Assembly (NCBI GenBank): GCA_034433385.1
Contig: DAOUAN010000154.1
Span: 3,806-67,805 of the forward strand
Length of the DNA stretch: 64,000 bases
From: Anaerolineales bacterium
GTDB taxonomy: Bacteria > Chloroflexota > Anaerolineae > Anaerolineales > Villigracilaceae
Direction of reading: 5' to 3'
Shown here: positions 1 through 64,000 of the stretch, piece after piece
Position numbering within the stretch: the stretch's first letter is position 1
Layout of the letters: the number at the start of each line of letters is the position of its first letter
Notes under the pieces: generated by a model
Told to the model about the DNA's origin: nothing
Databases searched by the model: none
The model's input: the letters and a program-made list of their open reading frames with translations, nothing else
Position numbers and translations under genes: made by a program

Positions 1-591
1 CCCAACAACGGCCTCACCTACGGCAGCGGGCACAACCTGAACAAAATGGCCATCCCCTTTACGCCAGATCTCCCCGCCGACCCGCTGATGGGAATATTGC
101 CCGAAGCCGTCCGCTTGCATCCTCGCGCCAAACGCAGCCATCATCCCATTCTTTCTTTCGCCGGTATCGGCGCCGACGCCATTCTGGCGACCCAAACCCT
201 GTTCAACCCACTGGCGCCCATCGGCGCCCTGGCAAAACAAAACGGCTGGGTCCTGCTCATGGGCGTGGATCACACCACCAACACCAGCATTCATTACGCC
301 GAAAAGCTGGCCGGGCGCAAACAATTCGTCCGCTGGGCGCTGACGGACAATCGCATCGTGGAGTGCCCCGGCTTCCCTGGCGATTCCTCTGGCTTTCAAG
401 AAATTGCCCCCGATCTCGAAAAAGTAAGCCGCTGGGCCAGCGTAGGAGAGGCCACCATTCAGGCCATCCCACTCCAAACCCTGTTGAGCACAGTGGAAAA
501 CCGCATCAAAGAAAACCCGCTGGCGTTACTCTGCCAGCGGGAAGATTGCGAACGTTGCCGCGATGTGCGCGCCGCGCTCAACGGGCGCTAA
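1..591 (+). CDS. Aminoglycoside N3-acetyltransferase (AAC(3)) family protein; N-terminus lies upstream of the window
   Basis: The reading frame is open from base 1 (PNNGLTYGSGHNLNK precedes the Met at 46). The translation has an AAC(3)-like core, LLMGVDHTTNTSIHYAE. Stop at 589-591. Confidence 0.6.
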   Translation, partial: PNNGLTYGSGHNLNKMAIPFTPDLPADPLMGILPEAVRLHPRAKRSHHPILSFAGIGADAILATQTLFNPLAPIGALAKQNGWVLLMGVDHTTNTSIHYAEKLAGRKQFVRWALTDNRIVECPGFPGDSSGFQEIAPDLEKVSRWASVGEATIQAIPLQTLLSTVENRIKENPLALLCQREDCERCRDVRAALNGR

Positions 592-597
592 CATAAG

Positions 598-680
598 TTT
601 TGTGCCATCAGGAGCAATTTACTGAACCTCGCCACTGAGGTCGTTTTTCACGCTTTGTCCGCCAGGTGCACAAAAGTTAG
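598..680. repeat. Minimal (about 80 bp) copy of the MITE-like element family (ends only)
   Basis: TTTTGTGCCATCAGGAGCAATTTACTGAA is joined directly to CTGAGGTCGTTTTTCACGCTTTGTCCGCCAGGTGCACAAAAGTTAGG. These match the left and right ends of the long copies at 40279-40697 and 61369-61652. It lies between the convergent stops of the AAC(3)-like gene and dnaE. Confidence 0.65.
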
Positions 681-685
681 GCGAA

Positions 686-3600
686 TCATTGCAGGGTGAT
701 CTCCTCCACGCGCCAGTTCTCCTCGCCCATCAGCCGCTTGAGGCGTTCCAGCAGCTCTGGGCAAATGCGCGTCGTGTCATTGGGGAAATCAATCAGGTGG
801 CCTTTTCCTTCTTCAAAAATTTGAAAACTAAAGCGATCGCGGCCGTGATAAGAAATCAAGGTCCCATAAATGGTTCTGATGCGCCGCTTGTCGCGCTGTC
901 GGTCGCCGCTAGGGCGTAAAAAGATGGTGATTTGCCGCGGCGGGCGTTCGTTGACGTTTTCGGTGACGAAGGGCATGTAGAGCGAAGGCAGGCGAACAGG
1001 GGATTCAGCCCCTCCCATCGAAGAGGCCAGCAAAAGCGCTTCGCCGCCGGGACTTGAGGCGGATTCCGTTTTCGCAGCCGGGCTCTCCACTCGAAGCGTT
1101 TCCATGCGCCGCGGCGGTTCAGGGGATTCTGGGCGAGCGGCCAGGGAGGCAGCCTCAAAGGTGGGTTGCCATTCTTCCTCCCAGCCTGGCGGGAAGGCCT
1201 CCGGCGGCGGGGGCATATCGTCTTCCGCCCAATCCTCGGCGGGGGGAGGAGGCGGGGGAGTGAGATCGGCCGTCGGTGGGGGCGGTGCGGGGGCGCGCCG
1301 CGGCTGGGGGGTAGGCTGCGGCTTGAGGGCAGAATCCGGCGAGGGCGGCGCGGGATCCGCATTTTCTTCATCCGCCGCAATGACCATTTTGAACTCGGTT
1401 TTGATGTCATCTACCAGCACCTTCGGCGGGCTGGATTGCGCATCTACCTTGCCTTCAACGATGATGATTTGCCCAACAGCGATTTGTGCCGCGTATTTGC
1501 CCCAGGTGCGGGAGAACAGCACCAGCTCGATGTTGCCTTGAATATCTTCCAGGGTGACAAAGCCCATCGGCTTGCCGGTTTTGGTCTGGTAGGGACGGAT
1601 GCTGGTGATCAGGCCGGCCACGCGGACTTTTTCTTCGTGGGCGGCTTCGGCCAGCTGACTGGAGAAGTGGCTGACCACCTTGACCAGGGTGGGCTGGTAG
1701 GGGGTGAGGGGGTGGTCGGAGATGTACAGGCCGATGAGTTCGCGCTCCCAGTTGAGCATCTCGCGCCGATCCACTTCGGTGGCTTCGGGCAGGGCAATGG
1801 TCTCGGTGACGCCGGTGGTTTCGCCGAAGAGGGAAAGCTGACCAGCCTGGGCGGCGCGGAAGTGGCTGGCGCTGACGGAGATGATGCGTTCGAGAGCGGC
1901 CAGCAGGGCAGCGCGGTTGCCAAAGCGATCCAGGGCACCGACCTTGATCAGACATTCCAGGGCACGGCGGCCAACGGCGCGCAAATCGACGCGGCGGGCA
2001 AAGTCATTCAAATCTTTGAACGGCTCGTTGCCCCGGGCAGAAAGGATCACGTTTACCGCACCTTCGCCGACGTTTTTGATGGCGCCAAAGCCAAAGCGAA
2101 TGGCCGGCCCCTGGGGCAGGTCTTCGATGGTGAAATCCCAGTGCGAGGCGTTGATGTCTGGCGGTAAGACCGGAATGCCCATGCTGCGGGCATCGGCGAT
2201 GTAGAGGGCCACTTTTTCGGTCTCGTTGCGGGTGACCGACATGAGCGAACTCATGTATTCGGCCGGGTAGTGGGCTTTGAGGTAGGCGGTTTGGACAGCG
2301 ATCACGCCGTAATCGGCGGCATGGCTTTTGTTGAAGCCGTAACGGGCGAATTCTTCCCAGTCGGAGAAAATTTGGTTGGCCACATCTTCGGGGATGCCTT
2401 TTTTCGCCGCGCCTTTGACGAATTTTTCACGGTGCTTTTGCAGTTTTTCGGCGATTTTCTTGGCAATGGCCTTGCGCAGATCATCGGCTTCGGATTGGGT
2501 GTAGCCAGCCAGCTGCACGGCGGCATTCATCAGTTGTTCCTGATAGACCGGGATGCCGTAGGTATCCTGGAAGATCGGGCGCAGGGCTTCGTGGCGATAT
2601 TCGACTTCTGCCTCGCCGTGCATGCGGGCGATGTAATCGGGGATGAATTGCATTGGGCCGGGGCGGTAAAGCGCCACCATGGCGATGACGTGATCCAGGG
2701 TTTGGGGCTTCATCTGCACCAGCCAGCGGGTCATTCCGCCGCCTTCCAGTTGGAAGACGCCGAGGGTCTGTCCATTGCCCAGAAGTTCGAATGCCTTGGG
2801 GTCGTCGAGGGGAATGTTGCTGAGGTCAAAGTGAACGCCATGGCGTTTTTCGATGAGGGCGCAAGCGCGCGCCATCACGGTGAGGGTAGCCAGGCCGAGG
2901 AAATCCACCTTGAGCATCCCCAGCGATTCGAGGATGCCCATTTCAAATTGGGTGACGGTTTTGATGGGGGTATCTTCAGCGTTGGAGGTAGGGCGATGTA
3001 GGGGCAGATATTCCACCAGAGGGCGATCGCTGATCACCACGCCGGCGGCATGGGTGCCTGCATTGCGCACCGTGCCTTCCATTTTGGCGGCGGTATCCAC
3101 CAGTTCGCGCATGTAGGGGGTGGATTCGTACATCTGTTTGAACTCTGGCACGGCCAGGGCATCTTCCATCGTCACCGTTTTGCCGGAGACGAAGGGGACG
3201 AGTTTAGCCAGGCGATCTACTTCGGAAAGGGGGATATCCATCACTCGCCCAACATCGCGCAGGGCGGCTTTTGTGCCCATGGTGCCAAACGTGATGATTT
3301 GGGCCACTTTGTCATCGCCGTATTTGTGGGCGCAATATTCGAGCATTTCGCTGCGGCGGTCGTCGCGAAAGTCCAGATCAATATCGGGCATGGAGATACG
3401 TCCCGGGTTGAGGAAGCGCTCGAAGATCAGGTCGTGCTCGATGGGATCCACCATGGTGATCTCAAGGCTGTAGGCGACGATGGATCCTGCCGCCGAACCG
3501 CGCGCGTTGTACCAGATGCCATTTTCGCGGGCATGACGGCACAAATCCCAGACGATGAGGAAGTAGGCATCAAAGCCCATGTCATGGATCACGCGCAATT

Positions 3601-4573
3601 CATAGTCGAGGCGCTGGCGGATTTTTGGGTCGGAGGCCTTGTTTCCGTAGCGACGTTGCAATCCCTGTTCACACAGATGGCGCAGATAAGTCTCAGCGGT
3701 GTGCCCTTCAGGGACGGGGAATTCGGGCAGGTGGTAGCCCTTGAAGGACAGGTCCACATGGCAACGCTCGGCGATGAGCAGGGTATTGCTGAGCGCCTCA
3801 GGGACTTCGGCGAAGAGGGCGGCCATCTCCTGCGGGGTGCGCAGGTAGTAAGAGGCATCGGTCATCCGCATCCGATCGGGGTCGGAGAGCGTGGAGTTGG
3901 TTTGGATGGCGAGCAAAATGTCCTGGAGGCGGGCGTCTTCAGGGTTAATGTAATGGACATCGTTGGTGGCTACATAGCGGGCTTCGTAGCGTGCGCCTAA
4001 TTCAACCAATTTGCGGTTCAAGTCGGTGATTTCTTTGATGTTGTGGTGCTGCAGTTCGACAAAGAAGCGGTCGCGGCCAAAGACATCAAAGTACCAGTTC
4101 ATGCGGCGCACGGCTTCTTGAGGATTTTCTTCGAGCAAGGCGCGCGGAATTTCGGCGGACATGCAGCCGGTGGTGCAAATCAGCCCTTCAGAGTGGGCGG
4201 CCAGAAATTCGTGGTCAATGCGTGGATAGTAATAAAAGCCCTGAAGCTGGGCGGCGGAAGCAATTTTGAGCAGGTTCTTGTAGCCGGTCTCGTTTTCGGC
4301 CAGCAGCAGGAGATGATAGGATTTTTTGTCTAACTTGGGGTCGCGGTCGGTCATGCCGCGTGCCGCCATGTAAGCCTCCAGCCCAATGATCGGCTTGATC
4401 CCGGCGGCAGTAGCGGCATTGTAGAAGTCAATGACACCGAACATCGTGCCGTGATCGGTGATCGCAACCGCGGGCATGTTCAGTTCTTTGACGCGTTTCA
4501 CCAGCTTCTTGATGTTGGAGAAGCCATCAAGCAAGGAGTATTCGGTGTGGACGTGGAGGTGAGCAAATGTCAT
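686..4573 (-). CDS. dnaE: DNA polymerase III alpha subunit with a C-terminal extension of about 230 aa
   Basis: N-terminal PHP motif MTFAHLHVHTEYSLLDG, a long pol III alpha core and an OB fold (VRVAGLITSIRPYQTKTGKPMGFVTLED). I moved the start to the ATG at 4573 instead of the ORF-track start at 4609. Confidence 0.95.
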   Translation of the reverse strand: MTFAHLHVHTEYSLLDGFSNIKKLVKRVKELNMPAVAITDHGTMFGVIDFYNAATAAGIKPIIGLEAYMAARGMTDRDPKLDKKSYHLLLLAENETGYKNLLKIASAAQLQGFYYYPRIDHEFLAAHSEGLICTTGCMSAEIPRALLEENPQEAVRRMNWYFDVFGRDRFFVELQHHNIKEITDLNRKLVELGARYEARYVATNDVHYINPEDARLQDILLAIQTNSTLSDPDRMRMTDASYYLRTPQEMAALFAEVPEALSNTLLIAERCHVDLSFKGYHLPEFPVPEGHTAETYLRHLCEQGLQRRYGNKASDPKIRQRLDYELRVIHDMGFDAYFLIVWDLCRHARENGIWYNARGSAAGSIVAYSLEITMVDPIEHDLIFERFLNPGRISMPDIDLDFRDDRRSEMLEYCAHKYGDDKVAQIITFGTMGTKAALRDVGRVMDIPLSEVDRLAKLVPFVSGKTVTMEDALAVPEFKQMYESTPYMRELVDTAAKMEGTVRNAGTHAAGVVISDRPLVEYLPLHRPTSNAEDTPIKTVTQFEMGILESLGMLKVDFLGLATLTVMARACALIEKRHGVHFDLSNIPLDDPKAFELLGNGQTLGVFQLEGGGMTRWLVQMKPQTLDHVIAMVALYRPGPMQFIPDYIARMHGEAEVEYRHEALRPIFQDTYGIPVYQEQLMNAAVQLAGYTQSEADDLRKAIAKKIAEKLQKHREKFVKGAAKKGIPEDVANQIFSDWEEFARYGFNKSHAADYGVIAVQTAYLKAHYPAEYMSSLMSVTRNETEKVALYIADARSMGIPVLPPDINASHWDFTIEDLPQGPAIRFGFGAIKNVGEGAVNVILSARGNEPFKDLNDFARRVDLRAVGRRALECLIKVGALDRFGNRAALLAALERIISVSASHFRAAQAGQLSLFGETTGVTETIALPEATEVDRREMLNWERELIGLYISDHPLTPYQPTLVKVVSHFSSQLAEAAHEEKVRVAGLITSIRPYQTKTGKPMGFVTLEDIQGNIELVLFSRTWGKYAAQIAVGQIIIVEGKVDAQSSPPKVLVDDIKTEFKMVIAADEENADPAPPSPDSALKPQPTPQPRRAPAPPPPTADLTPPPPPPAEDWAEDDMPPPPEAFPPGWEEEWQPTFEAASLAARPESPEPPRRMETLRVESPAAKTESASSPGGEALLLASSMGGAESPVRLPSLYMPFVTENVNERPPRQITIFLRPSGDRQRDKRRIRTIYGTLISYHGRDRFSFQIFEEGKGHLIDFPNDTTRICPELLERLKRLMGEENWRVEEITLQ

Positions 4574-4709
4574 GTCGGTTAAATAGCAAAAGAAGGGGCA
4601 ATGAAGCAAGCAGGGGGTAAAACGATTATAGCACGGCGATGGAGAAAGAGAACAAAGTCACGTATAATCGGATAAAGTTGTTTCTCGCCTACTTCAGGAG
4701 AGCGCCACC

Positions 4710-6146
4710 ATGCCTTTTACCCCTGTCTATTATTCTCAGCAAGACCCGGCCTGGAAAAACGTCAAAATTGGCTTCAGCCATGAGACCATCGGTCACGTGG
4801 GTTGTGCCCTGACCAGCGTGGCCATGTTGTTGAGCGGGCACGGCTTCCCCGAAACGCCAGAAAGCCTGAACAAAAGATTGAAAAACAACGGCGGCTTTGT
4901 GGACGCGGCCATCGTGTGGAGCGCGGTCAGTGCAATTTATCCGCAAATCAAAACCAAGCCTTTGATTCTTTGCTACGATACCGACGCCCCACTGGCTCAA
5001 ATCGACGCGGCGCTCGCCGCCGGACAACCAGTCATCGTGCAGGTTGATAGTTCGCCAGCGCCCGGCCTGCAAACGCATTGGGTGGTGCTTTATGCCCGCC
5101 AGGACAATGACTATCTCATTCTCGATCCCTGGCCCTATCCGCCAGAAAGCGGCAAAAATGTGCTGCTGATGTCCCGTTACAGCCAGGGAAAGCCGCTTAA
5201 AAAGACAATTACCGCGGTGGTTATGTACGAGTGTCCATCTTCTGGCGGAACGATTCCGCTGCCGCCGCCGCCCGCCACCACCGAGACCAACCTGTTTTTG
5301 CAGGTTTCGGCCAGCGCGGCCGCCGGTTTGCGCCTGCGCAATCAACCGACATTGGATGCGAATACGCTGACCATCGAACCGCCGGGCACGCGGCTGCGGG
5401 TCATCGAGCCAGAATCGGTGGCCGAACCGAAGATCGGCGTTTACAACCAGTGGATTCGGGTGCGCGACCCGAATGGGCAGGAAGGCTATGTGGCCGCCTG
5501 GTTTGTCGAACGCGCTACACCGGTCGAGGTACCGCCTCCGCCTCCCAGCCCGGAACCTCCACCCCCGCCAGAGCCACCTGCGCCACCTCCCAGCCCCCAG
5601 CCCGAAGAGCCAGCGGCTGAACAGGAAAAACTGGTCGTCATGGTTTCGTCAAGTGTGGGCGCAAGTGGATTGCGTTTGCGCCAGCAACCCAGCCTCGGCG
5701 GGGCGTTGATTACCGTCCTGCCCGCCGGAGAACGCCTGACCGTGCTGGAGAAGCCAGAAGTAGCCCGCCCGAAGATCGGCAAGGCCAATCAGTGGCTGTA
5801 TGTGCGCGATAGCGCCAAAAACCGGGGCTACGTCTCGGCGCAATTTGTGCGGGAAGCAGCCGAAGAAACTCCGCCCGCGGCGGACGAGATTCCTCCCGCC
5901 GGGCCGCCGACCGCCCCGTTGATGGTCACGGTTTCAAGCCTGGCCGCGGCCGGACTGCGCTTGCGAAAACAGGCCAGCCTGAGCGGAGAGACGATCACCA
6001 TCCTGCCGCCTAAGACTTTGCTTCTCGTTTTGGAAGATGCCAGCAGCGCCGGGCCGAAGATCGGCGTGTACAATGAATGGTTGCAGGTACGCGAGCCCGG
6101 AGGAAAAGAAGGCTACGTGGCGGCCTGGTATGTGAAGGCGGCGTAA
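4710..6146 (+). CDS. Peptidase C39-like cysteine peptidase domain followed by three bacterial SH3 (SH3b) repeats
   Basis: The N-terminal domain has YYSQQDPAW...GHVGCALTSVAMLL and a downstream THWVVL (Cys/His pair). Three repeats of about 60 aa have the form LRLR.QP....(I/L)T(I/V)LP...L.V.E......KIG..N.W..VR....K.GYV.A.(F/Y)V. Pro-rich linkers separate them. Confidence 0.7.
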   Translation: MPFTPVYYSQQDPAWKNVKIGFSHETIGHVGCALTSVAMLLSGHGFPETPESLNKRLKNNGGFVDAAIVWSAVSAIYPQIKTKPLILCYDTDAPLAQIDAALAAGQPVIVQVDSSPAPGLQTHWVVLYARQDNDYLILDPWPYPPESGKNVLLMSRYSQGKPLKKTITAVVMYECPSSGGTIPLPPPPATTETNLFLQVSASAAAGLRLRNQPTLDANTLTIEPPGTRLRVIEPESVAEPKIGVYNQWIRVRDPNGQEGYVAAWFVERATPVEVPPPPPSPEPPPPPEPPAPPPSPQPEEPAAEQEKLVVMVSSSVGASGLRLRQQPSLGGALITVLPAGERLTVLEKPEVARPKIGKANQWLYVRDSAKNRGYVSAQFVREAAEETPPAADEIPPAGPPTAPLMVTVSSLAAAGLRLRKQASLSGETITILPPKTLLLVLEDASSAGPKIGVYNEWLQVREPGGKEGYVAAWYVKAA

Positions 6147-6178
6147 CGCGGGTAGCCTTGCACCGAGAGGCCACTGTT

Positions 6179-7279
6179 TTAAGGCAGCGTCTGATTCAGC
6201 GCCTGGATAAAGACCTCCACCATGCGCTCGATGTTAATTTCTTGAGCAACGATACGGTAAGAGGCGGCTCCCATCTGGCGCAGTTTGGGCAGGTCGGCCA
6301 GCGCCAGGCGCAGGGTCTCCACCAGGGCGGGAAAATCATCGGGCGGGATCTGCCAGCCGTTTTCGGGGCGGACGAGGTCGTCTTGCGTGCCATCGCCGCG
6401 GGCGACGATGACCGGCAGGGCAAAGCTCATCGCCTCCTGCACAGCCAACCCACCGGTTCCCGGCAGGACAAAGAGATCGGCGGCCTGCCAATATGGCGTT
6501 AACTGCTCCCCATGCCTGGCGCCGACGAATTCAGCAGAAGGGTACACTTGCTCCGCCAGGCGTTCCAGGCGGGAGCGCTCTGGGCCATCTCCCACGATGA
6601 TCAGGCGCGGTGCTGGCTCAGGCAGGGCGGCACAGGCACGGAGTAACCAATCCACCCGTTTGCGCTGCTGCAAGCGGCCCACAAAGAGCACCGTCGGGCG
6701 GGGAGGAGAATCAGGGCGGAGCGGCGGCGGATGAGGGGGTGACGGGGCGACCGCGTTGCAGGCGACGAAAATCCGCTCAGGGGGGACGCCAGCCCGAGCA
6801 TATTCTTCAGCGCCGCGGTGACTGTAGGCAATCAGGGCGTCGAATCGGCTGAGGAAGGCGCGGCGGCGCATTTGACGGAATCCGGCCAGGGGTCCAGAAA
6901 GAGACGGGGCGCCCAATCCCCAGCCGATGACTGGGCGGCCGCGGGCGTGCATCCAGCGCACTGCAGCGGGAGTCGCCAGGTAGCGTTGATTCGCTTCCAC
7001 AATGAGGGCATCGGGGTCCCAATCTTGAAGCCACTCTACAAAGCCCTTTTGGTAGCAAAGATAAAACACCCCGCCGAACAAATGCAGGTTGGTAGCAGGG
7101 ACAAAGTGCACGCCGCGCGGCGCCTGGGCCGAGAGAATGCCCTCCTGGGGGCGCGGTTGGCCGGCAAAAAGGCTCAGCCCTCCCTGGCAGGCACGCGCCA
7201 GGGTTTCGAAAAAGGGAAGGCGATAAGCGGGCAACACGCGCTGTTGCAAAGCCAGGCGCCCTGGAAAGTGAGGGGTCAT
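6179..7279 (-). CDS. Glycosyltransferase family 4 (GT-B)
   Basis: C-terminal EX7E-type region FVLPGTGGLAVQEAMSFALPVIVARGDGTQDDLV. The start is set at MTPHFPG (ATG 7279), which overlaps the upstream stop as ATGA. Confidence 0.8.
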   Translation of the reverse strand: MTPHFPGRLALQQRVLPAYRLPFFETLARACQGGLSLFAGQPRPQEGILSAQAPRGVHFVPATNLHLFGGVFYLCYQKGFVEWLQDWDPDALIVEANQRYLATPAAVRWMHARGRPVIGWGLGAPSLSGPLAGFRQMRRRAFLSRFDALIAYSHRGAEEYARAGVPPERIFVACNAVAPSPPHPPPLRPDSPPRPTVLFVGRLQQRKRVDWLLRACAALPEPAPRLIIVGDGPERSRLERLAEQVYPSAEFVGARHGEQLTPYWQAADLFVLPGTGGLAVQEAMSFALPVIVARGDGTQDDLVRPENGWQIPPDDFPALVETLRLALADLPKLRQMGAASYRIVAQEINIERMVEVFIQALNQTLP

Positions 7280-8709
7280 GGGGTGCCTCCACCCGGGCAA
7301 CGCAGGTAAATGGCGGCATAAGCGTCGCGGTATTGGGGACACCAGTGCGACGAGGCCGAGACGGCCTCCAGCAAACGCGGTTCATTGACAACGGAAATCA
7401 TCAGCAAGTTGACCTTTTCTTCGGCGAGCAAAGTCTCCCAATTATATTCGGCGCGGGCAATGGACTGGTAGCGTTGCCACTGGGAAGGGGGGTAGAGATA
7501 AAAACGGGTGTCGATCCATACCGGCCGGGACGGCAGGGCGAAGGACAGGTAACTGCCAAAAACATAACCGCTCCACAGGGGGCCGGGCAGGTCGGGGTGT
7601 TCGGCCAGCCAGCGAACGGCGGCAACGGGTGTGTTGGTGAGGGAGTAGGGGGCGGGGGCCGCAGGCCACCAGGCCTGGCGCAGTCCAGGGAGCAGGGAAA
7701 GCGGCAGGAGCAAAAGCAGGCTGCCGGTCACCAGGTTGAGCCGCGGGCGGATCTGCGCCGGTGGGCGATCGAACCAGCGCTGGTCAAAATCCGCGAGCAG
7801 GGCAGCGGTGAGCACGGCGAGGAGATTCAAAAACCAGATGACGTAGCGCAGGCCCGAAAGAGCCAGCCAGCCGAAGGCGAGGAACCAGCCCCATTCCAGG
7901 CGAGAGAGGCGGCGCGGTGAAAAGGCCACCAGAGGCATGAAGAGGAGCAGCCAGGCGAAAAACAGATTCATCTGCCAGCCTTCGTTGAGGGGAGGCCGCC
8001 ACTCGGCGCTGAAGAGCTGATCGGCAGGCGAGCGCAACATGCCAACGACATAACCGAATACATCGATTCCGCGCGGGTTGATCAGCGTCGCCAACAGGGT
8101 CAGCACCATCCACAACAAAAGGGAGGTGCGTTTCCCTTCACCAAGCAGCCAGGCCATGCCCGCTAGCAGGAAAAGCAGGACGAAGGAGCCATGCAGGTTG
8201 GCCCACAAGGCGCCAAGCCCAGGCAAGAGCCAGAGCATTCGCTCTTTACCCTGTTGCCAGTTCCAGAGAAGCCACAATGTGGCCACGAAGAGGGGATAAG
8301 CGAAAATCTGCGGGCGCAATGACCAGTTGTTGCTGCCCGTCAGGGCTGCCAGCAGGAGGAGCAGGCTGGCGAGGCGTGGCCCGGCGCCCTGCTGACGCAT
8401 CCCTTGCCAGAGCAGGGTATAGGTCAGGGCGAGCAACAGGCCGCGCAGCAGGAAGGTCAACGTCAGGCCGCCGGCGGCATAGGTGAGCCAGAAGAGCAGC
8501 GCCGCAAGCCAGGCCTGGTAAAAGACTGGTTGTCCGCTGTGGGTAAAGGTCAAGGTATCGTAACGCGGCACAGCGCCGAGACGGAGCGTATCCTGTCCGA
8601 TGCGCAGATAAAGCCAGTAATCGTGCGGCTCAATGGGCAGGAGAAAGGCCAGGCAGAGCACAATGAAGAGGGCCAGGCTCAACCAGAGAAAATTCAGGCT
8701 ACGGTTCAT
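7276..8709 (-). CDS. Polytopic membrane protein, possible GT-C-type glycosyltransferase or polymerase
   Basis: About 12 hydrophobic segments, flanked by two GT4 genes and coupled to both by 4-nt overlaps. No diagnostic catalytic motif was recognised. Confidence 0.55.
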   Translation of the reverse strand: MNRSLNFLWLSLALFIVLCLAFLLPIEPHDYWLYLRIGQDTLRLGAVPRYDTLTFTHSGQPVFYQAWLAALLFWLTYAAGGLTLTFLLRGLLLALTYTLLWQGMRQQGAGPRLASLLLLLAALTGSNNWSLRPQIFAYPLFVATLWLLWNWQQGKERMLWLLPGLGALWANLHGSFVLLFLLAGMAWLLGEGKRTSLLLWMVLTLLATLINPRGIDVFGYVVGMLRSPADQLFSAEWRPPLNEGWQMNLFFAWLLLFMPLVAFSPRRLSRLEWGWFLAFGWLALSGLRYVIWFLNLLAVLTAALLADFDQRWFDRPPAQIRPRLNLVTGSLLLLLPLSLLPGLRQAWWPAAPAPYSLTNTPVAAVRWLAEHPDLPGPLWSGYVFGSYLSFALPSRPVWIDTRFYLYPPSQWQRYQSIARAEYNWETLLAEEKVNLLMISVVNEPRLLEAVSASSHWCPQYRDAYAAIYLRCPGGGTP

Positions 8710-9710
8710 TCGAGCAAGACCTTCAGGTAAGCCTCTACCATGCGGTCCAGGCTGAACATTGCTTCGGCGCGGGTGCGCGCCCCACGACGGAAACGCTCTT
8801 GATCTTCGATGACTTCAACTGCCGCTTCGGCCAGGGAGGCGGTATCGGGCAAATCCAGTTTCCACGGGTCACCACCATAGGGGACGAGGCGCCCCGCATC
8901 GCCAGCGACCAGTTCACCCAGCGAGCCGTGATCGAAGCCCACAACGGGAAGCCCGCACGCCAGGGCCTCGATCACTGAATTGGGACAGGGCGGGTTGATT
9001 TCTGCAGAGAAGAGCAGGTGCGCCGAGCGCATCAAAGCCGGGACCTGAGAGCGGGGCAATGTGCCGCGGAAACGCACCGGCAGATGAGTTTGTCGCTGCA
9101 AAGCGGCCCGGCTACGCTCATCCACCTGACCAGCGATGTGCAATTCCAGCGGGTAGCGGCGGGAGAGGGCCTCGGCCAGGCGGAACGCGGCCAGCAAGCC
9201 GGTATTCAGCCCGCCGGACAGGCTGCCTTCCACCACCAGCAGGCGGATGTGATCGCTGGGACGTTGCTCAGGCCCTTGCGGCGAATATTGCGCTAAATCC
9301 ACCCCGTTGAGGATCACCCAGGCGGGAACAGGGGCAGGGCCATACCAGTCTTCCCACCAGCGACGGATGAACTGGCTCTGGTAGATCACTCGCTGGGCCA
9401 GGCGAGAGCGGATGAGCGCCAGCAAGGCATTGCCATATTCGGCGCGCAGAGAATAGCGCGCTCCGGCCCAGCGCACCCGCTGCACCCAATTGATGCCGTC
9501 CAGGCGTTGGACGATGCGCCGTCCCTGGCGAGCCGCCTTCCATAACGGGAGCAGGTTGCGGGTCCCGGCAATGACCAGAAGCGCATCGGCGGGGGCGGCC
9601 GGGTCGTAGGTCACTTCGATACGGCGGGAACGCAATCCGGCTTCGAACTTCAGTCGGAAAGAAGCCATCCCGCCGCTTTCCACGCGCGGCAAAAGGCAAA
9701 TACGGGTCAT
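8706..9710 (-). CDS. Glycosyltransferase family 4 (GT-B)
   Basis: HLLFSAEINPPCPNSVIEALACGLPVVGFDHGSLGELV (EX7E-like region). The start is set at MTRICLLPRV (ATG 9710). Its stop overlaps the next gene start (8706-8709). Confidence 0.8.
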   Translation of the reverse strand: MTRICLLPRVESGGMASFRLKFEAGLRSRRIEVTYDPAAPADALLVIAGTRNLLPLWKAARQGRRIVQRLDGINWVQRVRWAGARYSLRAEYGNALLALIRSRLAQRVIYQSQFIRRWWEDWYGPAPVPAWVILNGVDLAQYSPQGPEQRPSDHIRLLVVEGSLSGGLNTGLLAAFRLAEALSRRYPLELHIAGQVDERSRAALQRQTHLPVRFRGTLPRSQVPALMRSAHLLFSAEINPPCPNSVIEALACGLPVVGFDHGSLGELVAGDAGRLVPYGGDPWKLDLPDTASLAEAAVEVIEDQERFRRGARTRAEAMFSLDRMVEAYLKVLLE

Positions 9711-9825
9711 GCGGCAATTATAGTCGCAGGCAGAGGAGCAGGCCATCGTATCCCCAGAAGGGAGCATTTTCTGGGCGCAGATTTATGGTATCCTTGAAAA
9801 AAATTTTGTGTGGAGAGGCCCGTCC

Positions 9826-10467
9826 ATGTATATTGCCATCGAAGGGGTGATCGGTGTCGGCAAGACCACCCTGGCCCGCTTGCTTCAACCTGCTTTTGAT
9901 GCCGACCTGTTGCTGGAGATTTTCGAAGAGAATCCCTTTCTTTCGGATTTTTATACCGATCGCGAACGCTACGCTTTTCAAACGCAGATTTTCTTCTTGC
10001 TCAGTCGTTATCACCAGCAGCGACGGGCTGTGCCTGAGTCTCTGCAAAAGGGGCGTTCTTTGATTGCCGATTACACTTTTGCCAAAGATGCCCTGTTCGC
10101 TCGCATCAACCTGAAGGGCGATGAACTGGAAATGTATTACAAAGTGCATGAGGCTCTGGCCGAGAAAATCGAGAAACCCGATTTGATTGTCTATCTGCGA
10201 GCCAGTACAGAGGTGTTGATGCAGCGGATCGCCCTGCGCGACCGTCCTTACGAGCGCCAGATGGAACGCGAGTATATTGATGCGCTCAATGTGGCCTATG
10301 AGGAGTTCTTCTCCAAACCGTTTGATCACACCCCGATTTTGCCCATCGACACGAACAACCTGAACATTGTCCAGAATCCCGATCACCTGAAATGGATCGA
10401 AAACCGCATCCGCGAGACATTGGGCCTGCATCCGTTTCAACCGGCGTTACCCCTGGCCCAGGCATAG
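9826..10467 (+). CDS. Deoxynucleoside kinase (dAK/dCK/dGK family), paralog 1
   Basis: MYIAIEGVIGVGKTTL P-loop, then FEENPFLSDFYTDRERYAFQTQIFFLLSRY. GGAGAGG lies 7 nt upstream of ATG 9826. Confidence 0.85.
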   Translation: MYIAIEGVIGVGKTTLARLLQPAFDADLLLEIFEENPFLSDFYTDRERYAFQTQIFFLLSRYHQQRRAVPESLQKGRSLIADYTFAKDALFARINLKGDELEMYYKVHEALAEKIEKPDLIVYLRASTEVLMQRIALRDRPYERQMEREYIDALNVAYEEFFSKPFDHTPILPIDTNNLNIVQNPDHLKWIENRIRETLGLHPFQPALPLAQA

Positions 10468-10476
10468 GAGGCCTTT

Positions 10477-11496
10477 ATGCGCGTCACCCGAGAGACTTTG
10501 ATTCGTATCGCCAAGGAAACGGCTCAAGAGCGGGCCTACAACGACAAAGACATCATTGCGGCGTATTTGACCGGCTCGCTCTTGGGCGATGAAGCCATTC
10601 TGGGCGGCACGGCGGACATTGACTTGATTCTGGTACATGCCAACAAGCCTCAACAAAGCCGGGAGATCGTCAAACTGACCCCCGATTTTCACCTGGACAT
10701 CGGGCATCGCTCCAAAAGCGAATTTAAATCGCCACGGGAACTGCGCACCGATCCGTGGCTGGGATACGAGGTCTATGATCCGCTGCTTTTGTATGAGCGA
10801 GAAAAGTTTCTCGAATTTGTCCAGGCAGGCGTTCGCGGCGGATTCGAATTCAATCAGCCGGCTTCGGTACTGCAGCGCTGTCGTAAATTACATGCTCATG
10901 GGCGGCAGATCTGGTTTGCTCTTAGCGACGCCCATGCGGATGAACCGAAAACACTCCATCAATTTTTGAAGGCGGTGTATCACGCAGTCAATGCCGTGGC
11001 AGAACTGATCGGCCCGCCTCTGCCAGAACGGCGTTTGCTGGTGCATTTTGCGGCGCGGGCCGAAGCCGCCGGCCGGCCCGGTCTTTACACAGACTTGATG
11101 AAATTGTTGGGTGTGGAAAACCTGGGGAAAATTGATTTGGATCAGGTGCTGGCAAATTGGCAAAGCGATTTCCAGGCGGCGGCCGAAAGCGGCAGAGCCG
11201 ATGTCCGCATTCACCCCGCGCGGTTGAAATATTATGAGAAAGGAATCCGCTCCCTGCTGGATGGGGAAGTTCCCGCCGCGGCCATCTGGCCTCTTTTGCA
11301 AACCTGGACTCTGGCGGCCATGGTCTTGCCACAAGAGCAAAGAGATGCCTGGCGCAGTGTCTGTACTTCACTGGAGTTGAGCGGGGGCGCGTTGGGTCAA
11401 CGCGTGGAAGAGTTGGATCAATTCCTGGACGTTGTGGAAATCTTGCTGGACGAGATAGCCGAGGCCAATGGGGTGGAAAACACTGCCCTCATCTAA
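10477..11496 (+). CDS. Hypothetical protein with an N-terminal pol-beta-type nucleotidyltransferase-like motif
   Basis: GSLLGDEAILGGTADIDLILV resembles the GS-x(n)-DxD minimal nucleotidyltransferase signature. The rest is unassigned. Confidence 0.45.
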   Translation: MRVTRETLIRIAKETAQERAYNDKDIIAAYLTGSLLGDEAILGGTADIDLILVHANKPQQSREIVKLTPDFHLDIGHRSKSEFKSPRELRTDPWLGYEVYDPLLLYEREKFLEFVQAGVRGGFEFNQPASVLQRCRKLHAHGRQIWFALSDAHADEPKTLHQFLKAVYHAVNAVAELIGPPLPERRLLVHFAARAEAAGRPGLYTDLMKLLGVENLGKIDLDQVLANWQSDFQAAAESGRADVRIHPARLKYYEKGIRSLLDGEVPAAAIWPLLQTWTLAAMVLPQEQRDAWRSVCTSLELSGGALGQRVEELDQFLDVVEILLDEIAEANGVENTALI

Positions 11497-11580
11497 CCCA
11501 AAATCTGCCGGCGATTTGAATTCATGCCCGTAAATGTGGTTTAGCAGCAAAGCCATCCTGTGGCTCAATTCCACGAAAAT

Positions 11581-11867
11581 TGTGGATAACCCGCGAAAAA
11601 CTGTGGATAAATCCTGTTCTCTGTGGAAAAGTGACCAATTGTTCGAAAAAACAGATTTTGAACGCCCCCCATATATGGGGGCGTCTTTTTGTTTTGGCCA
11701 AAATATAGAAAGGCGGGGAAAGAGCCATTTCTATCCACTTTTTGCTGTACAGAAGTTATCCACAGATAGATTTCAAAACAAAGCGGCAAATTCCCCTATC
11801 TTTGGGGATACATCGTGCTATTTCCCCCATCTATAGGGCAAACGATCTTTTCTCCCCATTTTCCACA
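11581..11867. promoter_or_regulatory. DnaA-box cluster (candidate oriC or DnaA-titration locus)
   Basis: Perfect TTATCCACA boxes are at 11581-11589 (rc), 11602-11610 (rc) and 11756-11764 (fwd). One-mismatch TTTTCCACA boxes are at 11622-11630 (rc) and 11859-11867 (fwd). A weaker box, CTATCCACT, is at 11731-11739. The left array has 20-21 bp spacing. By eye this stretch looks more AT-rich than the coding sequence around it. Confidence 0.65.
11662..11695 (+). terminator. Rho-independent terminator between the two DnaA-box arrays
   Basis: ACGCCCCC (11662-11669) pairs with GGGGGCGT (11677-11684) around a 7-nt loop. CTTTTTGTTTTGG follows. Confidence 0.7.
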
Positions 11868-11890
11868 AGGCCTACTAAGATTACTAAAAC

Positions 11891-11919
11891 TTGAAACTAA
11901 TTCAAATATCCTGTACAAT
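11891..11919 (+). promoter_or_regulatory. Sigma-70-like promoter for spoVS
   Basis: TTGAAA (11891-11896), a 17-nt spacer, then TACAAT (11914-11919), about 40 nt upstream of the spoVS start. Confidence 0.55.
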
Positions 11920-11958
11920 GAATGTATAGCCCCTTTATCAACCTTTGGGAGGCACACC

Positions 11959-12219
11959 ATGGAGATGATCAAAGTATCTGCAAACTCCCGTACATCCGCT
12001 GTCGCCGGGGCGATCGCGGGTGTCATCCGCGAGCACAAACGGGCAGAAGTGCAGGCCATTGGCGCTGGTGCAGTAAACCAGGCCATCAAAGCGCTGGTCC
12101 TGGCGACCGGCTATTTGAAGAACGATGGGATTAACATTGTCTGCATCCCGGAGTTCGTAGATGTGGAGATCGAGGACAAAGTCCGCACTGCCATTAAACT
12201 GGTAGTCGAGCCTCGCTAA
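11959..12219 (+). CDS. spoVS: SpoVS (stage V sporulation protein S) family protein, 86 aa
   Basis: MEMIKVSANSRTSAVAGAIAGVIREHKRAEVQAIGAGAVNQAIKA... is the typical SpoVS sequence. GGGAGG lies 6 nt upstream of ATG 11959. The ORF-track N-terminal extension was rejected. Confidence 0.85.
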   Translation: MEMIKVSANSRTSAVAGAIAGVIREHKRAEVQAIGAGAVNQAIKALVLATGYLKNDGINIVCIPEFVDVEIEDKVRTAIKLVVEPR

Positions 12220-12305
12220 GTGACAGGCTGATCTTCCTTGAAAAATGCCATCTCTTCGCTCCTCAACAGGACAAAGAGATGCGCCAGAAGGAAAACTCTA
12301 ACCGC

Positions 12306-12329
12306 TAGGGCAGGATTCGTCCTGCCCTA
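12306..12329 (+). other. Perfect 10-bp hairpin with a TTCG loop just upstream of the LTD gene
   Basis: TAGGGCAGGA-TTCG-TCCTGCCCTA. No U-tract follows, so it may be a weak terminator for spoVS or a leader structure. Confidence 0.4.
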
Positions 12330-12339
12330 CGGGTAAATC

Positions 12340-14337
12340 ATGCTGCTTACCGGATCGTCCATGCGGCCTCAGAAACATTTCTTTCGCTACTTACTGATTT
12401 TCATCTTCGTCTTGAGTGCCTTGGGTGGTGCATTGCCTCCCTGGCCAGAGGTAGCGCGGGCTGCTGCACCAGCACAAGCTGCATCTCATGTGGTCATCAG
12501 TGAGTTTCGTTTCCGCGGGCCACAAGGGGGCAACGATGAATTCATTGAATTGTATAATCCGACAGGAGATACTGTAGATATTAGTAATTGGAGTATCTGG
12601 AAATCCAATGGAAGCGGTGTTCAAAGCCAAATCAAAAAAATTCCTTCTGGAACTTTATTGCACTCTGGGCAGCACTATTTAATTGCAAATACAAATTCTA
12701 ATGGCTACAGCGGAAGCGTTCCGCCAGATCTTACTTACACCTCTGGAATTACTGATGATGGCGGCATTGCTCTCCTGGACAATCAGGGGCATTCTGTGGA
12801 TGAGGTGGGAATGACGATATGCCCTGTTACTCCAATTCCTACTCCTACTCCTACTTCGACCCCTCGCTGTTACTATGAAACAAATCCATTAACAGCATTA
12901 ACCACAAACAGCGACCAGGGCTATGAACGCAAGTTGGGTGGAAGCAGTGATAGCTGCCAGGACAGCGATGATAATGCGAATGATTTTTTGCTGGTTTCCC
13001 CCAGCGACCCGCAAAATTCCTCTTCTCCCTTGCGGTTATGTGGCGTCATCTTGCCTACTTTGACCCCTACGGATACGCCAACACCTACCAATATTCCCAC
13101 GGATACCCCCACGCCTCCTCCCACGCCGGCCTGTGCAGATCGCCCCAATGCTACCCCGCTTTCGATCTTGATCAACGAAGTCGCCTGGGCCGGTACCGCG
13201 GCAAACAGCGCCGATGAGTGGATTGAACTGTATAACCCTGGTTCCACCTGTATCAAACTAGATGGCTGGATATTAAAGGCGGATGATAATACCCCGACTA
13301 TCAATCTTAGCGGCGTGATTCAGGCCAATGGGTATTATTTGTTGGAACGCAGCGATGACAACACGGTGAAAGATATTCCGGCAGATAAAATTTACAGCGG
13401 GGAACTTTCGAATAGTGGCGAAAAATTACTTTTGTATAATCCCAATGGTGGGGTGGTGGATACAGCCAACAATGATGGCGGTGGTTGGCCAGCCGGAAGC
13501 AGCCTGATCTATGGCAGCATGGAACGCCGCGGCATCATGTTGGATGTCCCCTCAGCCTGGTTGACCAATACCGGTGCGGTTCGCGACGGTCATGGCCTGG
13601 ATGCGGATGGGCATGAAATCAACGGCACCCCCAAAGCACGAAACTGGGCAGTCACCGTGACCAATACCCCTATCCGCCGCCCCACGGCGACACCTACCCG
13701 TCCGCCTACGCCAGTAGCGCATATCGTAATTAACGAATTCCTGCCACGCCCCGGCTTTGACTGGAATCGCGATGGCCAGGTAAATGTTTACGATGAATTC
13801 ATCGAAATCGCCAACTATGGTCCGGTCGCTGGCTCAGTTTCGGGATGGAAACTGGATGACGAAGCCAATCTTGGTTCGGCGCCTTTTGCTTTACCAAACG
13901 TCACATTGAACCCTGGAGATCACCTGATCGTATATGCCTCCCAAAGCAACATCTTGCTCAGCGACGGAGGCGACACTGTTCGTCTGATTAATTCTCGTGG
14001 TATCGTGGTAGATGCGCGCACCTATTCCATCGCCGCGGTTGCCGATCAATCCTGGTGCCGTTTGCCCGATATGCGAGGATCCTGGTTCAGCGATTGTACC
14101 CCTACCCCAAATTTGCCCAATGAACGAAAAGGAGCCATTCCGGCTACGCCTCCCGGTACAGGATTGGAATCGCCGCTTTGCCTGTTCCCCGATACACTAC
14201 CGGATGACTTTCGACGGGCAGAATGTGCTGGCTATGGCTCAAATATCTGGCAGCCTGCTTACTGGGACGCGCCCGGCTGGCAAGGGTTGCAATGGGTGCC
14301 AGACCTGTTCAGCAAGTGGCTTTCGTTTGTGGAGTAA
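12340..14337 (+). CDS. Secreted protein with three lamin-tail-domain (LTD) repeats and Thr/Pro linkers
   Basis: N-terminal hydrophobic signal. Three LTD-like cores: HVVISEFRFRG..NDEFIELYNPTGDTVDISNWSI, ILINEVAWAGT..ADEWIELYNPGSTCIKLDGWIL and HIVINEFLPRP..YDEFIEIANYGPVAGSVSGWKL. TPTPT-type linkers. The start may be ATG 12361. Confidence 0.75.
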   Translation: MLLTGSSMRPQKHFFRYLLIFIFVLSALGGALPPWPEVARAAAPAQAASHVVISEFRFRGPQGGNDEFIELYNPTGDTVDISNWSIWKSNGSGVQSQIKKIPSGTLLHSGQHYLIANTNSNGYSGSVPPDLTYTSGITDDGGIALLDNQGHSVDEVGMTICPVTPIPTPTPTSTPRCYYETNPLTALTTNSDQGYERKLGGSSDSCQDSDDNANDFLLVSPSDPQNSSSPLRLCGVILPTLTPTDTPTPTNIPTDTPTPPPTPACADRPNATPLSILINEVAWAGTAANSADEWIELYNPGSTCIKLDGWILKADDNTPTINLSGVIQANGYYLLERSDDNTVKDIPADKIYSGELSNSGEKLLLYNPNGGVVDTANNDGGGWPAGSSLIYGSMERRGIMLDVPSAWLTNTGAVRDGHGLDADGHEINGTPKARNWAVTVTNTPIRRPTATPTRPPTPVAHIVINEFLPRPGFDWNRDGQVNVYDEFIEIANYGPVAGSVSGWKLDDEANLGSAPFALPNVTLNPGDHLIVYASQSNILLSDGGDTVRLINSRGIVVDARTYSIAAVADQSWCRLPDMRGSWFSDCTPTPNLPNERKGAIPATPPGTGLESPLCLFPDTLPDDFRRAECAGYGSNIWQPAYWDAPGWQGLQWVPDLFSKWLSFVE

Positions 14338-14341
14338 ATTT

Positions 14342-15311
14342 TCAGTTGTAATACTGCACTTTGGGGGGTGAAATCTTGTGCTGTGAGGCCGCCAGGAGTT
14401 CATCTACCGTGCTGATATGGTTTTTTACCGTGGTCGGATGGTAATGGATGTGCACGCGGCTCAAATTTGGAATGGAACGACACAGCAGATTTTCTACCTG
14501 AGAGGCGATTGCATCTCCCTCCCACACCGATAATGAGCCATCAATGCCAATCGTCAGGTTGATCACAATGTGAGGGCCAAAGCGATGCGCCTGCAATTCT
14601 TCCACTTGCTGAACCCCCGCTGTCGCCTGCAACAAATCCGAGATCTGTTGTGCCAGATCCCGGCTGGGGACGGCATCCATCAGCTCGACCGAGGATTCCC
14701 GCAAAATAGCGATTCCGGTTCGCAGAATCAGGATGGCGACCAGCGCCCCAGCCAGCGGATCTACCCAGGGGAGGCCGCGCTGACCGAGGAAAATCCCCAG
14801 CGAGGCGGCTGAGGCCGAAAGGACATCGTTGCGATGATCCTGAGCCAGTGCGTCTACAACCGGGTTGTGGGTTTGCTTCCCTAGCCGACGGACATAATAG
14901 GTCAAAAAAAGTTTGATGAGCACCGTCAGGAGAGCGATCCATAGGGCAATGTCGGCTGCTCCCTGCGATTCGATTTTCCCATCCAACAAATCCCAAACTT
15001 TGTCCACTGCATCCCAAAAAAACGGCGACGGCAGTCGTGACGATAAACGATCCTACCACCAGCGAGGCGATGCTTTCTAGTTGGCGATGGCCGTAGGGAT
15101 GTTCAACATCGGGCGGTTTATTTGCCAGACGGACAAAAATGGCCGCTACAACATAGTAAGCCACATCTGAGGTGGAATTAATCCCCTCGGCCAGCAGGGC
15201 CGGGCTATGACCAATGACGCCCGCGGTTGTCTTGATGAAGGAAAGGATGATGTTGATTACCAGACCAAGGTGAACCGCCAACAGGCTTTTCTGATCTCGC
15301 TCGTGGGTCAT
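14342..15311 (-). pseudogene. Cation diffusion facilitator (CDF) transporter, frameshifted at a homopolymer
   Basis: ORFs 14541-15368 (N-terminal TM region, GINSTSDVAYY...HPYGHRQLE) and 14342-15007 (C-terminal half) are two pieces of one CDF gene. Removing one base from the A7 run at 15016-15022 gives a continuous ...AVAVFWDAVDKVWDLL... Confidence 0.75.
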
Positions 15312-15430
15312 GGATAAGACTCCTGAACTCGATTTTATAATAGCCCGTTGGCGGTCGTAAATGGACAAATATCCTGTTTTATCTGTGCAGTCAAATCAAA
15401 AATATGACGGGATTTGTCAGGCCGGTTGTG

Positions 15431-17368
15431 TCAATCCATGCCGTCTTCTGCTCGCAAAATATGCCCAAATAGGGGTGAGGGTTCTCCAACAGAGCTGAGC
15501 GCCTTGCTTTTTTGAGACCCAGGAATCTCATATTGCTGGCGGGCAAGGTATATGAATAGGAATTCAAATAGATTTTCGCGATAAGCACTATCCTCAGCAA
15601 TAAAAGAGACACCTAATTGCAATGAGTCGGATGACATCTTGTTTTTGCGGTGAATGTTTTTGAGAGGCAGAACAATGCATTTCCCCGTCGGCGTATCGAA
15701 GTGCAGGGCCAGTTTTCCATGTGCCTCAGGGAAAGAGTGCTTGACTTTTAAGCCAGCGCCGCTAATGGAGATATCGGTGATTTCAACCTTTGTCAGCAGT
15801 TTTGAATGCTCGAGGTCGTATAAATCGCCCTGGATATAAGCAGGGAAGCGATATTGTTTGCGCTCGTGGGGTTTTTTCAAAATTTCTCGTACCGCGGTCA
15901 GGATAATATAAGCATTGTAGGATGCCCAGAAGAGTGCAATAGAAGCGTTGGTTGGGCTATTTTGTGCCAATGCCCCATGGTGGGTGATCATCTCAGAAAG
16001 CCCATAGATGATTGCCCCGATGAGCACCCCTAAAATGACCATGTAGGAGCGTAAGGCTTTTCTCTCTTTGGCATAGACCGAATCATCCACAGATTTAGGG
16101 GTCACTTTGAATTTGAGCGGCCGGCTGAAGATCAGGGTCAGGGTGGATTGAATGAAGACGATCATCTTGAGAATGTTATATTTTTCCGTCTGGAAATAAC
16201 GGAAATAGCCGCGCCCGCCAACCTGATTGGCCAGAATGTTCAGTAAGAAGTATGGCGTCCAGTGAAGGATAAAAGGCAAAGCCTCTATCTGCATAGGGAA
16301 GATGCCACCAAGCAAAATCAAAAGCGGGGTCAGAATGAGGATCAGTTTCTGGAAAGACTCAAAATAGGCCAGAAAACTGGCAAGATAAGAGAGCCGTTGC
16401 CCCAGCGTGAGGCCGGGAATCCACAATGGGCTTTCCTTGCTGCGATAGAGCTGCATTGTTCCCTGCGCCCAGCGAAGCCGTTGAAGCAAGAAGGCCTGAA
16501 TGGTCTGGGGAGCGATACCGTAAGCAAGTTCTTCGTTCAAGAAATAGGTTGACCAGCCGCGGCTGTGCAGGCGCACGGAGGTGTGAATGTCCTCGGTGAT
16601 TGTCTCGGTGGCAACTCCGCCCACCGACTCGATCGCTTTTCGACGCACAATGGATGGGCTACCGCACCAGAAGGCGCTGTTTGAGTGATTTTTCCCTGGC
16701 TGAATCACTCGGAAGAAGAGGGATTGTTCATGCCAATCTCTGCGTTTCTTATCGTGTTGGATCGAATCGTGGTTATAAAATTCTTGCGGCAGCTGAATGA
16801 GAGCCAGATTCTCATCTTCAAAGTAGCCTAAGGTTCGTTCGATGAAATCAGGCTGGGGAACCATGTCCGCATCCAGGATGACGATGAACTCGCCATCGGT
16901 ATGCTGAAGGGCGTAGTTGATATTCCCCGCTTTGGCATGTTCGTTGGTGGGACGAGTAAGATAATAGCAACCGAGGCGTTCTGCCAACTGTTTGACAGAT
17001 TCCCTGCGACCGTCATCCAGAACATAGGTTTTATGTGGGTAGCGAATGTTTTTACAGCCCACCATGGTAGCTTCGAGAATTTCTAAATCTTCATTGTAAG
17101 TGGGGATAAAAACATCCACACGGATGCCGGGCCTGGGTGGTACATAGGAGCGGGTGGGAGAAATATCCTGGGTGAGCCAGGAGAACAAAATGTAACTGAG
17201 CACTCCAAAGGCCTCTGCTCCCCATAACAGCCATGAAAAGAAGGGCACAACGGGGTTCAGCGTGTACTCGGCGCGCCACCACAAGTAATAGAGCAGATAG
17301 ATGATTGATACGATTGAAATCACCTTAATGTAGGTAGATTGATCGAAAAGTTTGTTGATCTTTTTCAT
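15431..17368 (-). CDS. Processive GT2 polysaccharide synthase (cellulose-synthase-like) with a C-terminal PilZ domain
   Basis: GT2 motifs YVLDDGRR, ILDADMVP, TEDIHTSVRLH and QRLRWAQG (QxxRW). TM segments flank the catalytic domain. The PilZ signature is RKQYR (RxxxR) ... DISISG (DxSxxG). Confidence 0.85.
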   Translation of the reverse strand: MKKINKLFDQSTYIKVISIVSIIYLLYYLWWRAEYTLNPVVPFFSWLLWGAEAFGVLSYILFSWLTQDISPTRSYVPPRPGIRVDVFIPTYNEDLEILEATMVGCKNIRYPHKTYVLDDGRRESVKQLAERLGCYYLTRPTNEHAKAGNINYALQHTDGEFIVILDADMVPQPDFIERTLGYFEDENLALIQLPQEFYNHDSIQHDKKRRDWHEQSLFFRVIQPGKNHSNSAFWCGSPSIVRRKAIESVGGVATETITEDIHTSVRLHSRGWSTYFLNEELAYGIAPQTIQAFLLQRLRWAQGTMQLYRSKESPLWIPGLTLGQRLSYLASFLAYFESFQKLILILTPLLILLGGIFPMQIEALPFILHWTPYFLLNILANQVGGRGYFRYFQTEKYNILKMIVFIQSTLTLIFSRPLKFKVTPKSVDDSVYAKERKALRSYMVILGVLIGAIIYGLSEMITHHGALAQNSPTNASIALFWASYNAYIILTAVREILKKPHERKQYRFPAYIQGDLYDLEHSKLLTKVEITDISISGAGLKVKHSFPEAHGKLALHFDTPTGKCIVLPLKNIHRKNKMSSDSLQLGVSFIAEDSAYRENLFEFLFIYLARQQYEIPGSQKSKALSSVGEPSPLFGHILRAEDGMD

Positions 17369-17445
17369 TTTATTTTTTCCAAAAAACTTTTACCAGAGCG
17401 AAAACAATTAACCCGAACAGTTTGGTAGTCTCATGCGGTGCATTC

Positions 17446-17478
17446 AAAAAATACAGGCCTGACGGATCGCCAGGCCTG
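17446..17478 (-). terminator. Intrinsic terminator (expression platform of the c-di-GMP riboswitch)
   Basis: The minus strand reads CAGGCCUG-GCGAUCCGU-CAGGCCUG followed by UAUUUUUUG. It lies between the aptamer and the GT2 start codon. Confidence 0.65.
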
Positions 17479-17504
17479 AAAATGTCGTGCAAAGTGCGCC
17501 TCAA

Positions 17505-17605
17505 GATTTTCGGCAGCCTGGCAGTCATTGATACGATGTATCATTAGACCCATGGCTTTGCGTCCCTATCTTTCGATAGGTTTGCTATTATCGTATTTGC
17601 ATTCT
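17505..17605 (-). ncRNA. c-di-GMP-I (GEMM-I) riboswitch aptamer
   Basis: The minus strand reads GCAAACCUAUCGAAAGAUAGGGACGCAAAGCCAUGGGUCUAAUGAUACAUCGUAUCAAUGACUGCCAGGC. It has GCAAAC, a 6-bp helix capped by a GAAA tetraloop, the invariant GGACGCAAAGCC, and a second helix with a UCUAA bulge. Confidence 0.8.
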
Positions 17606-17747
17606 ACTCTTATTGTGGCTGAATTTACTTTACACTTGCGTAATCTCCCCTTGCAGTTCTGTAGGATAATTTCCTGAGCAGGGGGCTTCGCTTTTTGTGA
17701 TGTTGTAGCCTCAAATCAGGTCGCTTTAAGTTATACTTGCAGCGCTT

Positions 17748-19547
17748 ATGACTGACCATATTCGTAATTTCTGCATTATTGCTCATGTGGATCACGGCAA
17801 GTCCACGCTGGCGGATCGCTTGCTGCAACTGACCGGCACGATTTCTGATCGTGAGATGACGGAGCAGGTGCTCGATAGCATGGACCTGGAACGCGAGAAG
17901 GGTGTGACCATCAAGGCTTCGGCAGTGCGCATGAATTACACCGCCCATGACGGCAAGACTTATGAGCTGAACCTGATCGACACCCCCGGCCATGTCGATT
18001 TTGGCTACGAGGTCAGCCGGGCTTTGGCGGCCTGTGAAGGCGCTATCCTGGTCGTGGATGCTACCCAAGGGATCGAGGCCCAAACCCTGGCAAATTTGTA
18101 TTCCGCGATTGACGCTAACCTGGAGATCATTCCGGTCATTAACAAGATTGACCTGCCCTCTGCCCGCCCCGATGAAGTGGCTGAAGATGTCGGTAGCCTG
18201 CTCGGGGTCCCGCCTGATTCGGTGCTTCGCATTTCTGCGAAAGAGGGGAGAAACGTCGAGGCTGTCCTGGAAGCCATCGTGCAGAAGATCCCGCCTCCCA
18301 AAGGTGAAGCGGGCCGCCCCCTGCGCGCCCTGGTGTTTGATTCACATTATGATTCCTACAAAGGTGTCATCGCTTATGTCCGCATCATGGAAGGATCGGT
18401 GCGTGTGCCCGATTCGCTGCGCATGATGTCCACGAAAGCGGATTTTAAACCGGTGGAGATTGGAATTTTTGCCCCAGGTATGAAACCGGTAGATGGATTA
18501 ACCGCTGGTGAGGTAGGTTATATCGCCACCGGTTTTAAGACTGTGCATGAATGCCGCGTGGGGGATACGATCACGCTCAGTGCCTCCCCCGCCGCCGACC
18601 CGCTGCCGGGCTACCGCCATCCTAAGCCCATGGTTTTTGCCGGCATTTATCCGGTGGAGGCCGATGATTACGCTGATTTGCGTGATGCCCTGGAAAAATT
18701 GCAACTCAACGATGCCTCGCTGACCTTCCAACCGGAAACCTCGCAGGCCCTGGGCTTTGGCTTTCGGGCGGGTTTTTTGGGTCTCTTCCACATGGAAATC
18801 ATCCAGGAACGGCTTGAGCGCGAGTATTTGCTGGATGTGCTCTTTACTGCTCCCTCGGTGGAATATCAGGTGGTGCTGAATGATGGTTCGATTCTGCTGG
18901 TGGATTCGCCTGCTGAATTACCGGATGAAAGCAAGATCGTCGAGATTCGCGAGCCATGGATGACGATTGAAATCATTACCCCAACCGAATTCTACGGCCC
19001 CATCATGGACCTGGTCACCAAACGTCGCGGTGTTTTTAAATCGCAAGAATATCCGGCGCCGCATCGTGTCCAGCTCAATTTTGAAATTCCGCTTTCGGAA
19101 ATCATTGTGGACTTTTTCGATGAGCTCAAGTCACGCACCCGTGGCTATGCATCACTGGATTACCAATTCCTTGAGTATCGGCCAGATGATTTGCAAAAAC
19201 TGGAAATCCTGGTCAACGGCGAGCCGGTGGATGCGCTGGCGACGATTGTCCACAAAAAGGATGCCTTCCATAAAGGTCAGCGCCTGATCACCAAGCTCAA
19301 AGACCTGATCCCGCGCCAGTTGTTTGATGTGGCGGTGCAGGCTGCTGCCGGAGGACGGGTGATTTCGCGAGCCAATGTCAAGGCCACCCGTAAAGACGTG
19401 CTTGCCAAGTGTTATGGCGGCGATATTACCCGCAAGAAGAAACTACTCGAAAAGCAAAAGCGTGGCAAAAAACGCCTGAAAATGGTGGGTAACGTGGAAA
19501 TCCCACAAGAAGCTTTCATGGCCGTTCTGCGCCTGGATGAGGAGTAG
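17748..19547 (+). CDS. lepA: Elongation factor 4 (LepA)
   Basis: [23 protein letters not shown]-domain, [13 protein letters not shown], and the LepA-specific C-terminal region. Confidence 0.95.
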
Positions 19548-19594
19548 GCCGCGTTTATGCCGCTGCTGTGCAGGTTCCACTTGGGGAGGCAAAA

Positions 19595-20590
19595 ATGTCT
19601 TTCTTGAAAGGCGCCAGGCGCTGGCTGCCGGGGGCGCTCATCAGCGGCGTGCTCATCGTCGCCATCTTGTATTTTGTAGATTTCAAAGCAACCTGGGCCA
19701 CCTTGCGCACTGCCAATTATGCTGTCCTTGCCCTGGTCATGATGCTTTCTCTCGTCTGGATGGCGGTACGTGCCCAGGTTTGGCGCACACTTTTACGCGA
19801 TCGCGCCGCCTATGGCGAAATTTTCCTGACCATCGGCGAGGGCTATCTGCTCAACAACTTTTTGCCGTTTCGCCTCGGAGAATTGGGCCGTGCCTTTTTG
19901 CTCAGCCGTAAAAGTGATTTGCAATTCAGCGAAATCTTGCCCACCATTGTGGTAGAGCGCGCTGTAGATTTAGGCTTTTCGGCCGCCGTATTGCTCATTT
20001 CCCTGCCGTTTGTGGTAGGCGCACAAGGCTCAGAGAAAATCGGCCTGGTGGTGGGCGGAGCCGTTTTATTGGGCCTGCTGCTGCTTTACTTCCTGGCACG
20101 CAACCAGGAGAGGGCCCTTCGGCTGTTTCACTCCCTCACCGTTCGCTGGCCTGCGCTTCAACGCCTGGGGGGAGGCTTTCTCGAATCTTTCCTCAGCGGC
20201 CTGGGCATTCTGACCAATGGCTGGCTTTTCCTCCGTTTTTTATTTTGGATGACGATCAATTGGGGGCTTTCTATTCTTTCCTACTACCTCATGATTCGCG
20301 CCTTTTTCCCTCAGGCGCAACTGGTATGGGGCATGTTTGGCCTGGGAGCCGCTGCCTTTGGGGGGGCGATTCCGTCTCTGCCGGGGGCAGTAGGGACTTT
20401 TGAAGGGGCTTTCGGCGGGGCGATCACCCTGCTTACTGGCGACCAATCGGGTGCTCTCGCTGTGGCCCTCACCGGTCGGTTTTACAATTATCTCAACAGT
20501 GGCCTGGTGGGAGGCATCGGCCTCTTCCGCGAAGGACAGACCATTTCGGGGATCTATCGTCAATTGCGGCAGCTAGTCAAAATCGAATAG
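19595..20590 (+). CDS. UPF0104 / lysylphosphatidylglycerol-synthase-TM-region (flippase-like) membrane protein
   Basis: Polytopic protein with a PFRLGELGRAFLL motif. GGGGAGG lies upstream of ATG 19595. Confidence 0.6.
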   Translation: MSFLKGARRWLPGALISGVLIVAILYFVDFKATWATLRTANYAVLALVMMLSLVWMAVRAQVWRTLLRDRAAYGEIFLTIGEGYLLNNFLPFRLGELGRAFLLSRKSDLQFSEILPTIVVERAVDLGFSAAVLLISLPFVVGAQGSEKIGLVVGGAVLLGLLLLYFLARNQERALRLFHSLTVRWPALQRLGGGFLESFLSGLGILTNGWLFLRFLFWMTINWGLSILSYYLMIRAFFPQAQLVWGMFGLGAAAFGGAIPSLPGAVGTFEGAFGGAITLLTGDQSGALAVALTGRFYNYLNSGLVGGIGLFREGQTISGIYRQLRQLVKIE

Positions 20591-20593
20591 GCT

Positions 20594-21256
20594 ATGTTCC
20601 CCCTCTACGATACCATCCGCACGCGGCATTTTCCCTGGATGAACTGGATGCTCATCCTGGCGAACGCGGCGGTCTTCTCCTTTGAGTTGTCTCTCGGCCC
20701 AGCCGGCATCCAGCGCTTCATCCAGACGTGGGGGCTGGTTCCCGTCCATCTGTTGACTCAACCCCAAAGGGCCTGGCCAACTCTCTTTACCAGCATGTTC
20801 ATTCACGGCGGCTGGTTTCATGTGTTGAGCAACCTGTGGTTTCTGGCCATCTTTGGCGATAACATTGAAGATTGGCTGGGCAAATTCCGCTATCTGATCT
20901 TTTATTTGCTGAGCGGCCTTTTCGCTGCCCTGTTACAGGTGTGCTTCACTTCCAACAGCATCCGCCCTCTGGTGGGCGCAAGCGGAGCCATCGCAGGCGT
21001 GCTGGGAGCCTATCTGGTCCTGTACCCCCAGGCGCGCGTCGTCAGTTTTGTCCCCCTTTTGCTGGTGTTTACCATTGCCGAAATTCCTGCCGTGGTATAC
21101 CTGTTTATGTGGTTCCTCTTACAAATCGTTTCAGGGTTGTTTGCTCTGGATGGCGTCGGCGGAAAGGACATTCCCTGGTGGGCACATATTGGCGGATTTC
21201 TATTTGGCATGATCGCTGCCCTGTTTTTTATCCGGCAGCGTACCTATCCTCAATAA
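20594..21256 (+). CDS. Rhomboid family intramembrane serine protease
   Basis: FIHGGWFHVLSNLWFL (HxxxN) and GASGAIAGVLGAY (GxSG), with a downstream His in WAHIGGF. Confidence 0.85.
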   Translation: MFPLYDTIRTRHFPWMNWMLILANAAVFSFELSLGPAGIQRFIQTWGLVPVHLLTQPQRAWPTLFTSMFIHGGWFHVLSNLWFLAIFGDNIEDWLGKFRYLIFYLLSGLFAALLQVCFTSNSIRPLVGASGAIAGVLGAYLVLYPQARVVSFVPLLLVFTIAEIPAVVYLFMWFLLQIVSGLFALDGVGGKDIPWWAHIGGFLFGMIAALFFIRQRTYPQ

Positions 21257-21274
21257 TTCAATCGGGAGAAAACT

Positions 21275-22303
21275 ATGTCGCGTAACTATCTGATTACCGG
21301 TGGAGCCGGGTTTATCGGCTCGAATTACGTGTATCGTCTGTTGCAACGCGGTGAAAAAGTGACCATCTACGATAATCTCAGCCGCGCCGGCGCAAAGATT
21401 AACCTCGCCTGGCTGGAAGAAACGTTTGGGAAAAACGCCTTCCGCCTCATCGTCGGAGATGTGACCGATGCCGCTCTTTTAACGGCAGCCGCCCGCGATG
21501 CCGATGTGATCGTTCACCTGGCTGGCCAGGTGGCCGTCACTACTTCCGTCACCCATCCCCGCGCCGATTTCGAAGCCAACGCCCTCGGCACATTCAATGC
21601 CCTGGAGGCTGCCCGCCTCTCCGGTCGAAACCCTATCTTTATCTTCGCATCTACAAATAAAGTCTATGGCGGCATGGAAGATGTCAAGATTGTGGAAGAT
21701 GCCACCCGCTGGCGCTATGCTGACCTGACTTACGGTTGCCCGGAGACCCAGCCGCTGGATTTTCACTCCCCCTATGGTTGCTCGAAGGGCACTGGCGATC
21801 AATACGTGCGCGATTACGCCCGCATCTACGGACTGCCCACCGTCGTTATGCGCCAGTCTTGTATTTATGGGCCGCGCCAATTTGGCGTGGAAGATCAGGG
21901 TTGGCTGGCCTGGTTGATCATTGCCGCCGTAACCGGCCGCCCCATTACCATTTACGGCGATGGCAAGCAAGTCCGAGATGTATTGCATGTGGACGATTTG
22001 CTCAATGCCTACGATGCAGCCATCGAGCGGATTGAACAGGCCAGGGGCGAAGTGTACAACATGGGCGGTGGGCCGCGCAATGTGCTGGCTGTTTGGGCTG
22101 AATTTGGACCGATGCTGGAAAAATTGCTCGGGCGTAAAATCCCCGTGACCTATGCCGATTGGCGCCCGGGCGACCAGCGCGTCTTTTACGCCGATTACCG
22201 CAAAGCGCAACGTGAACTGGGCTGGGAACCGCGCATTGACCTGGAAGAGGGCATCGAACGCCTGTTTAACTGGGTGAAAGAAAACCAGCCTCTGTTCAAG
22301 TGA
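21275..22303 (+). CDS. NAD-dependent sugar-nucleotide epimerase/dehydratase (extended SDR)
   Basis: ITGGAGFIGSNYV Rossmann motif and catalytic YGCSKGTGDQY (YxxxK). Confidence 0.85.
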   Translation: MSRNYLITGGAGFIGSNYVYRLLQRGEKVTIYDNLSRAGAKINLAWLEETFGKNAFRLIVGDVTDAALLTAAARDADVIVHLAGQVAVTTSVTHPRADFEANALGTFNALEAARLSGRNPIFIFASTNKVYGGMEDVKIVEDATRWRYADLTYGCPETQPLDFHSPYGCSKGTGDQYVRDYARIYGLPTVVMRQSCIYGPRQFGVEDQGWLAWLIIAAVTGRPITIYGDGKQVRDVLHVDDLLNAYDAAIERIEQARGEVYNMGGGPRNVLAVWAEFGPMLEKLLGRKIPVTYADWRPGDQRVFYADYRKAQRELGWEPRIDLEEGIERLFNWVKENQPLFK

Positions 22304-22913
22304 GGCGTATCTTTTCCAAAATCATTTTTCGCAATTCGTCTTGAACAACCTGCCACGGCTGACTGGCATCAATCACCTGCCAGCGCCGTGGCTCTTGTTT
22401 GACCAGTTCGAGGTAACCGGCTCGCACCCGACGGTGAAACTCCACGTCGTAAGCATCCAGCCGGTTCCACTCGCCGTTTTTCGTTTTGCGCTTCAGTCCA
22501 ATTTCTACTTCTACATCCAACAAAAACGTGAGATCGGGTGTCAGCCCGCCGGTGGCATATTCGATCAATGCCCGTATTTGCCTCAGGTCCTGGCGGTGAC
22601 CGTATCCCTGATAGGCCAGCGTCGAATCAGCGAAGCGGTCGGAGATGACAAGGTATCCCTCTGCCAGCTTAGGGCGGATCACCTGCTCCACAATTTGAGC
22701 GCGTGCTGCCTGATAGAGCAAGGTTTCCGTGCGCGGGTGCATATCGGTGTTTTTCAAATCGTGGATGACGGTGCGAATCTGCTCGCCAATGTCGGTGCCC
22801 CCCGGCTCACGCGTAGTGAAAATGCGATACCCCTGGCCGCGTAACCATTCGGCCAGGGGGGGGATGTGCGATGTTTTGCCTGACCCTTCAGGCCCCTCGA
22901 GAGTAATAAACAT
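22296..22913 (-). CDS. tmk: Thymidylate kinase
   Basis: MFITLEGPEGSGKTSH P-loop, TREPGGT and DRFADSTLAYQG. Confidence 0.9.
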   Translation of the reverse strand: MFITLEGPEGSGKTSHIPPLAEWLRGQGYRIFTTREPGGTDIGEQIRTVIHDLKNTDMHPRTETLLYQAARAQIVEQVIRPKLAEGYLVISDRFADSTLAYQGYGHRQDLRQIRALIEYATGGLTPDLTFLLDVEVEIGLKRKTKNGEWNRLDAYDVEFHRRVRAGYLELVKQEPRRWQVIDASQPWQVVQDELRKMILEKIRLT

Positions 22914-22926
22914 GGTGTGCTCTCGC

Positions 22927-24522
22927 TTACTCGCGGAAAATCCTTACATGCCGACGCGGCTCTTTGCCATAGGAATGACTCACCAGGTCAGCCTGCCGCG
23001 CCATCTCATGCTGCAACCGCCGTACCAGCGAAGGCCCGGGGGGCAGGTCCACCCAGCGTTCGCCGTTCAGCACTGCCTGAATAGCTTGCTGGGTTTGCGC
23101 GCGAACCGCCTCCAGGTCTGCCGAGGTAAACTGCTCTCCCTTCAGGTTGAAGAGATCACTCAAGAACTGTTCCATTTGCCCAACTGTGCTGGAACGCAAA
23201 ACGTAGATCGGCAGACCGCGATGCTCGGCATCCACAATGGTTTGCTGACGATCGCGATAATACGTACGCAGGGTGACCAGAGCATCTGCCTCCATCACAT
23301 CTTTCACTACGATGGCTGGCACGCCCAGCCGTTTGGCTGCCTGCATCAAGCGGTTACGTGCCACCCCGTAGGGGTAAATGCGCACCGTTTGGAGCACGCC
23401 GCGAATCGGCTCAAAACGTGGTCCGCTCTCCTCGCCATAGGTCTCTGGGGTGACTTCCTGGTAAGGGCGAGCGCGTTTTGTGGAACGGCTCTCCTTCGCA
23501 TCTATACGGGATGAGGCGACCGGCGCGGCCTTTTCGATGTGAATATTCCCCTCCGCATCGCGAGTGCGAATCTCCGGCGGCAGCGGGAATCCGCGCAAAA
23601 GGGCATCCACGGAGGCCATGATGTCGCTGTGGATGGCGAAGCGATCGCGATTCTGAATCTCGATCAACACGTCGAAGGTGGGTGGGGCGCGTCTTTCCAG
23701 GACCGTTTTTTGGGTCCCGCGACGACGCGCTTCTTCGTCTGACAGGGTGACTGCCTCGATCCCGCCGACCAGGTCGGAAAGGGTGGGGTTCAGCAGCAGA
23801 TTCTCCAACGTCTGACCATGTGCCGTGCCGATGAGCTGAACGCCGCGCTCGGCAATGGTGCGGGCCGCCGCCGCCTCCAACTCTCGCCCGATTTCGTCAA
23901 TGACGATGACTTCGGGGTTGTGGTTTTCCACCGCCTCGATCATCACTTCGTGTTGGAGCATGGGTTCGCGCACTTGCATTCGCCGCGCTTTGCCGACGGC
24001 CGGGTGGGGCACATCTCCGTCGCCGCCGATTTCGTTGGAAGTATCCACGATGATGACGCGTTTGTTTTCGGCCAGGATGCGCGCTGCCTCACGCAGCAGG
24101 GTGGTCTTGCCTACGCCGGGGCGACCGAGGATCAACACCGACTTGCCGCTTTCGATGATGTCCTGGATGATGTCCACGGTGCCATAAACAGCGCGCCCGA
24201 CGCGCAAGGTCAACCCCACGATATGGCCGCGGCGGTTGCGAATGGCTGAAATGCGGTGCAGCGTACGCTCAATGCCAGCGCGGTTATCGGCGTCAAATTC
24301 GCCGACACGCTCATCCACGTAATCAATCTCGGCGCGGGTAACTTCCCGCTCACGCAGAACAACCTCGCGTTCTACAAAGCGAGCCGTTGGCACACGCCCC
24401 AGGTCGAGGATGATCTCCAGCAGGTTTTCACTATCGTCAGCGCGTTCAACGGCGTGGCGAATATCTGCCGGGAGCACGTCGAGTAGTGCTTCAAGGTCAT
24501 CAGTAATTTTGAGTTGAGTCAT
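22927..24522 (-). CDS. SpoIIIAA/Ycf45-like P-loop ATPase with a C-terminal R3H domain
   Basis: LILGRPGVGKTTLLRE Walker A, VIVIDEIG Walker B, and a C-terminal R3H-like LPPGPSLVRRLQHEMARQADLVSHSYGKEPRRHVRIF. Confidence 0.7.
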   Translation of the reverse strand: MTQLKITDDLEALLDVLPADIRHAVERADDSENLLEIILDLGRVPTARFVEREVVLREREVTRAEIDYVDERVGEFDADNRAGIERTLHRISAIRNRRGHIVGLTLRVGRAVYGTVDIIQDIIESGKSVLILGRPGVGKTTLLREAARILAENKRVIIVDTSNEIGGDGDVPHPAVGKARRMQVREPMLQHEVMIEAVENHNPEVIVIDEIGRELEAAAARTIAERGVQLIGTAHGQTLENLLLNPTLSDLVGGIEAVTLSDEEARRRGTQKTVLERRAPPTFDVLIEIQNRDRFAIHSDIMASVDALLRGFPLPPEIRTRDAEGNIHIEKAAPVASSRIDAKESRSTKRARPYQEVTPETYGEESGPRFEPIRGVLQTVRIYPYGVARNRLMQAAKRLGVPAIVVKDVMEADALVTLRTYYRDRQQTIVDAEHRGLPIYVLRSSTVGQMEQFLSDLFNLKGEQFTSADLEAVRAQTQQAIQAVLNGERWVDLPPGPSLVRRLQHEMARQADLVSHSYGKEPRRHVRIFRE

Positions 24523-24530
24523 ATCTGTTT

Positions 24531-25481
24531 TTATTTTATCACGCTGGCAGGAGGGGGCTGTGGTTTTCTGGCCTGCTCTATGCGCAGCGGGGCAGCTGGC
24601 CTGGCCCGCCCCAGCACTTTTTCCATGGCCGGGGTCAGCTCCGGTTCTTTAATCGTTTGTGTTAGCCGGCGAACCATGACTGCCTGACGTGGTCCAACGG
24701 TGGCGCCTAAATCTTCCAGCACAGGCTCCAGCCAGGCTTGGTAGGAGCGTACACAGAAATATACAGGCAAATCACGCCGGTCGCTCAAGTGGGCCAGGAA
24801 GGCGAGTAACTTTTCACCGACTTGAGCGGTCTCCGGATGAATGAGTGGAAGTAAGACAATGCCCTGAGCGCCGCGCACGACGTTGATATAGCATTTTGCG
24901 CCATCGTTACACAACCAGCCGACACCTTGAACGGGCAAGGGTTCGATGGGATGCAAAAGAGGAGGCACAATTTGCTGGTACAGGCTTTGCAAAGCAGGGA
25001 GATGAACTGACTGCACACGCGTCCAGCCCAATTCACCTTTCTCGCCGTGGATGGTGCTAACATCCCAAATGCGCTGCCAGGCGTAGACCGAAAAGCCCGT
25101 CTGCCGCAAGGGGAGAAAGGCCGCGCTGCTTTCTTCAACTTCTGCCAGGATGTGAAAGACCCCCCAGATTCCCGCCTCGGCTACCAGCCGTTCGATCAGG
25201 TCGGGTAATTCGGGGTGTTGTAGATTGCTCAGAGGGGCCAGGTAATGCAAACGGGCAAAGGCATCCCCCGGGATGTGGTTGATGCCTCCTAGCACGGTTA
25301 TCCCGTTGTCTTCGGCCAGGGCGGCGTAATTATGTTGGCGGGGATTCATGGACGCCATCAGGCCAGATGTGCTCAAGGGGTTGCCATGTGTCAGCAGGCG
25401 AGTACTATCCAGGCTGGCGACTTCATGTCGATAGCGGTAAAGCACAGGCAGATCAAGCAGATCGAGCGGGCGGATGCTCAT
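24531..25481 (-). CDS. Hypothetical protein (possibly GNAT-like fold)
   Basis: A long ORF tightly packed with the upstream ATPase gene (8-nt gap). No motif is confidently recognised. Confidence 0.4.
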   Translation of the reverse strand: MSIRPLDLLDLPVLYRYRHEVASLDSTRLLTHGNPLSTSGLMASMNPRQHNYAALAEDNGITVLGGINHIPGDAFARLHYLAPLSNLQHPELPDLIERLVAEAGIWGVFHILAEVEESSAAFLPLRQTGFSVYAWQRIWDVSTIHGEKGELGWTRVQSVHLPALQSLYQQIVPPLLHPIEPLPVQGVGWLCNDGAKCYINVVRGAQGIVLLPLIHPETAQVGEKLLAFLAHLSDRRDLPVYFCVRSYQAWLEPVLEDLGATVGPRQAVMVRRLTQTIKEPELTPAMEKVLGRARPAAPLRIEQARKPQPPPASVIK

Positions 25482-25520
25482 GGATGGATCGTAAGATGAG
25501 TCGAAACGCCTCCAACGGTT

Positions 25521-26102
25521 TTAATCTTTGACCAGCGAGAGAAAGTATTCGTGGAAGCGTGGATCAGGGGTTAACTCCGGATGAAAAGAAGTTGCCAGCA
25601 ATTTTCCCTGGCGTGCTGCGACGATACGTCCGTCGGGAAGGGTGGCGAGGGGATAAGCCGGCGTACTGACGCTTTCAATGAGCGGAGCGCGGATGAAGAC
25701 GGCGCGATAAGGCGCTTCGGTGTGGGTGGCAGATTTCAGTTCGGGAATATCCAGGTCCACTTCAAAGGATGCCACCTGTCGCCCAAAGGCATTTCGCTCG
25801 ACAGTGATGTCCATGATGCCGAGCAGAGGCTGATTGCGCCGGGCATCTTTGGAGAGAAAAATAGCGCCGGCGCAGGTGCCCCAAATGGCATGTGTTTTGC
25901 TAAATTCACGCAGTGGCTCCATCAAGCCAAAATCTACGGCCAGTTTGCCAATGGTGGTAGATTCACCGCCAGGGATGATGAGGCCATCCAGCCCGTCGAG
26001 GTGGCGCGGAAGGCGCACTTCGGCGGTCTCAACGCCGAGGCGCTTAAGCATGGCAATATGTTCGGCGAAATCGCCCTGAATAGCAAGGACTCCAATTTTC
26101 AT
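25521..26102 (-). CDS. pdxT: Pyridoxal 5-prime-phosphate synthase, glutaminase subunit
   Basis: MKIGVLAIQGDFAEH, GGESTT, WGTCAGAIFL and SFHPELT. Confidence 0.92.
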   Translation of the reverse strand: MKIGVLAIQGDFAEHIAMLKRLGVETAEVRLPRHLDGLDGLIIPGGESTTIGKLAVDFGLMEPLREFSKTHAIWGTCAGAIFLSKDARRNQPLLGIMDITVERNAFGRQVASFEVDLDIPELKSATHTEAPYRAVFIRAPLIESVSTPAYPLATLPDGRIVAARQGKLLATSFHPELTPDPRFHEYFLSLVKD

Positions 26103-26160
26103 AGTGTAGACCGTAGACGATGGACGGTGGACGGTCTATGGTCTACCGTCTACCGTCCAT
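26103..26160. repeat. Heptad-periodic palindromic repeat element (copy A), filling the pdxS-pdxT spacer
   Basis: GTAGACC GTAGACG ATGGACG GTGGACG | GTCTATG GTCTACC GTCTACC GTCCATG: four heptads followed by four heptads of the complementary type. ATGGACGGTGGAC can pair with GTCTACCGTCCAT. Confidence 0.75.
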
Positions 26161-26164
26161 GAGC

Positions 26165-27052
26165 TCACCATCCCCGCCCGGCGATCTTCTCGACCTCGGG
26201 CATGGTGGCAATGCTGCGGCCGACCATCGGTTCGCCCAGATTCTTGCTGACCTCGGCCAGAATGGCGGGATCGTTGTAATGGGTCACGGCTTTGACGATG
26301 GCCGCGGCGCGGCGCGCCGGATCGCCCGATTTGAAAATCCCGGAACCGACAAAGACGCCGTCCATGCCCAGCTGCATCATTAAAGCTGCGTCGGCAGGAG
26401 TAGCGATACCACCTGCAGCAAAGTTGACCACCGGCAGACGCCCCAGTTCTTTGGTTTCCTTTACCAGTTCAAACGGCGCACCAATGGATTTGGCATAGGC
26501 CATCAATTCTTCATCGGGCATGTTTTGCAGGCGCCGAATTTCACCCATCACCGCGCGGGCATGACGCACAGCCTCGACCACATCACCGGTGCCGGCTTCG
26601 CCTTTGGTGCGGATCATCGCCGCTCCCTCGCCGATACGGCGCAGGGCCTCGCCCAGGTTGCGTGCACCACACACAAAGGGCACTTTGAAGGCGTGTTTGT
26701 AAATATGATGTTCTTCATCGGCGGGAGTTAACACTTCAGATTCGTCAATGTAGTCAACGCCGATGGCTTCGAGAATTTGGGCTTCAACAAAGTGCCCGAT
26801 GCGGCATTTTGCCATCACCGGAATAGAGACCGCGTCCATAATCTTGAGAATCAGTTCCGGATCCGACATGCGCGCTACGCCCCCCTGGGCACGAATATCT
26901 GCCGGGACGCGCTCTAACGCCATCACTGCGCAGGCGCCAGCGTCTTCTGCAATTTTGGCGTGTTCAGGGGTGACAACGTCCATGATGACGCCCCCCTTGA
27001 GCATTTGTGCCAATCCCTTTTTTACCGCAAAAGTACCAGTTTGGGCTTCCAT
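26165..27052 (-). CDS. pdxS: Pyridoxal 5-prime-phosphate synthase, lyase subunit
   Basis: [16 protein letters not shown]...[17 protein letters not shown]...[15 protein letters not shown]. The start is set at MEAQTG (ATG 27052), preceded by AAGGAG. Confidence 0.95.
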
Positions 27053-27091
27053 AACACGAACTCCTTTTTTAACGCATAAGTTTGTGCGTAT

Positions 27092-27205
27092 ATTAGACTT
27101 TATCTGCAATAAGGCTCAGTTCTCTTTTGCATCGAATTTTCCGAAGAAAATTTGCTGTATTCGTGTCATTCGATGCGGAGTTGGCTATTGCAAATCATGA
27201 CAATT
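27092..27205 (+). repeat. 114-bp long-hairpin repeat, copy 1 (upstream region of pdxS)
   Basis: By eye this matches the reverse complement of 28963-29076 with only a handful of mismatches. The outer stem is TTTGCAATA/TATTGCAAA plus CAGCTCT/AGAGCTG. The inner stem is GCATCGAAT/ATTCGATGC. Confidence 0.75.
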
Positions 27206-27264
27206 GTGCTCTAAGCGCAATGATTTTACCACTGCTTATCTTTCTCCGTTTTCTTCTTTTCTCC

Positions 27265-27319
27265 TTGACATTTTCTGTTTGTTTGTGTACAATGATACAA
27301 AGATACAATGATACAATAT
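27265..27319 (+). promoter_or_regulatory. Promoter of the GntR gene, with four tandem TACAA(T/A)GA octamers
   Basis: TTGACA (27265-27270), a 17-nt spacer, then TACAAT (27288-27293). The octamers TACAATGA TACAAAGA TACAATGA TACAATAT run up to the ATG at 27318. No SD is visible. Confidence 0.55.
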
Positions 27320-27713
27320 GGTCATGAAAATTGAACTTGATTTCCGTTCCCCTATCTCGCTGACGGAGCAGATTGTTGAGCAAATCCGTCACCAAATTGC
27401 CAGTGGTGTGCTTAACCCAGGCGAACAATTGCCCACAGTACGTTCGCTGGCAACTGAATTGCGCATCAATTTCAACACGGTGGCGCGGGCGTATCGCATT
27501 CTGGATGAGATGGGTCTCATCTCCACTCAGCAAGGCCGCGGCACGTATGTAACTGAGATCCCACCGCCAGAGAGCGGCGAGAAATTGCGCCGAGAAACGC
27601 TGGATGCGTTGACCCGGCGTTATCTCGATGAGGCCAGACAATTGGGCTTTTCAAAAAATGAGATTGAGCAAGTGGTCAGCAACCATCTCCAGAGTTGGAG
27701 TGAATCGAGGTAA
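27318..27713 (+). CDS. GntR family transcriptional regulator (short, YtrA-like)
   Basis: Winged HTH PGEQLPTVRSLATELRINFNTVARAYRILDEMGLISTQQGRGTYV with a short C-terminal domain (131 aa in total). Confidence 0.85.
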   Translation: MVMKIELDFRSPISLTEQIVEQIRHQIASGVLNPGEQLPTVRSLATELRINFNTVARAYRILDEMGLISTQQGRGTYVTEIPPPESGEKLRRETLDALTRRYLDEARQLGFSKNEIEQVVSNHLQSWSESR

Positions 27714-27723
27714 ATAGAGAAGA

Positions 27724-27851
27724 AAATGCTCTGTTGCAAGTATAAGAGAAACCTGGTTTTTGGTGTCATTGCGAGCCGCTGAAGGCGGCGAAGCCATCTC
27801 CAAGATGGCTTTGGGAGATTGCTTAGGGCGCTTCGCTCCCTCGCAAAGACC
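27724..27851 (+). repeat. Palindromic GTCATTGCGAG...CTCGCAAAGAC element, copy X
   Basis: AATGCTCTGTTGCAAG...CCTGGTTTTTGGTGTCATTGCGAGCCGCTGAAGGCGGCGAAGC matches the reverse complement of 37266-37334 closely. It has nested inverted repeats (TTGCGAG/CTCGCAA, CGAAGC/GCTTCG). Confidence 0.7.
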
Positions 27852-27892
27852 CCTTCAGAGGAAACTGTCAAGTAGCCAGAAAGGAAAACAAA

Positions 27893-28837
27893 ATGGAAAC
27901 CAGATTTACGAAGTCTATACCTGAGAAAAAGAAAGTTCAGAGGGCAGATGCACACATTCCGCCAATCGCTCTTTTCTTGTTCATTGCTTTGCTGGCGGGC
28001 ACGGTCAAGGGCATTTTGCTTTTGGAGAGTTTCGGGGCTACAGATTTGCAAATTGCGGTATTTACTTTCCCCATGTTGACCCTCTCCAGTTATGTGTTAT
28101 TTGCCCTGAAGGTTGCCGCTCAATGGGAAAAGGCGGTCGTGTTGCGGCTGGGAAAATTCTATAAGCTCGCTGGCCCCGGCGTGTTCTGGATTGTTCCCAT
28201 TGTAGATACCATTCCGGCCTGGATTGACCATCGCGTGATGGTGACGCCCTTTGCTGCCCAGAAGACACTGACCAAAGACACCGTGCCCGTGGACGTGGAT
28301 GCAGTGCTTTTTTGGGTCGTTTGGGATGCGGAAAAAGCTGCCCTGGAAGTGGAAAACTATCGCGCCGCGGTGGATTGGGCCGCGCAAACCGCGCTGCGTG
28401 ACATCATTGGGCGGATGATGCTGGCGGATATTCTGGTCGGGCGCAGTGCCATTGATCAGGAGTTGCAGCAGGTGATTGATGAGCGTACCACACCTTGGGG
28501 CGTCACTGTGCAGTCCGTCGAAATTCGCGATATCGTCATCCCGCAAGATCTGGAAGATGCTATGTCCCGACAGGCGCAGGCAGAGCGTGAGCGGCAGGCA
28601 CGGGTGATTCTGGGAGAATCTGAAAAACAAATTGCCGCCTCGTTTGCCGAAGCCGCCAAGTCCTATGCCGATAACCCCACCGCACTGCATCTGCGGGCGA
28701 TGAACATGCTCTTCGAGGGCCTTAAGGAAAAAGGTGCGCTGGTGATTGTCCCCAGCTCGGCTGTAGATACAATGAATCTGGGTGGCCTGAGCGGCCTGGT
28801 CTCTTTGGGGCAGCAACACGTGTCCAAAGAAGAGTAA
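27893..28837 (+). CDS. SPFH/band 7 (stomatin-prohibitin-like) membrane protein
   Basis: N-terminal TM segments, then QWEKAVVLRLGKFYKLAGPGVFWIVPIVD...TKDTVPVDVDAVLFWVV and a coiled-coil AQAERERQARVI. Confidence 0.85.
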   Translation: METRFTKSIPEKKKVQRADAHIPPIALFLFIALLAGTVKGILLLESFGATDLQIAVFTFPMLTLSSYVLFALKVAAQWEKAVVLRLGKFYKLAGPGVFWIVPIVDTIPAWIDHRVMVTPFAAQKTLTKDTVPVDVDAVLFWVVWDAEKAALEVENYRAAVDWAAQTALRDIIGRMMLADILVGRSAIDQELQQVIDERTTPWGVTVQSVEIRDIVIPQDLEDAMSRQAQAERERQARVILGESEKQIAASFAEAAKSYADNPTALHLRAMNMLFEGLKEKGALVIVPSSAVDTMNLGGLSGLVSLGQQHVSKEE

Positions 28838-28851
28838 GTTTCACGTGAAAC
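28838..28851. promoter_or_regulatory. 14-bp perfect palindrome GTTTCACGTGAAAC (site 1)
   Basis: It starts directly after the TAA stop of the SPFH gene. An identical 14-mer recurs at 29756-29769. Confidence 0.5.
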
Positions 28852-28879
28852 ATTAGAGTTAATCTGCATAAAGCGCATG

Positions 28880-28937
28880 AGCATCGAAGTACGCGAACGG
28901 ACCGAAATTTTTTTGAGAACTTCGTGCAATTCGGATG
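28880..28937. repeat. Degenerate extra copy of the inner hairpin module of the 114-bp repeat
   Basis: GCATCGAAGTACGCGAACGGACCGAAATTTTTTTGAGAACTTCGTGCAATTCGGATGC parallels GCATCGAATGACACGAATATGGCAAATTTTCTTCGGGAAATTCGATGC at 28992-29039. Confidence 0.5.
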
Positions 28938-28962
28938 CAAAGAAAACCTGCACGTTTTTGAT

Positions 28963-29076
28963 AATCGTCATGATTTGCAATAGCCAGCTCTGCATCGAAT
29001 GACACGAATATGGCAAATTTTCTTCGGGAAATTCGATGCAAAAGAGAGCTGAGCCTTATTGCAAATAAAGTCTAAT
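28963..29076 (-). repeat. 114-bp long-hairpin repeat, copy 2 (upstream region of the SdpI-like gene)
   Basis: Inverted copy of 27092-27205. It ends about 28 nt before ATG 29104. Confidence 0.75.
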
Positions 29077-29103
29077 TTCTATGCTTTCAAAAAGGAGAAT
29101 GCT

Positions 29104-29754
29104 ATGTCCACTCGTACAACCCTTCTGATTTCTCTCCTACTGATTTTGGCCGTTACCGTGGCTGGCCTGCTGTTTTGGGATCGCTTGCCAGAGCAGGTGG
29201 CCTCTCACTGGAATGAGCAGGATCAGGTGGATGGCTACATGTCCCGCTTCTGGGGCGTTTGGCTCATGCCGTTGATGTCTCTGGGGCTGCTGGGGTTGTT
29301 CCTGCTCATCCCTGCCATTGACCCGCTCAAGGCGAATATTGCCCAATTTCGGAGTATCTTCAATCTGTTCATCTTGCTCATCATTGCCTTCCTGGTGTAT
29401 ATGCAAGGGCTGAGCCTGGCCTGGAATCTGGGCTACCAGAATTTTAGAATGAGCGCGGCAATGCTGCCGTTCTTGGGCGTGCTGTTTATCTTCATCGGCT
29501 ATTTGTTGCGCCATGCCAAACGTAACTGGTTCATTGGCATTCGCACGCCGTGGACTCTTTCCAGCGATCGGGTGTGGGATGAGACCCATCGGCTTGGCTC
29601 GATCCTGTTCATGGCGAGCGGCGTGCTGGCGCTTATCGGCTCGTTCTTCGGCGGCATGATCGCCTTCTGGCTGATCTTTGTTCCGCTGCTCGGATCGGCT
29701 TTCTTCTTGATCGTCTATTCGTATTTCCTCTATCAGCGTGAGACAAAGGGCTGA
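29104..29754 (+). CDS. SdpI/YhfL-family membrane protein (DUF1648 plus SdpI-like)
   Basis: N-terminal TM then LPEQVASHWNEQDQVDGYMSRFWG (DUF1648-like), and a C-terminal RNWFIGIRTPWTLSSDRVWDETHR (SdpI-like). AGGAG lies upstream of ATG 29104. Confidence 0.65.
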   Translation: MSTRTTLLISLLLILAVTVAGLLFWDRLPEQVASHWNEQDQVDGYMSRFWGVWLMPLMSLGLLGLFLLIPAIDPLKANIAQFRSIFNLFILLIIAFLVYMQGLSLAWNLGYQNFRMSAAMLPFLGVLFIFIGYLLRHAKRNWFIGIRTPWTLSSDRVWDETHRLGSILFMASGVLALIGSFFGGMIAFWLIFVPLLGSAFFLIVYSYFLYQRETKG

Positions 29755-29755
29755 T

Positions 29756-29769
29756 GTTTCACGTGAAAC
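29756..29769. promoter_or_regulatory. 14-bp perfect palindrome GTTTCACGTGAAAC (site 2)
   Basis: It lies 1 nt after the TGA stop of the SdpI-like gene and about 65-75 nt upstream of the DUF4177-like gene. Confidence 0.5.
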
Positions 29770-29835
29770 AGAAGAAAAAACTGACCGTATATTGGCCGCT
29801 GTTAAAAATAACGTTCTCTTTTTCGCCACTTTTGG

Positions 29836-30066
29836 ATGTTGACCATGACAAATGAATTGCCTCAATGGGAATACCGCGTTCAGACTTTTGGCAGCTTCTT
29901 CCGCAGCGCAAGCGCCGAAGAGCTGGAAGAGATTCTCAATGAATGGGGCGAAGAAGGGTGGGAGGTGGTCGCTGTCCATGTCATCGAGAATACCAGCAAG
30001 GTGAATGTCATCGCGAAGCGACCGCTGACCGATCGCGTGCGTCGCCTGCGCTCAATGCCCGCCTGA
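29836..30066 (+). CDS. Small DUF4177-like protein
   Basis: WEYRVQTF....EELEEILNEWGEEGWEVVAV pattern. The start may be ATG 29845. Confidence 0.5.
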   Translation: MLTMTNELPQWEYRVQTFGSFFRSASAEELEEILNEWGEEGWEVVAVHVIENTSKVNVIAKRPLTDRVRRLRSMPA

Positions 30067-30067
30067 G

Positions 30068-30111
30068 AGGTTTGTGCGGCGGTTACCCAAACGCCGCACA
30101 AACCTGTTTTT
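30068..30111 (+). terminator. Rho-independent terminator
   Basis: A 14-bp stem, AGGTTTGTGCGGCG / CGCCGCACAAACCT, followed by GTTTTT. Confidence 0.8.
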
Positions 30112-30149
30112 CGTAAACAATTCGACCCTGCTTTGCAACTGGAGCAAAA

Positions 30150-31064
30150 ATGATCAACCGAAAATCTCTAACCTGGTTCGTGCTCATCACCTTTGCCATT
30201 TCCTGGCCGTTGTTTCTTATCCCTCTTGCATTGAGGCGCAGTGATGTTTTTGTGCGCCAATTGGCCACGCAGGGATTATGGGCGTTGGCCATGTGGGGGC
30301 CAGGCCTGGCGGCCATTTTGACGACCTGGCTGATCCAGAAAAAGCCTCTCCGCACGTTGCGCCTGAACACGCTTGGCCCCAAACATTTCTACCTTTGGGC
30401 ATGGTTGCTGCCTTTGGCGTTGACCCTGGCAGGTGGCAGGTTTACGCTGCTCTTCGGCCTGGCCCGCTTTGACGCGCGCTTTACTGCCATTCATCAATCC
30501 CTGGCTCAGGCGCCTGGCCTGGGAAATGTTTCGCCGGCCACGGTGGTTGCGGTGCAAATTTTGGTTGCAATTACCCTGGCGCCACTGCTTAACGTGATTT
30601 TTGCCCTCGGCGAGGAATTGGGCTGGCGTGGCTTTTTATTGCGCGAATTGTTGCCGCTAGGACAATGGAAAGCCATTCTCATCAGCGGCGTGATCTGGGG
30701 CATCTGGCATGCTCCGGCGGTGATGCAGGGATTGAATTACCCCGGCTATCCCGTGCTCGGCGTTTTTATGATGATCATCTTCTGTGTTTTGCTGGGAGCC
30801 ATTTTCTCCTGGTTGTATCTTAATACCGCCAGCCCCTGGGCCCCGGCGCTGGCGCATGGAGCGGTCAATGCTGTGGCCGGCTTGCCCGTGTTGTTCTTTC
30901 AGCCTGGATTCAACGTTGCTTTTGGCGGAACGCTGGCAACGCCGCCGGCCTGGCTGGCGATGGCTTTGTTTCTCGCCTGGCTGGTGTTCACGCGGCGCCT
31001 GCCAGTTGACCTGTCAGCGGTGGGGTGGCCCGGGGTGGAGGATCCCGCTCAAAGTCCCGCGTGA
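30150..31064 (+). CDS. CPBP (CAAX protease / Abi) family intramembrane metalloprotease
   Basis: EELGWRGFL (EExxxR), WGIWH (FxxxH-like) and HGAVN motifs in a polytopic protein. Confidence 0.8.
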   Translation: MINRKSLTWFVLITFAISWPLFLIPLALRRSDVFVRQLATQGLWALAMWGPGLAAILTTWLIQKKPLRTLRLNTLGPKHFYLWAWLLPLALTLAGGRFTLLFGLARFDARFTAIHQSLAQAPGLGNVSPATVVAVQILVAITLAPLLNVIFALGEELGWRGFLLRELLPLGQWKAILISGVIWGIWHAPAVMQGLNYPGYPVLGVFMMIIFCVLLGAIFSWLYLNTASPWAPALAHGAVNAVAGLPVLFFQPGFNVAFGGTLATPPAWLAMALFLAWLVFTRRLPVDLSAVGWPGVEDPAQSPA

Positions 31065-31112
31065 ATCGCCCCCCCTAAAAAAACAGAACAAATGTTCTAG
31101 ATAATGGGCAAG

Positions 31113-31143
31113 AAAAAATCCGGGCGCGCGACCCGGATTTTTT
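31113..31143. terminator. Bidirectional rho-independent terminator between the CPBP gene and dnaN
   Basis: AAAAAA-TCCGGG-cgcgcga-CCCGGA-TTTTTT. Confidence 0.75.
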
Positions 31144-31151
31144 GTCTCTTT

Positions 31152-32285
31152 TTAGCCCAGGTGCATGGGCATGATGACTTGCAAATAGCTGTCGTCGCCC
31201 ACCGGTCGAATCACGCCGGGGGCATTCGGCCCCGAAGTCTCTAGCGCCACGTTCGGCGTCTTGATCGCTTCTAGCGCCTCGCGCAAGAACTTGACGTTGA
31301 AGGCAATCAACAGGCCGCTGCCATCTACTGTGGCCTCGACGATGGTCTCGTTTTTGCCGGTCTCTTCCGATGTGGCCGAGATTTCCACTTCGCTGGGTTG
31401 CATTTCACTGACCGCCGATTTGATGTCCAGCCGCACGACGTTGGCTCCCTCGCGGGCGAAGATTTCGGCCTGTTTGCAGGCTTTGAGCATGGCTGTTGTC
31501 GAGACCAGGGTGCGCGACTTATAGGAACGCGGGATGATTTGCTGGTAATCGGGGAAGGTGCCGTCAATCAGTTGTGAGACCACTTCTACGTCTTTGACGC
31601 GGAAGATCACCTGACCGCGCCCTTTCGGGACGATCATGTATACCAGCTCGTTGCCGTCACTGATGATGCGGCTCAGCTCGCTCAGCGCTCGGGCCGGGAC
31701 GATGACGCTGACCGGTTGCGGTGCAGGCGTGGATAGGGTGGCCTTGCGCACCGCCAGGCGGAAGCCATCGGCCGCAGCCATAGTGATTTGATCTTTTTCC
31801 ACGGTGACCAGTACACCCATCAAGACGGGGCGGGCCTCATCCGTAGAGGCAGCAAAGGCCACCTGCTGAATCATTTCTTTGAAATCAGCCACATTCAGTT
31901 GAATGGCGCCGTCCATCTCAGGCACGGGCAAGGGCGGAAATTCCTGGGCATCAATGCACTTGATGTCGTTGTTCGAGGTGCCACAGCGCACATTGAGCGT
32001 TTGCGAAGCCACATCCAGAGTCAGGGTAACTTGCTCGCCTGGCAGGGTGTTGACCAGGTCAGAGAACGTGCGAGCCGGCACCGTCGTCGAGCCTTCTTCT
32101 TCGATACGCGCCGGCACCCAGCAGGTGATTCCCAGTTCCAGGTTGGTGGCTGAAAGTCGCAGCCGCCCCTCGTCGCTGGCGATCAACACATTGGCCAGGA
32201 CTGGCAGGGTGCTGCGTGGAGAAACTGCGCGCGAGACAATACTCAGGCCGCGAGCGAGATTTTCCTGAAGGACAATGACTTTCAT
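31152..32285 (-). CDS. dnaN: DNA polymerase III beta subunit (sliding clamp)
   Basis: MKVIVLQENLARGLSIVSRAV...LPVLANVLI..., 377 aa, with the typical three-domain clamp length. Confidence 0.93.
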   Translation of the reverse strand: MKVIVLQENLARGLSIVSRAVSPRSTLPVLANVLIASDEGRLRLSATNLELGITCWVPARIEEEGSTTVPARTFSDLVNTLPGEQVTLTLDVASQTLNVRCGTSNNDIKCIDAQEFPPLPVPEMDGAIQLNVADFKEMIQQVAFAASTDEARPVLMGVLVTVEKDQITMAAADGFRLAVRKATLSTPAPQPVSVIVPARALSELSRIISDGNELVYMIVPKGRGQVIFRVKDVEVVSQLIDGTFPDYQQIIPRSYKSRTLVSTTAMLKACKQAEIFAREGANVVRLDIKSAVSEMQPSEVEISATSEETGKNETIVEATVDGSGLLIAFNVKFLREALEAIKTPNVALETSGPNAPGVIRPVGDDSYLQVIMPMHLG

Positions 32286-32336
32286 CGGCGTTTCCTCTCC
32301 TGAATCAAGGCTGACAAAAGTATATCAGAGGGCGGT

Positions 32337-34250
32337 TTAATTCACCAGTGCTGAGATTGCCAGCGAACTCAACAAAAAGAAAATTTCCAGGGCAAAGATG
32401 GCGGCGAATACATAAACGATGATCTGCCAGACGGGGGTGTGTTTGGCAGAAAGCGGGCGGACCTCCTGCCCCTCGGCCAGGGCGCGGGCAATTTGGACGA
32501 TCTGCCCCGAATCGCTGCCCCAAAACACGCCCGCCGCTTCATCCGGGACGATGAGCCGGATCCCGTTAAATTGGCGTAACCACTGCTCCAGGGCCGCCGG
32601 GGGGTGGATAGCCAGCGAGCCGGGCAGGATCACGGCTTTTGCCTGTAAAGTTTTCTCGATCTCGCCCTCTGCTTTGAGCACCGTAAGCGGAATTTGGGGT
32701 GCCAGCCGCTCAAATGCTGCCCGCATCATTGCCCCAAATTTGCCATCGGGATCGAGGATCAACACCGGGAACTGTCCCTGTTTTTGCGCCAGCACGTTGG
32801 CCCGGCTGGCCTGGTCCTGCCGCAGAGCCGAAAGATGATAAACCAGCACCAGCACAAACAGACCCAAATTTTGCAGCGGGTTCAGCACATTTTGCCAAAA
32901 GTCGCTCCCGGCTTCGCCGCTCAGCAAAGCGACCAGGATGCGGTAGAACATGACCACCGCGGCCGCCATCCCGCCAATGACCGCGGCAAACAGCGCCAGA
33001 TACAGGTACACCTTCCGTAATAGGGAACGGCGGGCATGATCTCCGAGAGCATTTTCCTGGCTGGCTTCGGCCTGCATCGGGCGCCAGGTCAGCAACCAGA
33101 GGGGCAGGCCGATGAGCAGGGTGGCAAGCGCCCCGGCCAGCCTGCCTCGCCAGAAGCCGGTGCTGAAGAGGGTAGGTAACGTCGTTGCCAGGTCAATGAG
33201 GAACGAAAAAAGCAGACTCAGACCAATAAAAGTCACCGTCAGGCCGGCGGCGGAGAGAATGTAGAAGTACAGGCGCTTCAGGCCGGCTTGACGGGGCGCC
33301 TGGGTTTCAACTTGAATCTGTTTTTCCAGCCAGTTTCGGTAATATGCCCATACCACTCCCAGGGGAATGCCCACGGAAAGCGGCCCGCCGATGCGGTTAA
33401 GCAACTCTTTGCCACTTAGCGGCTCTCCCAGCAACCGCCAGAGCAAGGTATAGAGAACATTCCCGCCGGCGGCCAGGGCGACGGTGATCCCGCTCAAGGT
33501 CAGCAGGTACAGAATTCCCAGGCGTAGCAGCGAAGTCCTTTCTGCCATTTCAGCCAGGGCGTTCTGGCAGGTTTGCCACATGGAGGCCCAAACAGGCAGA
33601 CCGATCACCAGCAAAGCCAACCCGTTGACCACCATTTCGCGGCCCAGGCTGCCAAAAGTTTCGGTGGGTGTGTAGAGCACAAAGCGCAGAATCTGCTGGA
33701 TGCCGAAAATGGTCATCAGCAAACCGTACAAAACCCAGATGTAGCGATACAGGCGCCGCACATCTCGCAGGCTTTCGCTCTCAGGCAAATCTTGCCATTC
33801 CCCGCGCAAAATGTTCCAGAAATAAAAAGCAACCAACCCATTCAGCAGGATGGCAATCAAATTATCCGACCAGGTTTGGGCGCTGCCCAAAATGGCGCTT
33901 TCGCGGGCCAGGTGAGTCACACCGAGAAAAAGACGGTTGATCAGCGCCAGCAAATTTTGGACGAGTGGAATCAGGGTTGCCAGCAAGGTCCCATATAAGA
34001 AAACAGGGCGCAGGAGACTGTTTTTTTCGTCCTCCTCGCGCCCGGCCATTCGCTGCAACCACAGCCAATGAAAGAGAAAAATTGGCATCCCCACCAGGAT
34101 CAGGGCCAGCGCCTGAGCCAGGGTTTGCGCCGGGGTGGTGGACAGGGCGGGGTTGAACATTGAGCGCAACAACCCGATCAACCCCCACAACACCACCTCC
34201 AGGCTGATAAAAGTGACGGCAAAAAAATAGAGCCGACGAACGATTTTCAT
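32337..34250 (-). CDS. Large polytopic membrane protein with repeated (R/K)(R/K)(L/V)Y.(F/Y) modules and a C-terminal soluble domain
   Basis: Repeats: RRLYFFAVTFISLEVV, RRLYRYIWVLYGLLMT, KRLYFYILSAAGLTVT, RKVYLYLALFAAVIGG. The start is set at MKIVRRLYFF (ATG 34250), preceded by AGGAG. Confidence 0.55.
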   Translation of the reverse strand: MKIVRRLYFFAVTFISLEVVLWGLIGLLRSMFNPALSTTPAQTLAQALALILVGMPIFLFHWLWLQRMAGREEDEKNSLLRPVFLYGTLLATLIPLVQNLLALINRLFLGVTHLARESAILGSAQTWSDNLIAILLNGLVAFYFWNILRGEWQDLPESESLRDVRRLYRYIWVLYGLLMTIFGIQQILRFVLYTPTETFGSLGREMVVNGLALLVIGLPVWASMWQTCQNALAEMAERTSLLRLGILYLLTLSGITVALAAGGNVLYTLLWRLLGEPLSGKELLNRIGGPLSVGIPLGVVWAYYRNWLEKQIQVETQAPRQAGLKRLYFYILSAAGLTVTFIGLSLLFSFLIDLATTLPTLFSTGFWRGRLAGALATLLIGLPLWLLTWRPMQAEASQENALGDHARRSLLRKVYLYLALFAAVIGGMAAAVVMFYRILVALLSGEAGSDFWQNVLNPLQNLGLFVLVLVYHLSALRQDQASRANVLAQKQGQFPVLILDPDGKFGAMMRAAFERLAPQIPLTVLKAEGEIEKTLQAKAVILPGSLAIHPPAALEQWLRQFNGIRLIVPDEAAGVFWGSDSGQIVQIARALAEGQEVRPLSAKHTPVWQIIVYVFAAIFALEIFFLLSSLAISALVN

Positions 34251-34282
34251 AGCATCTCCTTGGTGAATGGGTGAGGAACAGG

Positions 34283-34762
34283 TTACGGCATGGGGGTAAG
34301 CAGGGCCTGATACCAGGAATAATCCCAATAAGGATAGGGCATGGTAGACAATTTCCATTCCCCTTTCTGCCGTACCAACAACGCCCGATCTGGGTTACGG
34401 TAGCCGCTTGAGAATGGATCGGAGGGGGCATAGATGATGCTCATGTTTACCACAGCATCGTCGCCGCTGATTTCGGCTTTATCAATCACAATGCCGGCGT
34501 TGTTCGGGTTGACCACGCCCGTCAAAAAGGATTTGCGAAACTGCTCGAACGTCGGTTTGTTTGGTAAGTCGGCCAGGTAGTCATACGCCTTTTGATAATC
34601 TTGCTGGATCACGGCCAGGACATAATTGTGCACCACATCTTCCGGCGAATTTCCAGACGAATATTCCTGTTTTCCCTGGCGCACAAAAAATAACGCCAGT
34701 GCAGCGAGAATCAATACTCCAACGCCGATCAGAATGCCGGTGAGAAAACGATCTTGTTTCAT
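34283..34762 (-). CDS. Membrane-anchored hypothetical protein
   Basis: MKQDRFLTGILIGVGVLILAALALFFV anchor followed by a soluble domain of about 130 aa. The start is set at ATG 34762. Confidence 0.45.
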   Translation of the reverse strand: MKQDRFLTGILIGVGVLILAALALFFVRQGKQEYSSGNSPEDVVHNYVLAVIQQDYQKAYDYLADLPNKPTFEQFRKSFLTGVVNPNNAGIVIDKAEISGDDAVVNMSIIYAPSDPFSSGYRNPDRALLVRQKGEWKLSTMPYPYWDYSWYQALLTPMP

Positions 34763-34881
34763 AAAAGCACCTCCGGGGATATTGACATTGTATAGGGATT
34801 GAACATAAAAATCAAGCAAAGCAGGTCAGAATTTGGTCTGTTACGGTATACTTGCTTTATCTACCTTTCAGGAGAACACCT

Positions 34882-36690
34882 ATGACCCAAACTCCTCCGC
34901 GCTGGGATATGACCAATGTCTATCCCTCTCTCGAATCCGCTGAATTCAAAGCCGCTGTGGAAGACTACAAAAAGCAGGTGGCGGCCCTGGAGAAGTTCTT
35001 CAACCAGAAAGTCAGTAAGACCACGGTGCGTACGTCGGTGAAAGAGCTGGCGGATCTGACTGGCAAGATGATTGATCGCATCAATGCCATTCAGACGCTT
35101 TCGTCCACTATCGTGCCTTTCATCTACTCTTACGTTACGACCGATTCGCGCAACAAACTGGCCATGCGCACCCTCTCTGAATTTGAGCAGGCCAGCCTGC
35201 CCATGGAAAAACTCCAGGTGCAGTTCAAGGCCTGGCTGGGGCGCATTGCTCCCAAGTTGGATAAAGTCATTGCTCTGAACAAATCGGCGCAGGCACACGC
35301 CTTTATGCTCAAAGAAGCGGCCGAGCAAAGCAAATACCTGATGAGCGAAGCCGAAGAATCGCTGGCGGCCGAACTTTCCCTTAGCGGAGGCAACGCCTTC
35401 AGCAAATTGCAGGGCACGGTGACCTCCCAGTTGACCGTGGATTTTGAGCTGGACGGCAAGGTGCAAAAGCTTCCCATGCCGGCGCTGATCAACCTGCGCT
35501 CGCACCCCGATGAAAACGTCCGCCGCCGTGCCTACGAGGCCGAGAACCAGGCCTGGGAGTCGGTCAAAGAGACGTTGGCCGCCTGCCTCAACGGGGTCAA
35601 GGGCGAAGCGATTACGTTGAACAAACGCCGGGGGCGCAAGGATGCTCTTCATTCGGCGATCGATGCTGCTCGCATTGATCGCAAAACGTTGGATGTCATG
35701 CTGGCGGCAATGGAAGCCTCCTTCCCCATGTTCCGTCGCTACTTTAAAAACAAAGCACAACGCCTCGGCAAAGAAAAACTGGCCTGGTGGGATGTCTTTG
35801 CTCCAATGGGCAAGACCGACCGGGTCTATACTTTTGATGAAGCCCGCGACTTCATTCTCGAAAACTTTGGTAAATTTTCCCCCGAATTGCGCGCCTTTGC
35901 CCAGCGTGCTTTTGACAATCACTGGATTGATGCCGAGCAACGCGAGGGCAAACGCGGCGGGGCCTTCTGCATGGAAGTGCAGGGTGTAAAAGAAAGCCGC
36001 ATCCTGTGTAACTTCGATGGCTCGTTTGACCAGGTCAGTACCATTGCCCATGAATTGGGTCATGCCTATCACAATGAATGTGCCTATCAGGCCAACAAGA
36101 CCGTCTTACAGCAACTGACGCCCATGACTCTGGCTGAGACGGCCTCGATCATGTGCGAAACCATTGTCACCGAGGCCGTGCTGGCGCAGACCACTGACCC
36201 GCAAGAAGAGCTGGCCGTGCTAGAAGCGCAGCTTCAGAATGCATCGCAAGTCATCGTGGATATTTATTCTCGCTTCCTGTTCGAAAAAGAAGTCTTTGAG
36301 CGCCGCGAACAGGCTGAACTCTCAGCCGATGATTTTTGTGAGATCATGGAGCGTGCCCAAAAAGCCACGTATGGCGATGGCCTCGACGAGCGTTACCTGC
36401 AAAAGTTTATGTGGACATGGAAGCCGCACTATTATTCCCCCGGCCTTTCGTTCTACAATTTCCCCTATGCCTTTGGCCTGCTCTTTGGGACCGGTCTGTA
36501 TGCCATTTACCAACAGCGTGGCGAGGCGTTTGTGTCCGAATACAAGAACTTGCTTGCTTCCACCGGCGAGGCTACGGCGGCCGATCTGGCAGCCCGCTTT
36601 GGCATTGACATCCGCAAACGCAAATTCTGGGAAGATAGCCTGGCGATCATTGGCCGCCGGGTTGACCGCTACTGCGAACTGAAAGCATAA
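34882..36690 (+). CDS. pepF: Oligoendopeptidase F family (peptidase M3B)
   Basis: HELGHAYH zinc motif (HExxH), about 600 aa. AGGAGA lies upstream of ATG 34882. Confidence 0.88.
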   Translation: MTQTPPRWDMTNVYPSLESAEFKAAVEDYKKQVAALEKFFNQKVSKTTVRTSVKELADLTGKMIDRINAIQTLSSTIVPFIYSYVTTDSRNKLAMRTLSEFEQASLPMEKLQVQFKAWLGRIAPKLDKVIALNKSAQAHAFMLKEAAEQSKYLMSEAEESLAAELSLSGGNAFSKLQGTVTSQLTVDFELDGKVQKLPMPALINLRSHPDENVRRRAYEAENQAWESVKETLAACLNGVKGEAITLNKRRGRKDALHSAIDAARIDRKTLDVMLAAMEASFPMFRRYFKNKAQRLGKEKLAWWDVFAPMGKTDRVYTFDEARDFILENFGKFSPELRAFAQRAFDNHWIDAEQREGKRGGAFCMEVQGVKESRILCNFDGSFDQVSTIAHELGHAYHNECAYQANKTVLQQLTPMTLAETASIMCETIVTEAVLAQTTDPQEELAVLEAQLQNASQVIVDIYSRFLFEKEVFERREQAELSADDFCEIMERAQKATYGDGLDERYLQKFMWTWKPHYYSPGLSFYNFPYAFGLLFGTGLYAIYQQRGEAFVSEYKNLLASTGEATAADLAARFGIDIRKRKFWEDSLAIIGRRVDRYCELKA

Positions 36691-36694
36691 AAGC

Positions 36695-37129
36695 ATGTCC
36701 CGCCGTCTGCTCTTTCTGCTGGCATTTCTGCTGGGGCTCCTGGCTGCCTGTGTGCCGGCTACAGCCACGCCACCCTCTGCGCCGCCGCTTGAAGCGCAGA
36801 TTCCAGAAAGCGAGATTCCGCGCATCCCTCTGGAAGAAGCGAAGGCTGCTTTCGATTCAGGTGCCGCCGTTTTTGTGGATGTGCGCAGCGCAACCTCCTA
36901 TGAGGCGGCTCACATCCCCGGAGCGTTATCCATCCCCCTGGCCGATCTCGAAGCGCGTCTTTCTGAGCTCGACCCGAATCAGTGGATCATCACCTACTGC
37001 ACCTGACCCAACGAAGAATCAAGCGCCCGTGCGGCGCAGATTTTGAAGGCTCACGGCTTTTCTCGCGTCAACCCCATTTTAGGTGGATTTCGCGCCTGGC
37101 AGGCGGCGGGCTATCCGGTTGAGCCATAA
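36695..37129 (+). CDS. Lipoprotein rhodanese-domain protein interrupted by an in-frame TGA at 37004-37006 (Sec candidate or pseudogene)
   Basis: Lipobox LLAAC. The rhodanese fold runs ...VFVDVRSATSYEAAHIPGALSIP...QWIITYCT-TGA-PNEESSARAAQILKAHGFSRVNPILGGFRAWQAAGYPVEP. The same frame continues to a TAA at 37127-37129. Confidence 0.55.
37016..37043 (+). other. SECIS-like hairpin 10 nt downstream of the in-frame TGA
   Basis: GAAUC-AA-GCGCC-CGUGC-GGCGC-A-GAUUU: 10 bp in total with an AA/A internal bulge. The apical loop contains GU, 23-24 nt from the UGA. Confidence 0.35.
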
Positions 37130-37182
37130 CGGCAAAGTTTTGCACTACACTTCCGGAAATGCTTTGTTGTAAACACGTTGCT

Positions 37183-37334
37183 GTGTCACTGCGAGGCGGT
37201 CAGAAAGGCTGCCGACCGCGCAGTGTGCCTGTGGCAAGCAGTCCCCCGCATGGGGGCAGAGATTGCTTCGCCGCCTTCAGCGGCTCGCAATGACACCAAA
37301 AACCAGGTTGGTCTTGTGCTTGCAACAGAGCATT
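37183..37334 (-). repeat. Palindromic GTCACTGCGAG...CTCGCAATGAC element, copy Y
   Basis: Terminal inverted repeats GTGTCACTGCGAG (37183-37195) and CTCGCAATGACAC (37284-37296). The right part is the reverse complement of 27724-27795. Confidence 0.7.
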
Positions 37335-37342
37335 CCGGAGAC

Positions 37343-37378
37343 AAAAACCGTCGGGAGAAGGCCCTCCCGACGGTTTTT
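37343..37378. terminator. Bidirectional rho-independent terminator between the rhodanese gene and gdh
   Basis: AAAAA-CCGTCGGGAG-aaggcc-CTCCCGACGG-TTTTT. Confidence 0.8.
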
Positions 37379-37401
37379 GTTTGTTTCCTTGAGCAAACTG
37401 C

Positions 37402-38700
37402 TTACCAGCCAGAACTCAGCCAGCCGCGCGTCTCCATTGCCTTGACCACGCGATCAATGGCGACCATGTAGGCAGCATCGCGCATGTACACGCCTTCTTT
37501 CTGGCTCAATTCCAGCACGGCATGGAAGGCGGAGGTCATCTTCGTATCCAGTTTTTGCAGCACTTCTTCCTTCGTCCAGTAGAAGTTCATGTCGTTTTGT
37601 ACCTGTTCGAAGTAAGAAGTGGTCACGCCGCCGGCATTGCACAGGAAATCGGGAATATCGAAGATCTTATTGGCTTTGAAGAATTCGTCCGCCTCAGGGG
37701 TGACTGGCCCGTTGGCGCCTTCGGCAACGATCCGCACCCGGCTGGACATCTTCTTGACTGTCTCGGCGTTGACGTGGCCTTCAATGGCGGCCGGAATCAG
37801 CACATCGGCCTCTTTGGTAATCCAGGCATCGCCATCTTCGACGATATAGCCCGCAGCTTCGGCTTTCTTGCGGTCAATCGTGCCATATTCATCGGTGATG
37901 GAGAGCAAGAAGCGGGGATTAATGCCATCCTTATGGCTGTAGGTGTAGGCTTTCTTGTCGTGGCGATCCCAGCAGGAGACACAGGCCACCTTTCCGCCCA
38001 AAATTTCCACGAAGCCAATGGCTGCATACTGGGCTACGTTGCCAAAACCTTCAATGGCGGCCACTGCTTTGGTCGGATCCATCTTGAGGTGGCGCATGGC
38101 CTCGCGCACGGTGTAGATGACGCCAAATCCGGTCGCTTCAGTGCGGCCCAACGAACCACCGCTGCCCAGCGGCTTGCCGGTGAACACGCCGGGGGTATAT
38201 TGCCCGACGAGTTTGGAGTATTCATCCATCATCCAGCCCATCATTTGTGGTGTAGTGCCAACATCCGGGGCGGGGACATCATTGCGCGGGCCGATGTTCT
38301 TCCACATGGCGCGCACCCAGCCGCGGCACAGTTGTTCTTTTTCGTGCACCGAGAGCGTGGCCGGATCGACCACCACGCCGCCCTTGCCGCCACCCAGGGG
38401 AATGTCGGCCACGGCGCATTTCCAGGTCATCCAGGTGGCCAGGGCGCGGACGGTGTCCAGCGTCTCGGCCGGATGGAAGCGGATGCCGCCTTTGTTCGGC
38501 CCACGTGCATCGTTGTGCTGCACGCGGAAGCCCTGGAAAACTTTCATCGAGCCATCGTCCATGCGCACCGGAATGCGGAAGGAATATTCGCGCATCGGCC
38601 AGCGCAGCATTTCCGCAACAGCCGGATCGAGGTTGAGCATTTTGGCAACGGCATCAAATTGTTTTTGCGCCATTTCAAAAGCATTAATCTGAGCGGACAT
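37402..38700 (-). CDS. gdh: Glutamate dehydrogenase
   Basis: FQGFRVQHNDARGPNKGGIRFHP, then GGGKGG and the GFGNVAQYAA dinucleotide fold. The start is set at MSAQINAF (ATG 38700), 6 nt after AGGAG. Confidence 0.93.
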   Translation of the reverse strand: MSAQINAFEMAQKQFDAVAKMLNLDPAVAEMLRWPMREYSFRIPVRMDDGSMKVFQGFRVQHNDARGPNKGGIRFHPAETLDTVRALATWMTWKCAVADIPLGGGKGGVVVDPATLSVHEKEQLCRGWVRAMWKNIGPRNDVPAPDVGTTPQMMGWMMDEYSKLVGQYTPGVFTGKPLGSGGSLGRTEATGFGVIYTVREAMRHLKMDPTKAVAAIEGFGNVAQYAAIGFVEILGGKVACVSCWDRHDKKAYTYSHKDGINPRFLLSITDEYGTIDRKKAEAAGYIVEDGDAWITKEADVLIPAAIEGHVNAETVKKMSSRVRIVAEGANGPVTPEADEFFKANKIFDIPDFLCNAGGVTTSYFEQVQNDMNFYWTKEEVLQKLDTKMTSAFHAVLELSQKEGVYMRDAAYMVAIDRVVKAMETRGWLSSGW

Positions 38701-38743
38701 AATCATCTCCTGAATACGTTGAGATTGTTTAGACAAAATATAA

Positions 38744-38776
38744 GCGGGCACCCCGGACGGGGAAGCCCGCTTTTTT
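38744..38776. terminator. Strong nested hairpin with flanking T/A runs in the gdh upstream region
   Basis: GCGGGC-aCCCCGgaCGGGGaa-GCCCGC followed by TTTTTT on the plus strand. On the minus strand it is followed by TTATATTTTG. It lies about 45 nt upstream of the gdh start. Confidence 0.5.
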
Positions 38777-39017
38777 ACCCTGTTATGTCAATAAAAACAA
38801 CCATAAATTCACACGTGCTTGCATGGTTAACTCGAAGTTAACCTTAATCGATAATTCAGTACCCGTCAATATGACAAAAATCGTGAATCCGAAATGTGGA
38901 AATCTAAGCCTGCTGCCCAAAAATCGAGGTGTCGCCTTTCAGGCTGTCTGCCCAGGATTTCTGGCCTCTTTCGTGACCGAGATTTCTCTTACCGCATCCT
39001 TGTTGCAGTACCGTCCA

Positions 39018-39821
39018 CTATTTTTCAAACCTCGGTGCTCGCCGTTCGAGAAAGGCGGCAACTCCCTCGCCATGCTCTGGGCGGTGACCTGCAATTTCTT
39101 GCAATTGCGCCTCATATTCCAGCACTTCTTCCAGGTTGGGCAACATGGCCCGGTTAAAGGCGCGTTTGGTTAGCCCATACGTGCCCAGCGGACCGTGTTC
39201 CATCTGGCGAGCCATTTCCAGGGTGACCTCTGCCAGCTGCTCGGCCGGCACCACACGATTCACCATGCCCCATTCCAGCGCCTGTCGGGCCGAAATAGGC
39301 GCATTGGTGAACGTAAATTCCGTAGCGCGCCCCAGCCCGATCAGAGCCGGTAACAACAAGGAAACGGCTGAATCGGGGACCAGGCCAATGCCGTTGAAGC
39401 CCACCACGAAGGTGGCCGTCTCCGCGGCCAGCCGCACATCACAGGCCAGGGCGATCCCCAGCGAGGCGCCGGCACACGGGCCGTTGACCGCGGCGATGAC
39501 CGGCTTTTCCAGGCGGCGGATTTGCAAAACAAGAGGATTATACGTTTGCAACAAATGCTCGCGATACGAGATGGTTTTCCCGTATGCCCGCATCTCCTCA
39601 ATATCCTGTCCGGCGCCAAAGACTCGCCCGTTGCCGGTAAGCACGATCACCCGTACCTGTGGGCTGCGTGCCGCTTCGCCAAAGGCGCTTTGCAGCGAGC
39701 GAATCAACTCCAGATTGAAGGCATTGGCCCGCTCCGGGCGATTGACAGTAAGAATCAAAATTCCGCCCGTCAGGCGGGCGCTGAGCGGGGCGGAATTCTC
39801 GGAAAAAGATGCAAAAGTCAA
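39018..39821 (-). CDS. Enoyl-CoA hydratase/isomerase (crotonase) family protein
   Basis: LTVNRPERANAFN, VIVLTGNGRVFGAGQDI and AAVNGPCAGASLGIALACD. Confidence 0.85.
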   Translation of the reverse strand: MTFASFSENSAPLSARLTGGILILTVNRPERANAFNLELIRSLQSAFGEAARSPQVRVIVLTGNGRVFGAGQDIEEMRAYGKTISYREHLLQTYNPLVLQIRRLEKPVIAAVNGPCAGASLGIALACDVRLAAETATFVVGFNGIGLVPDSAVSLLLPALIGLGRATEFTFTNAPISARQALEWGMVNRVVPAEQLAEVTLEMARQMEHGPLGTYGLTKRAFNRAMLPNLEEVLEYEAQLQEIAGHRPEHGEGVAAFLERRAPRFEK

Positions 39822-39848
39822 AGGACAACCTCGATCGTTAGTTTCAGA

Positions 39849-40208
39849 CTACGAATCGAAATCTTCATTCTCATCGTCGCCTGGGTCAAATTCATAAGCC
39901 ACTTGCTCCTGATCCAGGTAAACCCACAAGAGCAATACCTGGCCTTCGGGCGTATCCACATTGCGAGCCGCCAGAATGGGGGCACTCTGTTCCAGGCCCA
40001 TGTCGTTGCGGTAGTGCAGATGAATGGGCAGCTGATTGTGCCAGGCACGATAACAACGCTCTACCAACGCCGGGCCGTTGAATGTGCGCAAACGCGTCAG
40101 CGCCGGTACCAAAAGGCGCGGTCCCTCGCTCAAACCCATTGCCCACCCATCCTGTACCTGTTCAAATACGGGGGGCGGTCCTTCAATAATTGTGATTCTA
40201 TCGTCCAT
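39849..40208 (-). CDS. Hypothetical protein with an acidic C-terminal tail
   Basis: ORF with its likely start at MDDRITIIEG (ATG 40208). No recognised motif. Confidence 0.4.
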   Translation of the reverse strand: MDDRITIIEGPPPVFEQVQDGWAMGLSEGPRLLVPALTRLRTFNGPALVERCYRAWHNQLPIHLHYRNDMGLEQSAPILAARNVDTPEGQVLLLWVYLDQEQVAYEFDPGDDENEDFDS

Positions 40209-40278
40209 AAAGTCTCTTCTTTCTGGCAAAATCATACCACAAAATGACTATTCCTCCATTTCCGATTCCGAAACCTAT

Positions 40279-40697
40279 CCTAAGCTTTGTGCAATCAAGA
40301 GCGATTTCATGAAAAACGCTTCGAAAGTGAAAATTTTCAGCGGTTGGGTTACAGGTTGCCTCCATCCGCTTTCGTGGGAGGGATGCAGAGGTGCTCTTGT
40401 CCCGTCTGGTGCTTCCAACACCCCATCCCCCCGCCCCCTTCCCCGCAGACTGGTGACGCGTACGGCATATGCCTTTTGCGGGGAAGGGGGATGGAGGCTG
40501 CGGAGGGAAGGGGCGCCGTGCGCCCCTTCCCTCCGCCGGGCTTTCCCCTCCCCCGTCCGAGCGATGAACGTTGCGCTGCATGGGTTCACGGACGGGAGAG
40601 GGGCAGGGGTGGGGGCAGGCCGTGAAGATGGCAAGTGCAAAATCTCATCCCTGAGGTCGTTTTTCATGCTTTGTCCGCCAATTGCACAAAAGTTAGG
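40279..40697 (+). mobile_element. MITE-like element, long copy (419 bp) with an internal hairpin-rich insertion
   Basis: The left end is CCTAAGCTTTGTGCAATCAAGAGCGATTTCATGAAAAACGCTTCGAAAG. The right end is CTGAGGTCGTTTTTCATGCTTTGTCCGCCAATTGCACAAAAGTTAGG. The ends are imperfect inverted repeats (TTTTGTGC ... ATGAAAAAC). The core CTCCATCCGCTTTCGTGGGAGGGATGCAGAGG is shared with 61369-61652. Confidence 0.7.
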
Positions 40698-40709
40698 TTA
40701 TCAACTGTT

Positions 40710-40850
40710 GGTTCGCTCATTTTCAGAAGAGTTTTCCAGATTCGCCTTGATTTGTCTTACTCGCCTACGTTTGGTGCCATCAGGAGCGATTTACTGAAAA
40801 AGGCTTCGAAAGCAAAAATTCTAAAAACCGGCTTAAAAAATGAGCGAACC
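40710..40850. repeat. Perfect 14-bp inverted repeat bracketing the solo MITE end
   Basis: GGTTCGCTCATTTT (40710-40723) and AAAATGAGCGAACC (40837-40850), 113 bp apart. Confidence 0.5.
40764..40835 (+). mobile_element. MITE-like element, solo left end
   Basis: CCTACGTTTGGTGCCATCAGGAGCGATTTACTGAAAAAGGCTTCGAAAGCAAAAATTCT matches the left end of the copies at 61369 and 40279. No right end is present. Confidence 0.55.
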
Positions 40851-40878
40851 ATGAGGATCAGTTCGGTATAATGCAGCC

Positions 40879-41223
40879 ATGTACAAACTCGTCATCCTTT
40901 TTCAGCAACCGTTCGCCTGGCAAAACTTTCAACAGGGTTGGCAAAAATTCATGGGACTGGCTGAGCAAATGCCCGGCCTCATACGTGAGACGGTCGGCGA
41001 TGTGGAGCAAATGCTCTACGGCCCCGAAATCCAACGTTTTGCCAAAATTCATGAGCTGTATTTCGAATCGCGCCAGGCGCTGGAGACTGCCCTTCGCTCC
41101 GAGGCAGGGCAGGTTGCCGCTCGCTGGCTGCACGAATTTGGGCGCGGTCGCTTCATCCTCCTCATCGTCGAACACAAAGAAGCTTCTCCCAGCGACTTCA
41201 AAGCCCGGACACAATCTCCCTGA
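40879..41223 (+). CDS. EthD-domain family protein
   Basis: MYKLVILFQQP... small alpha/beta protein pattern (114 aa). Its 3-prime end overlaps the pyrD 3-prime end by 26 nt (convergent). Confidence 0.5.
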   Translation: MYKLVILFQQPFAWQNFQQGWQKFMGLAEQMPGLIRETVGDVEQMLYGPEIQRFAKIHELYFESRQALETALRSEAGQVAARWLHEFGRGRFILLIVEHKEASPSDFKARTQSP

Positions 41224-42274
41224 CCAGCCCAGGGCCGCGATACACCAGGCCGGTGAAGATTTGCACCAGGGTTGCACCCATCTCCAGGCGGCGCCGGGCG
41301 TCGAATGCGCTCATGATGCCTCCCACGCTGATGATGGGGATTCTCCCCTCCACCCGCTTCACAATTTGTCTCAAGGCCGCCTCGCTCTGGACCCGTAGCG
41401 GGCTGCCGCTTAATCCGCCGGCTTCTCCGCCCCATGCCGAGCGCAGCCCCGGCCGCGCCAGCGTGGTATTGGTGGCGATCACCCCATCCATGCCCGTAGC
41501 CAGGATCACACCCAGGGCCTCGTCCAGTTCACCTTCGGAGAGATCGGGAGAGAGTTTGACCAGGAGCGGGAGGCGTTTTTGCAGTCGGGCTTCTTCCAGC
41601 CGGCGTTGACGGTGCAACTCGCTGAGCAAACCCTCCAGGGCAGGGCCTCCCTGCAAGGCGCGCAGGCCAGGGGTGTTCGGTGAACTGACGTTGATGGTCA
41701 GGTAATCGGCATAGGGGGCAAAATTTTGAATCAGGCTCAGGTAATCAAAGACGGCCTCTTCGTTGGGGGTGTTCTTGTTTTTGCCCAAGTTTACGCCGAG
41801 AATGGCCGCCCATGGGCGGCGCGGGGGGCGCCGTCGGCGGGGTTGACCGCTGATTTTTTCCAGCCACCCCGTTTGAAGTCCGGGGTTGAGGCGCATTTGG
41901 ACGAATTCGGCCCCTCGGCTGGGGAATCCCATCCGGTTGATGATCGCTTCGTCTTCTACCAGGCGGAACACTCGCGGTCGTTCGTTGCCCGGCTGCGGCA
42001 ACGGGGTGACTGTGCCGATCTCGATGTGTCCGAAGCCCAGGGCAGAGAGCCCGCGGATGGCCAGGCCGTCTTTATCGTAGCCGGCGGCCAGTCCCACCGG
42101 GTTTTTGAAGGTGAGGCCAAAGGCGGTGACCGGTCGCGCCGGCGCCTGGAACAGCTTGGCGATCAGCCAGTTGACGGGTGGGAGGGAGCCGCTCAGGCGT
42201 AGCAGGGTGAGGGTGAGTTGGTGTGCCTGTTCGGGGTCGAGGCGAAAGAGCCAGGGGCGCAGGGTGGAATACAT
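41198..42274 (-). CDS. pyrD: Dihydroorotate dehydrogenase (quinone), class 2
   Basis: LFRLDPEQAHQLTL N-terminal helix region, GFGHIEIGTVTP, NVSSPNTPGLRALQ and GGI...A. Confidence 0.9.
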   Translation of the reverse strand: MYSTLRPWLFRLDPEQAHQLTLTLLRLSGSLPPVNWLIAKLFQAPARPVTAFGLTFKNPVGLAAGYDKDGLAIRGLSALGFGHIEIGTVTPLPQPGNERPRVFRLVEDEAIINRMGFPSRGAEFVQMRLNPGLQTGWLEKISGQPRRRRPPRRPWAAILGVNLGKNKNTPNEEAVFDYLSLIQNFAPYADYLTINVSSPNTPGLRALQGGPALEGLLSELHRQRRLEEARLQKRLPLLVKLSPDLSEGELDEALGVILATGMDGVIATNTTLARPGLRSAWGGEAGGLSGSPLRVQSEAALRQIVKRVEGRIPIISVGGIMSAFDARRRLEMGATLVQIFTGLVYRGPGLVREIVSGL

Positions 42275-42786
42275 CAGAATTTCTTTTGCCCGCTCAGGTT
42301 GAGGAAGTATTGGATGACTTCTTCTTCCGGGTGAGGCACGTCCATCAGAGCAAACATGGCGGCCAGCTCGCCGCGGTGATGGGTGTTGTGGTTGATGACG
42401 TGCATCAGCATTTGCCAGAGGGGCACGTGAAAAGTCTCGCCGCTAAAGTTCTGGTAGGTGATTTCTTGTTGCAGGCTTTCTTCTGTTTGGGAACGTACAA
42501 AGGAGAGCAGGGTCTGTTCGTGTTCCGCCCAGCGAGTGCGCAAGGATGCCAGGGTGGGGAAGTCTTCTTTGGGCAGGTGTCCTTTGGGAGATGTGCCATT
42601 CCAGCGTTGGAACCAGACCCATTCACTGCTGAACATGTGCACCAACACGGCGTGCACGTCGCCCCAGCTGTGGCCGTGGGGGCGGTGTAATTGTTCCGGG
42701 GTGAGGGTTTCGGCGACGGCCAGGTAACGGTGATTGGCCCAGGAATTGTATTCGTACAGGTGTTGGAGATAGGTAGTAAGGTTCAT
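42274..42786 (-). CDS. DinB family (four-helix bundle, metal-binding) protein
   Basis: YNSWANHRYL...HMFSSEWVW...HVINHNTHHRGELAAM. Its stop overlaps the pyrD start (TGATG). Confidence 0.8.
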   Translation of the reverse strand: MNLTTYLQHLYEYNSWANHRYLAVAETLTPEQLHRPHGHSWGDVHAVLVHMFSSEWVWFQRWNGTSPKGHLPKEDFPTLASLRTRWAEHEQTLLSFVRSQTEESLQQEITYQNFSGETFHVPLWQMLMHVINHNTHHRGELAAMFALMDVPHPEEEVIQYFLNLSGQKKF

Positions 42787-43391
42787 GATGCCTCTAAAAA
42801 TCTTCTACTTGCCTCGATTTTATCCTTTTCCACTTTTCCGTTTTGTTCCCAGTAATCCAGCCATTGGCTGATAGTGGCTACGGCGTGCAGGCGCAGGCCG
42901 GCCTGGGCCAGGGCTTCCTTGGCGCCAGATTGGCGGTCAATCAGCACGACGATGTCGCGCACAAGCAAGCCGGCAGCGGTCAGTTTTTCGATGGCTTCGA
43001 ATTTGCTCCCGCCGGTGGTAGCGAGATCGTCTATGATCACGACGGTTTCGCCGGGGTGATATTCGCCCTCGATGGCGGCTTTCGTGCCGTAGTCTTTGGC
43101 TTCTTTGCGCGGGTAGATCATCGGGTAATTGCCTTGCAGGGAGATGGCAGTAGCAATGGGAATGGCGGCGTAGGGCAGGGCGGCCAGGCGGTCGAACGAC
43201 AGCGTTTGCAGAATTGGCAGGTAAGCGGCAGCGACCTGCTTCAGCAGAGGCGGGTGCGAGATGAGTTGGCGCAGGTCAATGTAGATGGGCGATTTCAGCC
43301 CCGACTTGAGGGTGAATTCGCCAAACTTGACGCAGCCGGCGGCGAGCAGGCCGTCGGCGAGGGAGGAAAGGGGGGATGGTTGGTCGCTCAT
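42783..43391 (-). CDS. pyrE: Orotate phosphoribosyltransferase
   Basis: FTLKSGLKSPIYIDLR and the PRPP loop VVIIDDLATTGGSK. Confidence 0.9.
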   Translation of the reverse strand: MSDQPSPLSSLADGLLAAGCVKFGEFTLKSGLKSPIYIDLRQLISHPPLLKQVAAAYLPILQTLSFDRLAALPYAAIPIATAISLQGNYPMIYPRKEAKDYGTKAAIEGEYHPGETVVIIDDLATTGGSKFEAIEKLTAAGLLVRDIVVLIDRQSGAKEALAQAGLRLHAVATISQWLDYWEQNGKVEKDKIEASRRFLEAS

Positions 43392-44860
43392 GGAAGGGGA
43401 TGCCGTAAATCGTAGATGATGTAACCTGGTTTTTGCACAAGGATATTGTACTTGTTTAACTGTTCCTGTAAGGCTGGTTGATGAGCCAGTTCGGCGAGAT
43501 CGGTCACCAGGAAGTAGGATTTCTGGCGTGTCTGAGCGGCAAAAGCCTGCGGGATGTCTTCATCCGGGGATGTCTTCCACAGGATCACGTTTTGCCAGCC
43601 ATAATAGAACAGTGGATAACCATAATCGGCTGTCAGGGCCACGACGCCGGGCTGGTGTTGGAGCGTTTCGCCGATTTCAGCATACATTTGGGCAAGAGGA
43701 CGGTTGTCGCGGCGACGCAGGGTCAGGTATTCCTGGGTGGTGAAGAAGAGCAGGAAGAGCACAAGAATCGCAAAAAAGGTGGCTCTGTGTGGCTTTCCCG
43801 GCAAGCGGGCGAGAGCTTGCTCGACAAATGCTGAAGCAAGTGGAGCCAGCCCGATGGCGGTGATGGGGATGAGCGGCAGGCTGTAATAGTCATGGCTGGC
43901 AATGTGGTAGGTTTGAAGCAGGCCAAAGAGGAAGTAAAACAGCCAGAGGGAGAGCAGGAAACGGCGCATGGGGCGACTGACAAAGGCCAGCAGGCTCACC
44001 GCGGTCAGCGCCAGGAAGAGGAGGGGGATAACGTTATCCAGTTTGTCCAGCCAGCGCAGATAAAAGGTAGGGGAAAACCACCAGGAAACAATGGTACGCC
44101 CGCGAAATGCTCCCCTCAGAAAGCCGCGCCCGAACAGGCCATCATAGAGATATAAGCCGCCGGGCAACACGCCGAGGAGAATCACCAGCCACGTGGTAGG
44201 ACGCCTGAGCACCGGGAGAAATTGGCTGCGTGCCAGGGATAACCCGATAGCCCCACCGACGACGAAGAAGACGGCGGTCAATTTGATGTAAATATCCAGG
44301 CCACCTGCCAGGCCGGCCAGGATAGCCCAGCGCCAGTCCTCTGGCTGTTGAATCCAGTGGTCAAATGCCCACCAAAAGGCGAGCAGGAAGAGCACCATCA
44401 GCGGGTCTGGCTGGAAGGAACGGCTGGCATCTACGCCATAGGGCAGAAACAGGTAGAAGAGCAGAGCAGCCAGGGCAGCGATAGGTGATGCGGTCAGGTT
44501 GACCGTCAACAGGTAGAGGAAGAAACCGCCAGCGATCCAGAAGAGACCAGATAAGGCGCGGCCAACGGCCGGCGTTTCGCCTGTCCAGCGATAGAGAAAG
44601 GCGGTCAGATGCTCCAGAATAAGCGGTTCGAGCTGAGCCTCGCGAGCCAGGAAGCGCTCCGACAGGTCGCGTTGCCAGGGTGGGGTATCGGGGGCGGTTT
44701 GTTGATAAAGGGCGCGGGCGCGAATTGCGCCAAAGAATTGACGGGTGGGGTGAAAATCGAGCGGCGGGTTGCTGAGATCAGCAAGGCGCAAGAGCAAGCC
44801 GAGAGTGAAAGCCAGGATCAAAAGAAAGGGTAAAGCAAATTTTGCCAGTGCGGATCTCAT
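43388..44860 (-). CDS. GT-C (ArnT/PMT-like, GT39-type) membrane glycosyltransferase candidate
   Basis: 490-aa polytopic protein whose N-terminal region, LLLRLADLSNPPLDFHPTRQ, is typical in layout of lipid-carrier-dependent glycosyltransferases. 4-nt overlap with pyrE. Confidence 0.6.
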   Translation of the reverse strand: MRSALAKFALPFLLILAFTLGLLLRLADLSNPPLDFHPTRQFFGAIRARALYQQTAPDTPPWQRDLSERFLAREAQLEPLILEHLTAFLYRWTGETPAVGRALSGLFWIAGGFFLYLLTVNLTASPIAALAALLFYLFLPYGVDASRSFQPDPLMVLFLLAFWWAFDHWIQQPEDWRWAILAGLAGGLDIYIKLTAVFFVVGGAIGLSLARSQFLPVLRRPTTWLVILLGVLPGGLYLYDGLFGRGFLRGAFRGRTIVSWWFSPTFYLRWLDKLDNVIPLLFLALTAVSLLAFVSRPMRRFLLSLWLFYFLFGLLQTYHIASHDYYSLPLIPITAIGLAPLASAFVEQALARLPGKPHRATFFAILVLFLLFFTTQEYLTLRRRDNRPLAQMYAEIGETLQHQPGVVALTADYGYPLFYYGWQNVILWKTSPDEDIPQAFAAQTRQKSYFLVTDLAELAHQPALQEQLNKYNILVQKPGYIIYDLRHPLP

Positions 44861-44875
44861 ACGTAAAGTATAGGC

Positions 44876-46102
44876 CTATTTCCAGATCATCAGTTGAATC
44901 CAGGCGATTCCGATGACCAGCGAAAGGATGGTGATCACCAGCCCGGATTTGGTGTATTCCCAAAAGGTCAGTTTGATGCCGCGTTTGGCGGCGCTCTCGG
45001 CGACGATGAGGTTGGCCACCGAACCGAGCAGGGTCAGGTTGCCGGCCAGGGTGGAGGCAGCGGCCAGGGTCAGCCAGCCGGCGGTGGGGTCCGCCAGATG
45101 GGTCACGGCCGGGCGGAGGAGCAGCACAGCCGGCACGTTGGAGACCAGGTTCGACATGATGACGGTGATGAGCGAAAGTCCGGCGGCGCCTTTCTGGAGG
45201 AAGGGAGCCAGGGCGGCGAAGATGCCATCGGTGAGGTGGTTCAACTCGATGACGCCGGTCAGGATGAACAGGGCGGCGAAGAAGACCAGCAGATTCCAAT
45301 CTACCTCGTTCATCACCTTTTCCGGGCGGACGCGGCGGGTGAAGAGCAGCACGGTCGCCGCCACGAAGGCCGCCTCGGCAATCGGCACGCCGAGGATGAA
45401 GGCCAGGAGCAATCCGGCGGTGACGATCAGGCTCTTGGTGAGCAGGGGGCGGAAAACGCGCGGCTCAGGGATTTCCACACGGTCGAAGTGCCCACGGGAA
45501 AATTCGGCGGGATAAAACAAAACCAGCACCAGCCAGATGACTCCCAGGCCGAGCAGGGCAATCGGGGTCAGGGCGGCGGCGAATTGCAGGTAGGAAAGCC
45601 CGGAAGCGATGCCGATGATCATGTTCTGCGGGTTGCCGGTGAGCGTGGCCACCGAGCCGATGTTGGCCGCCGTCGCCAGGGCGATCAGGTAGGGGATGGG
45701 GTTGCGTTTAGCCGTCAGAGTCACATCCACGATGAGCGGTGTGAGCATGATGCAGATGGTATCGTTCAGGAACAGGGCGCTCAGCACCCCGGCAACCAGG
45801 ATTTCCAGCGCCAGCAGGCTGCGCGGCGAGCGGGTGAACCTGAGAATGGACGCCCCTGCCAGGCGGAAAAAGCCGGCCAGTTGCAGGTTGGCGTTGATAA
45901 TCATCATCCCGAAGAGCAGGACGAGGGTGTTGATTTCCAGCAAGTTGCCTAGCTGTTTGAAGTCGAGCAAGCCCAGGCCGAGCAGCGCGCCGACGCCGAT
46001 GAGCGTCAGGGTGGTGCGGTTGACGCGCAGGCCTGGGTAGCCGCCGATGGCGATGCCGAGGTAGGTGAGGGTGATGATGATAGCGGTGAGGTAGAAGGTC
46101 AT
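44876..46102 (-). CDS. ArsB/NhaD-superfamily anion permease
   Basis: 408 aa, about 11-12 TM segments, and duplicated GNPQN-like and SNLVSNVPAV motifs typical of this permease superfamily. Confidence 0.65.
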   Translation of the reverse strand: MTFYLTAIIITLTYLGIAIGGYPGLRVNRTTLTLIGVGALLGLGLLDFKQLGNLLEINTLVLLFGMMIINANLQLAGFFRLAGASILRFTRSPRSLLALEILVAGVLSALFLNDTICIMLTPLIVDVTLTAKRNPIPYLIALATAANIGSVATLTGNPQNMIIGIASGLSYLQFAAALTPIALLGLGVIWLVLVLFYPAEFSRGHFDRVEIPEPRVFRPLLTKSLIVTAGLLLAFILGVPIAEAAFVAATVLLFTRRVRPEKVMNEVDWNLLVFFAALFILTGVIELNHLTDGIFAALAPFLQKGAAGLSLITVIMSNLVSNVPAVLLLRPAVTHLADPTAGWLTLAAASTLAGNLTLLGSVANLIVAESAAKRGIKLTFWEYTKSGLVITILSLVIGIAWIQLMIWK

Positions 46103-46103
46103 G

Positions 46104-46138
46104 GTTCAGTATTCAGTATTCAGTGTTCAGTGGTCAGT
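46104..46138. repeat. Tandem heptamer array (5 x RTTCAGT)
   Basis: GTTCAGT ATTCAGT ATTCAGT GTTCAGT GGTCAGT. On the mRNA strand these are ACTGAAY units, each carrying a TGA. The array spans the last four pyrF codons, the pyrF stop and nearly all of the 24-nt spacer before the permease ATG. Confidence 0.8.
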
Positions 46139-46996
46139 GGGAGGGCGGAGGGCGAGAATCTGGTCGCGCAATTCGGCCGCGGCCTGACCGGGATTTTCGG
46201 CGCGCGAGATGCCGCGCGAGACGTTGATGAGCAGCCCATTGCCGTCTGCCCGCAGGCCGAGGCGGAGGGCGGTCTCCAGGTCGCCGCCCTGGGCGCCGAC
46301 GCCGGGGACGAGGAACCACAAATCCGGCGCAGCGGCGCGGAGGCGGGCGAGGGCTTCGGGGTGTGTCGCCCCGACCACCAGGCCGAGGTTGTTGCCGGTA
46401 TTCCATTGTTGGGCAAGATAGGCAACATGCTCATACAAGAGAACAGACCCTGGACGGTGGACCGTTGACTGTGGGTCATCAACTGCTGTCCACTGTCCAC
46501 GGTCTACGGTCAGGTCTTGCAAATCACCCGCCCCGGGGTTGCTCGTCTTGCAGAGCAGGAAGACGCCCTTGCGCGGGTTTTGCAGGAACGGCTCGACCGC
46601 GTCGCGGCCCAGGTAGGGATTGACGGTGAGCGCGTCCGCGCCGAGGGTCTCGAAGGCGGCGCGGGCGTAGGCCTCGGCCGTGGAGGCGATGTCGCCGCGC
46701 TTGGCGTCCAGAATGACGGGAATCTGCGACCCGAGGCGGGCCGATTCGGCATGGACGGCATCAATCACATCCTTGAGCGCCGTCCAGCCCGCCGCGCCGA
46801 AGACCTCGAAGAAGGCCGCGTTGGGCTTGAAGGCCGCGGCGTAGGGAGCGGTCTGTTTCACGAGATTCAGGCAGAAATCCCGCGCCGCATCGGCGCTGGG
46901 GGCGGGGAGATCGCCCGGGTGCGGGTCGAGGCCGACGCAGAGGAGCGAGGCGCAGTCGTCCACCCGCTTTTCGAGGAGGGTGAAGAAGGTTTCCAT
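46127..46996 (-). CDS. pyrF: Orotidine 5-prime-phosphate decarboxylase (type 2), with a repeat-derived in-frame segment
   Basis: LCVGLDPHP, ILDAKRGDIASTA, KTSNPGAGDLQDL and VPGVGAQGG. Confidence 0.85.
   Translation of the reverse strand: METFFTLLEKRVDDCASLLCVGLDPHPGDLPAPSADAARDFCLNLVKQTAPYAAAFKPNAAFFEVFGAAGWTALKDVIDAVHAESARLGSQIPVILDAKRGDIASTAEAYARAAFETLGADALTVNPYLGRDAVEPFLQNPRKGVFLLCKTSNPGAGDLQDLTVDRGQWTAVDDPQSTVHRPGSVLLYEHVAYLAQQWNTGNNLGLVVGATHPEALARLRAAAPDLWFLVPGVGAQGGDLETALRLGLRADGNGLLINVSRGISRAENPGQAAAELRDQILALRPPTDH
46450..46512. repeat. Heptad-periodic palindromic repeat element (copy C) inside the pyrF coding sequence
   Basis: Nine heptads: CTGGACG GTGGACC GTTGACT GTGGGTC ATCAACT GCTGTCC ACTGTCC ACGGTCT ACGGTCA. 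That is 63 nt, or 21 codons. It encodes most of LTVDRGQWTAVDDPQSTVHRP (22 codons, of which the element covers 21). Confidence 0.65.
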
Positions 46997-47010
46997 GATG
47001 TTTTTTATCT

Positions 47011-47094
47011 GACGGTGGACAGTAGACGGTAGACGGTGGACCTTTTACCATCTATGCTCTACGGTCTACGGTCTATGGTCTACGGTCTATGGTC
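47011..47094. repeat. Heptad-periodic palindromic repeat element (copy D), filling the pyrB-pyrF spacer
   Basis: GACGGTG GACAGTA GACGGTA GACGGTG, a spacer, then CTCTACG GTCTACG GTCTATG GTCTACG GTCTATG GTCA. The right end abuts the pyrB stop codon (47093-47095). Confidence 0.8.
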
Positions 47095-48076
47095 ATGCTT
47101 TGCCCAACACCATCGCCAGCAGCGCCATGCGGACGTAGAGGCCGTATTCCATCTGGCGGAAGTAGGCGGCGCGGGGGTCGTCATCGAAAGCGGGGTCAAT
47201 TTCGCCGACGCGCGGCAGGGGGTGCATCACGATCATTTCTTGTTTGGCGGCTTTCATGATTTCGGGGGTGATGACGTAGGCGCCTTTGACCTTTTCGTAT
47301 TCCGCCGGGTCTTCGAAGCGTTCTTTCTGGACGCGGGTAACGTAAAGCACGTCGGTTTGGGGCAAGACTTCGTCGAGGGTGGTGTATTCGGCCTGGGGGA
47401 TGCCCTTGGCCGCCACCTCGTCCATGACTTCGCGCGGCATGCGCAGGATTTCGGGCGAGACGTAGTTGATTTTAACATCGTAGAGCGAGAGCAGCCGCGC
47501 CAGCGAGTGGACGGTGCGCCCGTATTTCAGGTCGCCGAGCATGGTGATCGTCAGGCCGTCCACTACGCCGACGCCGAGTTCTTCGAAGATGGTGAACAGG
47601 TCGAGCAGCGCCTGGGTGGGATGCTCACCGATGCCGTCGCCGGCGTTGATGATCGGCTTTTTAGCGGCGCGGGCGGCGATCTCGGCCGAGCCGGTTTCGG
47701 GGTGGCGCAGGACGATCACATCGGCATAGCATTCCAGGGTGCGGACGGTATCGGGCAGGCTCTCGCCCTTGGCCACCGAGGAATAGCGCACCTCGTTGAT
47801 GGGAATGACGCTGCCACCGAGTCGCTCCATGGCAGCGGTGAAACTGGAGGAGGTGCGCGTGGAGGGTTCGTAGAACAAGTTGGCGAGGATTTTGCCCTTC
47901 AGCAAGTCGAACGTGCCGATGCGCTCGACCATGCCGCGCATTTCGTGGGCGACGCCGAAGATGTATTCCAGGTCGGCGCGGGTAAATTGTTTGACGGATA
48001 GGATGTCTTTGCCGTACCAGTCGGCTTTTTTATTTTCGCCGAAGGGCAGGTGGGGGGAAAGGGAAGGGGTAGGCAT
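47093..48076 (-). CDS. pyrB: Aspartate carbamoyltransferase catalytic subunit
   Basis: [12 protein letters not shown] (STRT), HPTQALLD and HPLPRVGEI. Confidence 0.93.
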
Positions 48077-48164
48077 GGGGTATCTCCTTGGGTCAAGTAA
48101 TCAGGTAGTCACTTCGTCGGGTGAGCGCGTAGTCTCATAGTGCGTGGTTGCCTGGGTGGTGATT

Positions 48165-49268
48165 TTATTGCCAGCATTCCAGTTGTTCGAAGGGCTCAGG
48201 GCGCTGTTCACGGAGATTGAGGCCAAAGCCGGCGGGGACGAGGATCTGCCCATCGCGGTAGGCCTCGCGGCCGCGCAAGACGACACGAATCACGCGACCC
48301 CGTGCCGGCCAGCCCTCGAAGGGCGTCCAGCCACACTTTGAGTGCAACTCGCTCGCCCGAATCTCCCAACGGGCGTTCTCATCTATCTCGATCCAGGTTT
48401 CGGGCTGTTCGGGGAGCGAGAAAATTCTGCGGGGATTGACCACACATTTCTGAATAATATCGTCTACCGTCAACCGTCCATCGTCCGATGCTGTGAGCAG
48501 GAGAGGAAGCATCGTCTCCAGGCCGGGGAAGCCGGGCGGCGGGTTCTCGCCGTCCTTTTCGGCCAGGGTGTGCGGGGCGTGGTCAGTGGCAAAGCAATCA
48601 ATGACATCGAGATTCTGCCAGAGGGCGTCCACATCGGCCTGGCAGGCCAACCGCGGGCGGACTTCGCCGCGGCCGGGGTGTCCGTGCGAGAGGGCGGGGA
48701 TGTTATCGGCGGTCAGGAAGAGATGGTGCGGCGTCACCTCGCAGGTGACTTTCACGCCGCGGGCTTTGGCCTCGCGGATGAGCAGAATCTCCTCGCGCAG
48801 GGAGACGTGAGCGATGTGAACAGGTTGATCGAACATCTGCGAGAAGGCCAGGGCGGCGGCCATGCTGCGGCTCTCGGCGTGGACGACGATGGGGCCGGGG
48901 CCACGCCAACGGCGGAAATGATCCAGCCACAGGGTCATGTCGTTCAGGCGTAGTTCGCCAAAGGTGGAGTCGAGGTACATTTTCAAGGCGGCAGCGTAGG
49001 GGGCCAGAGAGGCAACCTCGGCGGCGTTTTCGGGGCCGGCGCCGAGGTATTGGGCGTAGTCACACCGCGCCTTTGAACGAGCCGCTTCCAGGGCCGAATC
49101 GAGGGTGAATTGGTCGAAGATCGGCGGTTTGGTGTTGGGCATGGCGAGAATGGTGGTCACTCCGCCAGCGAGGGCGGCCTGGGTGGCGGTATCCCAGTCT
49201 TCCTTGTGGGTCTGACCGGGTTCGCGCACGTGGACGTGGGGGTCAATCAGTCCGGGAAGTCTCATCAT
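48165..49268 (-). CDS. pyrC: Dihydroorotase
   Basis: GLIDPHVHVREPG metal-binding motif with downstream conserved His/Asp (DHAPH). The start is set at ATG-ATG 49268/49265. The ORF-track start at 49307 is a TTG inside the leader terminator. Confidence 0.88.
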   Translation of the reverse strand: MMRLPGLIDPHVHVREPGQTHKEDWDTATQAALAGGVTTILAMPNTKPPIFDQFTLDSALEAARSKARCDYAQYLGAGPENAAEVASLAPYAAALKMYLDSTFGELRLNDMTLWLDHFRRWRGPGPIVVHAESRSMAAALAFSQMFDQPVHIAHVSLREEILLIREAKARGVKVTCEVTPHHLFLTADNIPALSHGHPGRGEVRPRLACQADVDALWQNLDVIDCFATDHAPHTLAEKDGENPPPGFPGLETMLPLLLTASDDGRLTVDDIIQKCVVNPRRIFSLPEQPETWIEIDENARWEIRASELHSKCGWTPFEGWPARGRVIRVVLRGREAYRDGQILVPAGFGLNLREQRPEPFEQLECWQ

Positions 49269-49287
49269 CAGATAGTCTTGTGGAGGC

Positions 49288-49316
49288 AAAAAAAGAGAGC
49301 CGATCAAACGGCTCTC
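49288..49316 (-). terminator. Intrinsic terminator in the pyr operon leader (attenuator candidate)
   Basis: The minus strand reads GAGAGCCG-UUUGAU-CGGCUCUC followed by UUUUUUU. It ends about 20 nt upstream of the pyrC start. Confidence 0.65.
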
Positions 49317-49398
49317 TCAGGGAACGAAAACAGCGGACAAAGCAATCGGTTGAGGAAGAAAACATCGTAAGTGTAAAAATGAGACCATATCGGGCGGG

Positions 49399-49426
49399 AT
49401 TATAGGCAGGATTGCGAATCTGTCAA
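49399..49426 (-). promoter_or_regulatory. Consensus sigma-70-type promoter of the pyr operon
   Basis: The minus strand reads TTGACA (49426-49421), a 16-nt spacer, then TATAAT (49404-49399). Confidence 0.6.
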
Positions 49427-49450
49427 GGGCAAAATTTGATCATGATATAA
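49423..49450 (+). promoter_or_regulatory. Possible promoter giving a leaderless or near-leaderless dsbA-like mRNA
   Basis: TATAAT at 49445-49450 lies 7 nt before ATG 49458. There is a weak -35, TCAAGG, 17 nt upstream. No SD. Confidence 0.35.
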
Positions 49451-49457
49451 TGCGCGC

Positions 49458-50195
49458 ATGGATGAGCGTTCTGTTTCCCGAGAAGATGTAGTTGTATTCA
49501 AACGCAGTTATTTCTATGCGTTGATGGTCGTGCTGGCATTTGCTGCCGGGGTACTGGTTGGGTATGTCGCCTGGGGGCGAGAGAGCGCCACCTCGAGACG
49601 GGGTCAGGCCGTTGGTCCGGTAGCCGAGGCGCCTTATGAGACGCCTGAGCCGAAATACACGCGCTACGAGATTCCGACGGATGGTTTTCCCAGCCTGGGT
49701 CCGCAGGATGCGCCGATCGTGATTGTGGAATTCAGCGACTATCAGTGCCCGTATTGCCAGCGCTGGCATCAGCAAACGTTCAAGCCTTTGCTGGCAGCCT
49801 ATCCGGGAAAGATTCGCCTGGTCTATCGCAATTTGCCACTGACATCGATTCATCCGGAAGCCTATTCGGCGGCGGTGGCGGCCTTGTGTGCCAATGAGCA
49901 GAATGCGTATTGGCCTTATCACGACAGGCTGTTTGAGGGGCAATATGGCCTGGGGCCAGAAGTTTACACCCAATACGCGGCCGATTTGGGCCTGGATATG
50001 ACTGCTTTTCAGGAATGCCTGGCGAGCAAGCGTTATGATCAGTTTGTTCAGGAAGATATGAAATTTGCCATGAATTTAGGGGTGCGCTCTACCCCAACGT
50101 TTTTCATCAATGGTCTGGCTGTGGTGGGAGCGCAACCGCTGGATGTCTTCAAGCAGATTATTGACAAAGAATTAGCGGGAGAAATTCCAAAGTAA
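49458..50195 (+). CDS. DsbA-family thiol:disulfide oxidoreductase with an N-terminal membrane anchor
   Basis: EFSDYQCPYCQRW (CxxC) thioredoxin fold, with the anchor YFYALMVVLAFAAGVLVGYVAW. Confidence 0.8.
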   Translation: MDERSVSREDVVVFKRSYFYALMVVLAFAAGVLVGYVAWGRESATSRRGQAVGPVAEAPYETPEPKYTRYEIPTDGFPSLGPQDAPIVIVEFSDYQCPYCQRWHQQTFKPLLAAYPGKIRLVYRNLPLTSIHPEAYSAAVAALCANEQNAYWPYHDRLFEGQYGLGPEVYTQYAADLGLDMTAFQECLASKRYDQFVQEDMKFAMNLGVRSTPTFFINGLAVVGAQPLDVFKQIIDKELAGEIPK

Positions 50196-50201
50196 GCGTT
50201 G

Positions 50202-50226
50202 GGGCGGGAAAACCCGCCCTTTCTTG
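50202..50226 (+). terminator. Rho-independent terminator after the dsbA-like gene
   Basis: GGGCGGG-AAAA-CCCGCCC followed by TTTCTTG. Confidence 0.65.
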
Positions 50227-50407
50227 TGGCAATTTTGGGCTTGTGTAGCCTGAATGGCTGTCCTACCGACGGTTTGATGTGCTGGTGTGCCTGGCAAGAG
50301 CAGGCTTTCCATTTGTTTGCTGTCCGTTGTCCGCCAGGAGACTTCCGAAGTCTGCGTGGAGGATACGGGGCAGCATGGTTAAACTTCCCTGAGGAGCCAT
50401 TGTGTTT

Positions 50408-51073
50408 ATGAAAAAGTTTGTGGCTGTGGCCGGAAATATCGGCGTAGGAAAATCTACCCTGGTGACGATGTTGTGCGACCGCCTGGGGTGGGAGCCTTTC
50501 TATGAACCGGTGGCGGAGAATCCCTACCTGGCCGATTTTTATGCTGATATGTCCTCCTGGGCCTTCCACTCCCAAATTTTCTTCCTGGCGCATCGTTTGC
50601 GGGCGCATCATCAGCTGGCCTTACGCCCGACTTCGGTCATTCAAGATCGTAGCGTGTACGAAGATGCCGAGGTCTTTGCCCGAAACCTGTTCTTGCAAGG
50701 GTTTATCCAGCCGCGCGATTATCAGACATATCGCGAACTGTATGAAACGGTGATGGCTTTCCTACCGCCGCCCGACCTGGTGATTTATTTGCGCGCCTCG
50801 GTTCCGACCCTGCTCAGCCGCATTTCGTTGCGCGGCCGCGAATACGAGCGCACGATTTCGGCGGAGTATTTGCACAGTTTGAATCGGCTTTACGAGGATT
50901 GGATCAACAATTTTACGCTCTGTCCCGTGCTCGCCGTGCCCGCCGATGATTTGAATTATGTGGCGCATCCCGGACATTTGAATCTGATCGCTGCCAAAAT
51001 GGTGGAAAAACTGACCGGGAAAGATGAAGTGGTTTTCGATGCCGATGAGGTGGCGCGGGCTGCCGAAGATTAG
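50408..51073 (+). CDS. Deoxynucleoside kinase, paralog 2
   Basis: KKFVAVAGNIGVGKSTL P-loop, then YEPVAENPYLADFYADMSSWAFHSQIFFLAHR. The start could also be ATG 50402. Confidence 0.85.
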   Translation: MKKFVAVAGNIGVGKSTLVTMLCDRLGWEPFYEPVAENPYLADFYADMSSWAFHSQIFFLAHRLRAHHQLALRPTSVIQDRSVYEDAEVFARNLFLQGFIQPRDYQTYRELYETVMAFLPPPDLVIYLRASVPTLLSRISLRGREYERTISAEYLHSLNRLYEDWINNFTLCPVLAVPADDLNYVAHPGHLNLIAAKMVEKLTGKDEVVFDADEVARAAED

Positions 51074-51861
51074 GCAAATACCTCCGACGAGAGAGCGGCC
51101 TCAATCAGTGGATTGAGGTCGTTTTCTTTGATTGCCTCTCCAATCGTGAGCCAGGCCAAGAATTCTGTATTTCCCTTTGGCCCCAAAATGGGCGAACGGA
51201 TGAGACCTCGCACCTGCCACCCCTGGGCCTGGGCAAACGTCAAAACGTCGCTCAACACCTGACGATGAATTTCCACATCGCGAATCACGCCCTTACCGCG
51301 CGCCACCTCGCGCCGACCCGCTTCAAATTGGGGCTTTATGAGAGCAATCACCTCTCCATCTTGCAGCCAGCGATGCACAACTGGCAGCAACACTTTGAGT
51401 GAGATGAACGAGGCGTCTATGGTCACCAGTGAAACCGGTTCGGGCAGCTGCTCCAGATGACGGGCATTGGTCTCTTCGAACAGCACCACGCGGGGATCGT
51501 TGCGAAGTTTCCAGTGCAATATTCCTTTTCCCACGTCAATGGCATAGACGCGCGCCGCGCCGTGTTGCAGCAAACAATCGGTAAAGCCGCCAGTCGAGGC
51601 CCCCACATCGGCGCAGATGCGCCCGCTTACATCCAGCCGAAAAGCACGCAAGGCAGCCTCCAGCTTTTCGCCGCCGCGCGAGACGTAACGGGGGCCGCTT
51701 TCCACACGAATTTCGCTTCCTGCGCTTACCGCAGTGGCTGGCTTGAGTACCATTTCCCCATCCACACGCACCTGTCCGGCCATGATCAGCGCCTGGGCTT
51801 TGGAGCGCGATTCGGCCAGCCCCTGTTCCACCAGCAAGACATCCAGACGTTTTTTGGTCAT
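51070..51861 (-). CDS. tlyA: TlyA-family rRNA 2-prime-O-methyltransferase (S4 plus FtsJ domains)
   Basis: KRLDVLLVEQGLAESRSKAQALIMAGQVRVDG (S4) and DVGASTGGFTDCLLQHGA (SAM motif). The start is set at MTKKRLD (ATG 51861). Confidence 0.85.
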   Translation of the reverse strand: MTKKRLDVLLVEQGLAESRSKAQALIMAGQVRVDGEMVLKPATAVSAGSEIRVESGPRYVSRGGEKLEAALRAFRLDVSGRICADVGASTGGFTDCLLQHGAARVYAIDVGKGILHWKLRNDPRVVLFEETNARHLEQLPEPVSLVTIDASFISLKVLLPVVHRWLQDGEVIALIKPQFEAGRREVARGKGVIRDVEIHRQVLSDVLTFAQAQGWQVRGLIRSPILGPKGNTEFLAWLTIGEAIKENDLNPLIEAALSSEVFA

Positions 51862-51920
51862 AAGTAAATTGTAATGCGGAAACAAAATCTGAACGAATGC
51901 TGGTAAGGTAAAATTACTTT

Positions 51921-52790
51921 ATGTTTAAGGCACTATTCAAGACCATGCGGCCCAAACAGTGGGCGAAAAACGTTTTCATCTTCGCTGCCCTGGTGTTTGA
52001 CCGAAAATTAACCGACCCCCAGGCCATCCTGCACACCGTTGCCGGGGCAATTTTGTTCAGTTTGCTGGCCAGCGCAGTTTACATCATCAATGACATTAAC
52101 GATGTGGAGGCTGACCGCAATCATCCGCTCAAACGCTACCGACCGATTGCTGCGGGCACATTGCCCATTCCGCTGGCCGGGCTTTTTGCCAGCTTGCTGC
52201 TCGTCGTTTGCCTGCCTCTGGCCTACTGGCTCTCGCCGGCCTTTGCCGGGATTTCTTTGTTTTACTTTTTGCTCAACTTGGCCTATTCGCGCTGGATCAA
52301 GCATGTGGTGCTGATGGACATCATCGTCCTGGCTTCTTTCTATGTCATCCGCGTAGCCGCCGGGGTGACGTTGATTCAGGTGCAGCGTTTTTCTCCATGG
52401 ATCTACATCTTCACCATTTTTCTCTCCCTGCTCATTGGCACCGGCAAGCGCCGCGCCGAATTGGCCGAACTGGCCGGCTCGGCCAACAACCAACGCCGCG
52501 TGCTGGATGGTTACACCCTGAACTTCCTCGACCAGCTCATTAGCCTGGCATCGGCGGTGACCATTGTCACCTATAGTCTGTACACATTTTCGGCCGTCAA
52601 TTTGCCTGAAAATCATGCCATGATGCTCACCATTCCTTTCATCATCTATGGCGTGATGCGCTATCAGTACCTGTTGCAGGTGGCTAACCGCGGCGGCGCT
52701 CCCGAAGAGGTGGTATTGTCCGATCGACCTCTTCAGGCAGCAATTGTCTTGTGGGGCCTGGCGGTGCTGCTCATTTTTTATCTTTCTTGA
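51921..52790 (+). CDS. UbiA-family prenyl/phosphoribosyl transferase (decaprenyl-phosphate phosphoribosyltransferase-like)
   Basis: MRPKQWAKNVFIFAALVF start and YIINDINDVEADRNHPLKRYRPIAAG (NDxxDxxxD). About 9 TM segments. Confidence 0.75.
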   Translation: MFKALFKTMRPKQWAKNVFIFAALVFDRKLTDPQAILHTVAGAILFSLLASAVYIINDINDVEADRNHPLKRYRPIAAGTLPIPLAGLFASLLLVVCLPLAYWLSPAFAGISLFYFLLNLAYSRWIKHVVLMDIIVLASFYVIRVAAGVTLIQVQRFSPWIYIFTIFLSLLIGTGKRRAELAELAGSANNQRRVLDGYTLNFLDQLISLASAVTIVTYSLYTFSAVNLPENHAMMLTIPFIIYGVMRYQYLLQVANRGGAPEEVVLSDRPLQAAIVLWGLAVLLIFYLS

Positions 52791-52793
52791 ACC

Positions 52794-53774
52794 TTGATGA
52801 ATACCTGTTCTGTTCCGGCCAAAATTATCCTCTTTGGGGAACATGCGGTTGTCTATGGACGGCCAGCCCTGGCCGTGCCGCTGGATGGCTTGCGAACGAC
52901 GGCCACCGTGGCCGAAAACCCGGCCGGGAAAATCTGGATCGAAGCCCCGCAAATTGGCCTGGCGACCGAACTTTCGGCTCTCCGCGGGGACCATCCGCTG
53001 GCTGCCGTTATTCAGGGCGTTCTCTCCGCCCTGGGCGTTTCTGCGCCCCCTCCTTTCACCCTGCGCGTCGAATCCACCATTCCGGTTGCTTCTGGGCTTG
53101 GTTCGGGCGCGGCGGTCTCAGTGGCCGTGATTCGTGCGCTGGCTGCTTACCTGGGGCACTCCCTGCCCGTGGAGCAGGTCAATCAACTGGCCTTTGAGAT
53201 TGAAAAACTCCATCACGGCACACCTTCAGGCATAGACAATACGGTAATCGCTTATGAGCGACCGGTTTATTTTGTCAAAGGGCGGCCTATCGAAATCCTG
53301 ACGGTGGGCCATCCTTTGACTCTGGTGATTGGTGATACGGGCATTTCCGCACCGACGAAACAATCGGTCGCGGATGTGCGCCGCCTGTGGTTGAGTGATC
53401 AGCGCAGCTGGGAAAGTGTGTTCGACGAGATCGGCCAACTGGTGATCATGGCGCGACGGATCCTTGAACATGGTCAGCCGCAGATGCTGGGGGAATTGAT
53501 GAATCACAATCATGTTTTGTTGCAGAAGATGACTGTCTCCTCGCCTGAGCTGGATCGGCTGGTGGAGGCCGCGCGTGCGGCGGGGGCTTGGGGAGCCAAA
53601 CTTTCGGGTGGGGGGCGCGGAGGAAACATGATCGCGTTGGTCCCGCCTCATTTAGCGGAGACAGTTGCCGGGTCCCTGAAGGAGGCGGGGGCAGTGCGCG
53701 TCTTTTATACCACGGTGGGATCCTCTGATTCGGCGGAGCGGGGCGTGTACCGAAATGTCCGACATGTGTCATAA
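52794..53774 (+). CDS. mvk: Mevalonate kinase (GHMP kinase)
   Basis: PAKIILFGEHAVVYG, IPVASGLGSGAAVSVA and GAKLSGGGRGGNMIAL. Confidence 0.88.
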   Translation: MMNTCSVPAKIILFGEHAVVYGRPALAVPLDGLRTTATVAENPAGKIWIEAPQIGLATELSALRGDHPLAAVIQGVLSALGVSAPPPFTLRVESTIPVASGLGSGAAVSVAVIRALAAYLGHSLPVEQVNQLAFEIEKLHHGTPSGIDNTVIAYERPVYFVKGRPIEILTVGHPLTLVIGDTGISAPTKQSVADVRRLWLSDQRSWESVFDEIGQLVIMARRILEHGQPQMLGELMNHNHVLLQKMTVSSPELDRLVEAARAAGAWGAKLSGGGRGGNMIALVPPHLAETVAGSLKEAGAVRVFYTTVGSSDSAERGVYRNVRHVS

Positions 53775-53777
53775 TTA

Positions 53778-56700
53778 TTGAAAATGGCCTCTCTCATCTT
53801 TTCACCAGCAATCATTTTTTCCCTGGCGCTTGTGGGAGTGGCGTTGTTGAATGCCTTGCTGGGCCTTTTTACTTTGCACCAGAGGGCGTATCAGGCGGCA
53901 GCCAATTATTTTGCCTGGCTGATGCTGGGCATGGCCTGGTGGGCGGCCGCCTCGGCGCTGGAAATGTTTTCGCAGGATTTGCCAGGCAAATATTTTTGGA
54001 TCAGGGTGGAATATGTGGGAATCGTTCTTGTCCCGTTTTTCTGGTTGGCGTTTGTGCTGGAGTTTATGGGGCATCGCACTTTGCTCAGCCGACGGAATAA
54101 GACGTTGGCGCTGATTGTTCCGCTTTTTACCTTGTTGGCGGTTTGGACGAACGACTATCATCACCTGTATTACTCGAAAATTTATTTGAGCGTTTACGGT
54201 GGTCTGCCGCTGCTGGGGCTGGAGCATGGTCCGCTCTTTTGGGGATATGCCATTTACGCTTACCTGCTGCTGGGAGCGGGAAGCCTGATTTTGCTGATGG
54301 GCGCTCTTCGCTCGCCAACGCTGTTTCGTTCGCAAATTGTGGCGCTTTTGCTGGCGGCTCTTTTCCCCTGGGCGGGGAATGTGATTTACTTGATGGGTTG
54401 GAATCCCATCCCTGAACTGGATCCAACGCCCTTTGCCTTCACGTTGACGGCCATTTCGGTAGCCTGGGCGATGCGCCGCTATCAGCTGTTGCAAATTTTG
54501 CCACCGGCTCAAGCAGAGATTTTGCGGGTGCTGCGCGATGGTGTGGTGGTGGTGGATGAAAACCAGCGCGTGGTTTACATGAACCGCGCCGCCGAAAAAA
54601 TCCTGGGCAAAAATGCCAGGCAGTGTATCGGCGAGAGCGCTGAAAAGGTTTGTGATACCTGCCGCGATATCCTGCCTTTTATGCTCACTACTGAGCCAAA
54701 GAACACTGTGTTACACCTGGAGGTAGACCGCGCCGAGCGCGTCTTCGAGGTAGTCGCGACGCCGTTGTTTGCAGGCAAAGATGAAACAGGTGACCACTCC
54801 TGGCATCTGATTATTTTTTACGATGTTACCCAGAGGGTGAACGCCGAGGCAGCGCTGTATCGCCGCGAGGCCATCCTTTTGGCGGTGAGTAAAGCGGCCA
54901 CTAATTTTTTGGGAATATCGAAGTGGGAGGAAAACATCCCCATTGCGCTGGCCCAATTGGGTTTGGCGGCCAATGTGAGCCGGGTGTATATCTTTGAGCG
55001 GTACGTCGGGCAGGATGGCGTGCCACGCGTCAGTCAACGCTATGAGTGGGTGAAGAGCGGGGTGACGCCGCAAATTGATAATCCGGCCTTGCAAGACCTG
55101 GATTGGCGGGCGGCTGGTTACAGTCGTTGGGAGGAGGCGTTGCTGCGCGGTGAAAGCATTGTCGGGCCAGTCCGCTTGCTTCCCATGCAGGAGCGGGAAT
55201 TGTTACAGGAACAGGACATTCTCTCGATCGCGATCATCCCGATCTTCAGCGGAAACACCTTATGGGGCTTTATAGGTTTTGATGATTGTGAAAAAGAACG
55301 TTCCTGGAGCCAGGCCGAGATCAGTGCTTTGCAAACCGCCGCGGAGGCCTTTGGTGCGGCGGTCATGCGCAACAAAATGGAACATCAGCTGCGCCATAAT
55401 TTGCAACTTCAGCATCTGCTTCAGGAAATTCTGCGCGCCGCCCTGGAAAAAAACAGTATGTCTGAAATGGCGCAATTTTTGGTGGAACATCTGGGAGAGT
55501 TAATTGGTGCCGATAATTGTTTTTTGACCTTGTGGGATGAAGAGCATGGGCGAACGATTCCCTTTGCGGCGTATGGTTTTGCAACGGAGGCCTATCGGCG
55601 TTTGAACATGCGACCTTCCGATAAAACCATCACCGCGGCGGCGCTGGAGGTGGGGCACTCCCTGGTCATCCCCGATGTGCAGAATTCACCTTACCTCAGC
55701 AAGCACATTGCCCGCCAGTTTCCAACGGTTTCCATGCTGGTTGTGCCCCTGATCGCGGATGGTAAAAAACAGGGCGCCATTTTGCTGGGATTTACGCGCC
55801 CTCATTTATTCGTTGAGGAAGAGATTGTAATCAGTGAGCAGGCGGCCGGCCTGGTCTCCCTGGCGCTGGCTAAATTTCAGGCGGTTGAAATGGCGCAACG
55901 CCGCGCCGAAGAGGCGGAAATGTTGCGTCGGGCGGGGATGGCGATCTCGGAAACGCTGGATTTCAACGAGACGATTAATCGCATTCTGGAACAGCTGGCC
56001 CACGTCTTGCCCTATGATAGCGCCTCTGTGCAATTGTTGCGCCAGGGAGAGCTGGAAATTGTGGGGGGCAAGGGTTGGGAGGATCCGGCAATGGTGATCG
56101 GGATGCGCTTCCCCGTGCCGGGAGACAACCCCAATTCTCGCGTGATCGAGACGCGTCAGCCCTATGTGCTGGGAAATGCCGGGGCGGTGTATCCGACCTT
56201 TCGTCAGCCGCCCCATGATCATATCCGCTCGTGGTTGGGGGTGCCGTTGCTGGTGCGCAATCGGGTGGTCGGCCTGCTGGCGATTGACAGCCGAGAACCT
56301 TACTATTTCACCCAAGAGCATGTAAACCTGGCGATGGCATTTGCCAGCCAGGTGGCCGTGGTGATTGAAAATGTCCGCTTGTTCGAAGAGACACAACGCT
56401 TGGCCATTACCGATCCGTTGACTGGGCTTTACAACCGGCGGCGCTTCATAGAACTGGCTCAACAGGAATTCGAGCGCGCGCGGCGCTACAAGCGTAAGCT
56501 CTCTCTTATCATGTTTGATATTGATCACTTCAAGCAAGTCAATGATTCCTATGGCCACCTGGTAGGCGATCAGGTTTTACTGGCGCTGGCTACGTTGTGC
56601 AAGCAGAAATTGCGCGAGGCCGATCCGATTGGCCGTTATGGCGGGGAGGAGTTTATTGCGCTCGTGATTGAGGCCGATTATAAACGGGCTTTTCTGGTGG

Positions 56701-56936
56701 GGGAGCGTTTGCGCCGTGAGGTGGAAAAAATGAGCATACCTGTGCCTGGGGGGGCAATTCACATCACCGTAAGTGTAGGGATCGCTTCGCTGACGAAAAA
56801 TATTCCCGACCTGAAAACGCTGATTTCCCGCGCCGACCAGGCTTTGTATCGGGCCAAACATAATGGCCGCAATCGGGTGGTGGTGAGCGGCTATCGCCGG
56901 GTACTGTCAGGGGGGACATCCGTTCCAGACGGGTAA
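53778..56936 (+). CDS. Multidomain sensor diguanylate cyclase (7TM N-terminal sensor, PAS, GAF domains, GGDEF)
   Basis: Seven N-terminal TM segments, PAS-like ILRVLRDGVVVVDENQRVVYMNRAAEKILG, several GAF-like segments, and a C-terminal GGDEF domain with RYGGEEFIAL and an RxxD I-site (READ) 5 residues upstream. Confidence 0.88.
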   Translation: MKMASLIFSPAIIFSLALVGVALLNALLGLFTLHQRAYQAAANYFAWLMLGMAWWAAASALEMFSQDLPGKYFWIRVEYVGIVLVPFFWLAFVLEFMGHRTLLSRRNKTLALIVPLFTLLAVWTNDYHHLYYSKIYLSVYGGLPLLGLEHGPLFWGYAIYAYLLLGAGSLILLMGALRSPTLFRSQIVALLLAALFPWAGNVIYLMGWNPIPELDPTPFAFTLTAISVAWAMRRYQLLQILPPAQAEILRVLRDGVVVVDENQRVVYMNRAAEKILGKNARQCIGESAEKVCDTCRDILPFMLTTEPKNTVLHLEVDRAERVFEVVATPLFAGKDETGDHSWHLIIFYDVTQRVNAEAALYRREAILLAVSKAATNFLGISKWEENIPIALAQLGLAANVSRVYIFERYVGQDGVPRVSQRYEWVKSGVTPQIDNPALQDLDWRAAGYSRWEEALLRGESIVGPVRLLPMQERELLQEQDILSIAIIPIFSGNTLWGFIGFDDCEKERSWSQAEISALQTAAEAFGAAVMRNKMEHQLRHNLQLQHLLQEILRAALEKNSMSEMAQFLVEHLGELIGADNCFLTLWDEEHGRTIPFAAYGFATEAYRRLNMRPSDKTITAAALEVGHSLVIPDVQNSPYLSKHIARQFPTVSMLVVPLIADGKKQGAILLGFTRPHLFVEEEIVISEQAAGLVSLALAKFQAVEMAQRRAEEAEMLRRAGMAISETLDFNETINRILEQLAHVLPYDSASVQLLRQGELEIVGGKGWEDPAMVIGMRFPVPGDNPNSRVIETRQPYVLGNAGAVYPTFRQPPHDHIRSWLGVPLLVRNRVVGLLAIDSREPYYFTQEHVNLAMAFASQVAVVIENVRLFEETQRLAITDPLTGLYNRRRFIELAQQEFERARRYKRKLSLIMFDIDHFKQVNDSYGHLVGDQVLLALATLCKQKLREADPIGRYGGEEFIALVIEADYKRAFLVGERLRREVEKMSIPVPGGAIHITVSVGIASLTKNIPDLKTLISRADQALYRAKHNGRNRVVVSGYRRVLSGGTSVPDG

Positions 56937-56952
56937 CATGTAGCGAGCCGTG

Positions 56953-58455
56953 TTACCTGATGAGCCGTGCTACGTTGCGTCCCGTCACACCGCTGATCCC
57001 GCCTCCGCCGTGCACGCCGCTACCAGCCAGGTAGAGGTTGTCGAGCGGCGTTTTGTGATTCGACCATCCCGGTATCGGTCGCATGAACAAGAATTGATCC
57101 AGCATGAGCTGACCATGATTGAGATCGCCTTCCGTAAGACCGTATCTTTGTTCCAGGTCGAGAGGGGTGAGGGATTTTTGCGCACGGAGGGAAGGTTTCA
57201 ACTGGGGGAAGTATTCTGCCAGGGTATCTATGGCCAGTTTTTCGAGCGTTTCGCGGGATGTGTTCCAATCTCCGATCTTGAGGGCATAGGGCGCAAACTG
57301 AAAGTGAATGGAAACGGTATGGCCCGAAGTGGTCACTTCCAGATAAGGCTTGGGGGAAATTTCGCCATATTTGGCGGCGTCGTAGGCTTTTTCAAGGTAG
57401 GGAAGGGATGGGGCAATGACTATTGTTCCAGCCGGGATGCCGTGAGTGCCATCGGTGAGCAGATGCACCTTTGCCACGGAGCCGCGCATTTTGATGGCGC
57501 GTACTTTCCAGACGAATTCCGGTGGCAGTTGGGGAGCGCCGACCAGCTGCAGGAAGGTTCGCTTCGGGTCAACGGTTGAGATCACGTTTTGGGCAAAAAT
57601 TTCCTCGCCGCTGGTCAATTTCACGCCGCGGCAGGTGTAGCCCTCGACCAGGATGCTTTGCACTTCGGCTTCGGTTCTGATCTCGCCGCCGAAGGCTTGC
57701 ACCGCGCCGGCCAATGCCTGGGCGATTTCCCCCCCTTTGCCGACGTTGGGGTGTGCCAGCCCGCCGCGATTGAGCCAGTGGTGCAGCAGGGTGTACCCCG
57801 TGCCGGCAGAGTACGGGCCGGCGGTGATGCTGTGAATGGCCACAGAGGCCAGAGCTGCTTTGAGCGGCTCAGATTCAAACCATTCTTCGAGAAATTCGCT
57901 GACCGTCATCGGCAACAGGCGGATCACGTTGAGCATGTCCTTGCGGCCGAGCAGGCGCAGGTCCAGGCCAAGTTCGAGCAGGCCATAACCTTCTTCCAGG
58001 CTGAAGTTTTTGGGCAGGCGCGGCATCAGGGTGGCGTAGGTGGCATCCAGGAAGCGGGCGGCTTTGTTCATGAAGGTGATAAATTCAGGCCAGCGGGCCG
58101 CATCTTTGGCGGAGAAGCGCCGGATGGATTCGGCCGCCCGCGCCGCATCGGCTTCGAGGACAAGAGGGGCGGAATCCGGTTGGGGGGCGATGAGCGCCGG
58201 TTTGACGGTGACCGGCTCAGGGTCCAGGCCGAAGCGGGCGAGATTCAGATCGCGGTAGATGTCGGGGCGGAGGTTGCCGCCAGGCCATACAGCATCCACG
58301 CTGAATCCTTCGCCCAACGTTTCGTGAGCCAGGGTGCCACCGATGATTGGACGGCGTTCGAGCACCAGAATTTTTTGGCCGCGTTTGGCCAGGTAGGCGG
58401 CTGCGACCAGGCCGTTATGCCCGGCACCGATGATGAGGGTGTGGTAGTGGGTCAT
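56953..58455 (-). CDS. CrtI/RetSat-like FAD-dependent oxidoreductase (phytoene desaturase family), paralog 2
   Basis: YHTLIIGAGHNGLVAAAYLAKRGQKILVLERRPIIGG dinucleotide fold, about 500 aa. The start is set at MTHYH (ATG 58455), overlapping the upstream stop as ATGA. Confidence 0.8.
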   Translation of the reverse strand: MTHYHTLIIGAGHNGLVAAAYLAKRGQKILVLERRPIIGGTLAHETLGEGFSVDAVWPGGNLRPDIYRDLNLARFGLDPEPVTVKPALIAPQPDSAPLVLEADAARAAESIRRFSAKDAARWPEFITFMNKAARFLDATYATLMPRLPKNFSLEEGYGLLELGLDLRLLGRKDMLNVIRLLPMTVSEFLEEWFESEPLKAALASVAIHSITAGPYSAGTGYTLLHHWLNRGGLAHPNVGKGGEIAQALAGAVQAFGGEIRTEAEVQSILVEGYTCRGVKLTSGEEIFAQNVISTVDPKRTFLQLVGAPQLPPEFVWKVRAIKMRGSVAKVHLLTDGTHGIPAGTIVIAPSLPYLEKAYDAAKYGEISPKPYLEVTTSGHTVSIHFQFAPYALKIGDWNTSRETLEKLAIDTLAEYFPQLKPSLRAQKSLTPLDLEQRYGLTEGDLNHGQLMLDQFLFMRPIPGWSNHKTPLDNLYLAGSGVHGGGGISGVTGRNVARLIR

Positions 58456-60035
58456 AGCAGACCGTCCTTGAGGATTTCTTTGGCTGCGAGCATTCCTGCC
58501 GCGCCCATCACGCCGCCGCCCGGATGTGCGCCGCTGGCGCCAAAGTAGTAGCCCTTGAGCGGGGTGCGGAAGTCGGCCCATTGGGGCACGGGGCGCAGGA
58601 AGAAGATTTGATGCAGGAGCAGTTCACCGTGGAAGATGTTCCCGCCGCTGATGCCGGCGATGGCCTCGATGTCTTTGGGCGAAATGACCTGCATGCCAAC
58701 GATGCAGTTGCGAATATCGGGGGCATATTGTTCGATGGTCGAGATCACGGTTTCGCCGAGTTGTGTTCGTTTTTCGTCTGTCCAGCCACCTTCCACGTCG
58801 TAGGGGGCGTATTGCACGAAGCAGGAGAGGACGTGATGTCCGGGCGGGGCCATATCGGGGTCGATCATGGAGGGGAAGATCATGTCCAGGTACGGGCGGC
58901 GGGAAATCTGGCCGTATTTGGCGTCGTCGTAGGCGCGCTCGATGTAATCTACGCTGGGGCTGATCGAGACAGCGCCGCGATAGAGGGCGGGTTCATCGGG
59001 CAAGGCGGTGAAGCGCGGCAGGCGGCTCAGGGCGAGGTTGACTTTGGCTGAGGAGCCGCGCACGCGGAAGTTCTGGATCGAGGCGACGAAGTCCTCTGGC
59101 AAATGTTTGGCTTCTACCAACTGAAGGAAGGTTCGTTTTGGATCGGCGGCGGAGAGGACGACGCGGGCATCGATCTCGTCGCCGTTTGCGAGCACCACTC
59201 CCACGGCGCGTCCGTTCTTGACTTTGACCTGTTGCACCGGGCTATTGACGCGAATCTCAGCCCCAAGCGCTTGCGCGGCGCGGGCGATGGCGCTGCTCAC
59301 CCCGCCGGAGCCGCCTTTGGCAAAGCCCCAGGCGCGGAAGGCGCCGTCAATTTCGCCCATGTAGTGATGCAGCAGCACGTAGGCTGTCCCTGGCGAGCGC
59401 GGGCCGAGGAAGGTGCCGATGATTCCGCTGGCGGCTTTGGTGCCCTTGACGGCGTCGGTCTCGAACCATTCATCGAGCAAATCGGCGGCCGATTGGGTCA
59501 TCAGTTTGGCGATCTGGTAAAACTCTTTTTCGGAGAGGCTCACGGCGTATTTGCCCAGTTTGAGCAGGCCGATGAGGTCGCGCGGGTGGAACGAGGATGG
59601 ATCGGGCGGTACCATGCTGATCAGTGGCTTGATGGCTTTGGCTATGCGCGCCATCACCCGGCTGTATTCGTCATAGGCCTCGGCATCGAGCGGGGAATGA
59701 CGGTAAATCTCGCGGCGAGTCAGGTCGTGATCCTCCCACCAGGCGATGTAGTCGCCGTTGTCGAGCGGGGAAAAGGTGGAGGGCAATGGTAAGATTTTCA
59801 AGCCGTGTTTGGGCAATTCCAGGTCGCGGATGATCTCTGGGCGCAGCAGGCTGACCACATATGAAAATTCGGTGAACTTATAACCGGGGAAGATTTCCTC
59901 GGTCACCGCCGCCCCGCCGACGATCGGTCGGCGCTCCAGGACGACGACTTTCTTGCCGGCCCTTGCCAGGTAGGCCGCGGCGACCAGACCGTTGTGACCG
60001 CCACCGATCACAATGACATCATAGGTGTTGGGCAT
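58452..60035 (-). CDS. CrtI/RetSat-like FAD-dependent oxidoreductase (phytoene desaturase family), paralog 1
   Basis: YDVIVIGGGHNGLVAAAYLARAGKKVVVLERRPIVGG. A C-terminal GAHPGGGVMGAAG motif is shared with paralog 2 (GVHGGGGISGVTG). Confidence 0.8.
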   Translation of the reverse strand: MPNTYDVIVIGGGHNGLVAAAYLARAGKKVVVLERRPIVGGAAVTEEIFPGYKFTEFSYVVSLLRPEIIRDLELPKHGLKILPLPSTFSPLDNGDYIAWWEDHDLTRREIYRHSPLDAEAYDEYSRVMARIAKAIKPLISMVPPDPSSFHPRDLIGLLKLGKYAVSLSEKEFYQIAKLMTQSAADLLDEWFETDAVKGTKAASGIIGTFLGPRSPGTAYVLLHHYMGEIDGAFRAWGFAKGGSGGVSSAIARAAQALGAEIRVNSPVQQVKVKNGRAVGVVLANGDEIDARVVLSAADPKRTFLQLVEAKHLPEDFVASIQNFRVRGSSAKVNLALSRLPRFTALPDEPALYRGAVSISPSVDYIERAYDDAKYGQISRRPYLDMIFPSMIDPDMAPPGHHVLSCFVQYAPYDVEGGWTDEKRTQLGETVISTIEQYAPDIRNCIVGMQVISPKDIEAIAGISGGNIFHGELLLHQIFFLRPVPQWADFRTPLKGYYFGASGAHPGGGVMGAAGMLAAKEILKDGLL

Positions 60036-60095
60036 GAAGTTGACTCCAGAAAAAGGGATGACGGAATGAGCGAGGGGCCATGCTAATGTTCTATC

Positions 60096-61355
60096 TCAGG
60101 GGCATTGGATAATTCCCTGCGCCCACAGGCAACCGCCGCAGACCGGAAAGGTGTTGCCAAAGCAATCTTCTTCGTTGGTTTCGGAAAGTTCGCAGCCGCC
60201 GCAAAAGGTGCAGGGAGCAAAGCTGAAATTGTGCAGGCGTTCGCGGTAGGCCACGTAGTCGGGGTCCAGCCACAGGTCGGTGAGGGAGCGGTTGTGTACA
60301 TTTCCGATGACATGTTTTTTCGACAGGCGCGGTTTGTCGTGCAGGTAACTGATATGGGTGTGCATCAGCGGCCAGCAGGGGCTGACATCACCGTTCCAGG
60401 CGATGGACATGGTGCCGCTCTCGACGAAGTTGCAAACATCATTGGCCCCGCCCCAGTTGTTGCCCGCAAAACTGACGTTGCATCCGCTGGTGAAGGCCTC
60501 GAACAGCGCTTCGCGCGTTTCTTCGTTGAAGTCCATTTTGGGCAGGCTGAGTGTTGGCACGGAAGATGAGGGGAGATAGGCAATATCTTTCATTGTGCGC
60601 AGGTAGAGGCGCTCGCTTTGCAGATCGGCAGTGGGCGGCTGCAGGTTGCTGACCGAAAAGTGTTTGGCCCGAAAAGACTTGCCAAGTTTAATCACTTTGG
60701 GCAGGTCTTTGATATTGCGTTTCATGGCCACAAAGGCTACGCCGATTTCGGGTTTGGGAAAGTGTCCTCCCTTGCGCATTTTGTCAAAGCGCCGCAGGTT
60801 TTCAAGTACTTTGGGGAGTTCGGCGCCCAGGCGCACATCGGCGTAACTTTCGGGGGTTGCTCCATCCAGGGAAACCCATAAAATGTCTAAGCCGGCATCG
60901 ATCAATTGCTGGGCTTTCTTCTCGTTCAAGATTGTGCCGTTCGTGATCAATTCGACTTTGACTCCCAATTTCTTCACACGAGCAATCCATTCCACGGTTT
61001 TGGGGTGGAAAAGCGGCTCACCAATTCCGCCGAAGTAAACACTAGGGCGGGGGGAGAGTTCCTCCAGTCCGGTCAGGATGCGCTCAAAGGTTTCATCGGT
61101 CATGCGGCCGAGCGGCTGATCCCAGGCGTTGCGGAAGCAGGTAATGCAATCCAGGTTGCAGGCAACAGTGGGTTCAATATAAATTTTGGTGAGATGGGTG
61201 ACTGGCCGGTGCAAGCGAATGAAGTTTTGGCCCTCATCCAGGCGTACTTTGGCGCCCGGCTGTAGCCCGAATTGAGCAGCCACTTCTGGGGGCAACACCA
61301 GGCGTCCCTGCTCATCTACTTCCGCCCAGGCGGTGGTGGCTTTTGTTGAGACCAT
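60096..61355 (-). CDS. Radical SAM/SPASM-domain enzyme with an N-terminal SpoVT/AbrB-like domain
   Basis: The N-terminus AEVDEQGRLVLPPEVAAQFGLQPGAKVRLD is an AbrB-type swapped-hairpin motif. The radical SAM cluster motif is CNLDCITC (CxxxCxxC). The Cys-rich C-terminus CNFVESG...SPCWPL...CTFCGGCELS...CGGCLWAQGIIQCP is SPASM-like. Confidence 0.85.
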   Translation of the reverse strand: MVSTKATTAWAEVDEQGRLVLPPEVAAQFGLQPGAKVRLDEGQNFIRLHRPVTHLTKIYIEPTVACNLDCITCFRNAWDQPLGRMTDETFERILTGLEELSPRPSVYFGGIGEPLFHPKTVEWIARVKKLGVKVELITNGTILNEKKAQQLIDAGLDILWVSLDGATPESYADVRLGAELPKVLENLRRFDKMRKGGHFPKPEIGVAFVAMKRNIKDLPKVIKLGKSFRAKHFSVSNLQPPTADLQSERLYLRTMKDIAYLPSSSVPTLSLPKMDFNEETREALFEAFTSGCNVSFAGNNWGGANDVCNFVESGTMSIAWNGDVSPCWPLMHTHISYLHDKPRLSKKHVIGNVHNRSLTDLWLDPDYVAYRERLHNFSFAPCTFCGGCELSETNEEDCFGNTFPVCGGCLWAQGIIQCP

Positions 61356-61368
61356 AACAACTCCTTAG

Positions 61369-61652
61369 CCTACGTTTTGTGCCATCAGGAGCGATTTAAT
61401 GAAAAACGCTTCGAAAGTAAAAATTCTCATCGGTTGAATTACAGGTCGTCTCCATCCGCTTTCGTGGGAGGGATGCAGAGGGGCTCTTCTCCAGTCTGGT
61501 GCTTCAAACATCTCCTCCCCCGTCCGAGAGATGAAAGTTGTACTGTATGTATTCACGGAGGGGGGAGGGGCAGGCAGCGAAGATGGTACGTGCAAAATCT
61601 TGTCCCTGAGGTTGTTTTTCATGCTTTGTCCGGCCGTTGCACAAAAATCAGG
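61369..61652 (+). mobile_element. MITE-like element, 284-bp copy directly upstream of the radical SAM gene
   Basis: The left end is CCTACGTTTTGTGCCATCAGGAGCGATTTAATGAAAAACGCTTCGAAAG. The right end is CTGAGGTTGTTTTTCATGCTTTGTCCGGCCGTTGCACAAAAATCAGG. The left end lies 13 nt from the rSAM start codon and abuts its AAGGAG. Confidence 0.7.
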
Positions 61653-61908
61653 CTGGCTGGCCGGGAGATGGCTTCGACGGAAGAACGCCGTCTCGCCATG
61701 ACAACCCAACAGATGGGTTTTACCCCGAATTGACGTTAAAAGGGATCTGAGCCTTTGCAGATAAAGAAAAGCCAGGACGGTTTGGCCTGTTACTTCTAAT
61801 CTTACCCAATTTTATCCAAAAATAAAGTGACAAAAGTTATATCCGCTGGAATGACAAATGCCGGGCAAACCGTTGTATAATTCAACTATCTGTACCGAGG
61901 AGAATTTT

Positions 61909-63033
61909 GTGACCGATACGCGCATTCAGAAATTTGCCAAAATTCTGGTAGAGCATTCTGCTCGCATCAAACCCGGCGATCGGGTTTTGATCGAAGGCAC
62001 CACTGCCGCCGAGCCGTTGATTCGCGAATTGATAATTCAGATTTTGCAAAAAGGCGGGCATCCGCATCCACTGGTATCTCTGCCGGGCATGATGCCGTTC
62101 AGCCAGGAAGAATTTTATCTTACCTATGCCGGCGAGGAACAGCTGGATTTTGTGCCCACCTTTTACAAACTGGCCTACGATCAATTCGAATCGCGCATCC
62201 GCATTCACTCAGCGACCAACACCCGCGGCACAACCGGCATTGACCCGGCCAAATCGCAACGGCGCGGCAAGGCCCTGAGCGTCATCTCCGAAGCGCAGTT
62301 CCGACGCGGCGCAGAAGGCGTCTTCAAATGGGTCACCACACTGTATCCCACCGAGGCGTATGCCCAGGACGCCAGCATGAGCCTGATGGAATACCAGGAT
62401 TTTGTCTTTGGCGCTGTCCATGCGGACGCTGAAGACCCCATTGCTTTCTGGAAGAGTGTGGAAGAAAAGCAACAGGCTGCCGTGGATTTCATGAAGGGCA
62501 AAAACCAGGTCGTTTTGCGCGGCCCCAATGTGGATCTCACTCTTTCGGTCAAGGGACGCACCTTCATGAACTCCTTTGGGACGTTCAACATGCCAGATGG
62601 CGAAATTTACACCGGCCCGGTGGAAGATTCGGTGAATGGCTGGGTGAAATTCACCTACCCGGCAATTTACGGCGGCGTCGCCGTCGAAGGGGCCGAGCTC
62701 ACCTTTTCCAATGGGCGCGTCACAAGCGCTCGCGCTGACAAAAATCAGGATTACCTGCTCAAAATGCTGGAAACGGATGCCGGCTCGCGCTACCTGGGCG
62801 AGTTTGCCATCGGCACCAACTTTGACATCAACCGTTTTACCGGCAACATCCTGTTTGATGAGAAAATTGGTGGCTCGTTCCACATGGCCCTGGGGGCGGG
62901 CTATCCGGAGACCGGCTCGCGCAACAAATCGGCCATTCACTGGGATATGATCTGTGACATGCGCACCGATTCGGAAATCCTGGTAGATGGGGAATTGTTC
63001 TACAAAGATGGACAATTCGTCTTTCAAAAATGA
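61909..63033 (+). CDS. Aminopeptidase, peptidase M29 (AmpS/PepS) family
   Basis: TDTRIQKFAKILVEHSARIKPGDRVLIEG start region and a C-terminal GTNF...FDEKIGGSFHMALG...HWDM. A GTG start at 61909 is preceded by GAGGAG. The ORF-track ATG at 61858 lacks an SD. Confidence 0.8.
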   Translation: MTDTRIQKFAKILVEHSARIKPGDRVLIEGTTAAEPLIRELIIQILQKGGHPHPLVSLPGMMPFSQEEFYLTYAGEEQLDFVPTFYKLAYDQFESRIRIHSATNTRGTTGIDPAKSQRRGKALSVISEAQFRRGAEGVFKWVTTLYPTEAYAQDASMSLMEYQDFVFGAVHADAEDPIAFWKSVEEKQQAAVDFMKGKNQVVLRGPNVDLTLSVKGRTFMNSFGTFNMPDGEIYTGPVEDSVNGWVKFTYPAIYGGVAVEGAELTFSNGRVTSARADKNQDYLLKMLETDAGSRYLGEFAIGTNFDINRFTGNILFDEKIGGSFHMALGAGYPETGSRNKSAIHWDMICDMRTDSEILVDGELFYKDGQFVFQK

Positions 63034-63088
63034 ATGTTCGGGCTGCAATAGCCTGAAATCAAAAAAGGCGAGGGCTTCCTCGCCTTTT

Positions 63089-63445
63089 TCAATATCTCCT
63101 CACGGTGGGATCAATCAAACGGGCATATTCGTCGATGCCCCCGCGCACGCTAAAGACGCGTGGATAGCCCTGGCTGATCAGCCAACTCGTCACCGTTGCG
63201 CTGCGCACGCCATGATGACAGAGTACATAGATCGCGGTCTGCGGATCGCGTCCCGCCGGGGGCAGGGCAGCAATTCCCTGTTGGGCCAGGCGGCTCAGGG
63301 CCACGACCTGGAGGCGGCTGTCCGCGATCGCGGCCCGATCCACCTCCCAGGCTTCACGCACATCCAGCAAGAGAAAATTCTCGCTCGAAGCAAGTTTTCG
63401 AGCGAGTTCGTGAACGTCAATTTCTGGGATGGTCTGTCCGCTCAT
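63089..63445 (-). CDS. Single-domain rhodanese (sulfurtransferase)
   Basis: LLLDVREAWE and the active-site loop YVLCHHGVRSA, then GGIDEY. Confidence 0.85.
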   Translation of the reverse strand: MSGQTIPEIDVHELARKLASSENFLLLDVREAWEVDRAAIADSRLQVVALSRLAQQGIAALPPAGRDPQTAIYVLCHHGVRSATVTSWLISQGYPRVFSVRGGIDEYARLIDPTVRRY

Positions 63446-64000
63446 TGGGCAAGCAGACTTTCGGATTTCAGCGCTGGCAGATACAGCCGCTCCACGTATT
63501 CTTTGACCATGCGCCGCGTGCTGAATTGCGGGGTAACCGTGCGCAGCGAGGCCTTAACTCGCTCAATCCATTCGCGCGGCAAGTTGCTGGGGTCGCGATC
63601 GTAGTACAGCGGGATGATTTCGTTCTCCAGGGTGGAATACAGGCTTTCGGCATCGGCGCGATCTTGCACTTCACTGGCCTCCGGGTCTTTATCTTCCCCG
63701 ATGGCCCAGCCATTGCGTCCGTTGTAGGCCTCGCGCCACCAGCCATCCAGCACGGAAAAATTGAGCACACCGTTCAGGCCGGCCTTCATGCCCGAAGTAC
63801 CACTGGCCTCCATGGGGCGGCGCGGCGTGTTCAGCCATACATCCACTCCCTGCACCAGATAACGGGCTACGTTCATATCGTAGTCTTCCAAAAAGACCAG
63901 GCGACCACCACTCTCGGCTTTTTTGACGATGCGATAAATTTGCTGAATCAATTGTTTGCCGGGTTCATCGGCCGGGTGAGCCTTGCCGGCAAAGATAATT
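63442..64000 (-). CDS. glgP: Alpha-glucan (glycogen/maltodextrin) phosphorylase, C-terminal part; N-terminus lies beyond the window end
   Basis: MEASGTSGMKAGLNGVLNFSVLDGWWREAY is the PLP-Lys region of alpha-glucan phosphorylases. The frame stays open to base 64000. Its stop overlaps the rhodanese start by 4 nt. Confidence 0.8.
   Translation of the reverse strand, partial: IIFAGKAHPADEPGKQLIQQIYRIVKKAESGGRLVFLEDYDMNVARYLVQGVDVWLNTPRRPMEASGTSGMKAGLNGVLNFSVLDGWWREAYNGRNGWAIGEDKDPEASEVQDRADAESLYSTLENEIIPLYYDRDPSNLPREWIERVKASLRTVTPQFSTRRMVKEYVERLYLPALKSESLLAQ

Follow-up and report, generated by a model that had tools for sequence, protein, structure and literature searches.

Within the window, by which we mean the whole 64,000-nucleotide stretch of DNA that was analysed, an intergenic spacer separates a 339-aa ORF from spoVS. 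The window lies on contig C154 of a draft Anaerolineales genome (189 contigs, 3.136 Mb). An earlier note on this DNA had proposed the spacer as a candidate oriC, pointing to three perfect and at least two one-mismatch DnaA boxes within 290 bp of what looked like a locally AT-rich region. Three perfect and two one-mismatch boxes were recovered by motif search, and the AT-richness was borne out by the composition of the spacer (58% A+T versus 43.7% for the whole window). An Rfam search of 11300-12300 returned only sub-threshold noise. The features to which we refer below are the following.

11497-11958: intergenic spacer, 463 bp, between the 339-aa ORF and spoVS
11525-11540: box a, degenerate copy of the NrdR-type palindrome, TGCCCGTAAATGTGGT, below threshold; ~55 bp left of the first DnaA box
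11581-11630, minus strand: DUE-distal array of three DnaA boxes, spacings 21 and 20 bp
11581-11589, minus strand: perfect TTATCCACA DnaA box (motif search)
11602-11610, minus strand: perfect TTATCCACA DnaA box (motif search)
11622-11630, minus strand: one-mismatch DnaA box (motif search)
11636-11646: conserved motif CAATTGTTCGA, right of the triple array (conserved columns in 14 family origins)
11666-11681: NrdR-type box b, CCCCCATATATGGGGG, 25.7 bits with a matrix from relatives' nrdR promoters
11696-11711: weak partner box c, GGCCAAAATATAGAAA, below 8 bits; family consensus CCAAAATATGGAA
11731-11739, plus strand: weak DnaA box CTATCCACT, two mismatches
11756-11764, plus strand: perfect TTATCCACA DnaA box (motif search)
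11793-11808: NrdR-type box d, 10.0 bits
11824-11839: NrdR-type box e, 14.4 bits
11850-11867, plus strand: abutting DnaA boxes of the putative basal unwinding system (BUS), TTCTCCCCA + TTTTCCACA; family consensus [TTnTCCACA][nTnTCCACA]
11850-11858, plus strand: DnaA box TTCTCCCCA, two mismatches, abutting the box at 11859
11859-11867, plus strand: one-mismatch DnaA box TTTTCCACA (motif search)
11868-11871, plus strand: GC-rich spacer AGGC, 4 bp; family consensus nCCC
11872-11889, plus strand: candidate DnaA-trios CTA CTA AGA TTA CTA AAA (other strand 3'-GAT GAT TCT AAT GAT TTT-5')
11872-11929: AT-rich candidate DNA-unwinding element (DUE), 78% A+T at 11880-11919
11891-11919, plus strand: predicted spoVS promoter TTGAAA-17-TACAAT, 10/12 consensus positions
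11959-12219, plus strand: spoVS, 86 aa (Pfam PF04232, E 1.8e-35), right-hand neighbour, outside the proposed origin
31152-32285, minus strand: dnaN

DnaA boxes and the candidate unwinding module

The arrangement of the boxes was as the earlier note had described it: the three left-hand boxes lie on the minus strand at 21- and 20-bp spacing, and those at 11731, 11756 and 11859 all lie on the opposite, plus strand. Boxes with at most one mismatch number 639 in the 3.136 Mb of the draft, which gives an expectation of 0.059 per 290 bp against the five observed; the Poisson probability of at least five boxes is 5.7e-9 per 290 bp and ~6e-5 genome-wide. A genome-wide count of perfect TTATCCACA boxes, suggested earlier as a check of enrichment, gave 19 in the 3.1-Mb draft genome, three of them in the spacer, and the spacer cluster proved to be the densest DnaA-box cluster genome-wide. 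The second-best cluster (C127:11755-11820), composed of TTATGCACA/TTATCCACA-like repeats, falls within the 3' end of a coding region; it was rejected as chance or coding sequence. The complete genome of a relative, G181, holds 50 perfect boxes, the only two of which less than 1 kb apart belong to the triple array, and no second cluster of perfect boxes was detected anywhere in that genome. An equally dense rival cluster, which the earlier note had named as evidence against an origin, is therefore absent from both the source genome and G181.

The right-hand boxes lead into a sequence that resembles the basal unwinding system of B. subtilis and C. difficile (DnaA boxes 6 and 7, GC cluster, DnaA-trios, DUE). 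As in those origins, two adjacent co-oriented boxes are followed by a 4-bp GC-rich spacer, by CTA CTA trios (3'-GAT-5' on the other strand) and, directly downstream, by an AT-rich DUE. The position of the first of the two boxes (11850-11858) holds a good DnaA box in relatives, and in most family origins the trios begin with the pair CTA CTA. Because of the 4-bp GC-rich spacer, the first trio lies 13 bp from the upstream box, the modal distance in this system and the commonest spacer among predicted BUS modules (PMC8287927). The trios are given here on the strand used for the published C. difficile trio, CACCTACTACTATTACTACTATGA (PMC7561715), and the stretch matches the published module definitions of at least three trios 3'-[G/A]A[T/A]-5' oriented toward the DUE (PMC8287927, PMC7561715). 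In agreement with this layout, the least stable 40-mers within 11000-12600 start at 11871-11880. The candidate origin differs from those of B. subtilis and C. difficile in being monopartite, without flanking dnaA or dnaN, and in adding the opposed, phased triple array and the NrdR-type palindromes.

Conservation, distance from dnaA and strand asymmetry

Of 201 family genomes, 176 contain the triple-box pattern GTGGATAA-N12-TGTGGANAA-N11-TGTGGA, nearly all of them in single copy, and the reversed pattern, used as a control, gave 0 matches in the same 201 genomes. The remainder of the ~300-bp layout was found again in all 30 pattern-bearing loci that were fetched, and the same layout was evident in 14 aligned family origins located upstream of spoVS. 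The box at 11756 is position-conserved in most of the family origins fetched (offset ~+150 to +200).

Since spoVS lies directly downstream in 14 of the 23 family genomes first examined, and a TTGAAA-17-TACAAT promoter within the unwinding element follows the last DnaA box at a distance of 24 bp, the locus might be read as a complex spoVS operator that has no role as an origin and at which DnaA and NrdR, as transcription factors, would couple spoVS expression to the state of replication. This promoter is conserved in the relatives that keep spoVS at the locus (family-origin alignment). We consider such an operator highly improbable. The element is intact where unrelated genes replace spoVS, either on the right flank (G014, G016, G020) or together with a different left flank (G002), and where spoVS is located elsewhere no DnaA boxes are found upstream of it. 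Two outgroup families, G036 and G037, carry this module (GCCC CTACTA) immediately 3' of dnaA and have spoVS on the opposite side of that gene. In addition, ~400 bp with seven boxes and trios far exceed what a promoter-operator needs. Of the proposal that oriC is uncoupled from dnaA-dnaN and sits beside spoVS, the uncoupling was thus upheld, whereas the link to spoVS turned out to be common in the family but not obligatory.

As previously noted, dnaA is outside the window, and the dnaN gene within it has no DnaA boxes upstream. The dnaA gene of the source genome is on a different contig, C35, and the ~460 bp upstream of it (C35:31375-31840) contain one NrdR-type box and no DnaA boxes; lacking them, this region was rejected as an origin. 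The distance from the array to dnaA amounts to 617 kb in G181 and 704 kb in G159. The candidate origin is therefore unlike the dnaA/dnaN-linked origins of Firmicutes, Actinobacteria and many other bacteria, and unlike the outgroups G036 and G037, in that it does not occupy an intergenic region flanking dnaA. Because the homologous unwinding module is still beside dnaA in the outgroup families, the origin appears to have been separated from dnaA within the order. We found no specific oriC description for Anaerolineae or Chloroflexi in the literature.

The GC-skew check was done on relatives, the source genome consisting of unordered contigs; taken together, the relatives gave a mixed but mostly favourable picture. 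G181 (3,970,692 bp) shows positive GC skew from 0 to 1.6 Mb and negative skew from 1.8 to 3.6 Mb. Its skew trough extends over 3.75-3.93 Mb and is deepest at 3,929,001; the array, at 3,905,266, shares a bin (3.90-3.92 Mb) with the gene-orientation minimum. The trough places the origin only to within tens of kb because GC skew is weak in the family (|skew| ~0.01-0.05). The outcome was also positive in G012, with a cumulative-skew minimum at 742-762 kb and the array at 752.1 kb, and in G159, where the mean skew is -0.040 to the left of the array and +0.040 to the right; it was weakly positive in G079 and G147, which have a weak skew change of the expected sign at the array. It was negative in G006, where the weak cumulative-skew minimum is ~120 kb away from the array, at which gene orientation shows no switch either, and in G135, where neither the skew nor the gene-orientation profile switches at the array. 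Both G006 and G135 are MAGs with very weak skew. On contig C154 and in the window no skew switch was seen at 11.5 kb; only 15 kb lie to the left of this point, and their skew is positive, not negative.

The absence of a switch in G006 and G135, together with the remoteness of dnaA, would suit a cluster of DnaA boxes that is not an origin (similar to datA, DARS or the B. subtilis DBCs) and that titrates or recharges DnaA next to an NrdR site, the true origin being at another site, which might have non-canonical boxes or fall into a gap of the assembly. The spacer does share with datA/DARS and the DBCs a dense cluster of consensus boxes away from dnaA. These known titration and reactivation sites, however, lack the box/GC-spacer/trio/DUE module that is conserved here, having neither DnaA-trios nor a DUE, and they do not sit at a skew switch. 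In G181, by contrast, there is no other cluster of perfect boxes, and both the skew trough and the orientation switch fall at the array; moreover, the outgroups hold the homologous module at the classical position adjacent to dnaA. We therefore judge a non-origin cluster to be very unlikely, and the earlier suggestion of a datA/DARS-like site or a DnaA-regulated promoter does not fit a locus that carries a trio/DUE module at the asymmetry switch of G181.

All in all, the preference for oriC over those two alternatives is well supported by sequence comparison, because the locus combines the only strong box cluster, a complete unwinding module, single-copy conservation in the family whatever the flanking genes, and, in G181, the skew trough with the orientation switch. 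Positions 11525-11930 of the window very probably represent the chromosomal oriC of this Anaerolineales (Chloroflexota) genome, as the earlier note had proposed.

NrdR-type palindromes among the DnaA boxes

NrdR operators of RNR promoters are reportedly paired 16-bp palindromes (Rodionov and Gelfand, 2005). Using a matrix built from the nrdR promoters of 27 relatives, with 8 bits as the threshold for a good box and a pair defined as two boxes 14-17 bp (or 24-27 bp) apart, we found that box b, a 16-bp palindrome with a central AT matching the RNR-promoter boxes of the lineage, is the best match to the matrix in the genome. It is present at the same offset in 39 of 40 family origins. Its core 12-mer, CCCATATATGGG, occurs once in the genome, in the origin, and the three one-mismatch copies genome-wide are located at the nrdR-nrdJ promoter (two) and upstream of dnaA (one). 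The position of box a (offset -45 to -58) scores at least 8 bits in 26 of the 40 origins, and the interval of boxes d and e holds at least one box of at least 8 bits in ~30 of the 40. Overall, NrdR-type boxes reach a density of 5.7 per kb in the 40 origins versus 0.08 per kb in the flanks.

The boxes may also be grouped into two pairs. The centres of b and c are 30 bp apart, with a 14-bp spacer and c below 8 bits; those of d and e are 31 bp apart, with a 15-bp spacer and d at only 10.0 bits. Spacers of 14-17 bp between boxes bind NrdR (PMC12051234), and the two pair spacings agree with measured NrdR requirements (PMC12176259, PMC12051234). The origin would thus carry four or five predicted NrdR boxes at fixed positions, two pairs of them at the spacing that an NrdR tetramer requires, to which the protein may bind. 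NrdR itself is encoded at C9:124-576 (TIGR00244, 172 bits versus a cut-off of 124.65), and the only RNR found in a PF02867 (Ribonuc_red_lgC) search lies behind nrdR on the same contig. In relatives, too, nrdR is preceded by a conserved copy of the palindrome, and 24 of 28 relatives have one near -330 of dnaA, as the source genome does ~330 bp upstream of its own dnaA. No RNR gene lies near 11500-12300, so that the palindromes are not at an RNR promoter. Compared with NrdR operators at RNR promoters, including those in the S. coelicolor and E. coli structures, the origin boxes share the palindrome of the lineage's own nrdR-nrdJ operator, its central AT and, within the putative pairs, spacers of 14-15 bp; they differ in their location inside the origin and upstream of dnaA, and in the weakness of the second box of each origin pair.

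The central palindrome had previously been described as a strong hairpin/terminator at 11662-11695. The hairpin (11662-11684) and the T-run exist, and they score as an intrinsic terminator in the source genome, where the hairpin may still stop read-through. The terminator reading was nonetheless rejected in favour of a conserved NrdR-type palindrome: relatives preserve the sequence of the palindrome but not the T-run.

It could still be that the locus is oriC while its palindromes are bound by another protein, either nucleoid-associated or origin-specific, or form a hairpin/terminator that shields the origin from upstream read-through. The terminator score in the source genome is consistent with this, as are the weakness of partner boxes c and d, the degenerate state of site a and the lack of an adjacent RNR gene. 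NrdR boxes outside RNR promoters have also been doubted: many lone NrdR-box predictions are suspected false positives, and the lone boxes at Shewanella dnaA and Pseudomonas topA are predictions or single cases only (bioRxiv 2025.03.28.645925). We nevertheless regard this alternative as rather unlikely. The motif is the conserved nrdR-nrdJ operator of the source genome and its relatives, a matrix derived from nrdR operators alone ranks the origin site first genome-wide, it is the sequence and not stem complementarity with a T-run that is conserved across relatives, and a pair spacing of 30-31 bp is a signature of NrdR. We found no report of NrdR boxes inside oriC in the literature.

A proposed mechanism and its significance

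If B. subtilis and E. coli are a guide, DnaA would bind the plus-strand boxes at 11731, 11756, 11850 and 11859, and a filament of ATP-DnaA would grow from the abutting pair across the GC-rich spacer onto the trios, melting the AT-rich stretch that also holds the spoVS promoter. The helically phased, opposed triple array could form a second DnaA subcomplex, which might act like the Right-DOR of E. coli or the distal incC boxes of B. subtilis in stabilising the open complex and loading the second helicase. The resemblance to E. coli oriC (DUE, Left-DOR with an IHF site, Right-DOR) extends to two opposed box arrays on one side of the DUE, a promoter at the edge of the origin, sites of a further protein among the DnaA boxes (predicted here) and, as E. 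coli oriC lies between mnmG/gidA and mioC, an origin unlinked from dnaA. On the other hand, the accessory sites of the spacer are NrdR-type palindromes instead of IHF, Fis or GATC/SeqA sites, its boxes are spaced differently, and it has clear tandem boxes and trios where the E. coli version has diverged.

The most likely reading of the palindromes is that NrdR loaded with ATP/dATP occupies the origin as well as the single box upstream of dnaA, in which case initiation and initiator synthesis would both respond to the dNTP pool. NrdR might either block the assembly of DnaA or bend the DNA to assist it, as IHF does in E. coli. In the same reading, the region upstream of dnaA would have lost its DnaA autoregulatory boxes. 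The conserved sites hint that the supply of DNA precursors is read directly at the origin. The full proposal, that NrdR in Anaerolineales is a structural and regulatory component of the origin whose tetramers sit on the two box pairs amid the DnaA arrays and on the box upstream of dnaA, so that the deoxynucleotide pool gates both firing and initiator synthesis, is put forward tentatively, as somewhat short of an even chance.

Every bacterium has a replication origin, and origins away from dnaA are already known, so that the spacer, as an origin, would be an ordinary feature in itself. Its practical value would lie in a signature, precise and conserved, by which the origin can be recognised in a large Anaerolineae family with almost no cultured members; such a signature can serve to orient MAGs, to estimate growth rates from the peak-to-trough ratio of coverage and to examine rearrangements with breakpoints at the origin. 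A link between dNTPs and initiation has been sought in model bacteria and, to our knowledge, is known only in the reverse direction, as DnaA boxes at nrd promoters. If NrdR does bind the origin, this lineage would couple initiation directly to its dNTP sensor, through a checkpoint from precursor supply to initiation that has not been described before, with NrdR in the role that IHF, Fis or SeqA has in E. coli.

DnaA boxes in the spacer before spoVS

The 463-bp spacer between a 339-aa open reading frame (10477-11496, plus strand) and spoVS (11959-12219, plus strand, PF04232) contains the following DnaA boxes:

Perfect boxes, TTATCCACA: 11581 (minus), 11602 (minus), 11756 (plus)
One-mismatch boxes: 11622 (minus), 11859 (plus)
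Two-mismatch boxes: 11731 (plus), 11850 (plus)

The genome is a draft of 189 contigs (3.14 Mb, 56.8% G+C), with the window at C154:3806-67805. Its density of boxes carrying no more than one mismatch is 0.20 per kb, which gives a Poisson P of ~6e-9 for five of them in any one 290-bp stretch. Coordinates and probability thus confirm the cluster of three perfect and two one-mismatch boxes described in an earlier note, and the genome-wide count that it had proposed places 3 of 19 perfect boxes at the candidate origin. The second-best cluster of the genome (C127:11755-11820, outside the window) comprises four DnaA-box-like 9-mers within 65 bp (TTTTCCACA, TTATGCACA, TTATCCACA and TTATGCACA); it was rejected as a rival because it lies inside a coding region, at the 3′ end, where it probably reflects chance or a coding repeat. 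In the complete genome of a relative, G181, the sole pair of perfect boxes less than 1 kb apart is in the phased triple array that corresponds to 11581-11630. Across that genome TTATCCACA occurs 50 times vs 10 for a reversed-sequence control, a five-fold excess of scattered single boxes that might represent DnaA titration or regulon sites.

Conserved architecture of the candidate origin

The triple-box pattern GTGGATAA-N12-TGTGGANAA-N11-TGTGGA was present in 176 of 201 family genomes (137 of the 146 of high quality), nearly always as a single copy in the 176 carriers, and the reversed pattern gave 0 matches in the same family genomes. Alignment of the regions upstream of spoVS from 14 family genomes, together with 30 further loci found with the pattern and motif-anchored line-ups, revealed a fixed layout of ~400 bp:

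Elements of the candidate origin, left to right
1. 11525-11540: palindrome of the type CCCATATnTGGG, degenerate in this genome (box a)
2. Three DnaA boxes, minus strand, spacings 21 and 20 bp
3. 11636-11646: conserved motif CAATTGTTCGA, next to the triple array on its right side
4. 11666-11681: palindrome CCCCCATATATGGGGG (box b)
5. 11696-11711: weaker palindrome copy CCAAAATATAGA, 30 bp right of CCCCCATATATGGGGG; family consensus CCAAAATATGGAA (box c)
6. 11756, plus strand: DnaA box
7. 11793-11808 and 11824-11839: two palindromes, 31 bp apart (boxes d and e)
8. 11850-11867, plus strand: two abutting DnaA boxes
9. GC-rich spacer, 4 bp
10. 11872-11889: CTA CTA AGA TTA CTA AAA
11. AT-rich stretch with the spoVS promoter TTGAAA-17-TACAAT inside

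The family consensus of elements 8 to 10 is [TTnTCCACA][nTnTCCACA] nCCC CTA CTA nnA TTA CkA, where CTA corresponds to 3′-GAT-5′ on the opposite strand, the DnaA-trio consensus; the published C. difficile trio, CACCTACTACTATTACTACTATGA, has the same strand sense (PMC7561715). The upstream box is separated from the first trio by 13 bp, the modal spacer among predicted basal unwinding systems (BUS) (PMC8287927), and the least stable 40-mers of the duplex between 11000 and 12600 begin at 11871-11880. Given these elements, the sense of the trios, the spacer and the position of the least stable 40-mers, every sequence-level feature of an origin composed of DnaA boxes, trios and a DNA-unwinding element (DUE) is present, and in the correct orientation. 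The CAATTGTTCGA motif, kept in most family origins, fits neither the DnaA nor the NrdR consensus and could be the binding site of a further protein.

The element might instead be an operator of spoVS, which follows it directly in 14 of the 23 family genomes first examined. Relatives retrieved with the left-flank protein are metagenome-assembled genomes labelled Anaerolineae, Anaerolineales or Anaerolineaceae. Among the family loci, the right flank differs in G014, G016 and G020, and both flanks differ in G002. Because boxes, trios and palindromes are kept in all four and the breakpoints fall just past the AT-rich stretch, the operator reading is disfavoured; this retention fits a self-standing element whose edges are breakpoints of rearrangements. 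The 339-aa frame that borders the origin on the left is conserved at 54-88% identity, and no Pfam or NCBIfam family matches it. It is preceded by a deoxynucleoside kinase gene (9808-10467), and the order kinase, 339-aa frame, origin is found in this genome, G014 and G016.

Strand asymmetry and separation from dnaA

Since the genome is a draft and the left arm of the contig is too short, strand asymmetry was read on relatives. In G181 (3,970,692 bp; array at 3,905,266), sampled GC skew was positive at 0-1.6 Mb and negative at 1.8-3.6 Mb, a contiguous 450-kb stretch had its skew trough at 3.75-3.93 Mb with the minimum at 3,929,001, and cumulative gene orientation was lowest in the bin 3.90-3.92 Mb. 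On an 812-kb contig of G012 (array at 752.1 kb), cumulative skew dropped over 340 kb, reached its lowest point at 742-762 kb and then climbed, and the gene-orientation minimum lay at ~732 kb. In G159 mean skew passed from -0.040 on the left to +0.040 on the right, gene orientation being uninformative. Applied to relatives, the GC-skew test suggested in the earlier note agreed with the array in these three genomes and weakly, with the expected sign, in G079 and G147 (gene orientation in G147 changed from +28/-56 to +55/-43), and it failed in G135, where neither measure switches, and in G006, where a weak skew minimum lies ~120 kb off the array and gene orientation does not switch there. In the G006 stretch C2:1-400000 (L054-L073) the cumulative minimum is at ~200 kb and the array at 81 kb; an inversion beside the origin, misassembly or a skew too weak to read could account for the mismatch. 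Overall, the asymmetry evidence is supportive of oriC, most clearly in the one closed genome, with two cases unexplained.

What has been observed directly is the set of sequence elements, how conserved and how unique they are, and their match to asymmetry switches in some of the relatives. Uniqueness, the box/trio/DUE module, conservation and the asymmetry in relatives support the earlier proposal of an origin, and we consider it very probable from its sequence that the window element is oriC.

The uncoupling from dnaA also held: dnaA is on contig C35, with no DnaA box in the 460 bp upstream of it, and dnaN lies in the window (31152-32285, minus strand). The distance between array and dnaA is 617 kb (G181) or 704 kb (G159). 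Two further families of the order (G036:C424:1600-4800, L220; G037:C1:4313300-4316200, L219) have a homologous module, TTATCCACA GCCC CTA CTA AGA ..., directly 3′ of dnaA with the same palindromes and, in G037, abutting boxes; in both, spoVS is the divergent 5′ neighbour of dnaA. Therefore, origin and dnaA became separated in the family of the window, and the arrangement hints that an oriC-dnaA-spoVS neighbourhood is ancestral and was rearranged later. As an origin, the element is of a known kind: it is BUS-type and, like the E. coli origin, not linked to dnaA.

NrdR-type boxes within the candidate origin

The dNTP-sensing repressor NrdR is encoded at C9:124-576 (TIGR00244, 172 bits), followed by the sole ribonucleotide reductase (RNR) found with PF02867, an open frame of 1317 codons (operon C9:124-4650) whose Pfam large-subunit domain is interrupted at position 391 by a ~440-codon insertion, possibly an intein. 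Three NrdR boxes precede the operon (C9:44-130), at C9:46 (weaker), C9:77 and C9:117, and the C9:117 box overlaps the start codon of nrdR. The centre-to-centre distances of the three, 31 and 40 bp, correspond to the three-turn and four-turn phasing at which NrdR binds (PMC12176259; PMC12051234). Relatives carry a box ~45 bp ahead of nrdR, and a weaker box frequently lies another 30-31 bp upstream.

The genome's only exact copy of the core 12-mer CCCATATATGGG is at the origin; three one-mismatch copies lie elsewhere (C9:77, C9:117 and C35:31507). A 16-bp matrix was trained on the nrdR promoters of relatives, this genome left out. Its best hit genome-wide, at 25.7 bits, is the origin palindrome; the nrdR promoter takes second place (23.0), and the site upstream of dnaA and box e of the origin come seventh (16.6) and twelfth (14.4). 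Across 40 family origins the density of boxes scoring 8 bits or more was 5.7 per kb, vs 0.08 per kb in their own flanking DNA. The offsets of these boxes are conserved, with the central one present in 39 of 40, and the boxes are retained both at loci that lack spoVS and in the outgroup origins linked to dnaA. Judged by motif, the origin palindromes are probably NrdR sites. Predictions of lone NrdR boxes exist for dnaA in Shewanella and for topA in Pseudomonas, and the topA site has reporter evidence behind it (PMC4409342); a recent study regards most NrdR sites outside RNR promoters as doubtful (bioRxiv 2025.03.28.645925). We found no literature report of NrdR boxes inside an origin, and the embedding of NrdR-type boxes in the probable oriC at conserved positions is what is new here.

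One NrdR-type box, TGCCAATATATGGGGG, also lies ~330 bp upstream of dnaA (C35:31505-31520), and 24 of 28 relatives have one near -330. This conserved box, in an upstream region devoid of DnaA boxes, suggests that dnaA may belong to the NrdR regulon instead of being autoregulated by DnaA.

On the model of B. subtilis and E. coli, DnaA bound to the abutting pair of boxes would seed an ATP-DnaA filament along the trios, opening the AT-rich stretch, and the opposed phased triple array would form a second subcomplex that aids opening and helicase loading. Where the spoVS promoter is present in the DUE, transcription from it may further help to activate the origin; the promoter would not be essential, since it is missing from some members of the family. 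Going by motif identity, ATP/dATP-loaded NrdR tetramers may occupy the b-c and d-e pairs between the DnaA arrays, and NrdR may also bind the box upstream of dnaA. That NrdR regulates initiation is a tentative proposal, to which we give somewhat less than even weight; its effect could be repression or assistance, either sense being compatible with the sequence.

What the first reader, a model, noticed from the sequence alone, without database searches (positions are those of the whole stretch)
17446..17605. c-di-GMP-I riboswitch plus terminator controls a PilZ-bearing GT2 synthase: two c-di-GMP checkpoints on one gene
The 380-nt leader of the cellulose-synthase-like gene contains GCAAACC-UAUC-GAAA-GAUA-GGGACGCAAAGCC-AUGGGUCUAA.... 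As I recall it, this matches the V. cholerae Vc2 GEMM-I aptamer core block for block (GCAAACC-AUUC-GAAA-GAGU-GGGACGCAAAGCC-UCCGGCCUAA). An intrinsic terminator follows (CAGGCCUG-N9-CAGGCCUG-UAUUUUUUG). CCAGGC in the aptamer 3-prime arm is complementary to GCCUGG in the terminator left arm, which gives a plausible switching mechanism. The enzyme itself carries a PilZ domain (RKQYR...DISISG). The same ligand would therefore gate both transcription elongation and enzyme activity. No bcsB-like partner is adjacent, so the polymer product is unknown.
Basis: partly seen in the sequence, partly recalled or inferred. Interest (0 to 1): 0.7.

Follow-up and report, generated by a model that had tools for sequence, protein, structure and literature searches.

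The report
Cyclic-dinucleotide OFF riboswitch before PilZ synthase
A genuine class-I cyclic-di-GMP-type riboswitch sits in front of a stand-alone cellulose-synthase-like gene in an Anaerolineae genome, but its design predicts that the messenger stops transcription while the enzyme's PilZ domain predicts that the messenger switches the enzyme on, and its key ligand-reading base is A where the textbook riboswitch has G.

Summary
Rfam RF01051 (c-di-GMP-I) matches window 17596-17509 (minus strand) over the full model at 87.2 bits (gathering score 35, E 7e-16). An 11-bp intrinsic terminator with a U-tract follows at 17478-17446. The gene behind it (17368-15431) is a BcsA-fold GT2 with an intact PilZ domain and no BcsB partner.

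The interpretation needs two corrections.
- **Sign.** The aptamer's 3' strand and tail pair with the end of the linker and the terminator's left arm, giving a 14-bp antiterminator that excludes both aptamer and terminator. This is the classical OFF design, in which ligand causes termination. The same design appears in 8 of the 9 other distinct orthologous leaders that carry the aptamer. RNA-level and protein-level control therefore have opposite signs.
- **Ligand.** The ligand-contact position equivalent to Vc2 G20 is A (17586). This is the hallmark of 3',3'-cGAMP-sensing or bispecific GEMM-I variants. Syntenic orthologues have G. Calling both checkpoints c-di-GMP checkpoints is therefore not safe.

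The RNA is a new member of a known riboswitch class. The opposite-sign pairing with PilZ and the G/A toggling among orthologous leaders are the interesting parts. All of this is computational.

The parts
17509..17596 (-). Class-I cyclic-dinucleotide aptamer (Rfam RF01051). It has a first hairpin with a GAAA tetraloop (17585-17560) and a second, receptor hairpin (17557-17515).
   Evidence: 87.2 bits, E 7e-16, full model; 102.3 bits with my own model R1; covariation in 96 relatives.
17586..17586 (-). Ligand-contact position equivalent to Vc2 G20. Here it is A, preceded by U (AAUA-GC).
   Evidence: alignment: model position 11 has consensus G and the window has A; the window and L046 have A and the other leaders have G. 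A in 18 of 94 related aptamers, with U19 enriched among them (10 of 18 against 6 of 75).
17559..17559 (-). Equivalent of Vc2 A47, the base that intercalates between the two ligand bases. It is canonical A here.
   Evidence: The RF03167 'GGC' consensus has G at this position; the window and all its relatives have A.
17513..17513 (-). Equivalent of Vc2 C92, which forms a Watson-Crick pair with one ligand guanine. It is canonical C here, within GCU-G-C-CGAA.
   Evidence: alignment. The position was assigned from the Vc2 numbering described in PMC6140456.
17506..17522 (-). 5' strand of the antiterminator, GCCAGGCU-GCC-GAAAAU. It is the 3' strand of the second aptamer hairpin plus C92 plus the 3' strand of the closing helix.
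   Evidence: prefix folds of 132-140 nt; duplex -22.2 kcal/mol, p = 0.002.
17469..17483 (-). 3' strand of the antiterminator, AUUUUC-A-GGCCUGGC. It is the end of the linker plus the left arm of the terminator.
17446..17478 (-). Intrinsic terminator: stem CAGGCCUGGCG / CGUCAGGCCUG, loop AUC, tail UAUUUUUU.
   Evidence: There is no U-run after the hairpin on the plus strand, so it is directional.
15431..17368 (-). Regulated gene: a 645-aa BcsA-like processive GT2 with a C-terminal PilZ domain (residues 503-605, nt 15862-15554).

Best explanation
The leader of the GT2-PilZ gene is a transcription-terminating OFF riboswitch of the c-di-GMP-I (GEMM-I) class.

Proposed mechanism:
- RNA polymerase first makes the aptamer (17596-17509).
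- If a cyclic dinucleotide is bound, the second hairpin and the short closing helix next to C92 stay formed. The downstream 11-bp hairpin with its U-tract (17478-17446) then folds, and transcription stops about 80 nt before the start codon.
- If no ligand is bound, the aptamer's 3' strand and tail (GCCAGGCU..GAAAAU, 17522-17506) pair with AUUUUC.GGCCUGGC (17483-17469) as soon as that segment emerges. This sequesters the terminator's left arm, and polymerase reads into the gene.

The enzyme made in this way is a stand-alone BcsA-like synthase. By analogy with BcsA, its PilZ domain needs c-di-GMP for activity. The messenger would then switch existing enzyme on while shutting off new mRNA.

The ligand-reading base G20 is A in this copy, so I expect the RNA to bind both c-di-GMP and 3',3'-cGAMP. 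My working assumption is that c-di-GMP is the physiological ligand, because the only cyclase in the window is a canonical diguanylate cyclase and the syntenic orthologues carry G20.

What is shown: the aptamer, the terminator, the mutually exclusive pairing, their recurrence in orthologues, and the protein's fold and motifs. What is inferred: ligand identity, the direction of the response in vivo, and the enzyme's activation and product.
For: **Aptamer.** (87.2 bits, full length; covariation).

**Terminator.**

**Switch.**
- Folds of growing transcripts keep the aptamer up to 128 nt. They flip to the antiterminator hairpin at 132-140 nt, when the left arm is out and the right arm is not yet made. 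They return to aptamer plus terminator from 144 nt.
- For the prefix ending before the right arm, the free fold beats the aptamer-enforced fold by 4.2 kcal/mol. Only 8 of 200 dinucleotide shuffles of the linker do as well.
- The duplex between the aptamer 3' strand plus tail and the linker end plus left arm is -22.2 kcal/mol, against a shuffle mean of -12.2 (p = 0.002).
- The antiterminator also uses the CG of the closing helix, which the RF03167 consensus structure shows pairing next to C92.

**Recurrence.**
- Nine other distinct leaders of orthologous GT2-PilZ genes carry the aptamer: L003/L205, L004, L015, L017, L040, L046, L202, L203 and L204. All have a separate downstream terminator.
- Eight of them show complementarity between the aptamer 3' strand and the terminator's left arm. 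Seven were scored: L040 -32.8, L015 -26.8, L203 -22.9, L017 -20.0, L004 -19.5, L202 -18.7 and L003 -11.8 kcal/mol, with L003 not significant. For L204 the pairing was only read from its sequence.
- The lower helix changes in a compensatory way: window GAAAAU/AUUUUC against L202 GAAGAAG/CUUCUUC.

**Contrast within the subfamily.** Other members show the opposite, ON design, in which the terminator's left arm is the aptamer's own 3' strand (L089, L103:530, L135). The criterion therefore discriminates between the two designs. Published class-I examples include terminating OFF switches (all seven functional ones in C. difficile) and the ON switch Bc2, whose terminated product is only about 121 nt (PMC6366702, PMC4933901).

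**Protein.**
- GT2, Cellulose_synt and PilZ domains.
- DDG, DAD, TED, QRLRW, FKVTPK, RxxxR and DxSxxG are invariant in 25 orthologues.
- phmmer hit to BcsA 7lby at 4.5e-76, aligned over residues 17-543.
- AlphaFold model with pTM 0.78 matches BcsA 4p00 and 9b8v at TM 0.75-0.78.

**Ligand.**
- Vc2 G20A binds c-di-GMP at 53 nM and cGAMP at 120 nM (PMC6140456).
- A natural A-variant in Desulfobacca gains cGAMP affinity with only a slight loss for c-di-GMP (PMC9481103).
- The GGDEF protein in the window (53778-56936) has GHLVGD, RxxD and GGEEF, the canonical diguanylate cyclase signature (signature from PMC6456294).
Against: - At equilibrium the full leader folds into aptamer plus terminator even without ligand. 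Read-through therefore depends on a kinetic window of roughly 10 nt, and the antiterminator's advantage there is modest (-4.2 kcal/mol). The element could in practice terminate almost constitutively, as reported for Bc1 (PMC11218506).
- No promoter-like site was found by the sigma-70 scan, so the transcription start is unknown.
- An OFF response to c-di-GMP on a polysaccharide synthase runs against the usual direction of c-di-GMP control.
- Reviews warn that the sign of c-di-GMP riboswitches cannot be extrapolated without experiment (PMC6366702).
- The complementarity in L003 and L046 is not better than shuffles.
- A20 leaves the ligand open.
Confidence: 0.7

Rival explanations
1. The aptamer is a 3',3'-cGAMP-selective (GEMM-Ib-like) riboswitch with the same architecture. 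cGAMP would then repress transcription of the synthase while c-di-GMP activates the enzyme through PilZ, so two different messengers would converge on one gene.
For: - A at the G20 position, the defining change of cGAMP riboswitches (PMC6140456, PMC9481103).
- The A is not a one-off. It recurs in three distinct GT2-PilZ leaders (window/L201, L202, L046).
- It co-occurs with U at the preceding position far more often than G20 does: 10 of 18 against 6 of 75.
- Four metagenomic loci carry an A20 aptamer in tandem with a G20 aptamer. This arrangement would be odd if the two types were redundant.
Against: - Syntenic orthologues (L015, L040, L203, L204) have G20 on the same gene with the same platform.
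- G20A alone gives bispecific rather than selective binding in Vc2 (PMC6140456).
- The only cyclase seen in the window is a canonical GGEEF enzyme with Asp at the specificity position.
- No Hypr GGDEF or CD-NTase was seen, although only 64 kb could be examined.
Confidence: 0.2
2. It is an ON switch: ligand binding promotes read-through, so the RNA and PilZ checkpoints reinforce each other.
For: - This would fit the usual biology, in which high c-di-GMP favours matrix polysaccharide.
- Class-I ON switches exist (Bc2, PMC4933901).
- The sign of these riboswitches is known to be context dependent (PMC6366702).
Against: - The terminator is a self-contained hairpin 29 nt downstream of the aptamer and coexists with the folded aptamer in the MFE.
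- The only strong alternative pairing removes the aptamer's 3' strand and the terminator's left arm together.
- Real ON-type platforms in the same aptamer subfamily look different: the terminator's left arm is the aptamer's own 3' strand.
- I found no pairing by which a ligand-bound aptamer could block the terminator.
Confidence: 0.08
3. The aptamer still binds ligand but the platform no longer switches. The strong terminator would act as a constitutive attenuator, or control would be exerted mainly at another level such as translation or RNA stability.
For: - The equilibrium fold always contains the terminator.
- The antiterminator's advantage is small in this copy.
- Bc1 is a conserved class-I riboswitch that binds c-di-GMP but does not change downstream expression (PMC11218506).
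- In the full-length fold, the tail CCGAAAAUC can also pair with the U-rich stretch just upstream of the start codon.
Against: - The antiterminator pairing is maintained in eight of the nine other distinct leaders despite different terminator sequences, with compensatory changes. That is hard to explain without selection for switching.
- The leader is identical in a second strain apart from two homopolymer indels outside the switch.
Confidence: 0.1

Closest known systems
c-di-GMP-I (GEMM-I) riboswitch, Rfam RF01051; type example V. cholerae Vc2
   Same: Same two-hairpin architecture with a GAAA tetraloop and a receptor hairpin. Same junction sequence (GCAAAC...GGGACGCAAAGCC) and canonical A47 and C92. 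It is a full-length match well above the gathering score.
   Different: Position 20 is A rather than G. According to PMC6366702, Vc2 does not act through a terminator, whereas this element has a clear terminator/antiterminator platform.
C. difficile class-I riboswitches such as Cd1 (upstream of flgB): terminating OFF switches
   Same: Class-I aptamer followed by an intrinsic terminator, with ligand predicted to increase termination (PMC6366702 for Cd1; here).
   Different: Cd1 turns off motility genes, which fits c-di-GMP logic. Here the repressed gene is a PilZ-bearing polysaccharide synthase, the kind of target c-di-GMP normally turns on. The host phylum is Chloroflexota (Anaerolineae).
GEMM-Ib 3',3'-cGAMP riboswitches (Geobacter Gs1761) and bispecific A-variants (C. 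beijerinckii Cbe 1-2, Desulfobacca)
   Same: A at the G20-equivalent contact position. The overall fold is that of c-di-GMP-I (PMC6140456, PMC9481103).
   Different: No evidence for cGAMP synthesis in this organism. The orthologous leaders carry G. The regulated gene is unrelated to extracellular electron transfer. Selectivity is untested.
Bacterial cellulose synthase BcsA (R. sphaeroides 4P00, E. coli 9B8V/7LBY)
   Same: GT2 core with the D,D,D,QxxRW motifs, TED, the FxVTxK gating loop, and a C-terminal PilZ with RxxxR and DxSxxG. The predicted fold matches at TM 0.75-0.78.
   Different: - About 26% identity in the structural alignment.
- Scores below the TIGR03030 and PRK11498 trusted cut-offs: 406.7 against 699.1, and 311.4 against 992.
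- The alignment starts at BcsA residue 69 (R. sphaeroides) or 202 (E. coli), so the N-terminal part of BcsA is missing. The model has only two N-terminal helices (residues 10-35 and 42-65) ahead of the GT2 core.
- No BcsB, BcsC or BcsZ lies nearby, and 38 orthologous loci share no conserved neighbour.
- The product is unknown.
Dual-level c-di-GMP control of one polysaccharide system, for example Pel in Pseudomonas, with FleQ at transcription and PelD at the enzyme complex (from my own knowledge)
   Same: One messenger is read at both the expression level and the enzyme level of the same polysaccharide machinery.
   Different: In that system both levels act in the same direction and the transcriptional sensor is a protein. 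Here the sensor is an RNA in cis, and its predicted sign is opposite to that of the PilZ domain.

Membership tests
c-di-GMP-I riboswitch (RF01051) | Covariance-model score at or above the curated gathering score over the whole model | tested here: met
   87.2 bits against 35, E 7e-16, positions 1-87 of 87, not truncated.
c-di-GMP-I riboswitch (RF01051) | Two hairpins, the first capped by a GNRA tetraloop that docks into a receptor in the second, with helices supported by covariation | tested here: met
   - GAAA loop at 17574-17571 and the CUAA receptor region are aligned to the consensus.
- The MFE fold reproduces both hairpins (z = -4.4).
- Across 96 subfamily members, 97% of cells are paired, 12 pairs show double changes, and 0 of 500 shuffles do as well.
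- The docking itself is not testable here.
c-di-GMP-I riboswitch (RF01051) | Ligand-contact nucleotides G20, A47 and C92 (Vc2 numbering) | tested here: not met
   A47 (17559) and C92 (17513) are present, but G20 is A (17586) (alignment). About one in five subfamily members share this substitution, so it is a known variant state within the class rather than grounds for exclusion.
c-di-GMP-I riboswitch (RF01051) | Binds c-di-GMP selectively | not testable with these tools
   Needs in-line probing, ITC or a gel shift. Precedent for G20A: both c-di-GMP and cGAMP bind at nanomolar Kd (PMC6140456).
3',3'-cGAMP riboswitch (GEMM-Ib) | A at the position equivalent to Vc2 G20 | tested here: met
   The context is AAUA-GC. 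U19 together with A20 recurs in 10 of 18 A20 aptamers.
3',3'-cGAMP riboswitch (GEMM-Ib) | Selectivity for cGAMP over c-di-GMP, and a cGAMP synthase (Hypr GGDEF or DncV-type) in the same organism | tested here: inconclusive
   Selectivity is not testable here. The one GGDEF protein in the window is canonical (GHLVGD, GGEEF, criterion from PMC6456294). Only 64 kb of the genome could be examined.
c-di-GMP-I-GGC variant (RF03167) | G in place of A47 (consensus GACGC-G-AAgCc) | tested here: not met
   Five orthologous leaders are labelled RF03167 by clan competition, yet all have A at that position, as does the window. The label is an artefact of that model including the closing helix.
Transcription-terminating OFF riboswitch | An intrinsic terminator downstream of the aptamer, plus an antiterminator that is mutually exclusive with both the aptamer and the terminator | tested here: met
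   The antiterminator pairs 17522-17506 with 17483-17469, at -22.2 kcal/mol and p = 0.002.
Transcription-terminating OFF riboswitch | The same mutually exclusive pairing is kept in homologous leaders | tested here: met
   It is seen in eight of the nine other distinct leaders, with different terminator sequences (L204 only by inspection of its sequence). L003 is weak and L046 is not better than chance.
Transcription-terminating OFF riboswitch | Ligand-dependent increase of the terminated transcript | not testable with these tools
   Needs single-round in vitro transcription, or Term-seq with manipulated messenger levels.
BcsA-type cellulose synthase | Processive GT2 catalytic motifs (DDG, DxD, TED, QxxRW), the FxVTxK gating loop, and a membrane channel fold | tested here: met
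   (invariant D118/D119, D166/D168, T258-E259-D260, Q296-R297-R299-W300, F420-V422-T423-K425), and (TM 0.75-0.78 to 4p00 and 9b8v).
BcsA-type cellulose synthase | C-terminal PilZ domain with RxxxR and D/NxSxxG | tested here: met
   - PF07238 scores 23.3 bits against a cut-off of 22.5.
- R503, R507, S534 and G537 are invariant.
- These residues align to RRSHR and DFSDGG of E. coli BcsA.
- The model has a beta-barrel at residues 508-589.
BcsA-type cellulose synthase | Equivalog-level score and an adjacent BcsB partner | tested here: not met
   TIGR03030 scores 406.7 against a cut-off of 699.1, and PRK11498 scores 311.4 against 992. No BcsB was found among 37 window ORFs scanned. The 38 orthologous loci have no conserved neighbour. 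I therefore call the protein BcsA-like and do not assert that it makes cellulose.

The most novel reading that the evidence does not exclude
The A20 aptamer is a real 3',3'-cGAMP (or dual cGAMP/c-di-GMP) sensor in a Chloroflexota bacterium. In that case two different cyclic dinucleotides would act with opposite sign on a single orphan BcsA-like synthase: cGAMP would stop its transcription and c-di-GMP would open the enzyme. The G/A toggling seen among orthologous leaders would then be evolution rewiring which messenger represses the gene. Even under the more conservative reading, with c-di-GMP at both levels, the element would be a conserved incoherent circuit. Enzyme would be pre-made at low messenger levels, then activated while new synthesis stops.
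Probability: 0.2. Interest if true: 0.7.

Novelty: new member of a known kind. Interest (0 to 1): 0.4.

Why it matters
The riboswitch class, A20 variants, terminating OFF platforms and PilZ-gated GT2 synthases are all known, and any Rfam-based annotation would flag this RNA.

What would be worth a specialist's time is the combination. A cis-acting RNA sensor and an allosteric protein sensor for cyclic dinucleotides sit on the same gene with predicted opposite signs, and the arrangement is conserved across at least ten distinct Anaerolineae-type leaders. If the prediction is right, the circuit would produce a pulse or a cap on polysaccharide synthesis rather than a simple on/off response.

The set of orthologous leaders that differ at the specificity position (G in seven, A in three) is also useful. 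It is a natural experiment on how c-di-GMP and cGAMP specificity evolves outside Deltaproteobacteria.

The enzyme family itself is uncharacterised. It is BcsA-like, lacks BcsB, is widespread in Chloroflexota and Firmicutes, and its polymer is unknown.

Tried and rejected
- **RF03167 membership.** Rfam calls five orthologous leaders 'c-di-GMP-I-GGC'. I rejected the label because the defining G47 is absent in all of them. They are canonical G20/A47/C92 aptamers that score better on that model because it includes the closing helix.
- **Metagenome scan with the aptamer core.** The pattern CGCAAAGCYAWGGGTCTA returned 80 loci with 96 aptamers, but none lies upstream of a GT2-PilZ gene. The scan was useful for covariation, the position-20 census and platform types, but not for the gene association.
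- **Genome scan for orthologues.** Only 6 of 80 loci have the aptamer directly upstream. The association is therefore patchy across the wider family. It is consistent among the closest relatives: all four metagenomic homologues (61-64% identity) whose DNA could be fetched carry it. Four other look-ups returned no DNA because the sample files were too large.
- **Promoter.** The sigma-70 scan found nothing. A TAGAAT at 17606-17601 lies a few nt upstream of the aptamer, but I found no convincing -35 and left it unassigned.
- **Conserved partner gene.** Clustering the neighbours of 38 loci gave no family present in more than 7 loci.
- **Organism name.** The cluster look-up gave no names. The taxonomy (Anaerolineae, Chloroflexota) rests only on the names attached to homologues.
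- **Primary cGAMP riboswitch papers.** Kellenberger 2015 and Nelson 2015 are not held in the library, so I relied on later open papers that summarise them.
- **Literature on riboswitch plus PilZ opposite-sign control.** Nothing was found. This is not proof of absence.
- **Benchmarking the sign-calling.** I could not test it on Cd1 or Bc2 because their sequences are not in the available collections. ON-type platforms found within the metagenome set served as the contrast instead.
Full report
**1. What is in the sequence**

A scan of the whole 64-kb window against all 4227 Rfam families gave one hit. It was RF01051 (c-di-GMP-I) at 17596-17509, with 87.2 bits against a gathering score of 35, E 7e-16, covering model positions 1-87 of 87.

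The minimum-free-energy fold of 17600-17440 reproduces both aptamer hairpins and a third, separate hairpin. Its z-score against shuffles is -4.4. That third hairpin (17478-17454; 11 pairs, 8 of them G-C; 3-nt loop) is followed by UAUUUUUU, and the terminator scan picks it up. On the plus strand no U-run follows it, so it works only in the direction of the GT2 gene.

The upstream neighbour is lepA on the opposite strand, starting at 17748. The 379-nt intergenic space therefore holds two divergent promoters, and the leader proper is about 229 nt. The sigma-70 scan found no promoter.

**2. The aptamer is real and belongs to a well-populated subfamily**

I built a covariance model from the window and six related leaders. 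A metagenome scan with an 18-nt core pattern gave 80 loci, and the model found 96 further aptamers in them.
- 97% of base-pair cells are standard pairs.
- 12 of 18 pairs show changes on both sides.
- No shuffle out of 500 and no slid register comes close.

**3. The ligand-contact position is A, not G**

In the Rfam alignment, model position 11 is the base immediately 5' of the first helix. Its consensus is G, and the window has A at 17586. This is the position numbered G20 in Vc2, whose Watson-Crick edge reads one guanine of c-di-GMP. A47 and C92 are the other direct contacts (PMC6140456, PMC5888326), and both are canonical here (17559 and 17513).

The published effects of this substitution are as follows.
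- G20A turns Vc2 from a picomolar c-di-GMP binder into an RNA that binds c-di-GMP at 53 nM and 3',3'-cGAMP at 120 nM (PMC6140456).
- Natural A-variants include the cGAMP-selective Geobacter riboswitches and bispecific ones such as Cbe 1-2 (PMC6140456).
- A Desulfobacca variant gains cGAMP affinity with only a slight loss for c-di-GMP (PMC9481103).

In my 96-aptamer set, A occupies this position in 18 of 94 readable cases. It is strongly associated with U at the preceding position: 10 of 18 against 6 of 75 for G20. The window has that AAUA-GC signature. The A is therefore a recurrent state rather than a random lesion.

The only GGDEF protein in the window is a 7TM-PAS-GAF-GGDEF at 53778-56936. 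It has GHLVGD, an RxxD I-site and GGEEF. This is the canonical diguanylate cyclase signature, not the Ser/Thr-plus-GGDEF Hypr signature (PMC6456294). That says the organism makes c-di-GMP. It says nothing about the rest of the genome.

**4. Direction of the switch**

CCAGGC is the 3' strand of the second aptamer hairpin.

The pairing extends much further. 5'-GCCAGGCU-GCC-GAAAAU (17522-17506) pairs with 5'-AUUUUC-A-GGCCUGGC (17483-17469). That gives 8 bp, a 3x1 internal loop and 6 bp, enclosing a 22-nt loop. The helix consumes three things at once:
- the 3' strand of the second hairpin;
- C92 and the CG of the short closing helix, visible in the RF03167 consensus structure;
- the terminator's left arm.

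It therefore cannot coexist with either the ligand-competent aptamer or the terminator.

Folding successive transcript prefixes shows the expected order.
- The aptamer is intact up to 128 nt.
- The antiterminator hairpin is the MFE at 132-140 nt.
- Aptamer plus terminator is the MFE from 144 nt onward.

For the prefix that ends before the right arm, the free fold is 4.2 kcal/mol better than the aptamer-enforced fold, and only 8 of 200 dinucleotide shuffles of the linker do as well. The intermolecular duplex energy of the two strands is -22.2 kcal/mol against a shuffle mean of -12.2 (p = 0.002).

This is the standard logic of a kinetically controlled OFF riboswitch. Ligand holds the aptamer, so the terminator forms. 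Without ligand, the antiterminator forms and polymerase reads through.

**5. Homologous leaders**

The protein has thousands of relatives, and the best-named ones come from Anaerolineae/Anaerolineales MAGs. In 80 genome loci encoding relatives, the aptamer lies directly upstream in L003, L004, L015, L017, L040 and L046, and L043 has a tandem pair 1.2 kb upstream. All four closer metagenomic homologues whose DNA could be fetched also have it (L202-L205). A near-identical strain, L201, has the same leader apart from two homopolymer indels.

The window, L015, L040, L203 and L204 share the lepA-leader-GT2 arrangement, so they are positional orthologues.

Every one of these leaders has a separate terminator 20-50 nt after the aptamer. 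In eight of the nine other distinct leaders, the aptamer's 3' strand and tail are complementary to the linker end plus the terminator's left arm. Seven were scored (L040 -32.8, L015 -26.8, L203 -22.9, L017 -20.0, L004 -19.5, L202 -18.7 and L003 -11.8 kcal/mol), and for L204 I read the pairing directly from its sequence. L003 and L046 do no better than shuffles.

The terminator sequences differ between leaders (GGCGGCUGG, ACGGUCUGGA, GCCUGGUG and others), yet the pairing persists. The lower helix shows a compensatory change: GAAAAU/AUUUUC in the window against GAAGAAG/CUUCUUC in L202.

The same aptamer subfamily also contains platforms of the opposite type, in which the terminator's left arm is the aptamer's own 3' strand followed directly by its complement and a U-run (L089, L103:530, L135). 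The criterion therefore separates the two designs. The window belongs with L151, L091, L107, L154, L140 and L040, which have a separate terminator and a 7-9-nt perfect complement to CCAGGCC.

Published class-I riboswitches include terminating OFF switches (all seven functional ones in C. difficile) and the ON switch Bc2 (PMC6366702, PMC4933901).

Seven of the ten distinct GT2-PilZ leaders have canonical G20. The OFF design in front of a PilZ synthase is therefore conserved with an unambiguous c-di-GMP aptamer, whatever the A20 copies sense.

**6. The regulated gene**

The 645-aa product has GT2, Cellulose_synt and PilZ domains. It scores 406.7 bits on TIGR03030 (CelA), which is below that model's cut-off of 699.1.

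In an alignment of 25 orthologues, the DDG, DAD, TED, QRLRW and FKVTPK motifs and the PilZ residues R503, R507, S534 and G537 are invariant. phmmer against PDB sequences aligns residues 17-543 to E. coli BcsA (4.5e-76), with RKQYR over RRSHR and DISISG over DFSDGG. An AlphaFold model (pLDDT 75, pTM 0.78) matches BcsA structures at TM 0.75-0.78 and shows the PilZ barrel at residues 508-589.

Compared with BcsA, the protein lacks the N-terminal part. The alignment starts at residue 69 of the Rhodobacter enzyme and at residue 202 of the E. coli enzyme.

No BcsB-like protein is encoded nearby. The neighbours are lepA, a CDF transporter, an LTD-domain protein, a rhomboid protease and an epimerase. 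The 38 orthologous loci share no conserved neighbour.

I call it BcsA-like. Whether the product is cellulose is unknown. That the PilZ domain activates the enzyme is an inference from BcsA.

**7. Putting it together**

The most likely reading (about 0.7) is a terminating OFF riboswitch for a cyclic dinucleotide in front of a synthase that the same messenger family activates through PilZ. The cell would make the enzyme while the messenger is low and keep it idle. When the messenger rises, it would switch the enzyme on and stop making more. This is an incoherent arrangement that would limit or pulse polymer production.

The A at position 20 makes this copy probably bispecific. I put about 0.2 on cGAMP being its physiological ligand.

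The main weaknesses are these.
- At equilibrium the terminator always wins, so the switch must be kinetic.
- The sign of c-di-GMP riboswitches has misled people before (PMC6366702, PMC11218506).
- Nothing here was measured at the bench.

**8. Novelty**

The RNA is a new member of a known class, and its detection is routine. Library searches found no description of a riboswitch and a PilZ domain acting with opposite sign on one gene, but that is weak evidence of novelty. I score interest at 0.4. The find is ordinary as a riboswitch. It is moderately interesting as a conserved regulatory circuit and as a natural G20/A20 series.

Noticed in passing
window 14342-15368 (-): The CDF cation-efflux gene just downstream of the GT2-PilZ gene is split into two overlapping ORFs in different frames (14541-15368 and 14342-15007). 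The near-identical strain L201 has one intact 322-aa ORF. The window and L201 leaders differ only by homopolymer-length indels, so this is probably an assembly or sequencing frameshift rather than a pseudogene.
   Followed up: partly
L124 (2266-2384 and 2100-2192, -), L155 (1256-1349 and 1090-1182, -), L143 (472-564 and 634-721, +), L084 (3095-3188 and 3262-3355, +): These loci carry heterotypic tandem riboswitches: an A20 aptamer with its own terminator, followed by a G20 aptamer. In all four, the tandem sits upstream of a homologous secreted protein of about 220 aa. By eye that protein looks sortase-like (LLAHN ... TFQTCI motifs). This could be a two-messenger logic gate. The protein family was not checked against Pfam.
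   Followed up: partly
L003, L004, L015, L017, L040 (aptamers upstream of GT2-PilZ orthologues): Rfam assigns these aptamers to RF03167 (c-di-GMP-I-GGC) because of clan competition, yet each has A rather than G at the position that defines that variant. Automatic annotation would mislabel them.
   Followed up: yes
window 53778-56936 (+): A large sensor diguanylate cyclase (7TM HisKA_7TM region, PAS, three GAF stretches, GGDEF with an RxxD I-site and GGEEF) lies 36 kb from the riboswitch. It is a candidate source of the messenger.
   Followed up: partly
window 12340-14337 (+); also the locus of P0013: A protein with three lamin-tail domains lies close to the GT2-PilZ gene in the window. A 1170-aa LTD protein lies immediately upstream of the orthologue P0013. 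This may be a loose association between LTD surface proteins and this synthase.
   Followed up: no
loci of P0013, P0022, P0027 and L203: In one sub-clade of orthologues, a convergent bPH_2/SHOCT membrane protein of about 206 aa always follows the GT2-PilZ gene. It is absent from the window.
   Followed up: no
L205 517-1716 (+); L204 5023-6914 (+): A GGDEF protein lies just upstream of the riboswitch-GT2-PilZ unit in L205. A guanylate/adenylate-cyclase-domain protein lies just downstream of it in L204.
   Followed up: no
window 17369-17445 (-) and 17505-17513 (-): In the fold of the full leader, the aptamer tail CCGAAAAUC can pair with the U-rich stretch GUUUUUUGG just upstream of the start codon. 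This could add a translational layer. It was seen only in one MFE structure and is AU-rich, so it may be chance.
   Followed up: no
window residue Q288 of the GT2-PilZ protein (nt 16507-16505, -): In the alignment to E. coli BcsA, a nearly invariant Gln sits where BcsA has the Glu of ATESLSAHIGQRIRW. From memory, this Glu is the residue that forms the autoinhibitory salt bridge with the first PilZ arginine in Rhodobacter BcsA. If that is right, the resting-state lock may differ in this family.
   Followed up: no
L008 12128-12280 (-): A cobalamin riboswitch (RF00174, 57.9 bits) lies about 4 kb downstream of a GT2-PilZ orthologue that lacks the cyclic-dinucleotide aptamer. It is probably unrelated to this finding.
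   Followed up: no

Follow-up and report, generated by a model that had tools for sequence, protein, structure and literature searches.

Heptanucleotide tandem repeats have been known from cyanobacteria since about 1990 and were later found in Xanthomonas and Geobacter; the cyanobacterial repeats STRR1-3 have the consensus units CCCCAGT, TTGGTCA and CAACAGT. To our knowledge, the origin and function of such repeats are still unexplained. REP/BIME elements are thought to affect mRNA stability, and the PF05635 protein, the 23S-rRNA intervening-sequence (IVS) protein, is a four-helix bundle. Many bacteria have an excess of heptameric SSRs, for which polymerase slippage has been put forward as the cause (Mrazek 2007, as cited in PMC4692102). 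Xanthomonas has ~186 GGGAATC loci, including inverted pairs, at conserved positions but with variable length, and Nostoc carries the heptamer GGGGA(C/T)T (PMC4692102). In Geobacter metallireducens, repeat families consist of four to five hepta- or octanucleotides in tandem, both within and between genes and often as opposed pairs (PMC2700814), with heptamer units such as GGACCGG and MTYCTGA; inverted heptamer pairs able to form stem-loops are also on record (PMC4692102, PMC2700814). The IVS of Coxiella has tandem GACAGAT heptamers, in a number that varies between strains, upstream of the S23p ORF, and its stem is cut by RNase III (PMC4990558). The locus described here, the spacer between pdxS and pdxT in a member of the Anaerolineales, extends the class of heptanucleotide repeats to Chloroflexota in a well-defined form.

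The pdxS-pdxT element and its sister copies

The window, which is the whole 64,000-nt stretch of DNA analysed, corresponds to C154:3806-67805 of a 3.14-Mb assembly (G000) in 189 contigs with 56.8% G+C. The features discussed below are listed in Table 1. On the plus strand, the repeat block at 26106-26161 consists of four GTRGACS units (GTAGACC GTAGACG ATGGACG GTGGACG) followed by four SGTCYAC units (GTCTATG GTCTACC GTCTACC GTCCATG), and only 3 nt of spacer remain on each side. An earlier note on this DNA had described an element of 58 nt exactly filling the spacer; its eight units, four and four complementary, are all present, but the block is 56 nt long and nearly, not exactly, fills the 62 nt available. 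The note's long hairpin with a mismatch at every seventh position is likewise right in that mismatches are regularly spaced, although not every unit has a mismatch at its seventh-position S. The two-unit motif GTRGACSGTRGACS, with up to two mismatches allowed, has 20 matches in the window compared to 2.3 +/- 1.6 after shuffling (0 of 100 shuffles reach 20), confirming the heptad-repeat palindrome. All but one of the matches lie in the pdx spacer, at 46450-46507, at 47015-47090 or at 48461-48481, so the two related copies that had been pointed out (47011-47094, and 46450-46512 in pyrF) are real. A genome-wide search for arrays, tabulated against genes as the note had proposed, returned 32 loci of the GTRGACS family in the 3.1-Mb MAG.

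Table 1. Coordinates of the pdxS-pdxT element, its neighbouring genes and its copies in the window.
Feature	Position	Strand	Evidence
pdxT, glutamine amidotransferase subunit of PLP synthase	25521-26102	-	ORF call; Pfam SNO 1.5e-58
pdxS, PLP synthase subunit	26165-27052	-	Pfam SOR_SNZ 1.3e-112
pdxS-pdxT spacer, 62 nt, of which 56 nt are heptamer units	26103-26164	-	sequence and ORF calls
Hairpin 5' arm, G-rich, mRNA CAUGGAC GGUAGAC GGUAGAC CAUAGAC (four SGTCYAC units on the plus strand)	26134-26161	-	sequence, fold, motif scan
Hairpin 3' arm, C-rich, mRNA CGUCCAC CGUCCAU CGUCUAC GGUCUAC (four GTRGACS units on the plus strand)	26106-26133	-	sequence, fold, motif scan
Sister copy filling the pyrB-pyrF spacer, 4 + 5 units	47011-47094	-	repeat scan; Pfam of flanking genes
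Sister copy in frame as a pyrF loop (TVDRGQWTAVDDPQSTVHRPGS)	46450-46512	-	translation, Pfam
One-armed copy, 3 units, inside an amidohydrolase-like ORF	48461-48486	-	motif scan, Pfam

The two arms are inverted repeats predicted to form a long stem on both strands, with a loop of ~9 nt and with the unit family and polarity of the hairpins beside the PF05635 gene on contig C124 (see below). The predicted fold of the sense RNA has a free energy of -33.1 kcal/mol (z -2.75), and that of the opposite strand -33.8 kcal/mol (z -4.1). The spacers of 67 relatives show no asymmetry either, with sense folding stronger in 39 and antisense folding stronger in 27 (p = 0.37). Since both strands fold equally well, nothing points to selection acting on the transcript strand, and selection at the RNA level was rejected. 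Identity with a known RNA family or a terminator was also rejected: no Rfam family reaches its gathering threshold at the element (the best, a miRNA hairpin model, scores 28.7 bits against 56), and no intrinsic terminator was called, the hairpin being followed by ACACUAUGAAAAUUGG without a U run.

The pdxS stop codon, TGA at 26165-26167, lies within the outer helix of the predicted fold, and the pdxT ATG at 26100-26102 has no Shine-Dalgarno-like run 5' of it. Measured through the predicted helix, the path from stop to start is 7 nt in the window compared to 36 nt for shuffled spacers; across 68 spacers (the 67 relatives and the window) the median is 17.5 nt compared to 29 nt (p = 5e-8). In the modelled folds this short path is the geometry that translational coupling would need; it does not by itself argue that the hairpin was selected for that purpose.

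Across the genome, 17 of the 32 loci are palindromic, all of them with the GTRGACS array ahead of the SGTCYAC array, so that the G-rich arm is always 5'; this order reads the same on either strand, and the reverse arrangement has 0 cases. Fifteen of the 32 loci lie within ORFs, for example as the pyrF loop or as linkers behind lipoprotein-type signal peptides, and one-armed arrays also occur. Nine palindromic copies sit between same-strand genes with at least one end no more than 18 nt from a neighbouring stop or start, and in five of these both ends do so, as judged from crude gene calls. The region C124:12559-16735 has GTRGACS/SGTCYAC hairpins filling four operon spacers in a row, and a PF05635 gene (15295-15711) lies between two of these hairpins.

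The family is one of several. Among TRF periods that are not multiples of three, period 7 has the most arrays in this genome (187, compared to 111 for period 8 and 112 for period 10), and period-7 loci by TRF number 190. Further unit families are GGACGGT/ACCGTCC, GCAGAAT/GCAGAAG, GATTTTN, nnnCAGT, ATTGGTA and TGAGGCG, so that many dispersed loci and several families coexist in one genome. Period-7 structure is present in ~4% of all co-directional spacers of 40-160 nt. Single arrays on C46 grade from CCGTCCA through CTGTCCA to CTGAACA and CTGATCA. Clusters of heptamer arrays also occur at C99:28.9-49 kb, C111:82-91 kb and C6:2-6 kb, and a different palindrome family, CAGACTTCCGAAGTCTnnnAGACTTCGGAAGTCTG, lies mostly between convergent genes (for example C78:449-525, C57:20263-20323, C137:53255-53317). 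Several contigs end in heptamer arrays (C84:3237-3304, C85:6-73, C51:1-44, C177:1-36), with the end of C84 and the start of C85 being mutual reverse complements. Since the repeats break the assembly, the copy counts are lower bounds.

Other arrays adjoin or enter coding sequence. Five (G/A)TTCAGT heptamers, another unit family, occupy 46103-46140 of the window between pyrF and a gene for a CitMHS-type permease; the pyrF stop codon lies inside this array, and the permease ATG follows 1-2 nt past it without a Shine-Dalgarno sequence. The pyrF loop between DLQDL and LYEHVA has 6 aa in some relatives and up to ~37 aa in others (L081-L160), and the inserts resemble translated repeat elements of several families. 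On the minus strand at C108:7722-7910 and C167:5717-5915, a lipoprotein-type signal peptide (MRRPALLPLSLLILALLLTAC) is followed by a heptamer array as a would-be linker. These two loci are 84% identical across 204 nt, and copies of a mobile composite were considered; this was rejected, as they are paralogous lipoprotein-like N-termini with the array as the linker after the signal peptide. Repeats of this kind matter for annotation, since they break assemblies, add protein loops and linkers and supply stop codons.

Slippage and spacer exchange among relatives

The relatives recovered on the basis of PdxT are all Anaerolineales/Chloroflexota MAGs, the closest (L001) having a PdxT that is 94% identical. 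Across 79 species of Anaerolineales, nearly all pdxS-pdxT spacers are 45-140 nt long and palindromic, with a strong hairpin of whatever family in ~90%; in five species the spacer is just 5-15 nt. None of the 79 has a Shine-Dalgarno sequence before pdxT. The contents of the spacer are diverse, with period-7 arms of the GGACGGT, nnnCAGT, TTAGCnn or ATTGGTA type, period-8 arms of GTAGACAG/GTACACAG and AGACTATG, period-9 arms of GAGACTATT, a longer element GTCATTGCGAG..CTCGCAATGAC and, in ~10 relatives, classic GTAGGGGCGGG..CCCGCCCCTAC palindromes. A palindrome of 100-170 nt with the ends GTCATTGCGAGG..CCTCGCAATGAC and an inner hairpin GAAGCAATCTCC..GGAGATTGCTTC occupies the pdx spacers of L019, L031, L044 and L054; it also occurs in the spacers downstream of pdxT in L023, L029, L045, L048 and L052, and our genome has one copy (C137:34426-34530). 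In L069 (Chloroflexi bacterium RBG_16_57_11) the pdxS-pdxT spacer is 403 nt long and contains a small RidA/YjgF-like ORF.

The window also has 8-9-nt repeats, ATTGTAT(C/A), upstream of pdxS at 27288-27317 (TACAATGA x 3.8, plus strand); the run adjoins a divergent GntR-family gene (27318-27713; Pfam GntR 3.4e-19). It recurs ~150-250 nt upstream of pdxS in ~50 of 80 loci (L001-L069). This run is likely an operator, and its sequence is conserved, unlike that of the pdxS-pdxT spacer.

Where the same array is found in related species, the number of units differs. The centre GTAGACCATAGACCGTCC is common to the window and to relatives L001 and L010, but unit numbers differ and the right arm of L010 has ~13 units. 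Two genomes of one genus with ~80-90% nucleotide identity (G084 and G071) have arrays at the same junctions, with ~10 units in the former and ~3 in the latter. Perfect three-unit GTRGACS runs number 187 in G084 and 7 in G071; given the shared junctions, this difference is largely expansion. Comparison of these sequences indicates that orthologous arrays gain and lose whole units by slippage.

The spacer can also be exchanged as a whole. Relatives L043 and L044 are 94% and 88% identical at third codon positions and 94% identical over 300 nt upstream. Their flanks diverge by 3-4%, yet they have nothing in common between the stop codon and the ATG, where a 71-nt GGAC-type heptamer hairpin in one stands opposite an unrelated palindrome of 136 nt in the other. 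On the PdxS+PdxT tree the unit families require 38 changes compared to 50.7 when shuffled, which amounts to weak clustering in which sister tips have often switched family. On these two grounds slow drift in place was rejected as the sole process. Slippage in place does occur, though not as the sole process. The idea of one unit family per species was also rejected, as many families occur in one genome and the same families recur across species.

By one TRF criterion, 7-9-nt arrays occur in 22 of the 79 pdxS-pdxT spacers and ~20 times in the rest of these loci (464 kb). The junction that follows, from pdxT to a conserved downstream gene, is a fairer control and covers 75 loci. Here 30 spacers are 0-26 nt long and many of the longer ones have palindromes of the same families, so operon junctions of this order are commonly occupied; occupancy is ~50%, compared to ~90% at the pdxS-pdxT junction. 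Three states are seen at this second junction: empty, hairpin only and, at two loci, a full cassette of 465-470 nt. The corresponding spacer in the window is ordinary, 39 nt long with a GGAGG.

Within the order the GTRGACS family is patchy, being found in 12 of 151 genomes; matches per genome range from 0 to 187. Beyond it, four-unit GTRGACS arrays were detected in Saprospiraceae, Lewinellaceae, Chitinophagales, Gemmatimonadota, Acidobacteriota and Planctomycetota and in a few isolates such as Gilvimarinus agarilyticus, as one-armed arrays or as inverted pairs with the polarity seen here. Because heptamer arrays are many and the space of possible units is small, the same unit in several phyla is by itself no proof of transfer. 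A phage vector was considered and rejected, as the family is rare in a collection of viral contigs, with only 16 matching stretches.

PF05635 genes and the origin of the element

The genome has five PF05635 genes (on contigs C124, C51, C177, C6 and C29). All five have arrays on both sides, in tandem units of 7-8 nt or 16 nt, compared to 21 of the 2820 other genes (Fisher p = 4e-11). Three of them (C51, C6 and C29) have a G-rich arm 5' of the ATG and, past the gene, a C-rich arm complementary to it. The arrays at C177, where the contig ends, do not complement each other. The copy at C124:15295-15711 (Pfam PF05635 7.9e-27; closest solved structure Xanthomonas XCC0516, PDB 2GSC, 9.6e-15) has a complete GTRGACS/SGTCYAC hairpin of the same family as the pdx element on each side. 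As these are two whole hairpins and not one arm per side, hairpins and gene might be independent tenants of the junctions.

PF05635 genes are likewise bracketed by arrays in L014, L048, L062 and L070. So are ~18 PF05635 loci with readable flanks in five other genomes (G084, G044, G108, G105, G039), and most of these have a positive GC skew upstream and a negative one downstream. For relatives in general, the G-rich arm precedes the gene and the C-rich arm follows it at most PF05635 loci with readable flanks. In G105, which has 75 matches to the GTRGACS family, such an array lies directly upstream of the PF05635 gene at two loci (L330, L342), and in a Planctomycetota MAG (L224:2650-3400) ~25 GGACGGT-type units precede a PF05635 gene that is followed by at least 25 ACCGTCC/ACTGTCC units. 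There are three PF05635 genes in G084 and none in its congener G071. G044 and G108 have PF05635 genes and lack GTRGACS arrays, so there is no one-to-one link to this particular unit. Hairpins without a gene share the polarity of the cassettes, with the G-rich arm first in 52 compared to 10 of the relatives' pdx spacers (p = 6e-9) and in 22 compared to 3 cases in our own genome. No PF05635 gene was found in the pdxS-pdxT spacer of any of the 79 relatives, so a cassette origin of the pdx copy is something we infer rather than see.

From these comparisons, the pdx element is probably a gene-less, STRR-like heptamer hairpin, the kind of structure that serves as stem in IVS cassettes, placed at a translationally coupled junction. 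It would be a cassette stem minus its gene, the ORF having been lost or never having arrived, and it would have inserted at a once-tight junction between the pdxS stop and the pdxT start. After insertion the arms would gain or lose whole units through replication slippage, and now and then the whole spacer would be exchanged. In the pdxST mRNA, an imperfect helix of ~25 pairs is predicted to loop the insert out and to leave stop and start a few nt apart; we propose that pdxT, which has no Shine-Dalgarno sequence, can for this reason still be translated by coupling. The analogy with IVS stems makes RNase III cleavage of the helix plausible, and the genome has a gene for this enzyme. For the pdxST message the element may be a neutral insert that is looped out, an RNase III site or a stabiliser. 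Several observations count against the cassette-stem reading, namely the one-armed and intragenic arrays (15 of 32 loci), which plain SSR dynamics can explain without a cassette, the double hairpins at C124, the 79 pdx spacers without a PF05635 gene and the equal folding of both strands.

The explanation by plain SSR dynamics holds that the arrays are long SSRs that arise and turn over by polymerase slippage, with hairpin-templated strand switching producing the palindromes; there would be no mobile origin and no partner protein, and nearness to PF05635 would reflect shared permissive junctions. It fits the unit numbers that differ at orthologous sites (the window, L001 and L010; G084 and G071), the graded arrays of C46, the many one-armed and intragenic arrays and the slippage proposed for over-represented heptameric SSRs (PMC4692102, in its citation of Mrazek 2007). 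We nevertheless regard it as unlikely, since the arrays flank five of five PF05635 genes (p = 4e-11), the units come from a restricted vocabulary that recurs across loci and species, the polarity is fixed at 17:0, the L043/L044 spacer was wholly replaced at 3-4% divergence of the flanks and the same GGACGGT arms surround a PF05635 gene in Planctomycetota contig L224. A selected cis-regulatory RNA of the pdxST operon, acting as a stabiliser of the upstream cistron, as a processing site or as a device that sets the PdxS:PdxT ratio, would agree with the ~90% of 79 relatives that have a strong hairpin, compared to about half at the pdxT-to-next-gene junction, with a helix that draws stop and start together and with a pdxT that lacks a Shine-Dalgarno sequence throughout. 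Since any palindrome could serve, its sequence would be free to change. This account is quite improbable to us: five relatives cope with spacers of 5-15 nt, the sense strand has no folding advantage (39 compared to 27, p = 0.37), the same elements occur in ORFs and between unrelated genes, and there is neither a terminator tail nor an Rfam family.

Least probable is a REP/BIME-type element, for which a RAYT (Y1 transposase) would recognise the GTAG of each unit and multiply the copies. The copies are palindromic and dispersed and have GTAG/CTAC in their units, close relatives have different elements at the same site, and GTAGGGGCGGG..CCCGCCCCTAC palindromes occupy the same spacer in ~10 relatives. 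Against this, Y1_Tnp (PF01797) genes are present in 110 of the 151 genomes of the order without relation to the number of arrays, and G084, with 187 array matches, has one weak Y1 match, in a 635-aa ORF that is also present in G071. In our genome the spacer next to the RAYT-like Y1_Tnp gene at C25:10876-11217 (region C25:10876-11389) has short, unrelated hairpins and no heptamers, and other unit families lack GTAG. Dependence on a RAYT was rejected for lack of correlation; no cognate RAYT flanked by the same repeats was found. To return to the cassette-stem reading, a bolder extension of it makes heptamer inverted arrays the cis sites of a cassette system that is widespread and lacks a transposase, in which an Avd-like PF05635 pentamer would recognise the 7-nt repeats and promote insertion or copying at stop/start junctions, solo hairpins being non-autonomous copies maintained or multiplied in trans. 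We consider this rather unlikely; if true, it would provide a mechanism for the long-unexplained heptamer repeats of bacteria, STRR and its relatives included.

Comparison with known systems

Likeness to cyanobacterial STRR, which the earlier note had suggested, holds for organisation. Like STRR and heptameric SSRs in general, the pdx family consists of 7-nt units in tandem and shares its genome with other such families; loci number in the tens to hundreds, most of them intergenic, and orthologous sites in related species have arrays of unequal length, as seen between the window and L001/L010 and between G084 and G071. The STRR host is cyanobacterial and its units follow the STRR1-3 consensus, while here the host belongs to the Anaerolineales (Chloroflexota) and the unit is GTRGACS; in sequence, solely the nnnCAGT family of our genome resembles STRR units. 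The second likeness that the note had drawn, to REP/BIME, stands for the palindromic form and falls for the rest, as Y1/RAYT genes do not track the arrays. REP/BIME of enterobacteria and pseudomonads are, like the pdx copies, short palindromes between operon genes that are unlike even in close relatives at conserved positions. They are extragenic and consist of a unique palindrome with a RAYT; the pdx family, palindromic and multi-copy too, has arms made of tandem repeats, no RAYT association and 15 of 32 loci in ORFs. We found no description of heptamer repeats of such type in Anaerolineae in the searchable literature, in line with the note, which knew of none for this lineage; the PF05635 cassette link and the spread across phyla are additions to it.

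With Rickettsia palindromic elements the family shares in-frame translated sister copies within genes, for example the pyrF loop. Rickettsia palindromic elements are not built of tandem heptamers, and the pdxS-pdxT copy is intergenic. The 23S rRNA IVS with an S23p/PF05635 ORF (Leptospira, Coxiella burnetii, Xanthomonas) shares the inverted-repeat stem that encloses a PF05635 gene in full copies and, in Coxiella, tandem heptamers of variable number in the 5' arm (PMC4990558). IVS sit in a helix of 23S rRNA, whereas the pdx element lies between the protein-coding genes pdxS and pdxT with a loop of ~9 nt and no ORF; PF05635 ORFs are instead found at its sister loci on C124, C51, C177, C6 and C29. 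The IVS stem is an RNase III substrate (PMC4990558), and for the pdx element such cleavage is an analogy.

The kind of repeat itself is already recorded for Nostoc, Xanthomonas and Geobacter (PMC4692102, PMC2700814). Most intergenic copies here, unlike STRR and the Xanthomonas and Geobacter repeats, are inverted pairs that have a fixed polarity and fill stop-to-start spacers. The arrays next to PF05635 genes are a further difference, as neither PMC4692102 nor PMC2700814 connects the Nostoc, Xanthomonas or Geobacter repeats with these genes. The pdx locus combines the fixed polarity of inverted arms filling a coupled junction, slippage at orthologous sites, wholesale replacement of the spacer between near-identical relatives and a statistically strong association with PF05635 genes, which have the same repeats as arms; this association is seen in Planctomycetota as well.
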